From: Escherichia coli
GTDB lineage: Bacteria > Pseudomonadota > Gammaproteobacteria > Enterobacterales > Enterobacteriaceae
Strand: one strand, 5' to 3'
Assembly: GCF_044324875.1 (NCBI RefSeq)
Contig: NZ_CP172185.1
DNA: 64,000 bases
In this document: piece by piece, positions 1 through 64,000 of the stretch
Layout: the number at the start of each line of letters is the position of its first letter
How positions within the stretch are numbered: the stretch's first letter is position 1
Notes under the pieces: model-generated
Told to the model about the DNA's origin: nothing
Databases searched by the model: none
Seen by the model: only the letters and a program-made list of their open reading frames with translations
Made by a program: the position numbers and the translations under genes

Positions 1-828
1 CAGGAACTGCTGGAAGAGGCCCAGAAACTCGGTCTTGGCGCGCAGTTTGGCGGTAAATACTTCGCGCACGACATTCGCGTTATCCGTCTGCCACGTCACG
101 GCGCATCCTGCCCGGTAGGCATGGGCGTCTCCTGCTCCGCTGACCGCAACATTAAAGCGAAAATCAACCGCGAAGGTATCTGGATCGAAAAACTGGAACA
201 CAATCCAGGCCAGTACATTCCACAAGAACTGCGTCAGGCCGGTGAAGGCGAAGCGGTGAAAGTCGACCTTAACCGCCCGATGAAAGAGATCCTCGCCCAG
301 CTTTCGCAATACCCGGTATCCACCCGCTTGTCGCTCACCGGCACCATTATCGTGGGTCGAGATATTGCACACGCCAAGCTGAAAGAGCTGATTGACGCCG
401 GTAAAGAACTTCCGCAGTACATCAAAGATCACCCGATCTACTACGCGGGTCCGGCGAAAACCCCTGCCGGTTATCCATCAGGTTCACTTGGCCCAACCAC
501 CGCAGGTCGTATGGACTCCTACGTGGATCTGCTGCAATCCCACGGCGGCAGCATGATCATGCTGGCGAAAGGCAACCGCAGCCAGCAGGTTACCGACGCG
601 TGCCATAAACACGGCGGCTTTTACCTCGGTAGCATCGGCGGTCCAGCGGCGGTACTGGCGCAGCAGAGCATCAAGCATCTGGAATGCGTCGCTTATCCGG
701 AGCTGGGTATGGAAGCTATCTGGAAAATCGAAGTAGAAGATTTCCCGGCGTTTATCCTGGTCGATGACAAAGGCAACGACTTCTTCCAGCAAATCGTCAA
801 CAAACAGTGCGCGAACTGCACTAAGTAA
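1..828 (+). CDS. fumB: Class I fumarate hydratase, C-terminal part; 5' end lies upstream of the window
   Basis: Reading frame is open from base 1 to the stop at 826-828; the 235 aa shown match the C-terminus of Fe-S class I fumarase (ends NKQCANCTK). Position beside yjdF-melBA points to fumB rather than fumA. Confidence 0.85.
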
Positions 829-950
829 CCTCTTCGGCCCAGCGCCTGGCAGCATGCTGCCAGGTGATCCCCCTGGGCCACCTCTTTTGCGATTGTAATT
901 TCACGCTTGCTGGTGAATAGTCAGTATTTTCCCTGACTTGCGAACTCACC

Positions 951-1580
951 ATGACCCGCACACTCAAGCCGTTAATTCTTAACACCGGCGCACTGGCGCT
1001 AACGTTAATCCTGATTTATACCGGCATTTCGGCCCATGACAAACTCACCTGGCTGATGGAAGTGACACCGGTGATTATTGTCGTGCCGCTACTGCTTGCC
1101 ACCGCCAGACGTTATCCGTTAACGCCGCTGCTCTATACGCTCATCTTCTTTCACGCCATCATCCTGATGGTCGGCGGGCAGTATACCTACGCGAAAGTGC
1201 CCATCGGTTTTGAGGTGCAAGAATGGCTGGGATTGAGCCGTAATCCGTATGACAAGCTGGGGCATTTTTTCCAGGGGCTGGTGCCTGCACTGGTGGCACG
1301 AGAAATTCTCGTTCGCGGGATGTACGTGCGCGGACGTAAAATGGTGGCGTTCCTGGTCTGCTGCGTGGCGCTGGCGATAAGCGCGATGTATGAGTTAATC
1401 GAGTGGTGGGCAGCGCTGGCAATGGGTCAGGGAGCGGATGATTTTCTCGGCACCCAGGGCGACCAGTGGGACACGCAATCCGATATGTTCTGCGCGCTGC
1501 TTGGCGCATTAACGACGGTGATATTTCTCGCTCGCTTTCATTGCCGCCAGCTACGGCGCTTTGGCTTGATAACCGGATAA
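951..1580 (+). CDS. yjdF: Inner membrane protein YjdF (DUF2238 family)
   Basis: 209 aa ORF with multiple hydrophobic helices; conserved neighbour of melB/fumB in E. coli. Confidence 0.8.
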   Translation: MTRTLKPLILNTGALALTLILIYTGISAHDKLTWLMEVTPVIIVVPLLLATARRYPLTPLLYTLIFFHAIILMVGGQYTYAKVPIGFEVQEWLGLSRNPYDKLGHFFQGLVPALVAREILVRGMYVRGRKMVAFLVCCVALAISAMYELIEWWAALAMGQGADDFLGTQGDQWDTQSDMFCALLGALTTVIFLARFHCRQLRRFGLITG

Positions 1581-1595
1581 CAACGTGCGCTTTGT

Positions 1596-1633
1596 TGACG
1601 CCGGATGCGGCGTGAATTCCTTATCCGGTCTAC
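1596..1633. repeat. REP (repetitive extragenic palindromic) element between convergent yjdF and melB
   Basis: gccggatgcggcgtgaa...ttatccggtctac motif typical of E. coli REP/PU sequences. Confidence 0.6.
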
Positions 1634-1718
1634 AAAATTTGCAAATCCAAAGCATTACATTAAGACATGGCCTGATAAACATATCGCATCAGGCCATTTT
1701 CGTTAGCTATTGTCCACG

Positions 1719-3140
1719 TCAGGCTTTCACATCACTCACTGCACCGACCGGAATATCAGCATGAACAGGCTCGGGCGGTACTTTGCGATATTTATCCAGC
1801 AGATGGATCTGGATCCTGCGCAGCGTGTCACCATTGAGGCGATAGAAACGGAAGTAGAGAATCAGCGTTACCATGAAAAACAGAGTCGGTAGAGCAATCA
1901 TAATAAACTGCATACCTAATAGGGCTTGCGTAGACTGTTCAACATTCGGTACATAGCCAATCATCCCTAACACAACCGCAATGAAAAAAGCCGCAAAGGC
2001 TGAACCGCCCTTCACCACCATAGTCTGCACGGAGTAAGCGATGCTTTCACAGCGTACGTGCAGTTTATATTCACCGTAATCAACGGTATCTGCCACCATG
2101 ATGACCTGTAATACCCAGAAAAGCGCCGTTCCCACATTCAGCAAGATACCCGCAATCACAATGAGGACGACGTTGTGATAGCTCATTAATGCCATTAACA
2201 GGAGAACACCACAGCTTAACACCGGAAGAATAGATGCTCCGGCCCATAAAATGCGTCGGGATAATGATTTAACTAAGCGTGGGAAGAATACTAACGTCAC
2301 CAGGTTAGCAGCTCCCGCATACGACAGATAATAGGGGAACAAATCCGCATCACCGATAACATATGAGAAATAATAGATAGCAAAGCCGGTAATAATATTG
2401 CTGGCTACATTATAAGCAAGAGCCATACCCAAGAGGCATGAAAGCTGATCGTTTTTATAAATAAGCGCAACGATGGCTTTAAGTGTCAGATGGCTTCCTT
2501 CAGCAGACGGTTGATTGTCTGACGAAAAGACTTCATGCACATTGCGCAGAGTGATGATGGTTGAAACAATAAAAAAGGCGATCAGTACCAGAGTGAACAT
2601 CTGAAAGCCAAATCCCCGATCGCCACCGCCGACATAATTAACAAATGGTAGCGTCACACCTGCCGTAACAAAGCCCGCCAGACTGGCAAAAAAACGCGGA
2701 TAAGGAACCAGTTGTTCGCGCTCACGTTTATCGAGCGTTATGGTTGGAACCAGCGACCAGAAGGGAATATCCATAATGGTGTAAGTCATGCCCCAGAGGA
2801 TGTAGGTCACGCAAACAAAGACAATCTGAGTAGTACCTTCAAACAGATGCGCACTAAAGAGGAGAAATAAGATTACAGAGTTTGCCAACGTACCGATCAG
2901 GATCCAGGGTTTGAACTGACCCCATCGCGATCGCGTAGCATTTACAATCCATCCCATAATCGGATCGTTAATAGCATCCCAGATCCTCGCCACCAGAAAC
3001 AAAGTACCGACCAAACCCACAGACAGCCCGACGACATCGGTGTAGTAATACATGAGGTACATATACACAATGCCGATCGCAAAATCCTTCCCGAACGCTC
3101 CAAATCCATAACTGAGTTTTGTAGTCATTGAAATGCTCAT
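1719..3140 (-). CDS. melB: Melibiose:cation symporter (GPH family)
   Basis: N-terminus [20 protein letters not shown]... recognised as MelB; start taken at the internal ATG (ORF track extends 8 codons further to 3164). Confidence 0.95.
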
Positions 3141-3242
3141 AGGGTATCGGGTCGCTGTTACCAACGCCCGCCTTCTGTTATTGGTATCGTCAGAGGTGTG
3201 CGCCGGAATAAATCCCCCGGCGCAGTAGCGTTTAGTCGCATT

Positions 3243-4598
3243 TTAACGGTGCAACCAGCCAGGCAGCCAGTCGCCGTGGGCAGCAATCAAGTCGTCAACA
3301 AGAGCATATATTTCGTCAATGCCCAGCACGGCGGCAGTATGCGGGTCCATCATCGCGGCGTGGTAAACACGGTCGCGATTTTCCGTAAGAATGGCTTCGG
3401 TCAGCAGCGTCTGTACGTTGATGTTGGTTTGCATCAGGGCGGCCAGATGCGAAGGTAGCGTACCGACTTTGGTCGGCTGAATGCCATTAGCATCAACCAG
3501 ACAGGCCACTTCCACACAACATCCTTGTGGCAGGTTATCAATCAATCCATCGTTACGGACGTTGCCGTAAATCACACTCGGCTCGCCAGTCCAGATAGCG
3601 TTCATGATTGTGCTGGCATATTCCCGTGACGGTTTAATATCAATCCAGGAGGCGTTTTTATACTCCTCCAGCTCTTTATGCCAGTTCGCCAGCTGCTCGA
3701 CGCAGCGTTTCGGGTACTCATCCAGCGGTACTTTATAACGCTCAATCAAATCCTCACGACCTGGCTTAATGAACCACGGTGTGTACTCAGCAAAATGTTC
3801 TGACGATTCCGTGACGAAGTAGCCCAGCTTTTTGAACATTTCATAGCGCACAATATTCTGGCAGCGAGTATTGCCATGAATATTCGGCTTCGGTGCCTGC
3901 CCTGCTTCATAAGCCGCCAGCAGTTCCGGGTAGAGATTCACGTAACTGCCGTCGGCGGTTTTGCGCTCCAGTTCCAGGTAAAACGCCATATGGTTGATAC
4001 CTGCGCAACGGTAACGCAGCGTAGCCGGGTCGATATTGAGGTCACGCGCCAGTTCTTCCGCCGTTCCCTGCACCGAATGGCACAGCCCTACCTGTTTGAT
4101 ATGCGGATAGCGGGCATACATCGCCCAGGTATTCATCGCCATTGGGTTAACGTAGTTGAGCATGGTGGCATCGGGGCAGACTTCCGTCATGTCCTCGCAA
4201 ATTTGCCACAGGTGCGGAATGGTACGTAGCGCGCGCATAATACCGCCCGGCCCCAACGTATCGGCAATGGTTTGTTCCAGACCATGCCGCTTACAGACCT
4301 CGAAATCAGTCACCGTGCAAGGTTCATAACCGCCAATCTGAAATGCCACCACCACAAAATCGGCATCCTGTAAGGCTTCTTTCTGTTGGGTGTGGCAGGT
4401 GATTTTGCCGCTGGCCCCTGCTGAATCCATCAGCTTACGCACCACAATGTGCGACTCTTCCAGGCGGGTGGGATCAATGTCCATCAGGGCAATATGCGCC
4501 GTTTTCAGCGCCTCGCGATGGAACACATCACCAAGAATATTTTTAACGAAAATCGTCGAACCAGCGCCGATAAATGTAATTTTGGGTGCAGACATCAT
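3243..4598 (-). CDS. melA: Alpha-galactosidase (GH4, NAD/Mn dependent)
   Basis: 451 aa; N-terminal MMSAPKITFIGAGSTIF Rossmann motif typical of GH4; immediately upstream of melB in an operon. Confidence 0.95.
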   Translation of the reverse strand: MMSAPKITFIGAGSTIFVKNILGDVFHREALKTAHIALMDIDPTRLEESHIVVRKLMDSAGASGKITCHTQQKEALQDADFVVVAFQIGGYEPCTVTDFEVCKRHGLEQTIADTLGPGGIMRALRTIPHLWQICEDMTEVCPDATMLNYVNPMAMNTWAMYARYPHIKQVGLCHSVQGTAEELARDLNIDPATLRYRCAGINHMAFYLELERKTADGSYVNLYPELLAAYEAGQAPKPNIHGNTRCQNIVRYEMFKKLGYFVTESSEHFAEYTPWFIKPGREDLIERYKVPLDEYPKRCVEQLANWHKELEEYKNASWIDIKPSREYASTIMNAIWTGEPSVIYGNVRNDGLIDNLPQGCCVEVACLVDANGIQPTKVGTLPSHLAALMQTNINVQTLLTEAILTENRDRVYHAAMMDPHTAAVLGIDEIYALVDDLIAAHGDWLPGWLHR

Positions 4599-4880
4599 GC
4601 AGATCTCCTGGCTTGCTTGAATAACTTCATCATGGCAGGCGAATCTGCAGAAAACCTCCGGCTTCCAGGTTGAGCATTCCCATAAACTCAGATCCTACGT
4701 GAAGCATCAATAAATCTGAGTTTATGGGAATAAATTACCTGAAAAGCAGAGTTTTCGGCCTCATGATGCTCGGACGCTCCCCTCGCCGCTGTGGGAAGAG
4801 GGTGAAAACCGTGCTCCCACTCGCAGTCATCCTCCCTCACTCCTGCCATAATTCTGATATTCCAGGAAAGAGAGCCATCC
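4599..4880. promoter_or_regulatory. Divergent melR / melAB control region
   Basis: Non-coding spacer between divergently transcribed melA and melR; known from literature to carry MelR and CRP sites. Individual sites not mapped here. Confidence 0.5.
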
Positions 4881-5789
4881 ATGAATACAGATACGTTTAT
4901 GTGCAGCAGCGACGAAAAACAGACCCGCAGCCCGCTGTCGCTGTATTCGGAATACCAGCGGATGGAGATTGAGTTTCGCGCACCGCATATCATGCCCACC
5001 AGCCACTGGCATGGCCAGGTCGAAGTGAATGTGCCTTTCGATGGCGATGTGGAATACCTGATCAACAATGGAAAAGTGAATATCAATCAGGGTCATATCA
5101 CGCTGTTCTGGGCCTGTACACCGCACCAACTAACAGATACAGGAACCTGTCAGAGCATGGCGATTTTTAATCTGCCGATGCATCTGTTTCTCTCCTGGCC
5201 GCTGGATAAAGACCTGATTAACCACGTCACTCACGGCATGGTGATCAAATCACTGGCCACACAGCAACTTAGCCCGTTTGAAGTGCGCCGCTGGCAGCAG
5301 GAATTGAACAGTCCGAACGAGCAAATTCGCCAGCTCGCCATTGATGAAATTGGCCTGATGCTCAAGCGATTTAGCCTCTCTGGCTGGGAACCGATTCTGG
5401 TCAATAAAACCTCGCGCACACACAAAAACAGCGTCTCGCGCCATGCGCAATTTTATGTTAGCCAGATGCTGGGCTTTATTGCCGAAAACTATGATCAGGC
5501 GCTGACCATCAACGATGTGGCTGAGCACGTCAAACTTAACGCCAACTATGCAATGGGGATATTCCAGCGGGTCATGCAATTGACGATGAAACAGTACATA
5601 ACCGCGATGCGCATCAACCACGTTCGCGCGTTACTGAGCGATACCGATAAAAGTATTCTCGATATTGCCCTGACGGCAGGCTTTCGTTCAAGTAGTCGTT
5701 TTTACAGCACGTTCGGCAAATATGTCGGCATGTCGCCGCAACAATACCGCAAACTTAGCCAACAGCGCCGCCAGACGTTTCCCGGCTAA
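4881..5789 (+). CDS. melR: AraC-family melibiose operon activator
   Basis: 302 aa; C-terminal AraC-type HTH region (…ITAMRINHVRALLSDTDKSILDIALTAGFRSSSRFYSTF…). Confidence 0.9.
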   Translation: MNTDTFMCSSDEKQTRSPLSLYSEYQRMEIEFRAPHIMPTSHWHGQVEVNVPFDGDVEYLINNGKVNINQGHITLFWACTPHQLTDTGTCQSMAIFNLPMHLFLSWPLDKDLINHVTHGMVIKSLATQQLSPFEVRRWQQELNSPNEQIRQLAIDEIGLMLKRFSLSGWEPILVNKTSRTHKNSVSRHAQFYVSQMLGFIAENYDQALTINDVAEHVKLNANYAMGIFQRVMQLTMKQYITAMRINHVRALLSDTDKSILDIALTAGFRSSSRFYSTFGKYVGMSPQQYRKLSQQRRQTFPG

Positions 5790-5984
5790 AGACGATATCA
5801 GTATCAGCCAAAAAAATAGTTTAGCCGTCGATAATAAGCAGTGAAAATAATTTAAAATAATCACATAACATATTGTTTATAAAAACAAATATTTCAAAAA
5901 TGTTTGTTTTTCACGCGCTTTACAGCCCGAAAAGGCCGGAAGATACTTGCCCGCAACGAAGATTCCTTCATAACCGGGTAAGCA

Positions 5985-8255
5985 ATGATGAAAGTATTAA
6001 TTGTTGAAAGCGAGTTTCTCCATCAAGACACCTGGGTCGGTAACGCCGTTGAGCGTCTGGCAGATGCTTTAAGCCAGCAAAATGTTACCGTGATTAAATC
6101 CACCTCCTTTGATGATGGTTTTGCCATTCTCTCTTCAAACGAAGCCATTGACTGCCTGATGTTCAGCTATCAAATGGAACATCCGGACGAACATCAAAAC
6201 GTCAGACAATTGATCGGTAAGCTTCATGAGCGCCAACAAAACGTGCCGGTCTTCCTGTTGGGCGATCGGGAAAAAGCCCTCGCCGCAATGGACCGGGATC
6301 TGCTGGAGCTTGTCGATGAATTCGCCTGGATTCTGGAAGATACCGCCGACTTTATCGCCGGACGCGCCGTTGCCGCGATGACCCGCTACCGCCAGCAACT
6401 GTTGCCGCCACTGTTCAGCGCGCTGATGAAATATAGCGACATCCATGAATATTCCTGGGCAGCGCCAGGCCACCAGGGCGGCGTTGGTTTTACCAAAACA
6501 CCCGCCGGACGTTTCTACCATGACTACTATGGTGAAAATCTGTTCCGCACCGACATGGGCATCGAACGAACTTCCCTCGGTTCTTTGCTTGACCATACTG
6601 GCGCATTTGGCGAAAGCGAAAAATATGCTGCACGCGTATTTGGTGCCGATCGCTCCTGGTCGGTAGTCGTCGGTACTTCCGGCTCTAACCGCACCATCAT
6701 GCAGGCTTGCATGACCGATAACGATATCGTGGTCGTTGACCGTAACTGCCATAAATCCATCGAACAAGGCTTGATGCTGACAGGCGCGAAACCGGTCTAC
6801 ATGGTGCCAAGCCGCAACCGCTATGGCATTATCGGGCCAATCTATCCGCAGGAAATGCAACCTGAAACCTTGCAGAAGAAAATCAGTGAAAGCCCGCTGA
6901 CTAAAGACAAAGCCGGGCAAAAACCGTCTTACTGCGTAGTGACCAACTGTACCTATGACGGCGTGTGTTATAACGCTAAAGAAGCGCAGGATCTGCTGGA
7001 AAAAACCTCCGATCGTCTGCACTTTGACGAAGCCTGGTACGGCTATGCACGTTTCAACCCGATCTATGCCGATCACTATGCCATGCGCGGCGAACCTGGC
7101 GATCACAACGGTCCTACCGTTTTCGCCACCCACTCCACCCACAAACTGCTGAATGCGCTGTCACAGGCCTCTTATATTCATGTACGTGAAGGTCGTGGGG
7201 CGATTAACTTCTCCCGCTTCAACCAGGCCTACATGATGCATGCCACCACCTCCCCGCTGTATGCCATCTGCGCATCCAACGACGTGGCGGTGTCGATGAT
7301 GGACGGCAACAGCGGCCTGTCACTGACGCAGGAAGTGATCGACGAAGCGGTTGATTTCCGTCAGGCGATGGCGCGACTGTATAAAGAGTTCACCGCTGAC
7401 GGTAGCTGGTTCTTCAAACCGTGGAACAAAGAAGTCGTCACCGACCCACAAACCGGCAAAACCTATGACTTTGCTGACGCACCAACCAAACTGCTGACCA
7501 CCGTTCAGGACTGCTGGGTCATGCATCCGGGCGAAAGCTGGCACGGCTTCAAAGATATTCCGGATAACTGGAGTATGCTCGACCCGATTAAAGTCAGCAT
7601 CCTTGCTCCGGGAATGGGTGAAGATGGTGAACTGGAAGAAACCGGCGTTCCAGCGGCGCTGGTCACTGCCTGGCTTGGTCGCCACGGCATTGTGCCTACC
7701 CGCACCACTGACTTCCAAATTATGTTCCTGTTCTCTATGGGCGTAACCCGTGGGAAATGGGGGACTCTGGTTAACACCCTTTGCTCCTTCAAACGCCACT
7801 ATGACGCCAACACACCGCTGGCGCAGGTGATGCCGGAACTTGTTGAACAATATCCTGACACTTACGCGAACATGGGGATTCACGATCTGGGTGACACCAT
7901 GTTTGCCTGGCTGAAAGAAAACAACCCTGGCGCACGGTTGAACGAAGCCTATTCCGGCCTACCGGTGGCGGAAATCACCCCGCGAGAAGCGTACAACGCG
8001 ATTGTCGACAACAATGTCGAACTGGTATCCATTGAAAACCTACCAGGACGCATCGCGGCAAACTCAGTTATCCCGTATCCGCCAGGAATCCCGATGCTGC
8101 TGTCTGGTGAAAACTTCGGCGATAAAAACAGTCCGCAAGTAAGTTATTTACGCTCGCTGCAATCCTGGGACCATCATTTCCCTGGATTTGAACACGAAAC
8201 TGAAGGGACTGAAATTATTGACGGTATTTACCACGTTATGTGTGTGAAAGCGTAA
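5985..8255 (+). CDS. adiA: Biodegradative (acid-inducible) arginine decarboxylase, PLP-dependent
   Basis: 756 aa; N-terminal wing domain MKVLIVESEF..., PLP-lysine context FATHSTHKLLNALSQAS. Start may be the second ATG at 5988. Confidence 0.95.
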   Translation: MMKVLIVESEFLHQDTWVGNAVERLADALSQQNVTVIKSTSFDDGFAILSSNEAIDCLMFSYQMEHPDEHQNVRQLIGKLHERQQNVPVFLLGDREKALAAMDRDLLELVDEFAWILEDTADFIAGRAVAAMTRYRQQLLPPLFSALMKYSDIHEYSWAAPGHQGGVGFTKTPAGRFYHDYYGENLFRTDMGIERTSLGSLLDHTGAFGESEKYAARVFGADRSWSVVVGTSGSNRTIMQACMTDNDIVVVDRNCHKSIEQGLMLTGAKPVYMVPSRNRYGIIGPIYPQEMQPETLQKKISESPLTKDKAGQKPSYCVVTNCTYDGVCYNAKEAQDLLEKTSDRLHFDEAWYGYARFNPIYADHYAMRGEPGDHNGPTVFATHSTHKLLNALSQASYIHVREGRGAINFSRFNQAYMMHATTSPLYAICASNDVAVSMMDGNSGLSLTQEVIDEAVDFRQAMARLYKEFTADGSWFFKPWNKEVVTDPQTGKTYDFADAPTKLLTTVQDCWVMHPGESWHGFKDIPDNWSMLDPIKVSILAPGMGEDGELEETGVPAALVTAWLGRHGIVPTRTTDFQIMFLFSMGVTRGKWGTLVNTLCSFKRHYDANTPLAQVMPELVEQYPDTYANMGIHDLGDTMFAWLKENNPGARLNEAYSGLPVAEITPREAYNAIVDNNVELVSIENLPGRIAANSVIPYPPGIPMLLSGENFGDKNSPQVSYLRSLQSWDHHFPGFEHETEGTEIIDGIYHVMCVKA

Positions 8256-8579
8256 CCACTATTCCGCTGAAGGCGTAATTGTTTAAATAACATTACGCCG
8301 CCTGGCCTTAGGCCTTTTGAGTATGGCAACGTTTTCATAAAAATTGCTGCAAACAAAAATGTCATACTTTTTGCGCGGCCCCATCCCGCGCTTTTTTTTG
8401 CCTGTTATTTACCCTGTAAAAAAATATGTACATGAGAAATTACTATAAAAATTTGTAATATTAGTAAAACTCGTTATTTTTATGCATGTTTATATTCATC
8501 ATACAATTATATAACCATTTCCCGGTATCGCTTTGCTTTAGCGAGAACTGGTCTTTTATTCGCACTCAGGAGTACATGT

Positions 8580-9341
8580 ATGAGGATTTGCAGCGACCAA
8601 CCTTGTATTGTTTTATTGACTGAAAAAGATGTCTGGATAAGGGTGAATGGGAAAGAACCTATTAGCCTTAAAGCTAACCATATGGCGTTATTAAATTGTG
8701 AAAATAATATTATCGACGTCTCCTCTCTTAATAACACTTTGGTTGCTCATATTAGTCACGACATCATCAAAGATTACCTCCGGTTTCTGAATAAAGATCT
8801 CTCGCAAATACCAGTATGGCAACGTAGCGCTACGCCCATCCTCACCCTGCCATGCCTGACGCCAGACGTCTTTCGCGTTGCCGCGCAACATAGCATGATG
8901 CCCGCTGAAACTGAGTCAGAAAAGGAACGAACACGTGCATTATTATTCACTGTGCTATCCCGTTTTCTCGACAGTAAAAAATTCCTTTCATTAATGATGT
9001 ATATGTTACGTAATTGTGTAAGTGACAGCGTTTATCAAATTATTGAAAGCGATATCCACAAAGACTGGAATCTTAGTATGGTAGCCAGTTGTTTATGTCT
9101 TAGCCCAAGTCTGTTAAAGAAAAAGCTGAAAAGCGAAAACACCAGTTATAGCCAAATAATCACCACCTGCCGCATGCGTTATGCCGTCAATGAATTAATG
9201 ATGGACGGTAAAAATATCTCTCAGGTATCACAATCCTGCGGCTACAACAGTACGTCGTACTTTATTTCTGTCTTTAAAGACTTCTACGGTATGACGCCTC
9301 TGCATTATGTTAGTCAGCACAGAGAACGCACTGTCGCCTGA
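8580..9341 (+). CDS. adiY: AraC-family regulator of the adi system
   Basis: 253 aa, AT-rich gene, C-terminal AraC HTH; located between adiA and adiC. Confidence 0.9.
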   Translation: MRICSDQPCIVLLTEKDVWIRVNGKEPISLKANHMALLNCENNIIDVSSLNNTLVAHISHDIIKDYLRFLNKDLSQIPVWQRSATPILTLPCLTPDVFRVAAQHSMMPAETESEKERTRALLFTVLSRFLDSKKFLSLMMYMLRNCVSDSVYQIIESDIHKDWNLSMVASCLCLSPSLLKKKLKSENTSYSQIITTCRMRYAVNELMMDGKNISQVSQSCGYNSTSYFISVFKDFYGMTPLHYVSQHRERTVA

Positions 9342-9477
9342 TTTTTAACCTTAACGAAGAGCTATATTAATAACGGCATCAGCGATAACCCGGTCGATAA
9401 TAATTCAACTATCGAATGCAGGCGTATGATATGACGTAATTTATTGTCACGAAGCTCGCCTTCGCGGGAGTTTAATT

Positions 9478-10815
9478 ATGTCTTCGGATGCTGATGCTCA
9501 CAAAGTGGGCTTAATCCCCGTCACCCTGATGGTGTCGGGGAATATTATGGGGTCAGGTGTTTTTCTGTTACCTGCAAACCTGGCCTCTACTGGCGGGATT
9601 GCCATTTATGGATGGTTGGTGACGATTATCGGTGCGCTGGGGCTCTCGATGGTATACGCCAAAATGTCGTTCCTCGACCCAAGTCCTGGTGGTTCTTACG
9701 CTTACGCCCGCCGCTGCTTTGGGCCGTTTCTCGGTTATCAAACCAACGTCCTCTACTGGCTGGCCTGCTGGATCGGCAATATCGCCATGGTGGTCATTGG
9801 CGTAGGATATTTAAGTTACTTCTTCCCGATTCTGAAAGATCCACTGGTATTAACCATCACCTGCGTCGTGGTGCTGTGGATCTTCGTCCTGCTGAACATT
9901 GTCGGTCCGAAAATGATCACCCGTGTGCAGGCCGTTGCCACCGTGCTGGCGCTGATCCCCATCGTCGGGATTGCCGTATTTGGCTGGTTCTGGTTCCGTG
10001 GTGAAACCTATATGGCGGCATGGAACGTCAGCGGCCTGGGCACCTTCGGCGCGATTCAAAGTACCCTTAACGTTACGCTGTGGTCGTTCATCGGTGTGGA
10101 AAGTGCCTCCGTTGCCGCAGGTGTGGTGAAAAACCCGAAACGCAACGTCCCTATCGCCACCATTGGTGGGGTATTGATTGCCGCCGTTTGCTATGTGCTC
10201 TCCACCACCGCGATTATGGGGATGATCCCTAATGCCGCACTGCGCGTTTCTGCCTCGCCATTCGGTGATGCCGCACGGATGGCGTTGGGTGACACCGCCG
10301 GGGCCATTGTTTCCTTCTGCGCAGCTGCGGGTTGCTTAGGTTCACTGGGCGGCTGGACGTTGCTGGCGGGTCAAACGGCGAAAGCCGCTGCCGATGACGG
10401 ACTGTTCCCACCGATTTTTGCCCGTGTAAATAAAGCGGGTACGCCAGTGGCAGGGCTGATTATCGTCGGTATTTTGATGACCATCTTCCAGCTCAGTAGC
10501 ATTTCGCCAAACGCGACCAAAGAATTCGGTCTGGTGTCTTCCGTGTCGGTCATCTTTACACTGGTGCCATATCTTTACACCTGTGCGGCATTACTGCTGC
10601 TCGGCCACGGTCACTTTGGTAAAGCACGCCCGGCATACCTGGCAGTTACTACCATTGCCTTCCTCTACTGCATCTGGGCCGTAGTAGGGTCCGGCGCAAA
10701 AGAGGTTATGTGGTCATTTGTCACTCTGATGGTAATCACCGCCATGTATGCGCTGAATTACAACCGGCTGCATAAAAACCCGTATCCCTTAGATGCACCA
10801 ATAAGCAAAGATTAA
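9478..10815 (+). CDS. adiC: Arginine:agmatine antiporter (APC superfamily)
   Basis: 445 aa polytopic membrane protein, N-terminus [36 protein letters not shown] recognised as AdiC. Confidence 0.95.
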
Positions 10816-10839
10816 TTCCCCTTAATCAAGCAAACATAA

Positions 10840-10869
10840 AAGCCAACCTTAAGAACTTAAGGTTGGCTT
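10840..10869 (+). terminator. Perfect palindrome followed by T-rich tract; likely adiC terminator
   Basis: aagccaaccttaag aa cttaaggttggctt followed by aattttgcttt. Confidence 0.55.
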
Positions 10870-10872
10870 AAT
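10856..10872 (+). promoter_or_regulatory. Candidate BasR/PmrA box upstream of eptA
   Basis: CTTAAG-gttgg-CTTAAT, two hexamers with 5-bp spacer, about 47 bp upstream of the eptA ATG; overlaps the terminator palindrome. Confidence 0.45.
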
Positions 10873-10918
10873 TTTGCTTTGCGAGCATATGCGCACTTTG
10901 TTCGATGGAAACACCGTG

Positions 10919-12562
10919 ATGTTGAAGCGCCTACTAAAAAGACCCTCTTTGAATTTACTCGCCTGGCTATTGTTGGCCGCTTTTTATATCTCTATCTGCC
11001 TGAATATTGCCTTTTTTAAACAGGTGTTGCAGGCGCTGCCGCTGGACTCGCTGCATAACGTACTGGTTTTCTTGTCGATGCCGGTCGTCGCCTTCAGCGT
11101 GATTAATATTGTCCTGACACTAAGCTCTTTCTTATGGCTTAATCGACCGCTGGCCTGCCTGTTTATTCTGGTCGGCGCGGCTGCACAATATTTCATAATG
11201 ACTTACGGCATCGTCATCGACCGCTCGATGATTGCCAATATTATTGATACCACTCCGGCAGAAAGTTATGCGTTGATGACGCCGCAAATGTTATTAACGC
11301 TGGGATTCAGCGGCGTGCTTGCTGCGCTGATTGCCTGCTGGATTAAAATCAAACCTGCCACCTCGCACCTGCGCAGTGTTCTTTTCCGTGGAGCCAATAT
11401 TCTGGTGTCTGTACTGCTGATTTTGCTGGTCGCCGCACTGTTTTATAAAGACTACGCCTCATTGTTCCGCAACAACAAAGAGCTGGTGAAGTCCTTAAGC
11501 CCCTCTAACAGCATTGTTGCCAGCTGGTCATGGTACTCCCATCAGCGACTGGCAAATCTGCCGCTGGTGCGAATTGGTGAAGATGCGCACCGCAACCCAT
11601 TAATGCAGAACGAGACACGTAAAAATTTGACCATCCTGATTGTCGGCGAAACCTCGCGGGCGGAGAACTTCTCCCTCAATGGCTATCCGCGTGAAACTAA
11701 CCCGCGGCTGGCAAAAGATAACGTGGTCTATTTCCCTAATACCGCATCTTGCGGCACGGCAACGGCAGTTTCAGTACCGTGCATGTTCTCGGATATGCCG
11801 CGTGAGCACTACAAAGAAGAGCTGGCACAGCACCAGGAAGGCGTGCTGGATATCATTCAGCGAGCGGGCATCAACGTGCTGTGGAATGACAACGATGGCG
11901 GCTGTAAAGGTGCCTGCGACCGCGTGCCTCACCAGAACGTCACCGCGCTGAATCTGCCTGGTCAGTGCATCAACGGCGAATGCTATGACGAAGTGCTGTT
12001 CCACGGGCTGGAAGAGTACATCAATAACCTGCAGGGTGATGGCGTGATTGTCTTACACACCATCGGCAGCCACGGTCCGACCTATTACAACCGCTATCCG
12101 CCGCAGTTCAGGAAATTTACCCCAACCTGCGACACTAACGAGATCCAGACCTGTACCAAAGAGCAACTGGTGAACACTTACGACAACACGCTGGTTTACG
12201 TCGACTATATTGTTGATAAAGCGATTAATCTGCTGAAAGAACATCAGGATAAATTTACCACCAGCCTGGTTTATCTTTCTGACCACGGTGAGTCGTTAGG
12301 TGAAAATGGCATCTATCTGCACGGTCTGCCTTATGCCATCGCCCCGGATAGCCAAAAACAGGTGCCAATGCTGCTGTGGCTGTCGGAGGATTATCAAAAA
12401 CGGTATCAGGTTGACCAGAACTGCCTGCAAAAACAGGCGCAAACGCAACACTATTCACAAGATAATTTATTCTCCACGCTATTGGGATTAACTGGCGTTG
12501 AGACGAAGTATTACCAGGCTGCGGATGATATTCTGCAAACTTGCAGGAGAGTGAGTGAATGA
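10919..12562 (+). CDS. eptA: Lipid A phosphoethanolamine transferase
   Basis: 547 aa; N-terminal TM helices plus sulfatase-like periplasmic domain; start chosen at ATG 10919 ([12 protein letters not shown]...), ORF track begins upstream at an alternative codon. Stop overlaps basR start. Confidence 0.9.
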
Positions 12563-13227
12563 AAATTCTGATTGTTGAAGACGATACGCTGTTATTGCAG
12601 GGATTGATTCTAGCGGCACAAACCGAAGGCTACGCGTGCGATGGCGTGACAACCGCGCGGATGGCGGAACAAAGCCTTGAGGCCGGTCATTACAGCCTGG
12701 TGGTACTGGATTTAGGGTTACCCGACGAAGATGGACTGCATTTTCTCGCCCGTATCCGGCAGAAAAAATACACCCTGCCGGTACTGATCCTCACCGCTCG
12801 CGATACGCTGACCGACAAAATCGCCGGGCTGGATGTCGGTGCCGATGACTATCTGGTGAAGCCTTTTGCGCTGGAAGAGTTACACGCCCGTATCCGCGCC
12901 CTGCTACGACGCCATAATAATCAGGGCGAAAGTGAGCTGATTGTTGGCAATCTGACGCTGAATATGGGTCGCCGTCAGGTATGGATGGGCGGTGAAGAGT
13001 TGATTCTGACGCCCAAAGAATATGCTCTGCTGTCACGGTTAATGCTCAAAGCAGGCAGTCCGGTGCATCGGGAAATTCTCTACAACGACATCTATAACTG
13101 GGACAATGAACCCTCGACCAACACCCTGGAAGTGCATATCCACAATCTGCGCGACAAAGTGGGCAAAGCCCGTATCCGCACCGTGCGCGGCTTTGGCTAT
13201 ATGCTGGTCGCGAATGAGGAAAACTAA
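12559..13227 (+). CDS. basR: Two-component response regulator (OmpR family)
   Basis: 222 aa; receiver domain MKILIVEDD...DLGLPDEDG and winged-helix C-terminus. Confidence 0.95.
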
Positions 13228-13236
13228 TTGAATCTG

Positions 13237-14328
13237 ATGCGTTTTCTGCGCCGACCAATATCGCTGCGCCAACGGCTGATATTGACCATTGGGGCCATTT
13301 TGTTGGTGTTTGAGCTGATCAGCGTCTTCTGGCTATGGCATGAAAGTACCGAGCAGATTCAGCTGTTTGAGCAGGCGCTACGCGACAATCGCAACAACGA
13401 TCGCCACATCATGCGTGAGATCCGCGAGGCGGTCGCCAGCCTGATCGTCCCCGGCGTCTTTATGGTCAGCCTGACGCTATTTATCTGCTATCAGGCGGTA
13501 CGCCGCATCACCCGGCCGCTGGCGGAGCTGCAAAAAGAGCTGGAAGCGCGCACCGCCGACAACTTAACGCCTATTGCCATTCACAGCGCCACCCTCGAAA
13601 TCGAAGCGGTGGTTTCGGCGTTGAACGATCTGGTCAGTCGCCTGACCAGCACGCTGGATAACGAAAGGTTGTTTACCGCTGACGTCGCGCACGAACTGCG
13701 AACGCCACTGGCGGGGGTGCGTTTGCATCTGGAACTGCTGGCGAAAACGCATCACATTGATGTAGCACCGTTAGTGGCTCGACTTGATCAGATGATGGAG
13801 AGTGTCTCCCAGCTGCTGCAACTGGCGCGTGCCGGACAGTCATTTTCTTCCGGGAATTATCAACATGTAAAACTGCTGGAAGATGTCATTCTCCCCTCGT
13901 ATGACGAACTCAGTACCATGCTCGACCAGCGACAGCAAACCCTGCTATTGCCAGAGAGCGCCGCCGACATCACCGTTCAGGGTGATGCAACCCTGCTGCG
14001 GATGTTATTGCGAAACCTGGTAGAAAACGCCCATCGTTACAGCCCGCAAGGCAGCAACATTATGATTAAGCTGCAAGAAGATGGCGGAGCGGTCATGGCC
14101 GTTGAAGATGAAGGACCGGGTATTGATGAGAGTAAATGCGGGGAGTTGAGTAAAGCGTTTGTACGTATGGACAGCCGTTATGGCGGGATTGGTCTGGGGT
14201 TAAGTATTGTCAGCCGCATTACACAGTTGCATCACGGGCAGTTTTTCCTGCAAAACCGGCAAGAGACTTCCGGCACGCGGGCCTGGGTACGGCTGAAGAA
14301 AGATCAGTACGTGGCAAACCAGATATAA
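13237..14328 (+). CDS. basS: Sensor histidine kinase
   Basis: H-box AHELRTPL and ATPase domain motifs; start set at ATG 13237 (MRFLRRP...); ORF track starts at TTG 13228. Confidence 0.9.
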   Translation: MRFLRRPISLRQRLILTIGAILLVFELISVFWLWHESTEQIQLFEQALRDNRNNDRHIMREIREAVASLIVPGVFMVSLTLFICYQAVRRITRPLAELQKELEARTADNLTPIAIHSATLEIEAVVSALNDLVSRLTSTLDNERLFTADVAHELRTPLAGVRLHLELLAKTHHIDVAPLVARLDQMMESVSQLLQLARAGQSFSSGNYQHVKLLEDVILPSYDELSTMLDQRQQTLLLPESAADITVQGDATLLRMLLRNLVENAHRYSPQGSNIMIKLQEDGGAVMAVEDEGPGIDESKCGELSKAFVRMDSRYGGIGLGLSIVSRITQLHHGQFFLQNRQETSGTRAWVRLKKDQYVANQI

Positions 14329-14393
14329 AGAAAGCTGCTGACCACCAGCACGCTGAACACGGTAGTTAAACTTTCATAAACACGGTTTTTCAT
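14304..14393 (-). CDS. pmrR: Small membrane protein PmrR (29 aa), overlapping the 3' end of basS on the opposite strand
   Basis: Minus-strand ATG at 14393 with GGAGGA RBS 8 bp upstream; translation MKNRVYESLTTVFSVLVVSSFLYIWFATY; absent from the ORF track because of its size. Confidence 0.75.
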   Translation of the reverse strand: MKNRVYESLTTVFSVLVVSSFLYIWFATY

Positions 14394-14437
14394 TGCACTC
14401 TCCTCCGTTAACCTGGAGGAGAGTATGCGCGTCAGAG

Positions 14438-14453
14438 ATTAAGTGAACCTTAA
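14438..14453 (-). promoter_or_regulatory. Candidate BasR/PmrA box for pmrR
   Basis: Minus-strand CTTAAG-gttca-CTTAAT about 45 bp upstream of the pmrR start. Confidence 0.45.
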
Positions 14454-14504
14454 GACTTCAATTGGCCTGATAAGACAGCGTCACATCAGGCCATCCGTTT
14501 CAGC

Positions 14505-16007
14505 TTATTCATCAATTCGCGGATGTTGCTGCACCAGGCGAGTACGTTTCGCCTGCAAATCGGCAATCTCGTGGTCAATATCATCGATTTTCTGCTCGAT
14601 ATTATCGTAATGCTCGACGAGAATTTCCTTCGCTTCCTGTATATCTGACGCCGCCGGTGTCGCACCTTTCAACGGACGATTCGCCGTCTCTTTCATGGTT
14701 ACGCCGGTGATTAAACCAACCACCGCCACTACCATCAGGTAATAGGCAGGCATCATCAAATTCTGCGAGCTTTCGACCAGCCAGGCCGCCAGCGTTGGCG
14801 TCAGACCGGCAACCAGCACCGAAATATTAAATGCCGCCGCCAGCGCGCTGTAACGGATATGCGTCGGGAACATCGCTGGCAAGGTAGAGGCCATAACGCC
14901 CGTAAAGCAGTTAAGGATCACCGCCAGCATCAGTAACCCGGCAAAAATCAGGCCGATGACGTTACTGTTAATCAGAATAAACGCCGGGATCGCCAACACA
15001 AACAGTGCAACACTACCAAGTAGCACAAACGGACGACGGCCAAAACGGTCACTCAGCAAGCCCATCACCGGCTGGACAAACAGCATACCGATCATAATGG
15101 CGATAATAATCAGCACCCCGTGGTCTTCGGAGTAATGCAGGTTATGCGACAAATAACTCGGCATATAGGTCAGCAACATGTAGTAAGTCACGTTGGTGGC
15201 AATTACCAGACCAATACATGTCAACAGGCTGCGCCAGTATTTAGTGGCAATCTCTTTAAACGAGACTTTCGGGCCATCCTGCAAACCTTCGCGGTCGCCC
15301 TGCTCCAGTTTATCAACATGCTGCTGGAACGCCGGAGTCTCTTCCAGCGCATGGCGCAGGTAAAGCCCGATAATCCCTAACGGCAGAGCAATAAAGAACG
15401 GAATACGCCAGCCCCAGTCGAGGAAGTTCGCTTCGCCGACAATGGTCGAAATTAACACCACCACGCCCGCACCCAGCACAAACCCGGCAATAGAACCGAA
15501 GTCCAGCCAGCTGCCCATAAATCCACGTTTACGGTCAGGGGAGTATTCCGCAACAAATATCGACGCCCCGGTATATTCACCGCCGACCGAGAAACCTTGT
15601 GCCATCTTACAGATCAACAGCAGAATCGGTGCCCAAATACCAATCGTGTCGTAGGACGGTATTAAGCCAATACAGAAGGTACTGATCGACATAATCACAA
15701 TAGTGATAGCGAGGATCTTCTGGCGACCATATTTATCGCCCAACATACCAAAGAAGAGTCCACCAAGCGGTCGAATCAGAAAGGGAACGGAGAAAGTGGC
15801 AAGTGCAGCAACCATCTGCACGCTGGGGTCAGCCCCCGGGAAAAAAACTTTACCTAATGCGTAAGCAACAAAACCATAAACACCAAAATCGAACCATTCC
15901 ATTGCATTACCCAGTGATGCTGCGGTAATGGCTTTACGCAATTTACCGTCATCAATAATGGTGACATCACGAAGGGTAATCGGTTTTACTTTTTTCCTTT
16001 TCAGCAT
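14505..16007 (-). CDS. proP: Proline/glycine betaine:H+ symporter (MFS) with C-terminal coiled coil
   Basis: 500 aa; MFS transporter with coiled-coil tail (…DIDHEIADLQAKRTRLVQQ…); start set at MLKRKKVKPITL. Confidence 0.95.
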   Translation of the reverse strand: MLKRKKVKPITLRDVTIIDDGKLRKAITAASLGNAMEWFDFGVYGFVAYALGKVFFPGADPSVQMVAALATFSVPFLIRPLGGLFFGMLGDKYGRQKILAITIVIMSISTFCIGLIPSYDTIGIWAPILLLICKMAQGFSVGGEYTGASIFVAEYSPDRKRGFMGSWLDFGSIAGFVLGAGVVVLISTIVGEANFLDWGWRIPFFIALPLGIIGLYLRHALEETPAFQQHVDKLEQGDREGLQDGPKVSFKEIATKYWRSLLTCIGLVIATNVTYYMLLTYMPSYLSHNLHYSEDHGVLIIIAIMIGMLFVQPVMGLLSDRFGRRPFVLLGSVALFVLAIPAFILINSNVIGLIFAGLLMLAVILNCFTGVMASTLPAMFPTHIRYSALAAAFNISVLVAGLTPTLAAWLVESSQNLMMPAYYLMVVAVVGLITGVTMKETANRPLKGATPAASDIQEAKEILVEHYDNIEQKIDDIDHEIADLQAKRTRLVQQHPRIDE

Positions 16008-16040
16008 AGCTTTCCTCGCAGAGTTGGCCCATTTCCGCAA

Positions 16041-16270
16041 ACGCCAGAAAAATCAGCGCGACGGCCGCAAAAGGGGAGCGGGAATTGCAGGATGCAATCT
16101 CTGTAACAAGCGTAGCGGGTTTGCTTACACCCTCCGGTTAAGGAATGTACAATCAAACCAGTTGACGCCTGAATTGGGCAGTTAATGACCTTTTTACCCT
16201 ACCAGTGTTTAAATTTGTGATCAACTTCACATATGGATTTCGTTTAGGACTCATTGATGTAACTGATTAT
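16041..16270. promoter_or_regulatory. proP promoter region
   Basis: Non-coding region upstream of proP on the minus strand; individual sites not mapped. Confidence 0.4.
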
Positions 16271-17149
16271 TTACACCAAATTTACAGAGAAGATTTCCTC
16301 GACCATTGCCCCCGCCAGACGCTGCGCTGAACAGAGTCGTGGCATCCCCAGCGCGACAGTTTGCCAGCGTTGGGTCACTGACCAGCAAACGGGTTGTTTA
16401 TCTACCGTGGTCCACTTTCCCAGCCAACTTAAAAAATCAGCATGATCCCCGCCCGTCGGAACGGTCGAAGAGGCAAACCACTGATGGTAATAGTGACGCG
16501 TGGTCGGGGCCGCATTGATACTCTCTGCCAGATGTTGTGTCGCTTTCACGCGCAAATCACCCAGCAACAACGCCACCGCTTGCGGGCTTCCCAGACGGCA
16601 GGCATCGCCAAATGCCCCCCAGCGCAACTCCTCCAGAACGATAAAACAGCGCCCAGGCAACGACCAGGCGTTATACGCCCCAGCACGCCAGCGGGTAAAA
16701 ATTTGCTCGCTCTGTTCACCCGCCTGCACCAGTAGGCCTCGTTGCGTTAACGCCTTTTCCTTCCAGCGACAACGGGCTGAAAACCACTCATACAAGGCGG
16801 CAATTTGCTGGGGGAGCTCCGGGAAAGCAGAGTGCTGGCGGTGATCCATTTTTTGCAGCAGCGCCAGATGCTGCGCGATCTGCGTCAGTGCCAGATGACC
16901 GGGATCCAGCATCGACGCCAGTTTTTCAACCAATGTCAGACGCAGGCTAAGCGGCGCATTTAACATCCCGCCGTTCGTCCATGCCTGAAGCTGCACACGC
17001 GCAAGAAGTTCCTGCATCAGTCGTTCACGAAACTGCTGCTGATGGGCTTGTGGATGGCGGGCATCATCGCCCTGCGCCAGATCCACTAAAAAGCGCGGAT
17101 GAACCGACTCCAGCACGCGACCGGGGCCGTCAAGTAACGTCTTGGTCAA
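16271..17149 (-). CDS. yjcZ: Uncharacterised protein YjcZ
   Basis: 292 aa ORF directly downstream of and overlapping crfC (ATGA-type overlap region), forming a two-gene operon. Confidence 0.85.
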   Translation of the reverse strand: MTKTLLDGPGRVLESVHPRFLVDLAQGDDARHPQAHQQQFRERLMQELLARVQLQAWTNGGMLNAPLSLRLTLVEKLASMLDPGHLALTQIAQHLALLQKMDHRQHSAFPELPQQIAALYEWFSARCRWKEKALTQRGLLVQAGEQSEQIFTRWRAGAYNAWSLPGRCFIVLEELRWGAFGDACRLGSPQAVALLLGDLRVKATQHLAESINAAPTTRHYYHQWFASSTVPTGGDHADFLSWLGKWTTVDKQPVCWSVTQRWQTVALGMPRLCSAQRLAGAMVEEIFSVNLV

Positions 17150-19374
17150 TATCGTTCTGCCGTGAAAAGTGTTTGAATATCATCGCGTAACAGCTGAGCG
17201 TCGGTATAAATCCAGCTGTGAGTCATCACAGTCTGCTGCAATTGCTGCTGCATCAGCCTGACCACCGATTCATTTTGTTGACGCAGAGCCAGGCTTTCGC
17301 GTAAACGCGTCTGTAATTCCGTCAAACATGAAGCGAACTCAGCGAAAAAAGTATTCATGCCTGCCGTAACAGATTCATCGACCTGCTCTGCCAGAACTTT
17401 AGCCATTTGTTGGCAATAAAGATCGACTTCTGCGCTTAATGCTCGTTGCAACACACTGTAATCAACCGTCTCTGTCGGGGATTTCTCATTTCCCCGTCCC
17501 CAGTCGGGCTGATTCAACCAGCGCGAAAAAGTCTCACGCACAACGCCTAAACGCGTGCTCTGCTCGTCCGTTGCTTCCTGGCGCGAAATGACTTCACTGA
17601 ACAGCTGGCGAGTGTTGAAGTGGGGAACTGCGCCGTGAAAAACAGGAAAATGAAACCCAGGACGAAACCCTGACTCGCTCAATTCCATTTTGATTTGTTG
17701 CTCAATGGGGCGAATAACATCGGTTAACACCCGGCAAAGGGTGGATTCCAGCTCGGCAAAACGCAGCGTAAAGTCGCGACTAATGGTGTTCTGCGCCGTC
17801 TGTAACAGTGTCTCACAGCGGGTACGAATCTCGCTTAACGGCTCCGAATCATCCTGAAACAAGGCGGCTAACTGCGCATTCAGCGCATCTTGCTGTTGAC
17901 GCAGAAAGTGGTTGGCGGAGGTCAGGGCCAGCTCGATTTCATGTTTAATCTCGCCGCTCACCTGCGCCTGATTGAGTTGCAATAGCTGCAAACTTTCTTC
18001 GATCTGATGGATATTTTGCCGCAATTGTTCACAAGCGACGTTTAACCCGTGCGCACGAAAATCCAGGTATTCCCGCGCCTGCTGCGCGTAATTCAACAGT
18101 TTATGCGCGGCAGATCGCAGAGCATACAACGAGGCGTTAGCGTAAGCGGCATGAAGCAACGCCTGAATTGGCTGGGCGAACAGCGAATCTTCCCACAACT
18201 GATCGGCAGCATGACGAATATGTTCGAGGTCAGCCAGATCGGCATGACGCCAGCGCCTGCCGAGCGCGGCATGGGCAAAATCTTCCACCCAGCGTTGTTG
18301 CTCTGGCGGTGGTAACTTACCGTTGTTGGCTAACTCATGGCGCGCCCGATTCGCCAGGTAGCCCCACATCGACGACACCGGAAATATCTGCTGTGGCGTA
18401 ATACAGCCTTTCATCAGCGTCCCGGAAATCAGTGCCCGCACCTGGTCGGCGTCGTCACTGTTACGATCCTGTTGATCGAACTTATTGACCAGCACATACA
18501 GCGGCACCGATTGCCCCACCGCCAAAATCGCCTCACGGACCTCTTCATCGGAGATCGATTTCAGTTGCGTATAATCCAGCACTGCCAGTACCGCCGAGGC
18601 GCGTGCCAGCTGCTGGTTAAGCATTTTTTGCAGATGCGGTTGCCCGGCTTCATTTGGCCCGGGGGTATCCAGTAACGTCAACTGACCGGGATAACTCTCC
18701 AGCCCCGCCAGATGGACAAACTCCACTTCAATCACGGGAATATGCTCAATGGCGGCGTAAGCAGAAAAAGGAAAATCGACGTCCAGCGCCTTCGCCAGTC
18801 GCACCAAATCATTCAAACTTTTCAGACAATGAAAAATAGGCTGGGCACCCAGATAATATTTTTCGAAAGCGACGCCATTTTCGATCCGCTGCATAAGCGC
18901 ACGCATATCTTTATCTATTTCCAGCACATCGGTCAGATGCTTAATATCGCAATCACGCAGGCGCTGTTGTAATTTTTGAATTAAACAATCGATTGGCGCG
19001 ACATGTGAAAAATGCAGTACCGGTTCCTTTTGCCCGGGCGTATGGCGAATAAGCGTCGGCAGCGCAGTCATTGGGCGATTACGATTAGGCAAAACCTCCG
19101 TACCAACAATGGCATTAATGGTGGTTGATTTCCCTGCTTTCATGGTACCGACAATCGCCAGCACCATTTCCAGTCGGGAAATTTTACGCAACTCATTATT
19201 CAGCATCGCGTGACGTTCGGCGATATTAGGCTGACTCCAGGGTAAAGCCAGTTGTGGCGCATCGTCTCCGGGGACAGAGAGAGGCATTTTTTCCAGTAAC
19301 TGCAACTGTTGGCGAGAAAGCTGTAACAGGCGTTCAGCCTCCTGACTTAACTCATACAGGGTCTGTGTGTACAT
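17146..19374 (-). CDS. crfC: Dynamin-like GTPase (CrfC/YjdA)
   Basis: 742 aa; P-loop GTMKAGKST, long coiled-coil-rich C-terminal region. Confidence 0.85.
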   Translation of the reverse strand: MYTQTLYELSQEAERLLQLSRQQLQLLEKMPLSVPGDDAPQLALPWSQPNIAERHAMLNNELRKISRLEMVLAIVGTMKAGKSTTINAIVGTEVLPNRNRPMTALPTLIRHTPGQKEPVLHFSHVAPIDCLIQKLQQRLRDCDIKHLTDVLEIDKDMRALMQRIENGVAFEKYYLGAQPIFHCLKSLNDLVRLAKALDVDFPFSAYAAIEHIPVIEVEFVHLAGLESYPGQLTLLDTPGPNEAGQPHLQKMLNQQLARASAVLAVLDYTQLKSISDEEVREAILAVGQSVPLYVLVNKFDQQDRNSDDADQVRALISGTLMKGCITPQQIFPVSSMWGYLANRARHELANNGKLPPPEQQRWVEDFAHAALGRRWRHADLADLEHIRHAADQLWEDSLFAQPIQALLHAAYANASLYALRSAAHKLLNYAQQAREYLDFRAHGLNVACEQLRQNIHQIEESLQLLQLNQAQVSGEIKHEIELALTSANHFLRQQQDALNAQLAALFQDDSEPLSEIRTRCETLLQTAQNTISRDFTLRFAELESTLCRVLTDVIRPIEQQIKMELSESGFRPGFHFPVFHGAVPHFNTRQLFSEVISRQEATDEQSTRLGVVRETFSRWLNQPDWGRGNEKSPTETVDYSVLQRALSAEVDLYCQQMAKVLAEQVDESVTAGMNTFFAEFASCLTELQTRLRESLALRQQNESVVRLMQQQLQQTVMTHSWIYTDAQLLRDDIQTLFTAERY

Positions 19375-19775
19375 AGAAAATTCTTCCTTAAAGCAAATTT
19401 TGTTACTTTTATTTAGCCAGATTGTTTTTGAGTTCTGTTTTCGGCTTTTATAATTACTGCAAGAAATAATTTTATATTTAGCGTGTTGTTTTTTATTAGA
19501 ATAAATAACGTCTTCCGATACGTTTAAAACGTCAGAAAGATAAAAATATCATTTGAATTAAAAAAAGAACAAGTAGAGCATTAACCTTATCTTAAATAAT
19601 AAATGGAGGCAAAAAGATTATTTTCTTTTTGCGTTTCCTTTCAAATGAAAACGATCGTCGTCTAAAATCAGCAGTACCCCCGACAAACTCAGGGATTTTG
19701 TGTATAATTGCGGCCTTTTTCGGCAATCTGCCGTTTTTTGGCGCTTTTGCCCTGCTGACTTTTGAGGAAATCCAC

Positions 19776-20111
19776 ATGTCATTACCACACTGCCCAAAAT
19801 GCAACTCCGAATACACCTACGAAGATAACGGCATGTACATCTGCCCGGAATGTGCCTACGAATGGAACGACGCAGAACCTGCACAGGAAAGCGACGAGCT
19901 GATCGTTAAAGATGCTAACGGCAATCTGCTGGCTGACGGCGACAGCGTTACCATCATTAAAGATCTGAAGGTGAAAGGTAGCTCTTCGATGCTGAAAATT
20001 GGCACCAAAGTGAAAAACATCCGCCTGGTTGAAGGCGACCATAACATCGATTGCAAAATCGACGGTTTTGGTCCGATGAAACTGAAATCTGAGTTTGTGA
20101 AAAAGAACTGA
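19776..20111 (+). CDS. phnA: PhnA-family zinc-ribbon protein
   Basis: 111 aa starting [30 protein letters not shown] (two CxxC pairs); ORF track's 160 aa version is an upstream extension. Confidence 0.9.
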
Positions 20112-20126
20112 TTGTATTGTGATCGG

Positions 20127-20215
20127 TAAGCCGGATAAGGCGCTCGCGCCGCATCCGGCAACGATGCCGACAGCCTGATGCGACGCTGACCGCGTCTTAT
20201 CAGGCTTCCCTCTCA
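20127..20215. repeat. BIME-type REP cluster between phnA and phnB
   Basis: Two inverted REP-like units (gccggataaggcgc… / …gcgtcttatcaggc). Confidence 0.6.
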
Positions 20216-20270
20216 TCTGTATAAATTTCGAACTACACTTAACTGGCTTCTCTTAACTGAGGTCACCATC

Positions 20271-20714
20271 ATGCCGTTAAGTCCCTACCTCTCTTTTGCC
20301 GGTAACTGTGCCGACGCAATTGCTTATTATCAACGTACGTTGGGCGCTGAACTGCTCTATAAAATCAGCTTCGGCGAAATGCCAAAATCAGCGCAGGACA
20401 GCGCCGAGAACTGCCCTTCCGGAATGCAATTTCCCGATACCGCCATCGCCCACGCCAATGTGCGCATTGCCGGAAGCGATATCATGATGAGCGATGCTAT
20501 ACCGTCAGGAAAAGCCAGCTACTCCGGCTTTACGCTGGTGCTCGATTCGCAACAGGTCGAAGAAGGAAAACGCTGGTTTGACAACCTTGCCGCTAACGGA
20601 AAAATCGAAATGGCCTGGCAGGAAACTTTCTGGGCGCATGGCTTCGGCAAAGTCACCGATAAATTTGGCGTACCGTGGATGATTAATGTCGTCAAACAAC
20701 AACCAACGCAATAA
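20271..20714 (+). CDS. phnB: PhnB, glyoxalase/VOC-fold protein
   Basis: 147 aa, recognised PhnB sequence (MPLSPYLSFAGNCADAIAYYQ…). Confidence 0.9.
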   Translation: MPLSPYLSFAGNCADAIAYYQRTLGAELLYKISFGEMPKSAQDSAENCPSGMQFPDTAIAHANVRIAGSDIMMSDAIPSGKASYSGFTLVLDSQQVEEGKRWFDNLAANGKIEMAWQETFWAHGFGKVTDKFGVPWMINVVKQQPTQ

Positions 20715-20769
20715 TCCGCCGGGAGGCCCGCCCTCCCGCACTGTCATCGAATTCCCGTTAACTCTTCAT

Positions 20770-20804
20770 CTGTTAGTCACTTTTAATTAACCAAATCGTC
20801 ACAA
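20770..20804 (+). promoter_or_regulatory. Candidate Pho box (PhoB binding) of the phnC promoter
   Basis: 11-bp periodic repeats tTAGTCAC tttt aATTAAC caaa TCGTCAC about 45-75 bp upstream of phnC, resembling the CTGTCAT-N4-CTGTCAT consensus; exact boundaries uncertain. Confidence 0.45.
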
Positions 20805-20846
20805 TAATCCGCCACGATGGAGCCACTTTTTTAGGGAGGCTGCATC

Positions 20847-21635
20847 ATGCAAACGATTATCCGTGTCGAGAAGCTCGCCAAAACCTTCAATCAGCATCAG
20901 GCGCTGCACGCGGTTGATCTGAACATTCATCACGGTGAAATGGTGGCTCTGCTTGGGCCGTCGGGTTCCGGCAAATCCACCCTTTTACGTCACTTAAGCG
21001 GTTTGATTACCGGCGATAAATCTGCCGGTAGCCATATTGAGCTGCTGGGCCGCACAGTCCAGCGCGAAGGCCGCCTGGCCCGCGATATCCGCAAAAGCCG
21101 CGCCAACACCGGCTACATCTTCCAACAATTCAACCTGGTGAATCGCCTGAGCGTACTGGAGAACGTGCTGATTGGCGCGCTCGGCAGCACGCCATTCTGG
21201 CGCACCTGTTTTAGCTACTTCACTCGCGAGCAGAAACAGCGCGCGTTACAGGCGCTGACCCGCGTTGGCATGGTGCACTTTGCCCATCAGCGCGTTTCCA
21301 CCCTCTCCGGCGGACAGCAGCAGCGTGTGGCGATTGCCCGTGCGCTGATGCAGCAGGCGAAGGTGATTCTGGCCGATGAACCCATCGCCTCGCTGGACCC
21401 GGAATCGGCGCGCATCGTGATGGACACCCTGCGCGACATTAACCAGAACGACGGCATTACCGTGGTCGTCACGCTGCATCAGGTGGATTACGCCCTGCGC
21501 TACTGCGAACGCATCGTCGCCCTGCGCCAGGGGCACGTCTTCTACGACGGCAGCAGCCAACAGTTTGATAACGAACGTTTTGACCATCTCTACCGCAGCA
21601 TCAACCGCGTCGAAGAAAACGCGAAAGCTGCCTGA
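20847..21635 (+). CDS. phnC: Phosphonate ABC transporter ATPase
   Basis: Walker [13 protein letters not shown] signature [15 protein letters not shown]. Confidence 0.95.
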
Positions 21636-21659
21636 CATCCCCATCATTGAGGAAAACGA

Positions 21660-22676
21660 ATGAACGCTAAGATAATTGCCTCGCTGGCCTTCACCAGCAT
21701 GTTCAGCCTCAGCACCCTGTTAAGCCCGGCGCACGCCGAAGAGCAGGAAAAGGCGCTGAATTTCGGCATTATTTCAACGGAATCACAGCAAAACCTGAAA
21801 CCGCAATGGACGCCGTTCTTACAGGATATGGAGAAGAAGCTGGGCGTAAAGGTCAACGCCTTCTTTGCCCCGGACTACGCGGGCATTATCCAGGGGATGC
21901 GCTTCAATAAAGTGGATATCGCCTGGTACGGCAATCTGTCGGCGATGGAAGCGGTGGATCGCGCCAACGGTCAGGTCTTCGCCCAGACGGTCGCGGCGGA
22001 TGGATCGCCGGGTTACTGGAGCGTGTTGATCGTCAACAAAGACAGTCCGATCAACAACCTGAACGATCTGCTGGCGAAGCGTAAAGATCTCACCTTCGGC
22101 AATGGCGATCCTAACTCCACCTCTGGCTTCCTCGTCCCCGACTACTACGTCTTCGCCAAAAACAATATCTCCGCCAGCGACTTCAAGCGCACCGTCAACG
22201 CCGGGCATGAAACCAACGCGCTGGCCGTCGCCAACAAGCAGGTGGATGTGGCGACCAACAACACCGAAAACCTCGACAAGCTGAAAACCTCCGCACCGGA
22301 GAAGCTCAAAGAACTGAAGGTGATCTGGAAATCGCCGCTGATCCCAGGCGATCCGATCGTCTGGCGCAAAAATCTGTCCGAAACCACCAAAGACAAGATC
22401 TACGACTTCTTTATGAACTACGGCAAGACGCCGGAAGAGAAAGCGGTGCTGGAGCGCCTGGGATGGGCCCCGTTCCGCGCCTCCAGCGACCTGCAACTGG
22501 TGCCGATTCGCCAACTCGCACTGTTTAAAGAGATGCAGGGCGTAAAAGGTAATAAAGGGCTGAATGAGCAGGACAAGCTGGCAAAAACCAGCGCCATTCA
22601 GGCGCAACTGGATGACCTGGACCGCCTGAACAACGCGTTAAGCGCGATGAGTTCGGTGAGTAAAGCGGTGCAGTAA
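21660..22676 (+). CDS. phnD: Phosphonate ABC transporter periplasmic binding protein
   Basis: 338 aa with N-terminal signal peptide; operon position. Confidence 0.95.
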   Translation: MNAKIIASLAFTSMFSLSTLLSPAHAEEQEKALNFGIISTESQQNLKPQWTPFLQDMEKKLGVKVNAFFAPDYAGIIQGMRFNKVDIAWYGNLSAMEAVDRANGQVFAQTVAADGSPGYWSVLIVNKDSPINNLNDLLAKRKDLTFGNGDPNSTSGFLVPDYYVFAKNNISASDFKRTVNAGHETNALAVANKQVDVATNNTENLDKLKTSAPEKLKELKVIWKSPLIPGDPIVWRKNLSETTKDKIYDFFMNYGKTPEEKAVLERLGWAPFRASSDLQLVPIRQLALFKEMQGVKGNKGLNEQDKLAKTSAIQAQLDDLDRLNNALSAMSSVSKAVQ

Positions 22677-22679
22677 ATC

Positions 22680-22768
22680 GTAAGTCGGATAAGACGCCAC
22701 GGCGTCGCATCCGACAATGTGCAGACGTTGATGCCGGATGCGGTGCAAGCACCTTATCCGGCCTACAG
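22680..22768. repeat. REP/BIME inside the phn operon (phnD-phnE spacer)
   Basis: gtcggataagacgc… / …gccggatgcggtg…ccttatccggcctac inverted REP units. Confidence 0.6.
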
Positions 22769-22781
22769 ACCGGAGCCAAAC

Positions 22782-23561
22782 ATGCAAACCATCACCATCG
22801 CCCCACCCAAGCGCAGCTGGTTCTCGCTTCTGAGCTGGGCCGTTGTTCTCGCCGTGCTGGTCGTCTCGTGGCAGGGCGCGGAAATGGCCCCGCTCACGCT
22901 GATTAAAGACGGCGGCAACATGGCAACCTTCGCCGCCGACTTCTTCCCGCCCGATTTCAGCCAGTGGCAGGATTACCTCACCGAAATGGCCGTCACGCTG
23001 CAAATCGCCGTCTGGGGCACCGCGCTGGCGGTGGTTCTCTCCATCCCCTTTGGCCTGATGAGCGCCGAAAACCTGGTGCCGTGGTGGGTTTACCAGCCCG
23101 TTCGCCGCCTGATGGACGCCTGCCGCGCCATTAACGAGATGGTCTTCGCCATGCTGTTCGTGGTCGCCGTCGGTCTCGGTCCGTTCGCTGGCGTACTGGC
23201 GCTGTTTATCCACACCACCGGCGTACTCTCCAAACTGCTTTCCGAAGCGGTAGAAGCAATTGAACCCGGCCCGGTGGAAGGTATTCGCGCCACCGGTGCC
23301 AACAAGCTCGAAGAGATCCTCTACGGCGTGCTGCCGCAGGTGATGCCGCTGCTGATCTCCTACTCCCTCTATCGCTTCGAATCCAACGTCCGTTCGGCCA
23401 CCGTTGTTGGCATGGTCGGCGCGGGCGGGATCGGCGTCACCCTGTGGGAAGCGATTCGCGGTTTCCAGTTCCAGCAAACCTGCGCCCTGATGGTGCTGAT
23501 TATCGTCACGGTCAGCCTGCTGGATTTCCTCTCTCAACGGTTGCGTAAGCACTTTATCTGA
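22782..23561 (+). CDS. phnE: Phosphonate ABC transporter permease, apparently intact
   Basis: Uninterrupted 259-codon frame from ATG 22782 with six predicted TM segments; ORF track's upstream extension runs into the REP element. Confidence 0.85.
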
Positions 23562-23581
23562 TAAGCGAGGCATTGATATCT

Positions 23582-24307
23582 ATGCACTTGTCTACACATC
23601 CGACCAGCTACCCAACACGCTATCAGGAGATAGCCGCAAAACTTGAGCAGGAGCTTCGTCAACACTACCGCTGCGGCGACTATCTTCCCGCCGAGCAGCA
23701 ACTGGCGGCGCGCTTTGAGGTGAACCGCCACACCCTGCGCCGCGCCATCGACCAACTGGTGGAAAAAGGCTGGGTACAGCGCCGTCAGGGCGTCGGCGTG
23801 CTGGTACTGATGCGCCCGTTCGATTACCCGCTCAACGCCCAGGCGCGTTTTAGCCAGAACCTGCTGGATCAGGGCAGCCATCCCACCAGCGAAAAACTGC
23901 TGTCGGTGCTGCGCCCGGCCTCCGGTCACGTCGCTGACGCGCTGGGGATAACCGAGGGCGAGAACGTTATCCACCTGCGCACCCTGCGTCGGGTCAACGG
24001 CGTCGCGCTCTGTTTAATCGACCACTACTTTGCGGATCTCACCCTCTGGCCGACGCTGCAACGCTTCGACAGCGGCTCGCTGCACGATTTTCTGCGCGAG
24101 CAAACGGGGATTGCGCTGCGCCGCAGCCAGACGCGGATCAGCGCCCGCCGCGCCCAGGCCAAAGAGTGCCAGCGTCTTGAAATCCCGAATATGTCGCCGC
24201 TGCTGTGCGTGCGCACCCTTAACCACCGTGACGGTGAAAGCAGCCCGGCGGAGTACTCCGTCAGCCTGACGCGCGCCGACATGATTGAATTCACTATGGA
24301 GCACTGA
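23582..24307 (+). CDS. phnF: GntR-family transcriptional repressor of the phn operon
   Basis: N-terminal GntR HTH, UTRA-like C-terminus; start set at ATG 23582. Confidence 0.9.
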   Translation: MHLSTHPTSYPTRYQEIAAKLEQELRQHYRCGDYLPAEQQLAARFEVNRHTLRRAIDQLVEKGWVQRRQGVGVLVLMRPFDYPLNAQARFSQNLLDQGSHPTSEKLLSVLRPASGHVADALGITEGENVIHLRTLRRVNGVALCLIDHYFADLTLWPTLQRFDSGSLHDFLREQTGIALRRSQTRISARRAQAKECQRLEIPNMSPLLCVRTLNHRDGESSPAEYSVSLTRADMIEFTMEH

Positions 24308-24760
24308 ATGCACGCAGATACCGCGACCCGCCAGCACTGGATGTCCATACTGGCACACAGCCAACCGGCTGAACTGGCAGCCCGCCTGAAGGCGCTGAAC
24401 ATCACTGCCGACTATGAAGTAATCCGCGCCGCTGAAACCGGCCTGGTGCAGATTCAGGCGCGGATGGGTGGCACCGGCGAACGCTTTTTTGCTGGCGACG
24501 CCACGCTCACCCGCGCCACCGTACGCCTGACTGACGGCACGCTCGGCTACAGCTGGGTGCTGGGGCGCGACAAACAGCACGCCGAACGCTGCGCGCTGAT
24601 TGACGCGCTGATGCAGCAAACCCGCCATTTTCAAAACTTATCAGAAACCCTTATTGCCCCGCTGGACGCTGACCGTATGGCACGCATTGCCGCACGCCAG
24701 GCCGAAGTGAACGCCAGCCGGGTCGACTTCTTTACGATGGTTCGCGGAGATAACGCATGA
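24308..24760 (+). CDS. phnG: C-P lyase core complex subunit
   Basis: 150 aa, operon position, translational coupling to phnF/phnH. Confidence 0.9.
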
Positions 24761-25341
24761 CCCTGGAAACCGCTTTTATGCTTCCTGTGCAGGATGCCCA
24801 GCACAGTTTTCGTCGCCTGTTAAAGGCCATGAGCGAGCCGGGCGTGATTGTCGCCCTGCATCAGCTCAAACGCGGCTGGCAGCCGCTGAATATCGCCACC
24901 ACCAGCGTGCTGCTGACGCTGGCCGATAACGACACGCCGGTGTGGCTTTCTGCGCCATTAAGTAACGATATCGTCAGCCAGAGCCTGCGTTTTCATACCA
25001 ACGCGCCGCTGGTCAATCAGCCGGAACTGGCGACCTTCGCGGTAACGGATGAGGCGATTTCCAGCGAACAGCTTAACGCCCTTTCCAGCGGCACCGCTGT
25101 TGCGCCAGAAGCGGGCGCGACGCTGATTTTACAGGTCGTCAGCCTGAGCGGCGGGCGCATGCTGCGCCTTACTGGCGCGGGTATTGCCGAAGAACGAATG
25201 ATCGCCCCGCAGCTGCCGGAGTGCATTCTGCACGAACTTACCGAGCGCCCGCACCCGTTCCCGCTCGGCATCGACCTGATCCTGACCTGCGGCGAGCGGC
25301 TGCTGGCTATCCCGCGAACCACTCATGTGGAGGTGTGCTGA
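24757..25341 (+). CDS. phnH: C-P lyase core complex subunit
   Basis: 194 aa; overlapping stops/starts with neighbours. Confidence 0.9.
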
Positions 25342-26405
25342 TGTACGTTGCCGTGAAAGGGGGCGAGAAGGCGATCGACGCCGCCCACGCCCTGCAAGAG
25401 AGCCGACGCCGGGGCAATACCGATTTGCCTGAACTGAGCGTCGCCCAGATTGAACAGCAGCTTAACCTCGCGGTAGATCGCGTGATGACCGAAGGCGGCA
25501 TTGCCGACCGCGAACTGGCGGCGCTGGCGCTGAAACAGGCCAGCGGCGATAACGTCGAAGCAATTTTCCTGCTGCGCGCCTACCGTACCACGCTGGCGAA
25601 GCTGGCGGTAAGCGAGCCGCTCGACACCACGGAGATGCGTCTCGAACGGCGTATTTCAGCGGTGTATAAAGATATTCCCGGCGGCCAGCTGCTTGGCCCA
25701 ACCTACGACTACACCCACCGCCTGCTCGATTTCACCCTGCTGGCAAACGGCGAAGCGCCGACGCTGACCACAGCCGACAGCGAACAACAGCCGTCGCCGC
25801 ACGTTTTCAGCCTGCTGGCGCGTCAGGGGCTGGCGAAGTTTGAAGAGGATAGCGGCGCACAGCCGGATGACATCACCCGCACGCCGCCGGTTTACCCCTG
25901 CTCACGCTCCTCCCGCCTGCAACAATTAATGCGCGGGGACGAAGGCTATTTGCTGGCGCTGGCCTACTCCACCCAGCGTGGTTACGGGCGCAATCACCCG
26001 TTCGCAGGCGAAATCCGCAGCGGCTATATCGACGTGTCGATTGTGCCGGAAGAGCTGGGATTTGCGGTGAACGTCGGCGAACTGCTGATGACCGAATGTG
26101 AAATGGTCAACGGTTTTATCGACCCGCCGGATGAGCCGCCGCACTTCACGCGCGGCTACGGGCTGGTGTTCGGCATGAGCGAGCGCAAAGCGATGGCGAT
26201 GGCGCTGGTTGACCGTGCGTTGCAGGCTCCGGAGTACGGCGAGCACGCGACAGGCCCGGCGCAGGATGAAGAGTTCGTGCTGGCGCATGCCGACAACGTC
26301 GAAGCCGCAGGCTTTGTCTCGCACCTCAAACTCCCCCACTACGTCGATTTCCAGGCCGAACTGGAGCTACTCAAACGTCTGCAACAGGAGCAGAACCATG
26401 GCTAA
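25341..26405 (+). CDS. phnI: C-P lyase core complex subunit (nucleosidase-like PhnI)
   Basis: 354 aa from ATG 25341 ([13 protein letters not shown]…). Confidence 0.9.
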   Translation: MYVAVKGGEKAIDAAHALQESRRRGNTDLPELSVAQIEQQLNLAVDRVMTEGGIADRELAALALKQASGDNVEAIFLLRAYRTTLAKLAVSEPLDTTEMRLERRISAVYKDIPGGQLLGPTYDYTHRLLDFTLLANGEAPTLTTADSEQQPSPHVFSLLARQGLAKFEEDSGAQPDDITRTPPVYPCSRSSRLQQLMRGDEGYLLALAYSTQRGYGRNHPFAGEIRSGYIDVSIVPEELGFAVNVGELLMTECEMVNGFIDPPDEPPHFTRGYGLVFGMSERKAMAMALVDRALQAPEYGEHATGPAQDEEFVLAHADNVEAAGFVSHLKLPHYVDFQAELELLKRLQQEQNHG

Positions 26406-27243
26406 TCTGAGCGGCTACAACTTTGCTTACCTCGACGAGCAGACCAAACGCATGATCCGCCGCGCCATCTTAAAAGCGGTGGCGATCCCCGGTTATCAGG
26501 TGCCGTTTGGCGGGCGCGAGATGCCGATGCCGTACGGCTGGGGAACCGGCGGCATACAGCTTACCGCCAGCGTGATTGGCGAAAGCGATGTGCTGAAGGT
26601 GATTGACCAGGGCGCGGATGACACCACCAACGCCGTGTCGATTCGCAACTTCTTTAAGCGCGTGACCGGGGTAAACACCACTGAACGTACGGACGATGCG
26701 ACGCTTATCCAGACGCGCCACCGCATCCCCGAAACGCCGCTGACCGAAGATCAGATCATTATTTTCCAGGTGCCGATCCCGGAACCGCTGCGCTTTATCG
26801 AGCCGCGCGAAACGGAGACCCGCACTATGCACGCGCTGGAGGAGTACGGCGTGATGCAGGTGAAACTGTATGAAGATATCGCCCGCTTCGGTCATATCGC
26901 CACCACCTATGCCTATCCGGTGAAGGTGAACGGGCGCTACGTGATGGACCCGTCGCCGATCCCGAAATTCGATAACCCAAAAATGGACATGATGCCCGCC
27001 CTGCAGCTGTTCGGCGCAGGACGCGAGAAGCGCATCTATGCGGTGCCGCCGTTTACCCGCGTGGAAAGCCTCGATTTCGACGATCACCCGTTCACCGTTC
27101 AACAGTGGGATGAGCCGTGCGCCATCTGCGGATCGACCCACAGCTATCTCGACGAAGTGGTACTGGATGACGCCGGAAACCGCATGTTTGTCTGCTCCGA
27201 TACCGATTATTGCCGCCAACAGAGCGAGGCGAAAAGCCAATGA
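26398..27243 (+). CDS. phnJ: C-P lyase catalytic subunit (radical SAM-like, Cys-rich C-terminus)
   Basis: 281 aa from ATG 26398 (MANLSGYNFAYLDEQTKR…); C-terminal CxxCxxxxxC-type cysteine cluster (CAICGSTHSYLDEVVLDDAGNRMFVCSDTDYC). Confidence 0.9.
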   Translation: MANLSGYNFAYLDEQTKRMIRRAILKAVAIPGYQVPFGGREMPMPYGWGTGGIQLTASVIGESDVLKVIDQGADDTTNAVSIRNFFKRVTGVNTTERTDDATLIQTRHRIPETPLTEDQIIIFQVPIPEPLRFIEPRETETRTMHALEEYGVMQVKLYEDIARFGHIATTYAYPVKVNGRYVMDPSPIPKFDNPKMDMMPALQLFGAGREKRIYAVPPFTRVESLDFDDHPFTVQQWDEPCAICGSTHSYLDEVVLDDAGNRMFVCSDTDYCRQQSEAKSQ

Positions 27244-27998
27244 ATCAACCGTTACTTTCGGTCAATAACCTGACCCACCTTTACGCGCCGGGCAAAGGCT
27301 TTAGCGATGTTTCTTTTGATTTATGGCCGGGGGAAGTGCTGGGCATCGTCGGGGAATCCGGCTCCGGGAAGACCACGCTGCTGAAATCAATCTCCGCGCG
27401 CCTGACGCCGCAGCAGGGGGAGATTCGCTATGAAAACCGCTCCCTCTATGGCATGAGCGAAGCCGACCGCCGCCGTTTACTGCGCACCGAATGGGGCGTG
27501 GTACATCAGCATCCGCTCGACGGCCTGCGCCGCCAGGTGTCGGCAGGCGGCAATATCGGCGAGCGGCTGATGGCGACCGGGGCGCGTCATTACGGCGACA
27601 TCCGCGCCACCGCGCAGAAGTGGCTGGAAGAGGTGGAGATTCCCGCCAACCGGATCGACGACCTGCCGACCACCTTTTCCGGCGGCATGCAGCAACGTTT
27701 GCAGATTGCCCGCAACCTGGTGACGCATCCGAAGCTGGTGTTTATGGACGAACCAACCGGCGGGCTGGATGTGTCGGTGCAGGCGCGCCTGCTCGACCTG
27801 CTGCGCGGCCTGGTGGTGGAGCTGAACCTGGCGGTGGTGATTGTCACCCACGATTTAGGCGTCGCCCGCCTGCTGGCGGACCGTTTGCTGGTGATGAAGC
27901 AGGGGCAAGTAGTGGAGAGTGGGTTAACCGACCGCGTGCTCGACGACCCTCACCATCCATATACCCAGCTGCTGGTGTCATCGGTTTTGCAGAATTGA
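27240..27998 (+). CDS. phnK: C-P lyase associated ABC-type ATPase
   Basis: Walker [10 protein letters not shown], signature FSGGMQQR; start ATG overlaps phnJ stop (ATGA). Confidence 0.9.
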
Positions 27999-28003
27999 GC
28001 CAG

Positions 28004-28088
28004 TGCCGGATACGGCGTAAACGCCTTATCCGGCCGACAAATGCGCTCCCCGTAGGTCGGATAAGACGCGTCAGCGTCGCATCCGACA
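28004..28088. repeat. REP/BIME inside the phn operon (phnK-phnL spacer)
   Basis: gccggatacggcgtaaacgccttatccggcc … gtcggataagacgcgtcagcgtcgcatccgac. Confidence 0.6.
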
Positions 28089-28108
28089 CCCGAACCACGA
28101 GGCGAAAA

Positions 28109-28789
28109 ATGATTAACGTACAAAACGTCAGTAAAACCTTCATCCTGCACCAGCAAAACGGCGTGCGCCTGCCCGTCTTACAACGTGCCTCGCTCACCGT
28201 CAACGCAGGCGAATGCGTGGTGCTTCACGGCCACTCCGGCAGCGGAAAATCAACCCTGCTGCGCTCGCTGTACGCCAACTATCTGCCCGATGAAGGTCAA
28301 ATCCAGATCAAACACGGTGATGAGTGGGTAGACCTGATCACCGCGCCAGCCCGCAAAGTGGTGGAGATCCGCAAAACCACCATCGGCTGGGTGAGCCAGT
28401 TTCTGCGCGTCATCCCGCGTATTTCGGCACTGGAAGTGGTGATGCAGCCTCTGCTCGATACCGGCGTACCGCGTGAAGCCTGCGCCGCTAAAGCCGCCCG
28501 ATTACTGACGCGCCTGAACGTGCCTGAACGCCTGTGGCACCTGGCACCATCGACCTTCTCCGGCGGCGAACAGCAGCGCGTCAACATCGCCCGTGGCTTT
28601 ATCGTCGACTATCCGATTCTGCTGCTGGATGAACCCACCGCCTCGCTGGACGCTAAAAACAGCGCCGCGGTGGTGGAACTCATTCGCGAAGCCAAAGCCC
28701 GTGGCGCGGCCATCGTCGGTATCTTCCATGACGAAGCCGTACGCAATGACGTCGCCGACCGCCTGCACCCGATGGGAGCCTCTTCATGA
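28109..28789 (+). CDS. phnL: C-P lyase associated ABC-type ATPase
   Basis: 226 aa from ATG 28109 ([11 protein letters not shown]…), Walker [10 protein letters not shown]. Confidence 0.9.
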
Positions 28790-29922
28790 TTATCAATAAC
28801 GTCAAACTGGTGCTGGAAAACGAAGTGGTGCACGGTTCACTGGAGGTGCAGGATGGCGAAATCCGCGCCTTTGCCGAAAGCCAGAGCCGCCAGCCGGAAG
28901 CGATGGACGGCGAAGGTGGCTGGCTACTGCCCGGACTGATTGAGCTGCATACCGACAACCTCGATAAATTCTTCACCCCGCGCCCGAAAGTTGACTGGCC
29001 TGCCCACTCGGCGATGAGCAGCCACGACGCGCTGATGGTGGCAAGCGGCATCACCACCGTACTGGACGCGGTGGCGATTGGCGACGTGCGCGACGGCGGC
29101 GATCGGCTGGAGAATCTGGAGAAGATGATCAACGCCATCGAAGAGACGCAGAAACGCGGCGTCAACCGCGCCGAGCACCGCCTGCACCTGCGCTGCGAAC
29201 TGCCGCACCACACCACGTTGCCGCTGTTTGAAAAACTGGTGCAGCGCGAACCTGTGACGCTGGTATCGCTGATGGACCACTCGCCAGGCCAGCGCCAGTT
29301 CGCCAATCGCGAGAAGTATCGCGAATATTATCAGGGCAAATATTCCCTCACCGATGCGCAGATGCAGCAGTACGAAGAAGAGCAATTGGCGCTCGCCGCA
29401 CGCTGGTCGCAGCCAAATCGCGAAACCATCGCCGCAATGTGCCGCGCGCGATACATTGCGCTCGCCAGCCACGATGACGCCACGCACGCCCACGTTGCCG
29501 AATCCCACCAGCTTGGCAGCGTGATTGCCGAATTTCCCACCACGTTCGAAGCGGCAGAAGCCTCGCGCAAGCATGGCATGAACGTGCTGATGGGCGCGCC
29601 GAATATCGTGCGCGGCGGTTCGCACTCCGGCAACGTGGCGGCCAGTGAACTGGCGCAGCTTGGCCTGCTGGATATCCTCTCTTCCGACTACTACCCCGCC
29701 AGCCTGCTCGATGCGGCATTTCGCGTCGCCGATGACGAGAGCAACCGCTTTACGCTGCCGCAGGCGGTGAAGCTGGTGACTAAAAATCCGGCGCAGGCGC
29801 TTAATCTTCAGGATCGCGGAGTGATTGGCGAGGGCAAACGCGCCGACCTGGTGCTGGCGCATCGCAAGGGCAACCACATTCATATCGACCACGTCTGGCG
29901 TCAGGGTAAAAGGGTGTTCTGA
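28786..29922 (+). CDS. phnM: Amidohydrolase-fold PhnM (ribosyl-triphosphate 1-phosphonate diphosphohydrolase)
   Basis: 378 aa; metal-binding HTDN motif near N-terminus. Confidence 0.9.
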
Positions 29923-30479
29923 TGACGGGAAAACTGATTTGGTTAATGGGGGCCTCTGGCTCCGGAAAAGACAGTCTGTTGACGGAACTTCGCCAGCGGG
30001 AACAAACTCAGCTACTGGTAGCGCATCGCTACATCACGCGCGCCGCCAGCGCCGGAAGTGAAAACCATATCGCCCTGAGCGAGCAGGAGTTTTTTACCCG
30101 CGCGGGGCAGAACCTTCTGGCCTTAAGCTGGCACGCTAACGGTCTGTATTATGGCGTCGGCGTCGAGATTGACCTCTGGCTGCACGCCGGATTCGACGTG
30201 CTGGTCAACGGCTCACGCGCGCATTTGCCGCAGGCACGGGCGCGCTATCAATCGGCGCTGTTGCCCGTTTGTTTACAGGTTTCGCCGGAGATCCTGCGCC
30301 AGCGCCTGGAAAACCGTGGTCGTGAAAATGCCAGTGAAATTAACGCCCGACTGGCACGCGCTGCCCGCTATACTCCTCAGGATTGTCTTACGCTCAATAA
30401 TGACGGCAGCCTGCGCCAGTCGGTCGACAAGCTGCTGACGCTGATTCATCAGAAGGAGAAACACCATGCCTGCTTGTGA
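29922..30479 (+). CDS. phnN: Ribose 1,5-bisphosphate phosphokinase
   Basis: 185 aa; P-loop GASGSGKDS. Confidence 0.9.
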
Positions 30480-30900
30480 GCTTCGCCCGGCTACGCAGTA
30501 CGACACCGACGCAGTTTACGCGCTGATTTGTGAGCTAAAACAGGCGGAGTTTGACCACCACGCGTTTCGCGTGGGCTTTAACGCCAACCTGCGCGACCCA
30601 AACATGCGCTACCATCTGGCGCTACTGGATGGCGAAGTTGTCGGCATGATCGGCCTGCATTTGCAGTTTCATCTGCATCATGTCAACTGGATCGGCGAAA
30701 TTCAGGAACTGGTGGTGATGCCGCAGGCGCGCGGTCTGAACATCGGCAGTAAATTACTGGCATGGGCAGAAGAAGAAGCCCGCCAGGCCGGGGCCGAAAT
30801 GACCGAGCTTTCGACCAACGTGAAGCGCCACGACGCGCACCGTTTCTATCTGCGCGAAGGCTACGAGCAGAGCCATTTCCGCTTCACCAAGGCGCTGTAA
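30466..30900 (+). CDS. phnO: GNAT aminoalkylphosphonate N-acetyltransferase
   Basis: 144 aa GNAT fold (…[26 protein letters not shown]…). Confidence 0.9.
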
Positions 30901-30901
30901 C

Positions 30902-31660
30902 ATGAGCCTGACCCTCACACTTACTGGCACTGGCGGCGCACAGGGCGTTCCCGCATGGGGCTGTGAGTGCGCGGCCTGCGCCAGAGCGCGGCGCTCACCG
31001 CAGTATCGCCGCCAGCCATGCAGCGGCGTCGTGAAGTTTAACGACGCGATCACCCTGATCGACGCCGGGCTGCACGATCTCGCCGATCGCTGGTCGCCCG
31101 GATCGTTCCAGCAGTTTTTGCTGACGCACTACCATATGGATCACGTGCAGGGGCTGTTTCCGCTGCGCTGGGGCGTGGGCGATTCGATCCCGGTCTACGG
31201 CCCGCCGGATGAACAGGGCTGCGACGATCTGTTTAAACATCCGGGCCTGCTTGATTTCAGCCACACGGTGGAACCGTTTGTAGTGTTTGATTTGCAGGGA
31301 TTACAGGTCACGCCGCTGCCGCTCAATCATTCGAAACTCACTTTCGGCTATTTACTGGAAACGGCACATAGCCGGGTGGCGTGGCTGTCTGACACCGCAG
31401 GCCTGCCGGAAAAAACGCTGAAATTTTTACGCAATAATCAGCCACAGGTAATGGTGATTGATTGCAGCCACCCACCGCGCGAGGATGCACCGCGTAATCA
31501 CTGTGATTTAAATACCGTGCTTGCGCTGAATCAGGTTATCCGCTCGCCACGGGTGATTCTGACCCATATCAGCCACCAGTTTGATGCGTGGCTGATGGAA
31601 AACGCACTGCCGTCGGGGTTTGAGGCGGGGTTTGATGGGATGGAGATTGGGGTGGCGTGA
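30902..31660 (+). CDS. phnP: Metallo-beta-lactamase-fold phosphodiesterase
   Basis: 252 aa; HYHMDH metal-binding motif. Confidence 0.9.
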
Positions 31661-31682
31661 TGGGAGGGAATGTGCGCGCTGG

Positions 31683-31797
31683 CCCCCTCACCCTAACCCT
31701 CTCCCCAGAGGGGCGAGGGGACCGATTGTGCTCGATATTGAATATTGCGCTGGTTTTCTCCCTCGCCCCATTGGGGAGAGGGCCGGGGTGAGAGGCG
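31683..31797. repeat. GC-rich composite inverted repeat (boxC-like) between convergent phnP and yjdP
   Basis: Arm A ccccctcaccctaaccctctccccagaggggcgagggga (31683-31721) and arm B tctccctcgccccattggggagagggccggggtgagagg (31757-31797) are near reverse complements, separated by about 35 bp containing a short AT palindrome. Confidence 0.5.
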
Positions 31798-31818
31798 ATG
31801 CCTGCTCCATACCCAACA

Positions 31819-32148
31819 TCAACGCCCATACTCATCTTCCATTCTCCGCTCTTCATCTTCTAGCTGCCGACGCTCCTGATCCAGCTGGCGCTGGCGATCG
31901 TCCAGCTGCCTGCGGCGATCTTCAAACTGGCGGCGGCGATCGTCATATTGTCTGCGCCGATCGTCGTTCACTTCACGCTGCCAGCCGTCGTCGCGCGAAT
32001 CTTCATAGTCTCGCCCACGGTCAGGGTTATAAGCGTCGTTAATCGCCTGCTGAATATTGCCAATGGTGTCGTCGATAATATCGGCCTGGGCCGGAACGGT
32101 GGACAGCGTGAGCAGGGTGAATAAAAGAAATAGCGGAAAGCGTTTCAT
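31819..32148 (-). CDS. yjdP: Small secreted protein YjdP with periodic acidic/basic repeats
   Basis: 109 aa; N-terminal signal peptide MKRFPLFLLFTLLTLSTVPAQA followed by repeats of the DDRRRQ type; degenerate 24-bp DNA periodicity visible. Confidence 0.8.
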   Translation of the reverse strand: MKRFPLFLLFTLLTLSTVPAQADIIDDTIGNIQQAINDAYNPDRGRDYEDSRDDGWQREVNDDRRRQYDDRRRQFEDRRRQLDDRQRQLDQERRQLEDEERRMEDEYGR

Positions 32149-32216
32149 TAGCCAACCTCAAAAAGAAACTCTATCCACATTAGTCATTACTCATCCATGC
32201 AAGTAGTGGATGAATC

Positions 32217-32534
32217 TCAATTTCTCCGCTGCTCTATTGCCGTAATCGCCTCCACGCGTTGTTGATGACGACCGCCTTCGTACTGCGCGCCCAGCCACGC
32301 ATCCACAATCATTTTTGCCAGTTCGAGGCCAACCACTCGTGAACCAAAAGCCAGTGCAACTTCACTGGCGTAATGCGGATAATCAGTACGCTCTGACGAC
32401 CTGGTTTCTTTATCAATCCCCTCACTCATTGACCATGAATAAAAGGCTGGCACAGCAACGCAGAATCCTGCGGTGCCAGCGACATGACCGCCCATTGCTC
32501 CGGTACGTTTTTTAATAAAAAACACCGGTTGCAT
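32217..32534 (-). pseudogene. rpiB: Truncated ribose-5-phosphate isomerase B remnant
   Basis: C-terminal ~46 residues (AFGSRVVGLELAKMIVDAWLGAQYEGGRHQQRVEAITAIEQRRN) and the SSERTDYPHYAS segment match RpiB as I recall it, but the central catalytic region (ICGTGVG… block) is missing and the N-terminal 40 residues are not recognisable. Confidence 0.6.
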
Positions 32535-32786
32535 TGATTAATTGTGCTCAGTATTTGCCGAAGTACAATATATATAATAAATATATAAAACACCTCATAT
32601 TATTTACAGAGATAATAAATTCGCGTACTTTTCCCTCTTCAGCACAAATGCCTAATAAAATGGCTCGCTCCGCTCACACTTCCACTTATTAAAGTCGCAA
32701 ATTCCCAATTATGATAACGCCAGCTTTAAATGACGTATTTTGCATGGATTACATATTTACGACACAAATGATAAATGGAGATTTAT

Positions 32787-34772
32787 ATGAATAACTCTCG
32801 GTTATTCCGTTTGAGCAGGATTGTTATTGCGTTAACTGCCGCCAGCGGCATGATGGTAAATACCGCTTACGCAACAGATGAAGCGAAAGCCGCCACTCAA
32901 TATACCCAACAGGTTAATCAGAATTACGCCAAATCATTACCGTTTAGCGATCGTCAGGATTTTGACGATGCCCAGCGTGGATTTATCGCCCCGCTGCTGG
33001 ATGAAGGTATTCTGCGTGATGCGAACGGTAAAGTTTACTACCGCGCAGACGATTACAAATTTGATATTAATGCCGCTGCGCCGGAAACCGTAAACCCCAG
33101 CCTGTGGCGTCAGTCGCAAATCAACGGTATTTCTGGCCTGTTCAAAGTCACCGATAAAATGTATCAGGTGCGCGGCCAGGATATCTCTAACATTACGTTC
33201 GTTGAGGGCGAGAAAGGCATTATTGTTATCGACCCGCTGGTGACGCCGCCTGCCGCAAAAGCCGCACTTGATCTTTACTTCCAGCATCGTCCGCAAAAAC
33301 CGATTGTTGCTGTGATTTACACCCACAGCCACGCCGACCATTATGGCGGTGTGAAAGGCATTATCTCTGAAGCGGATGTTAAATCCGGCAAAGTGCAGGT
33401 GATCGCTCCGGCAGGCTTTATGGACGAAGCCATCAGCGAAAACGTGCTGGCGGGTAACATCATGAGCCGCCGTGCGCTCTACTCTTACGGTCTGTTACTG
33501 CCGCACAACGCGCAAGGCAACGTGGGCAACGGCCTGGGCGTGACGCTGGCAACCGGCGACCCGAGCATTATTGCACCGACTAAAACTATCGTCAGAACTG
33601 GCGAGAAGATGATTATCGACGGCCTGGAATTTGACTTCCTGATGACTCCGGGTAGCGAAGCGCCAGCCGAAATGCACTTCTATATTCCGGCCCTGAAAGC
33701 CCTGTGTACCGCCGAGAACGCCACGCATACCCTGCACAACTTCTACACTCTGCGCGGCGCGAAAACCCGCGATACCAGCAAGTGGACCGAGTACCTGAAC
33801 GAAACGCTGGATATGTGGGGTAACGACGCGGAAGTACTGTTTATGCCGCACACCTGGCCGGTCTGGGGCAATAAGCATATCAATGATTATATTGGTAAAT
33901 ATCGCGATACTATCAAGTACATTCACGACCAGACCCTGCACCTGGCGAACCAGGGCTACACCATGAATGAAATCGGCGACATGATTAAGCTGCCGCCTGC
34001 GCTTGCCAATAACTGGGCCAGCCGCGGCTATTACGGTTCTGTCAGCCACAACGCCCGCGCGGTGTATAACTTCTATCTTGGCTATTACGACGGTAACCCG
34101 GCTAACCTACATCCGTATGGTCAGGTGGAGATGGGTAAACGTTACGTGAAAGCGCTGGGCGGTTCTGCCCGCGTCATCAACCTGGCGCAAGAAGCGAACA
34201 AGCAAGGTGATTACCGTTGGTCGGCAGAACTGCTGAAACAGGTGATTGCCGCCAACCCTGGTGACCAGGTCGCGAAGAATCTGCAAGCGAATAACTTTGA
34301 ACAGCTGGGCTATCAGGCCGAGTCCGCCACCTGGCGCGGTTTCTACCTGACCGGCGCGAAAGAGCTGCGCGAAGGGGTGCATAAATTCAACCACGGCACC
34401 ACCGGTTCCCCGGACACCCTTCGCGGAATGTCGGTCGAAATGCTGTTCGACTTTATGTCCGTTCGCCTCGATAGTGCGAAAGCCGCGGGTAAAAATATCA
34501 GCCTGAACTTCAATATGAGCAACGGCGATAACCTCAACCTGACGCTGAACGATAGCGTGCTTAACTACCGTAAAACGCTGCAACCGCAAGCCGACGCCTC
34601 TTTCTACATCAGCCGTGAAGATCTGCATGCCGTGCTGACCGGACAAGTCAAAATAGTGGATCTGGTAAAAGCGAAGAAAGCCAAAATTATTGGCAATGGC
34701 GCGAAACTGGAAGAAATTATTGCCTGTCTGGATAATTTCGATTTGTGGGTGAATATCGTAACCCCAAATTAA
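32787..34772 (+). CDS. yjcS: MBL-fold alkyl/aryl sulfatase (SdsA1-like)
   Basis: 661 aa; signal peptide, THSHADH zinc motif, SCP2-like C-terminus; start set at second ATG (MNNSRLFRL…). Confidence 0.9.
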
Positions 34773-34980
34773 TGCCACTCACTTTTGGGGGCGCTTAAGC
34801 CCTCAAAAGCATTTATTTTAAAAATACATACAACAAATTAATACATAAAATATATAAGTTATGAATGCGGTGGCTGAATAAAGCTATTTTTATTCATCGA
34901 GAAAATAGCCATACTGACGCCTTCAATGGATATTGATATTCACTACAGATATTGTTCGCAGCAGACAGGATGTATTTAAT

Positions 34981-35256
34981 ATGCCAACAGTTCTCTCTCG
35001 CATGGCGATGCAACTCAAAAAAACAGCCTGGATAATTCCCGTCTTCATGGTTTCGGGATGCTCATTATCTCCGGCAATCCCGGTGATCGGCGCTTATTAT
35101 CCCAGCTGGTTTTTCTGCGCCATTGCCAGCCTTATTTTGACGCTCATCACGAGGCGAATTATTCAGCGGGCACATATCAATCTGGCATTTGTCGGAATTA
35201 TTTATACCGCCCTTTTTGCTCTCTACGCCATGCTGTTCTGGTTGGCATTTTTCTAA
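34981..35256 (+). CDS. ytcA: Small lipoprotein/membrane protein YtcA
   Basis: 91 aa from ATG 34981; lipobox-like MVSGCSL followed by TM helices; immediately upstream of mdtN. Confidence 0.8.
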   Translation: MPTVLSRMAMQLKKTAWIIPVFMVSGCSLSPAIPVIGAYYPSWFFCAIASLILTLITRRIIQRAHINLAFVGIIYTALFALYAMLFWLAFF

Positions 35257-35274
35257 TCTATTTGAGACGCGCTC

Positions 35275-36306
35275 ATGGAAAGTACGCCGAAAAAAGCTCC
35301 TCGCAGTAAATTCCCTGCTCTGTTAGTGGTTGCGTTGGCGCTGGTTGCCCTTGTTTTCGTTATCTGGCGCGTAGACAGTGCGCCATCAACTAATGACGCT
35401 TACGCGTCAGCAGATACCATTGATGTGGTGCCGGAAGTCAGCGGTCGCATTGTAGAACTGGCGGTCACCGACAACCAGGCGGTGAAACAGGGCGATTTGC
35501 TGTTCCGCATCGACCCGCGCCCGTACGAAGCCAATCTGGCGAAAGCCGAAGCCTCCCTCGCGGCGCTGGATAAGCAAATTATGCTCACCCAGCGTAGCGT
35601 TGACGCACAACAGTTTGGTGCCGACTCGGTTAATGCCACGGTAGAAAAAGCCCGTGCCGCTGCAAAACAGGCCAGCGATACATTACGCCGCACCGAGCCA
35701 TTACTGAAAGAAGGTTTTGTTTCTGCGGAAGAGGTTGACCGTGCAAGAACGGCGCAGCGCGCCGCAGAAGCCGATCTTAACGCCGTTTTATTACAGGCGC
35801 AGTCAGCCGCCAGCGCCGTCAGCGGCGTGGATGCATTAGTTGCCCAGCGTGCGGCAGTGGAAGCGGATATTGCGTTGACCAAACTGCATCTGGAAATGGC
35901 GACCGTTCGCGCGCCGTTTGATGGCCGGGTCATTTCCCTCAAAACCTCCGTCGGGCAATTTGCTTCTGCCATGCGCCCTATTTTCACCCTAATCGACACT
36001 CGTCACTGGTACGTGATCGCCAATTTCCGCGAAACTGATCTGAAAAATATTCGCTCAGGTACACCCGCAACGATTCGCCTGATGAGCGACAGCGGCAAAA
36101 CCTTCGAGGGTAAAGTGGATTCGATTGGCTACGGCGTGCTACCGGATGACGGCGGTCTGGTGCTGGGCGGCCTGCCGAAAGTGTCGCGTTCTATTAACTG
36201 GGTCCGCGTTGCCCAGCGTTTTCCGGTCAAAATCATGGTTGATAAACCTGACCCGGAAATGTTCCGCATCGGCGCTTCGGCAGTCGCTAATCTTGAGCCG
36301 CAATAA
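35275..36306 (+). CDS. mdtN: Efflux pump membrane fusion protein (HlyD family)
   Basis: 343 aa; N-terminal TM anchor and coiled-coil region; first gene of mdtNOP. Confidence 0.9.
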   Translation: MESTPKKAPRSKFPALLVVALALVALVFVIWRVDSAPSTNDAYASADTIDVVPEVSGRIVELAVTDNQAVKQGDLLFRIDPRPYEANLAKAEASLAALDKQIMLTQRSVDAQQFGADSVNATVEKARAAAKQASDTLRRTEPLLKEGFVSAEEVDRARTAQRAAEADLNAVLLQAQSAASAVSGVDALVAQRAAVEADIALTKLHLEMATVRAPFDGRVISLKTSVGQFASAMRPIFTLIDTRHWYVIANFRETDLKNIRSGTPATIRLMSDSGKTFEGKVDSIGYGVLPDDGGLVLGGLPKVSRSINWVRVAQRFPVKIMVDKPDPEMFRIGASAVANLEPQ

Positions 36307-38357
36307 TGAGTGCGCTCAACTCCCTGCCATTACCGGTGGTCAGGCTGCTGGCGTTCTTTCATGAAGAGTTAAGCGAGCGGCGGCCAGGTCGTGTGCCGCA
36401 GACCGTGCAACTCTGGGTAGGCTGCCTGCTGGTGATTCTGATCTCGATGACTTTTGAGATCCCTTTTGTGGCGTTATCACTGGCAGTGCTGTTTTACGGT
36501 ATTCAGTCGAACGCGTTTTACACCAAATTTGTGGCGATCTTGTTTGTGGTCGCCACGATGCTGGAAATCGCCAGCCTGTTTTTGATCTACAAATGGTCAT
36601 ATGGCGAACCGTTGATCCGATTGATCATTGCCGGACCGATCCTGATGGGCTGTATGTTTTTGATGCGCACCCATCGGTTGGGGCTGGTCTTTTTCGCCGT
36701 CGCCATTGTCGCTATTTACGGGCAAACCTTCCCCGCCATGCTCGACTATCCGGAAGTGGTCGTGCGCTTAACCCTGTGGTGTATCGTTGTTGGCCTCTAT
36801 CCAACCTTGCTGATGACGTTAATCGGCGTGCTGTGGTTTCCCAGCCGCGCCATTACGCAAATGCATCAAGCGCTTAATGATCGGCTTGATGATGCCATTA
36901 GTCACCTGACGGACAGCCTCGCACCGCTACCCGAAACGCGGATTGAAAGAGAGGCGCTGGCGCTGCAAAAACTCAATGTCTTTTGCCTCGCGGACGATGC
37001 CAACTGGCGAACTCAGAGCGCATGGTGGCAAAGCTGCGTGGCAACGGTAACCTACATTTACTCGACGCTGAATCGCTACGATCCCACCTCTTTTGCTGAT
37101 TCTCAGGCAATTATTGAATTTCGGCAAAAATTAGCCACAGAAATCAACAAACTGCAGCATGCCATTGCCGAAGGTCAGTGCTGGCAAAGCGACTGGCGGA
37201 TCAGTGAAAGTGAAGCGATGGCGGCACGGGAATGTAACCTGGAGAATATCTGCCAGACATTGTTGCAACTGGGTCAGATGGACCCGAATACGCCGCCAAC
37301 GCCCGCCACCAAACCGCCATCAATGGTCGCCGACGCTTTTACCAATCCAGACTATATGCGCTACGCGGTAAAAACGCTGCTCGCCTGTTTGATCTGTTAC
37401 ACCTTCTACAGCGGCGTGGACTGGGAAGGCATTCACACCTGTATGCTGACCTGCGTGATCGTCGCTAACCCGAATGTTGGTTCGTCGTATCAGAAAATGG
37501 CGCTGCGTTTTGGCGGTGCCTTCTGCGGTGCAATTCTGGCGCTGTTATTCACGCTACTGGTCATGCCCTGGCTGGACAATATTGTCGAATTGCTGTTTGT
37601 GCTGGCACCGATTTTCCTGTTGGGCGCATGGATTGCCACCAGCTCTGAACGCTCTTCTTATATCGGCACACAGATGGTGGTTACCTTCGCGCTCGCCACG
37701 CTCGAAAATGTTTTTGGCCCGGTGTACGACCTGGTGGAAATTCGCGATCGCGCCCTGGGTATCATCATTGGTACCGTGGTGTCTGCGGTGATTTACACCT
37801 TTGTCTGGCCTGAAAGTGAAGCGCGCACACTGCCGCAAAAACTGGCTGGCGCGCTGGGTATGTTGAGTAAAGTAATGCGGATCCCACGCCAGCAGGAAGT
37901 CACGGCTCTGCGCACTTATCTGCAAATTCGTATAGGTCTGCATGCGGCGTTTAATGCCTGTGAAGAGATGTGCCAACGCGTGGCGCTGGAGCGTCAACTG
38001 GACAGCGAAGAACGCGCTTTACTGATTGAACGTTCGCAAACGGTTATTCGTCAGGGCCGCGATATTCTTCACGCCTGGGATGCAACCTGGAACTCGGCGC
38101 AAGCGCTGGATAACGCACTACAGCCGGACAGAGCAAATCAGTTTGCCGACGCACTGGAGAAATACGCCGCCGGTCTGGCAACCGCACTCAGCCGTTCTCC
38201 TCAAATAACGCTTGAAGAAACACCCGCCTCGCAGGCCATCCTGCCGACCTTATTAAAACAGGAGCAACACGTCTGCCAGCTTTTCGCCCGCTTGCCAGAC
38301 TGGACAGCCCCGGCATTAACGCCCGCCACGGAACAGGTACAAGGAGCCATGCAATGA
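36306..38357 (+). CDS. mdtO: Efflux pump inner membrane component (FUSC/AaeB-like)
   Basis: 683 aa polytopic membrane protein; start overlaps mdtN stop. Confidence 0.9.
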   Translation: MSALNSLPLPVVRLLAFFHEELSERRPGRVPQTVQLWVGCLLVILISMTFEIPFVALSLAVLFYGIQSNAFYTKFVAILFVVATMLEIASLFLIYKWSYGEPLIRLIIAGPILMGCMFLMRTHRLGLVFFAVAIVAIYGQTFPAMLDYPEVVVRLTLWCIVVGLYPTLLMTLIGVLWFPSRAITQMHQALNDRLDDAISHLTDSLAPLPETRIEREALALQKLNVFCLADDANWRTQSAWWQSCVATVTYIYSTLNRYDPTSFADSQAIIEFRQKLATEINKLQHAIAEGQCWQSDWRISESEAMAARECNLENICQTLLQLGQMDPNTPPTPATKPPSMVADAFTNPDYMRYAVKTLLACLICYTFYSGVDWEGIHTCMLTCVIVANPNVGSSYQKMALRFGGAFCGAILALLFTLLVMPWLDNIVELLFVLAPIFLLGAWIATSSERSSYIGTQMVVTFALATLENVFGPVYDLVEIRDRALGIIIGTVVSAVIYTFVWPESEARTLPQKLAGALGMLSKVMRIPRQQEVTALRTYLQIRIGLHAAFNACEEMCQRVALERQLDSEERALLIERSQTVIRQGRDILHAWDATWNSAQALDNALQPDRANQFADALEKYAAGLATALSRSPQITLEETPASQAILPTLLKQEQHVCQLFARLPDWTAPALTPATEQVQGAMQ

Positions 38358-39820
38358 TCAATCGTCAACTTTCACGCCTGCTGTTGTGCAGCATTCTCGG
38401 CAGCACGACGCTGATTTCCGGCTGTGCCCTGGTACGTAAGGATTCTGCACCTCATCAACAGCTCAAACCGGAACAAATCAAACTGGCCGATGATATTCAT
38501 CTTGCCAGCTCCGGCTGGCCGCAGGCGCAGTGGTGGAAACAACTCAATGACCCGCAGCTGGATGCGCTGATCCAACGGACGCTAAGTGGTTCACACACCC
38601 TCGCCGAAGCGAAACTGCGGGAAGAAAAAGCGCAGTCCCAGGCCGATTTGTTAGATGCCGGTTCACAATTACAGGTCGCAGCGTTAGGGATGCTCAACCG
38701 CCAACTTGTCTCGGCGAACGGCTTTTTAAGCCCTTATGCGATGGATGCGCCAGCACTGGGTATGGACGGGCCGTACTATACGGAAGCCACAGTAGGTTTG
38801 TTTGCCGGACTGGATCTCGATTTGTGGGGTGTGCATCGCTCAGCGGTTGCCGCTGCCATTGGCGCGCATAATGCCGCGCTGGCAGAAACCGCAGCAGTAG
38901 AGCTATCGCTGACCACGGGCGTAGCGCAGCTTTATTACAGTATGCAGGCCAGCTATCAGATGCTCGATCTGTTAGAACAAACACGCGATGTGATTGATTA
39001 CGCGGTAAAAGCGCACCAGAGTAAAGTGGCGCACGGTCTGGAAGCGCAAGTGCCTTTCCACGGCGCGCGGGCACAGATTCTGGCGGTCGATAAACAAATT
39101 GCTGCCGTTAAAGGGCAAATCACCGAAACGCGAGAATCTCTGCGTGCATTGATTGGCGCAGGAGCCAGCGATATGCCGGAGATCAGACCGGTGGCATTAC
39201 CGCAAGTCCAGACCGGCATTCCGGCGACACTCTCTTATGAGTTGCTCGCCAGACGCCCGGATCTGCAAGCGATGCGCTGGTATGTTCAGGCGTCATTAGA
39301 TCAGGTGGATTCCGCGCGGGCGTTGTTCTACCCGAGCTTTGATATCAAAGCGTTTTTCGGCCTTGATGCCATCCACCTGGATACCTTATCCAAAAAAACC
39401 AGTCGCCAGTTCAACTTTATCCCGGGTCTGAAATTGCCGCTGTTTGACGGTGGACGGTTGAATGCCAATCTCGAAGGCACTCGCGCCGCCAGCAACATGA
39501 TGATTGAACGTTACAACCAGTCAGTACTGAACGCGGTGCGCGACGTTGCCGTCAACGGCACGCGTCTGCAAACGCTTAACGACGAGCGAGAGATGCAGGC
39601 TGAACGCGTGGAAGCAACGCGCTTCACCCAGCGCGCTGCCGAGGCCGCCTATCAACGCGGCTTAACCAGCCGCTTACAGGCCACCGAAGCCCGGTTGCCA
39701 GTGCTTGCCGAGGAGATGTCATTACTGATGCTGGACAGCCGCCGGGTGATCCAAAGCATTCAGTTGATGAAATCGCTGGGCGGCGGGTATCAGGCAAGTC
39801 CCGTCGTCGAGAAAAAATAA
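38354..39820 (+). CDS. mdtP: Outer membrane efflux lipoprotein (OMF/TolC-like)
   Basis: 488 aa; lipobox LISGCAL; overlapping start with mdtO. Confidence 0.9.
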   Translation: MINRQLSRLLLCSILGSTTLISGCALVRKDSAPHQQLKPEQIKLADDIHLASSGWPQAQWWKQLNDPQLDALIQRTLSGSHTLAEAKLREEKAQSQADLLDAGSQLQVAALGMLNRQLVSANGFLSPYAMDAPALGMDGPYYTEATVGLFAGLDLDLWGVHRSAVAAAIGAHNAALAETAAVELSLTTGVAQLYYSMQASYQMLDLLEQTRDVIDYAVKAHQSKVAHGLEAQVPFHGARAQILAVDKQIAAVKGQITETRESLRALIGAGASDMPEIRPVALPQVQTGIPATLSYELLARRPDLQAMRWYVQASLDQVDSARALFYPSFDIKAFFGLDAIHLDTLSKKTSRQFNFIPGLKLPLFDGGRLNANLEGTRAASNMMIERYNQSVLNAVRDVAVNGTRLQTLNDEREMQAERVEATRFTQRAAEAAYQRGLTSRLQATEARLPVLAEEMSLLMLDSRRVIQSIQLMKSLGGGYQASPVVEKK

Positions 39821-39950
39821 AATGTCTGCCGCGTGATGGCTGTCACGCGGTATTTCGTTTCGTCACGTCAAAACTGACGACAGCCTGTTTTTCGTCAGAG
39901 TTTTGAATAAATAGTGCCCGTAATATCAGGGAATGACCCCAAATAAAATG

Positions 39951-39966
39951 TGGCATAAAAGATGCA
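39951..39966 (+). promoter_or_regulatory. Sigma-54 (-24/-12) promoter of fdhF
   Basis: TGGCAT-aaaag-ATGCA matches the TGGCAC-N5-TTGCA consensus, about 50 bp upstream of the fdhF ATG; an inverted repeat cgtcacgtcaaaactgacgacag about 80 bp further upstream is a candidate FhlA UAS. Confidence 0.55.
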
Positions 39967-40017
39967 TACTGTAGTCGAGAGCGCGTATGCGTGATTTGAT
40001 TAACTGGAGCGAGACCG

Positions 40018-42165
40018 ATGAAAAAAGTCGTCACGGTTTGCCCCTATTGCGCATCAGGTTGCAAAATCAACCTGGTCGTCGATAACGGCAAAATCGTCCG
40101 GGCGGAGGCAGCGCAGGGGAAAACCAACCAGGGTACCCTGTGTCTGAAGGGTTATTATGGCTGGGATTTCATTAACGATACCCAGATCCTGACCCCGCGC
40201 CTGAAAACCCCCATGATCCGTCGCCAGCGTGGCGGCAAACTCGAACCTGTTTCCTGGGATGAGGCACTGAATTACGTTGCCGAGCGCCTGAGCGCCATCA
40301 AAGAGAAGTACGGTCCGGATGCCATCCAGACGACCGGCTCCTCGCGTGGTACGGGTAACGAAACCAACTATGTAATGCAAAAATTTGCGCGCGCCGTTAT
40401 TGGTACCAATAACGTTGACTGCTGCGCTCGTGTCTGACACGGCCCATCGGTTGCAGGTCTGCACCAATCGGTCGGTAATGGCGCAATGAGCAATGCTATT
40501 AACGAAATTGATAATACCGATTTAGTGTTCGTTTTCGGGTACAACCCGGCGGATTCCCACCCAATCGTGGCGAATCACGTAATTAACGCTAAACGTAACG
40601 GGGCGAAAATTATCGTCTGCGATCCGCGCAAAATTGAAACCGCGCGCATTGCGGACATGCACATTGCACTGAAAAACGGCTCGAACATCGCGCTGTTGAA
40701 TGCGATGGGCCATGTCATTATTGAAGAAAATCTGTACGACAAAGCGTTCGTCGCTTCCCGCACAGAAGGCTTTGAAGAGTATCGTAAAATCGTTGAAGGC
40801 TACACGCCGGAGTCGGTTGAAGATATCACCGGCGTCAGCGCCAGTGAGATTCGTCAGGCGGCGCGGATGTATGCCCAGGCGAAAAGCGCCGCCATCCTGT
40901 GGGGCATGGGTGTAACCCAGTTCTACCAGGGCGTGGAAACCGTGCGTTCTCTGACCAGCCTCGCGATGCTGACTGGTAACCTCGGTAAGCCGCATGCGGG
41001 TGTAAACCCGGTTCGTGGTCAGAACAACGTGCAGGGTGCCTGCGATATGGGCGCGCTGCCGGATACGTATCCGGGATACCAGTACGTGAAAGATCCGGCT
41101 AACCGCGAGAAATTCGCCAAAGCCTGGGGCGTGGAAAGCCTGCCAGCGCATACCGGCTATCGCATCAGCGAGCTGCCGCACCGCGCAGCGCATGGCGAAG
41201 TGCGTGCCGCGTACATTATGGGCGAAGATCCGCTGCAAACTGACGCGGAGCTGTCGGCAGTACGTAAAGCCTTTGAAGATCTGGAACTGGTTATCGTTCA
41301 GGACATCTTTATGACCAAAACCGCGTCGGCGGCGGATGTTATTTTACCGTCAACGTCGTGGGGCGAGCATGAAGGCGTGTTTACTGCGGCTGACCGTGGT
41401 TTCCAGCGTTTCTTCAAAGCAGTTGAACCGAAATGGGATCTGAAAACGGACTGGCAAATCATCAGTGAAATTGCCACTCGTATGGGTTATCCGATGCACT
41501 ACAACAACACCCAGGAGATCTGGGATGAGTTGCGTCATCTGTGCCCGGATTTCTACGGTGCGACTTACGAAAAAATGGGCGAACTGGGCTTCATTCAGTG
41601 GCCTTGCCGCGATACTTCAGATGCCGATCAGGGGACTTCTTATCTGTTTAAAGAGAAGTTTGATACCCCGAACGGTCTGGCGCAGTTCTTCACCTGCGAC
41701 TGGGTAGCGCCAATCGACAAACTCACCGACGAGTATCCGATGGTACTGTCAACGGTGCGTGAAGTTGGTCACTACTCTTGCCGTTCGATGACCGGTAACT
41801 GTGCGGCACTGGCGGCGCTGGCTGATGAACCTGGCTACGCACAAATCAATACCGAAGACGCCAAACGTCTGGGTATTGAAGATGAGGCATTGGTTTGGGT
41901 GCACTCGCGTAAAGGCAAAATTATCACCCGTGCGCAGGTCAGCGATCGTCCGAACAAAGGGGCGATTTACATGACCTACCAGTGGTGGATTGGTGCCTGT
42001 AACGAGCTGGTTACCGAAAACTTAAGCCCGATTACGAAAACGCCGGAATACAAATACTGCGCCGTGCGCGTCGAGCCGATCGCCGATCAGCGCGCCGCCG
42101 AGCAGTACGTGATTGACGAGTACAACAAGTTGAAAACTCGCCTGCGCGAAGCGGCACTGGCGTAA
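40018..42165 (+). CDS. fdhF: Formate dehydrogenase H, selenocysteine-containing molybdoenzyme
   Basis: 715 codons in one frame with an in-frame TGA at 40435-40437 (…CCARV-U-HGPSVAGLHQ…); N-terminal CPYCASGC Fe-S motif; ORF track splits it into 40018-40437 and 40486-42165 in the same frame. Confidence 0.95.
40435..40480 (+). other. UGA selenocysteine codon plus downstream SECIS hairpin
   Basis: TGA followed immediately by cacggcccatcggttgcaggtctgcaccaatcggtcggtaatggcg, which can fold into the stem-loop (ggttgcaggtctgcacc apex) recognised by SelB. Confidence 0.85.
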
Positions 42166-42177
42166 TACAGTCCTTTC

Positions 42178-42206
42178 TACAGCCTCCTTTCGGAGGCTGT
42201 TTTTTT
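42178..42206 (+). terminator. Rho-independent terminator of fdhF
   Basis: acagcctcc tttc ggaggctgt followed by ttttttt. Confidence 0.6.
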
Positions 42207-42258
42207 ATCCATTCGAACTCTTTATACTGGTTACTCCCTACCCAATCGTATTATCAAA

Positions 42259-42948
42259 ATGAAAAAAATTATCGCATTGATGTTGTTTTTGACATTCTTT
42301 GCCCACGCGAACGACTCCGAGCCTGGCAGCCAGTATTTAAAGGCAGCAGAGGCCGGGGACCGACGCGCACAATATTTTCTTGCCGACAGCTGGTTTAGCT
42401 CCGGCGATTTGAGCAAAGCCGAATATTGGGCACAGAAAGCCGCCGACAGCGGTGATGCTGATGCCTGCGCGCTGTTGGCGCAGATCAAAATCACCAATCC
42501 GGTCAGTCTGGACTATCCACAAGCAAAAGTTCTTGCAGAGAAAGCAGCGCAAGCGGGGAGTAAAGAAGGTGAAGTAACGCTGGCGCATATTCTGGTAAAT
42601 ACGCAAGCGGGTAAACCGGATTATCCAAAGGCGATTTCGCTGTTAGAAAACGCTTCGGAAGATCTGGAGAACGACTCTGCCGTCGATGCCCAAATGCTGC
42701 TTGGTTTGATTTACGCCAACGGCGTGGGCATTAAGGCCGACGATGACAAGGCAACCTGGTATTTCAAACGCAGCTCTGCGATTTCACGAACCGGTTATTC
42801 CGAGTACTGGGCGGGAATGATGTTCTTAAACGGTGAAGAAGGTTTTATCGAGAAGAACAAACAAAAGGCGCTGCACTGGCTGAACCTGAGCTGTATGGAA
42901 GGGTTTGATACCGGGTGTGAAGAGTTTGAAAAATTAACTAACGGTTAA
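42259..42948 (+). CDS. yjcO: Sel1/TPR-like repeat protein YjcO
   Basis: 229 aa, signal peptide, repeated motifs of the Sel1 type (AQ..LA..Y..G.GV..D….A..W). Confidence 0.85.
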   Translation: MKKIIALMLFLTFFAHANDSEPGSQYLKAAEAGDRRAQYFLADSWFSSGDLSKAEYWAQKAADSGDADACALLAQIKITNPVSLDYPQAKVLAEKAAQAGSKEGEVTLAHILVNTQAGKPDYPKAISLLENASEDLENDSAVDAQMLLGLIYANGVGIKADDDKATWYFKRSSAISRTGYSEYWAGMMFLNGEEGFIEKNKQKALHWLNLSCMEGFDTGCEEFEKLTNG

Positions 42949-42952
42949 GGTA

Positions 42953-43000
42953 GGCCTGATAAGACGCGTTAAGCGTCGCATCAGGCATCCACATATTGCC
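42953..43000. repeat. REP element between convergent yjcO and gltP
   Basis: ggcctgataagacgcgttaagcgtcgcatcaggc. Confidence 0.55.
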
Positions 43001-43026
43001 GGGTGGATATCCCCGGCAATCTTCAA

Positions 43027-64000: not shown

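Follow-up and report, generated by a model that had tools for sequence, protein, structure and literature searches.

At sigma-54 promoters such as glnAp2 with NtrC and pspA with PspF, DNA looping is often helped by IHF or by intrinsic bends. The closest described counterpart of the region studied here is the fdhFp promoter of E. coli K-12, a sigma-54 promoter with an FhlA upstream activating sequence, reportedly described by Birkmann, Sawers and Bock in 1987, and the two are the same locus. The upstream activating sequence of fdhF was reportedly mapped to about -110 by Birkmann and Bock in 1989, and its mapping is also said to be covered by Schlensog et al. in 1994 and by Leonhartsberger et al. 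in 2000.

In the literature, FhlA is described to bind upstream of fdhF, with FhlA-dependent expression rising with formate, and the fdhF promoter together with FhlA serves as a formate biosensor (PMC6540204). Our full-text literature search on the fdhF upstream activating sequence, with the primary footprinting papers outside its scope, gave nothing specific.

We analysed a stretch of 64,000 nucleotides of Escherichia coli DNA, here called the window, and conclude that the region between mdtP and fdhF is very probably the native control region of fdhF, composed of a sigma-54 promoter and an upstream FhlA enhancer, and activated by formate. The fdhF sigma-54 promoter and the FhlA enhancer are long known and textbook material, and they are not new.

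The mdtP-fdhF locus

The 601 bases at 39700-40300 are a 100% match to the chromosome of E. coli strain 118UI (NZ_CP032515.1). According to the RefSeq annotation, mdtP stops at 39820 and fdhF starts at 40018, which leaves an intergenic region of 197 bp (about 200 bp). The mdtP-fdhF junction was found in 5419 of 5426 complete E. coli genomes, every time between mdtP and fdhF. Of the 5420 junction matches, four are in records that bear a plasmid label, and one genome carries two copies. The sole intergenic difference from K-12 MG1655 is at 39942 (A here, C in K-12), a poorly conserved, A/T-rich position just upstream of the -24 element and outside both the promoter and the enhancer. The features of the downstream gene are as follows.

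40003 to 40010, plus strand: ribosome-binding region AACTGGAG, 8 to 15 nt before the ATG, at least 80% conserved and at most positions at least 95%
40018 to 42165, plus strand: fdhF coding sequence (formate dehydrogenase H), from the RefSeq annotation of 118UI
40430 to 40484, plus strand: SECIS element, which directs selenocysteine insertion; Rfam SECIS_2, 87.1 bits, E-value 2.6e-19

In the list of open reading frames, 139 codons of fdhF are followed by a TGA, after which the same frame goes on, placing the in-frame UGA selenocysteine codon at 40435-40437. The Rfam search of the region 39700-40600 found the SECIS element alone (SECIS_2 has a gathering score of 70), with no match in the promoter and 5' UTR. 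The SECIS_2 match and the in-frame TGA together indicate that the downstream gene encodes the selenoprotein formate dehydrogenase H. The product name of fdhF in the RefSeq annotation of 118UI is [quoted passage not shown], whereas other genomes name it "formate dehydrogenase H subunit alpha" or "formate dehydrogenase subunit alpha"; the 118UI name looks like an annotation misnomer for FDH-H.

The sigma-54 promoter of fdhF

39950 to 39966, plus strand: sigma-54 (-24/-12) promoter of fdhF, GTGGCATAAAAGATGCA, from the motif, the identity to a ChIP-seq site and conservation
39977, plus strand: predicted transcription start, at the motif centre plus 19 and 41 nt before the ATG

An earlier note, made from the sequence alone, had read TGGCAT-N5-ATGCA at 39951-39966 as a -24/-12 architecture, and the motif is located exactly there. 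TGGCAT at 39951-39956 is followed by AAAAG and by ATGCA at 39962-39966, with the GG at 39952-39953, the GC at 39964-39965, and the canonical spacing of 11 nt between the second G of the GG and the G of the GC, as in the sigma-54 consensus TGGCAC-N5-TTGCW. The element is intergenic, has the same orientation as fdhF and precedes its ATG by 52 nt.

A ChIP-seq study of sigma-54 in E. coli MG1655 lists the site OS41 upstream of fdhF, and its motif is identical to the 17-mer GTGGCATAAAAGATGCA in every letter; OS41 has a fold-above-threshold value of 41, and the study marks its promoter as having experimental confirmation in EcoCyc (PMC4591121). The start rule (motif centre plus 19 bp) and the 41-bp gene distance for fdhF are given in Table 1 of the same paper (PMC4591121). 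Genomic SELEX with the RpoN holoenzyme yielded a peak in the fdhF-mdtP spacer (PMC8743547). In Salmonella, ChIP-chip places sigma-54 on the orthologous sequence TGGCATAAAACATGCATA, and fdhF shows a 29-fold sigma-54-dependent expression, with FhlA given as the activator (PMC3844500). For the sigma-54 occupancy, the rpoN dependence and the FhlA dependence, we rely on this literature.

By itself, the sigma-54 motif match is no more than chance would give in 64 kb. The relaxed pattern has an expectation of 0.69 matches per window and is matched at least once in 49 of 100 shuffles, and the fdhF promoter, with 13.5 bits on a matrix built from 186 sigma-54 promoters, ranks fifth in the window after four intragenic matches. 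What makes the fdhF promoter significant is its position without a sigma-70-like competitor, none being found in 39700-40100, together with its conservation and the published occupancy by sigma-54.

The conservation was assessed on 80 fdhF loci, collected by a single scan in which the first 139 FdhF residues served as the query against species-representative genomes. The loci come from more than 20 genera of the Enterobacteriaceae (Escherichia, Salmonella, Citrobacter, Klebsiella, Kluyvera, Enterobacter, Kosakonia, Lelliottia, and others), and the 240 nt before the ATG were aligned as 81 unique sequences. In this alignment, the promoter sequences TGGCAT and TGCAT show a conservation of at least 95%, and 77 of the 80 related loci have a -24/-12 match 51-84 nt ahead of the ATG.

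These expectations could also be taken to mean that the motif matches in this region are functionless chance occurrences, all the more because the four intragenic matches score at least as high as the promoter and because a hand calculation expects about 4 YGWCR-N4-YGWCR pairs per window. Against this stand the near-invariance of the motifs across more than 20 genera (about 80 genomes), their fixed mutual spacing amid variable intergenic DNA, and the sigma-54 occupancy published from ChIP-seq, ChIP-chip and genomic SELEX. Conservation and occupancy refute the chance reading, to which we assign practically no probability. The earlier note had read the -24/-12 element as a sigma-54 promoter in front of fdhF, and this promoter is documented; the identity to OS41, the SELEX peak, the Salmonella ChIP-chip site and the conservation of at least 95% all agree with this assignment.

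The four intragenic matches to the sigma-54 matrix are located at 21090-21105 (minus strand), 38263-38278 (minus strand), 48430-48445 (plus strand) and 2415-2430 (minus strand) and score 13.5 to 15.5 bits, equal to or above the genuine fdhF promoter. The match at 38263-38278 lies antisense within mdtO. The text of the E. coli sigma-54 ChIP-seq paper contains none of the gene names mdtN, mdtO, mdtP, yjcS, gltP and yjcO. A genomic SELEX peak for RpoN plus NtrC is given at U00096.2 position 4,304,842 in the yjcS/alsK spacer, which corresponds to about position 32565 of the window. The region of about 32300-32800 upstream of yjcS has no good -24/-12 match, the top one being a 9.3-bit match at 32316-32331 on the minus strand.

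Conserved elements upstream of the promoter

39858 to 39881, no strand assigned: enhancer element 1, the proposed FhlA upstream activating sequence, TTTCGTCA-CGTCA-AAAC-TGACG-AC, from conservation, spacing and matrix
39884 to 39906, no strand assigned: putative enhancer element 2, CCTGTTTTTCGTCAGAGTTTTGA, from direct and inverted repeats and cross-genus conservation
39919 to 39940, no strand assigned: conserved block in the enhancer-promoter spacer, GTAATATCAGGGAATGACCCCA / GTAATATCAGGGAATGAC, from moderate cross-genus conservation

The 240 nt before the ATG are mostly variable, with sharp conserved blocks at the enhancer elements, the spacer block, the promoter and the ribosome-binding region. 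The palindromic tract cgtcacgtcaaaactgacgacag is located at 39861-39883. The earlier note had recognised this tract but placed it 19 nt too high, at about 39880-39902, so that its existence holds and its position does not. The core palindrome CGTCA-AAAC-TGACG spans 39866-39879. Its centre, at 39872.5, precedes the -24 GG by 80 bp and the predicted start (39977) by about 104.5 bp; with these corrected coordinates, the anticipated distance of 80-100 bp is retained. The core centre at about -104.5 also fits the position near -110 at which the upstream activating sequence is said to lie.

The 64 kb contain a single exact copy of the core CGTCA-N4-TGACG, where a hand calculation expects about 0.06 occurrences. 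Among the 81 unique sequences, the block TTCGTCA-CGTCA-nnnn-TGACG-A at 39859-39880 has half-sites conserved to at least 80%, with most bases at 95% or more, while the 4-nt core spacer appears as AAAC, AATA, AATC, AATT, ATTT, ATTC or CTTT. Half-sites that stay constant while the spacer is free to vary mark the site of a dimeric DNA-binding protein and not an RNA structure.

With at most one mismatch allowed, CGTCA-N4-TGACG precedes the -24/-12 match in the window and in 73 of the 80 related loci. Measured from the start of the palindrome to TGGCA, the interval in these 74 sequences is 85 bp (n = 63), 86 bp (n = 3), 76 bp (n = 7) or 77 bp (n = 1), forming a class of 85-86 bp with 66 sequences and a class of 76-77 bp with 8 sequences, which differ by about one helical turn. 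Unlike the enhancer-promoter distance, the distance from TGGCA to the ATG varies freely between 51 and 84 nt in the 77 related loci with a -24/-12 match.

Only 14 of the 80 loci have an MdtP-like sequence upstream of fdhF, and in 13 of these its C-terminus is complete. The other 66 loci (59 unique sequences) keep the enhancer core and the promoter without an MdtP-like sequence upstream, and together with the fixed spacing this indicates that the enhancer goes with fdhF and is phase-locked to its promoter. The low frequency of MdtP-like neighbours further suggests that fdhF and its regulatory region were repeatedly moved or placed into a new context within the Enterobacteriaceae. The conserved half-sites, the fixed helical phase and the linkage to fdhF support the view that the palindromic tract behaves as an enhancer.

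A second conserved element follows at 39884-39906, which the earlier note had missed. Here, TTTCGTCA at 39890-39897 directly repeats the sequence at 39858-39865 with a spacing of 32 bp, or about three helical turns, and TCGTCAG at 39892-39898 is the inverted partner of CTGACGA at 39874-39880. The element is 60-100% conserved across genera, including loci without mdtP upstream, and its conserved stretches are CTGTTTTTCGTCAG at 39885-39898 (60-100%) and TTTTTCGTCAG at 39888-39898. In the fdhF-mdtP intergenic region upstream of the spacer, nothing beyond the two enhancer elements is conserved across genera.

The block within the enhancer-promoter spacer is conserved at about 0.5-0.9 over GTAATATCAGGG at 39919-39930, and the conservation becomes patchier beyond (0.1-0.95). 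It contains an IHF-like match, TATCAGGGAATGA at 39924-39936, with one mismatch, which is not significant alone, as the window holds 125 such matches. The spacer block at 39919-39940 may be a bending site for looping.

Assignment of the enhancer to FhlA

The FhlA matrix TGWC-N5-TGWCA was built from 13 sites (PMC7658346, Table 2), and its top intergenic match is CGTCAAAACTGACG with 8.4 bits. More than 25 other sites in the window exceed 10 bits, so the matrix is too weak to single out a site within the window, and we rejected it as a discriminator. A pair of YGWCR pentamers at a start-to-start spacing of 9 bp is common to fdhF, hyc-hyp, hydN and hyfA, and dense YGTCR clusters are also found upstream of the -24/-12 elements of hyc-hyp and hydN in the K-12 regions. 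The YGTCR cluster of fdhF, with 6 pentamers in 70 nt, is the densest in the 64 kb; since the pattern was picked only after the FhlA-dependent regions had been inspected, this density test is partly circular and gives support, but not independent support.

The weak matrix match leaves room for the view that the palindromic tract is the site of a regulator other than FhlA, for example the FhlA paralogue HyfR or a nitrate- or molybdate-responsive factor, with FhlA acting elsewhere or indirectly. HyfR is an enhancer protein of the FhlA family (PMC8743547), and the two conserved elements at 39858-39881 and 39884-39906 need not share one protein. However, the pentamer arrangement recurs at the FhlA-dependent hyc-hyp, hydN and hyfA, the literature has FhlA binding upstream of fdhF, and the position and phase-locking relative to the sigma-54 promoter are what the site of an enhancer-binding protein requires. 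Moreover, the fdhF-mdtP region offers no other cross-genus conserved sequence upstream of the spacer. We consider a different regulator at this tract very unlikely.

The proposal of a candidate FhlA enhancer site is supported by the conservation, the phasing, the linkage to fdhF and the shared YGWCR arrangement. Which particular bases FhlA would contact can be suggested from the conservation, the sharing of the motif and the position near -110 that is reported for the upstream activating sequence. The observation in the earlier note is partly confirmed owing to its coordinate error, and its interpretation is supported.

The mdtP terminator next to the enhancer

39827 to 39852, plus strand: hairpin of the intrinsic terminator of mdtP (mdtNOP operon), from a terminator scan; 11-pair stem and 4-nt loop

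The terminator hairpin begins 7 nt past the mdtP stop, and the T-rich tail TTTCGTTTCG comes directly after it at 39853-39862. The RNA fold has a free energy of -19.6 kcal/mol with a z-score of -4.0, none of 200 shuffles being as stable, and the stem is kept in Salmonella by a compensatory change from G:C to A:T. The sequence tgtcacgcgg at 39841-39850, which the earlier note had attached to the enhancer, does precede the palindromic tract, but it is the 3' arm of this hairpin, and TGTCAC is conserved only where the upstream gene is mdtP. The hairpin fold, the compensatory change and the conservation limited to mdtP together assign tgtcacgcgg to the mdtNOP terminator and not to the enhancer, and it was rejected as an FhlA half-site, being part of the terminator stem. 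The terminator directly adjoins the fdhF enhancer, with the tail TTTCGTTTCG overlapping the first conserved TTTCG of the enhancer.

With such a strong terminator-like hairpin at 39827-39852, a tail reaching to 39862, the compensatory change in Salmonella, and tgtcacgcgg included in the stem, the inverted repeats as a whole might be regarded as RNA or terminator structure of the upstream mdtNOP operon, without any protein-binding enhancer. This description is true for 39827-39862 only. The segments 39861-39883 and 39884-39906 are conserved in the 59 unique sequences with a different upstream gene, and their repeat arms are invariant instead of covarying. The longer inverted repeat formed by TCAAAACT (39868-39875) and AGTTTTGA (39899-39906) was likewise dismissed as a cruciform or RNA structure, since it shows no covariation when the spacer changes: in Citrobacter, the core spacer turns from AAAC to AATA while AGTTTTGA is unchanged. 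The non-covarying arms and the conservation without mdtP refute the palindromic tract as an mdtNOP RNA structure, a reading whose probability we rate as even smaller than that of a regulator other than FhlA.

Proposed mechanism and significance

In the proposed mechanism, sigma-54 RNA polymerase would form a closed complex on the -24/-12 element at 39950-39966, and this complex would open only with an ATP-hydrolysing enhancer-binding protein. Formate-activated FhlA would occupy the YGWCR pentamers clustered around the core CGTCA-AAAC-TGACG, which make up the upstream activating sequence at about 39858-39906. From there, FhlA would reach the polymerase by looping out about 80 bp of DNA rich in A/T tracts, and ATP hydrolysis would lead to the open complex, so that fdhF would be transcribed from about 39977 when formate accumulates anaerobically. 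Our analysis itself demonstrates the motifs with their uniqueness, conservation, phase-locked spacing and linkage to fdhF, whereas the exact bases contacted by FhlA and the looping or bending step are the parts that we infer.

A more specific version places the YGWCR half-sites at 39861, 39866, 39875 and 39893 on one face of the DNA for an FhlA tetramer and combines them with the quantised 85/76-bp distance and the IHF-like block into an obligatory, phase-locked looping geometry. That such a geometry exists and has so far not been described in this detail seems improbable to us, and older footprinting papers may already cover most of it.

As a classic system of sigma-54 and an enhancer-binding protein, which is already in use as a formate biosensor part, the fdhF control region has little discovery value. 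The present check corrects the enhancer coordinates and sets the enhancer apart from the mdtP terminator. The map of constrained bases, with two CGTCA-type elements, a variable 4-nt spacer and the 85/76-bp phasing, could guide the design of minimal formate-sensor promoters.

Comparison with known systems

Compared with K-12 fdhFp, the region is the same locus with a one-base difference and no functional change, in a strain that is of the uropathogenic type and not K-12. In its predicted mode of action, it is similar to glnAp2 with NtrC and pspA with PspF, which combine a closed complex at the -24/-12 element, an activator site about 80-150 bp upstream and DNA looping. Unlike the systems that are activated by phosphorylation, FhlA is ligand-activated by formate (PMC11291172). 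In comparison with generic sigma-54 promoters, IHF at fdhF is a candidate only, represented by the conserved IHF-like match with one mismatch.

Within the formate regulon, hycA-hypA, hydN-hypF and hyfA resemble fdhF in having a sigma-54 -24/-12 element with a YGWCR cluster about 50-110 bp upstream. The form of the cluster differs: hyc-hyp and hydN mainly carry arrays of TGTCG, TGTCA and CGACA with neighbouring pentamers 3-10 bp apart, whereas the fdhF pair is a clean palindrome, CGTCA/TGACG, with the TTTCGTCA direct repeats 32 bp apart on its flanks.

Follow-up and report, generated by a model that had tools for sequence, protein, structure and literature searches.

The window, a 64-kb stretch of Escherichia coli DNA, carries the fdhF gene with a TGA codon within its reading frame, which raises the question of whether the locus is a broken gene, a pair of genes or one gene in which the TGA is read as an amino acid. 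The mechanical ORF list of the window presents the region as a 139-aa ORF (40018..40437, +) ending in the TGA and a 559-aa ORF (40486..42165, +) beginning at ATG 40486, 48 nt past the TGA. These are the two pieces that an earlier, sequence-only reading had attributed to a single fdhF gene cut at a selenocysteine codon. The element is almost certainly the selenocysteine recoding site of E. coli fdhF, and the features concerned are the following.

40018..42165, + strand: fdhF coding sequence; 715 codons and TAA with one internal TGA; product identical to PDB 1AA6/1FDO/2IV2; match to TIGR01591; RefSeq CDS at equal coordinates.
40435..40437, + strand: UGA codon 140, recoded as selenocysteine (Sec140, Mo ligand of FDH-H); in-frame TGA aligned with X140 of the crystallised protein and followed by His141; Arg333 present.

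Translation of 40018-42165 showed one frame of 716 codons, in which the TGA at codon 140 was the sole internal stop, and no frameshift was found between the two pieces. With starts 468 nt apart (40486-40018 = 468 nt = 156 codons), both pieces lie in one frame, as the sequence-only reading had proposed to verify. Codons 141-156 of fdhF (HGPSVAGLHQSVGNGA) are absent from both pieces, since the ORF lister resumes at the first ATG past the stop, which is the internal Met157 and no real start. The more general claim that stop-based calls under-annotate selenoproteins was found to apply to a mechanical stop-to-stop ORF list but not to curated pipelines, as RefSeq calls fdhF whole, with a single 2148-nt CDS between mdtP and yjcO and, in some records, the product name 'formate dehydrogenase H subunit alpha, selenocysteine-containing'. 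With the locus present in 5419 of the 5426 complete E. coli genomes and treated by RefSeq as one CDS, the split is an artefact confined to the mechanical ORF list.

The region 40018-42165 encodes formate dehydrogenase H (FDH-H), a selenium and molybdenum enzyme that serves formate hydrogenlyase as its catalytic subunit. All 714 standard residues of the 715-residue read-through product were equal to those of PDB 1AA6 chain A, which has X at position 140, and the product was also identical to PDB 1FDI/1FDO/2IV2/7Z0T, deposited as 'formate dehydrogenase H' and likewise with X at 140. A search with Sec140 entered as Cys matched the NCBIfam profile TIGR01591 with 1095.7 bits against a cutoff of 666.25, the alignment spanning residues 6-685 and profile positions 1-672 of 672. 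The [4Fe-4S] cluster residues Cys8, Cys11, Cys15 and Cys42 and the active-site residues His141 and Arg333 were all present. The profile score, the structural identity and the RefSeq fdhF CDS of 2148 nt bear out the naming of the split gene as fdhF.

The RNA immediately downstream of the TGA was evaluated by folding and by scanning with the Rfam covariance models. An imperfect hairpin, beginning at the nucleotide next to UGA140, was predicted directly 3' of the TGA, with a free energy of -14.9 kcal/mol for 40435-40480 and -19.7 kcal/mol for 40430-40484; the minimum free energy (MFE) fold agreed with the Rfam consensus structure (-19.7 to -21.2 kcal/mol). The folding energy was not exceptional when compared with dinucleotide shuffles (z = -1.33 and -1.23), with 22-25 of 200 shuffles folding as well or better. 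As hairpin stability alone cannot validate a SECIS, weight was placed on the covariance model and the comparative data. Rfam SECIS_2 (RF01988) matched 40430-40484 with 87.1 bits against a gathering score of 70 (E = 7.4e-19), covering model positions 1-55 of 55 without truncation, and this was the only SECIS match in the 64-kb window. The same segment scored 35.8 bits on SECIS_3 (RF01989), under the gathering score of 63, and the fdhF site is hence not a member of that family. The parts of the element are as follows.

40430..40484, + strand: full SECIS_2 match by covariance model, including a 5-bp outer helix (40430-40434 paired to 40480-40484) enclosing both UGA and hairpin.
40438..40477, + strand: 40-nt SECIS hairpin immediately 3' of the UGA, encoding residues 141-153; from folding, pairing across 63 sequences and PMC8659212.
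40449..40465, + strand: minimal upper stem-loop (nt 15-31, where nt 1 is the U of the UGA), GGUUGCAGGUCUGCACC, the SelB-binding part; from checked positions, invariant loop, compensatory changes and PMC8659212.

The positions of the upper stem-loop were assigned as G15 = 40449, U17 = 40451 (bulged), G23 = 40457, U24 = 40458 and C31 = 40465, with the apical loop GGUC at 40456-40459. The minimal-SECIS paper is reportedly that of Liu et al. (1998). In the published description of fdhF, the UGA lies at codon 140 and the SECIS encodes amino acids 141-153 (PMC4513850); the SECIS spans 40 nt, with an upper stem-loop of 17 nt (nt 15-31) at a distance of 11 nt from the UGA, and its determinants are the bulged U17 and the apical-loop G23 and U24 that serve as SelB contacts (PMC8659212, review). 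The stem-loop of nt 15-31, the 11-nt spacing, G23, U24 and the bulged U17 were all found in the window sequence. Together with the SECIS_2 match, this published anatomy identifies the site as the characterised fdhF SECIS (PMC4513850, PMC8659212), in agreement with the classical SECIS arrangement that the sequence-only reading had recognised at the TGA. The folding and SECIS comparison which that reading had put forward as a check gave a hairpin and the 87.1-bit match, with a stability that lies within the shuffle range.

To obtain comparative evidence, species-representative genomes were searched with the degenerate pattern Cys-Ala-Arg-Val-TGA-His-Gly-Pro, which returned at least 120 loci. The matches listed yielded 63 distinct 60-mers, forming a gap-free alignment that represents Enterobacterales, Pasteurellaceae, Shewanella and Coriobacteriales. 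One Rhizobiaceae locus was a chance match to the pattern with no fdhF-like sequence beyond it and was left out of the alignment. Among these 63 distinct sequences from the matches listed, 91.2% of the pair cells of the SECIS structure were paired, compared with 21-49% when the 3' partners were slid by 1-3 columns; helix 2 was paired in 89% of cells, and the GGUC apical loop was invariant in 63/63. Compensatory changes were observed at the pair of nt 15-31 (GC 49, UA 10, UG 2, CG 1) and at the pair of nt 18-29 (UA 50, AU 9, CG 2). The variation in the lower stem was mostly one-sided, and the outer helix (40430-40434/40480-40484) was 97.8% paired with one-sided C/U changes only and no compensatory change. 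The covariation score was 0.142 compared with 0.089 in shuffles, 0 of 500 shuffles reached the observed value, and doubly changed cells were more numerous than in any of the 500, a control that does not amount to a probability because the set was chosen by a pattern requiring the TGA and its flanking codons and most of its members are close relatives. De novo folding of the 63-sequence alignment with RNAalifold did not recover the SECIS hairpin. The alternative that it returned, a weak structure of -5.89 kcal/mol that joins nt 4-10 to nt 22-27 and lacks compensatory pairs, was rejected, having -5.8 kcal/mol in the window sequence against -21.2 kcal/mol for the SECIS fold.

The same alignment bears on the register of the bulge. 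ViennaRNA and the Rfam consensus draw U18 as bulged and U17 as paired with A29, and the two registers had equal energy in the window sequence (-21.2 kcal/mol each). In the 63-sequence alignment, the pair 18-29 showed 11 doubly changed cells and 2 failures, and the pair 17-29 showed 11 unpaired cells. These counts favour the published register (U17 bulged, 18-29 paired) over the one drawn by Rfam, which would not be new in kind.

A second line of comparative evidence came from synonymous sites, which were evaluated over 300 codons in 81 ungapped homologues with >75% amino-acid identity, drawn from the matches listed. The synonymous-codon entropy at codons 141-153 was 0.23 bits, compared with a background of 1.04 bits (225 codons; Mann-Whitney p = 8.5e-7), and the lowest-entropy 13-codon windows of the 300 codons examined all fell in the region of codons 141-153. 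Codons 144-152 showed zero synonymous variation in the 81 homologues except at Gln150, and the variable third positions, those of Pro143, Gln150 and Gly153, are unpaired or outermost positions of the hairpin. The stretch is under both RNA and protein constraint, as its nucleotides also encode residues 141-153 including the catalytic His141, and the protein-coding constraint adds to its conservation. The site is more than a chance occurrence by the covariance model, the cross-genus base pairing and the synonymous constraint, and not by its folding energy.

Two groups of divergent loci were observed in the comparative set. Nine loci, from Morganella, Hafnia, Edwardsiella, Proteus and Providencia, carry GCAGCG in place of GCACCA at nt 29-32 after the UGA; the G16-C30 pair is broken in them, and their MFE fold is a continuous 6-bp upper stem without a bulged U. 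A bulged U is a reported requirement of E. coli SelB (PMC8659212), and these variants may represent co-variation with the hosts' own SelB. Two distant fdhF homologues from Coriobacteriales / Slackia MAGs have Arg-Val-TGA-His-Gly-Pro and GGUCUG at an equal distance from the UGA, with different stems (GUCGUCGGUCUGAUUGAC), which suggests, as far as two sequences can indicate, that the GGUC loop motif is conserved well outside Proteobacteria.

These data bear directly on how UGA140 is read. One could suppose that it is decoded without the selenocysteine machinery, for instance by a near-cognate Trp or Cys tRNA, with the hairpin merely slowing the ribosome. Low-level SECIS-independent misreading of UGA does occur in E. 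coli and was the control in PMC4513850, but this explanation is highly improbable for fdhF: the SelB-specific determinants are present and the stems co-vary around a GGUC that is invariant in the 63 sequences, residue 140 of the crystallised protein is non-standard, and the recoding depends on the SECIS and on selenium (PMC4513850).

The distribution of the locus in E. coli is relevant to whether the gene is intact. The 2.4 kb around fdhF was found at >=95% identity in the 5419 of 5426 complete E. coli genomes noted above; the other 7 gave no fdhF match, four matches lie on records labelled plasmid, and two copies occur in one genome. Over the 81 nt with the site at their centre, 5404 of 5420 E. 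coli records were >=99% identical, and the most divergent 81-nt variant examined had only synonymous changes, located outside the hairpin core. An fdhF pseudogene, in which the TGA would be a nonsense mutation and only the 139-aa fragment would be made, would explain why the mechanical ORF list splits the gene, and some ribosomes do terminate at UGA140 (PMC4513850). The probability of a pseudogene is nevertheless exceedingly small, given that the TGA and its surroundings are kept in these 5419 genomes and at no fewer than 120 loci of other genera in several bacterial orders, that the 575 codons downstream are open and identical to the crystallised enzyme, and that a dedicated SECIS directly follows the TGA. 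The notion of two separate genes, one for a 139-aa N-terminal protein and one for a 559-aa protein started at ATG 40486, has the position of that ATG 48 nt after the TGA in its favour but next to no likelihood, as the ATG is Met157 of a solved single-chain structure, codons 141-156 are conserved as protein including the catalytic His141, RefSeq has one CDS, and the TIGR01591 alignment is unbroken over residues 6-685.

Selenocysteine recoding at UGA140 is the best explanation of the site. The frame, the protein identity, the SECIS model match and the conserved RNA structure signature belong to the present sequence itself, and the steps that follow from them can be proposed from the literature. 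As a ribosome on the fdhF mRNA arrives at UGA140, the RNA just downstream would form the SECIS hairpin, whose apical part, i.e., the GGUC loop with G23/U24 and the bulged U17, would be bound by SelB in complex with GTP and Sec-tRNA(Sec). From this tether, 11 nt away from UGA140, SelB would compete with release factor 2 by bringing Sec-tRNA(Sec) to the A site. Selenocysteine would then be inserted and translation would proceed as far as codon 715. The product would be formate dehydrogenase H, the 80-kDa Mo-bis-MGD/[4Fe-4S] enzyme of the formate hydrogenlyase complex, while ribosomes that do not recode would stop at UGA140 and release the 139-residue fragment. The recoding of UGA140 is incomplete, at 30-40% in vivo (PMC4513850), so that the truncated fragment is expected as a by-product. 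SelB binding, selenocysteine insertion and the recoding efficiency are presumed here by analogy with the identical sequence, for which SECIS- and selenium-dependent recoding has been demonstrated (PMC4513850).

No tRNA gene was found in the 64-kb window with ARAGORN, and no sel gene in the syntenic annotation from adiA to yjcB; the tRNA-Sec gene (selC) is present in 5424 of the 5426 complete E. coli genomes. The need of FDH-H for selABCD, which the sequence-only reading had drawn from the recoding site, is established biology. A regulatory role has also been considered for the SECIS together with its outer helix (40430-40434/40480-40484). It would act as a selenium-responsive switch that sets the proportion of full-length FdhF to the 139-aa fragment, or would affect transcription via translational uncoupling. 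This role seems unlikely and would not be new in kind. A transcriptional effect via translational uncoupling has reportedly been described in a study of Treponema primitia fdhF.

The flanks of fdhF were inspected for expression signals, and two features were assigned.

39951..39966, + strand: TGGCATAAAAGATGCA, a motif resembling a sigma-54-type -24/-12 promoter, located 52 nt before the fdhF ATG; from the pattern TGGCAY-N6-TGCW.
42179..42200, + strand: intrinsic-terminator-like hairpin and T-run, 14 nt past the fdhF stop; 9-bp stem with 6 GC pairs, followed by TTTTTTT.

The gene fdhF is sigma-54/FhlA dependent. The pattern TGGCAY-N6-TGCW had a single match in the window with ~1 expected by chance, and the sigma-54 assignment of this candidate motif is consequently based on where it lies and on the known sigma-54/FhlA dependence of fdhF. 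Repeated TTTCGTCA and inverted TGACGA motifs (tttcgtttcgtcacgtcaaaactgacgacagcctgtttttcgtcag) were seen by eye at 39855-39900 (+), ~60-100 nt upstream of the sigma-54-like motif, and by position this segment is a plausible candidate for the FhlA upstream activating sequence of fdhF. A strong terminator-like hairpin right after mdtP (39827-39852, +; 11-bp stem with 6 GC pairs and a T-rich tail) divides the mdtNOP operon from fdhF. A match to the Atu_Ti3 sRNA at 42169-42204 (18.8 bits, E = 1.2) was rejected as just the fdhF terminator hairpin.

The window was collinear with the annotated strain CFSAN018748 over 32563-63986, and the context of fdhF was conserved, with mdtNOP upstream and yjcO, gltP and nrf downstream. 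At 32350-32563, the window is without ~6.6 kb present in CFSAN018748, comprising the D-allose operon alsRBACEK and the 3' portion of rpiB, so that yjdP and the rpiB remnant adjoin the region upstream of yjcS. The same junction is contiguous in 1567 of the 5426 complete E. coli genomes, and the als-less junction is hence a common polymorphism. Elsewhere in the window, the following Rfam matches above the gathering score are known E. coli features.

14297-14462, - strand: sRNA STnc630, 181 bits.
60780-60920, + strand: SraL/RyjA, near soxR, 153 bits.
20129-20206, + strand, and 22683-22763, - strand: two naRNA4 (REP-type) elements in the phn region, 85.5 and 64.6 bits.

Between phnD and phnE and between phnK and phnL (22676-22771 and 27999-28091), short stretches of intergenic sequence did not align to CFSAN018748, and the intergenic lengths differ. 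As they lie at or near REP/naRNA4 elements, these differences are probably REP copy-number variation.

The fdhF site is already known: it is the prototype bacterial SECIS, a textbook case with its own Rfam family. Since it is the founding case of selenocysteine recoding in bacteria, with its genetics, biochemistry and structure all characterised, the present observation carries little scientific weight. Its practical value is that of a positive control, in which a stop-to-stop ORF track splits a selenoprotein gene and a SECIS_2 covariance-model scan or a comparison with curated annotation repairs the split call. For the organism, it means that formate hydrogenlyase, and with it fermentative H2 production, relies on selenium supply and the sel genes.

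Comparison with the UGA140/SECIS of E. coli K-12 fdhF, the prototype of RF01988, showed the window site to be effectively the same element, as indicated by the full-length Rfam match and the FDH-H identity. The codon number, the 11-nt spacing, U17, G23, U24 and the neighbours mdtP and yjcO are the same; there is no functional difference, and the strain-level variation is synonymous and occurs in flanking codons of other E. coli genomes. The SECIS elements of E. coli fdnG/fdoG and of SECIS_3 share the layout, in which the gene for the alpha subunit of a molybdopterin formate dehydrogenase has an in-frame UGA with a SelB-binding hairpin directly after it inside the CDS, but their hairpin sequence is unlike that of fdhF, in keeping with its low SECIS_3 score. 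FdnG and FdoG are periplasmic-facing enzymes of approximately 1015 residues, and FdnG (PDB 1KQF) matched FdhF weakly (E = 7.6e-45 over residues 2-248). The eukaryotic and archaeal SECIS also recode UGA to selenocysteine by means of an mRNA structure and a dedicated elongation factor. They are of the kink-turn type and lie in untranslated regions, mostly 3' UTRs, and eukaryotes use SBP2 and eEFSec. The fdhF SECIS, in contrast, is part of the ORF, follows the UGA without a gap and is recognised by SelB itself.
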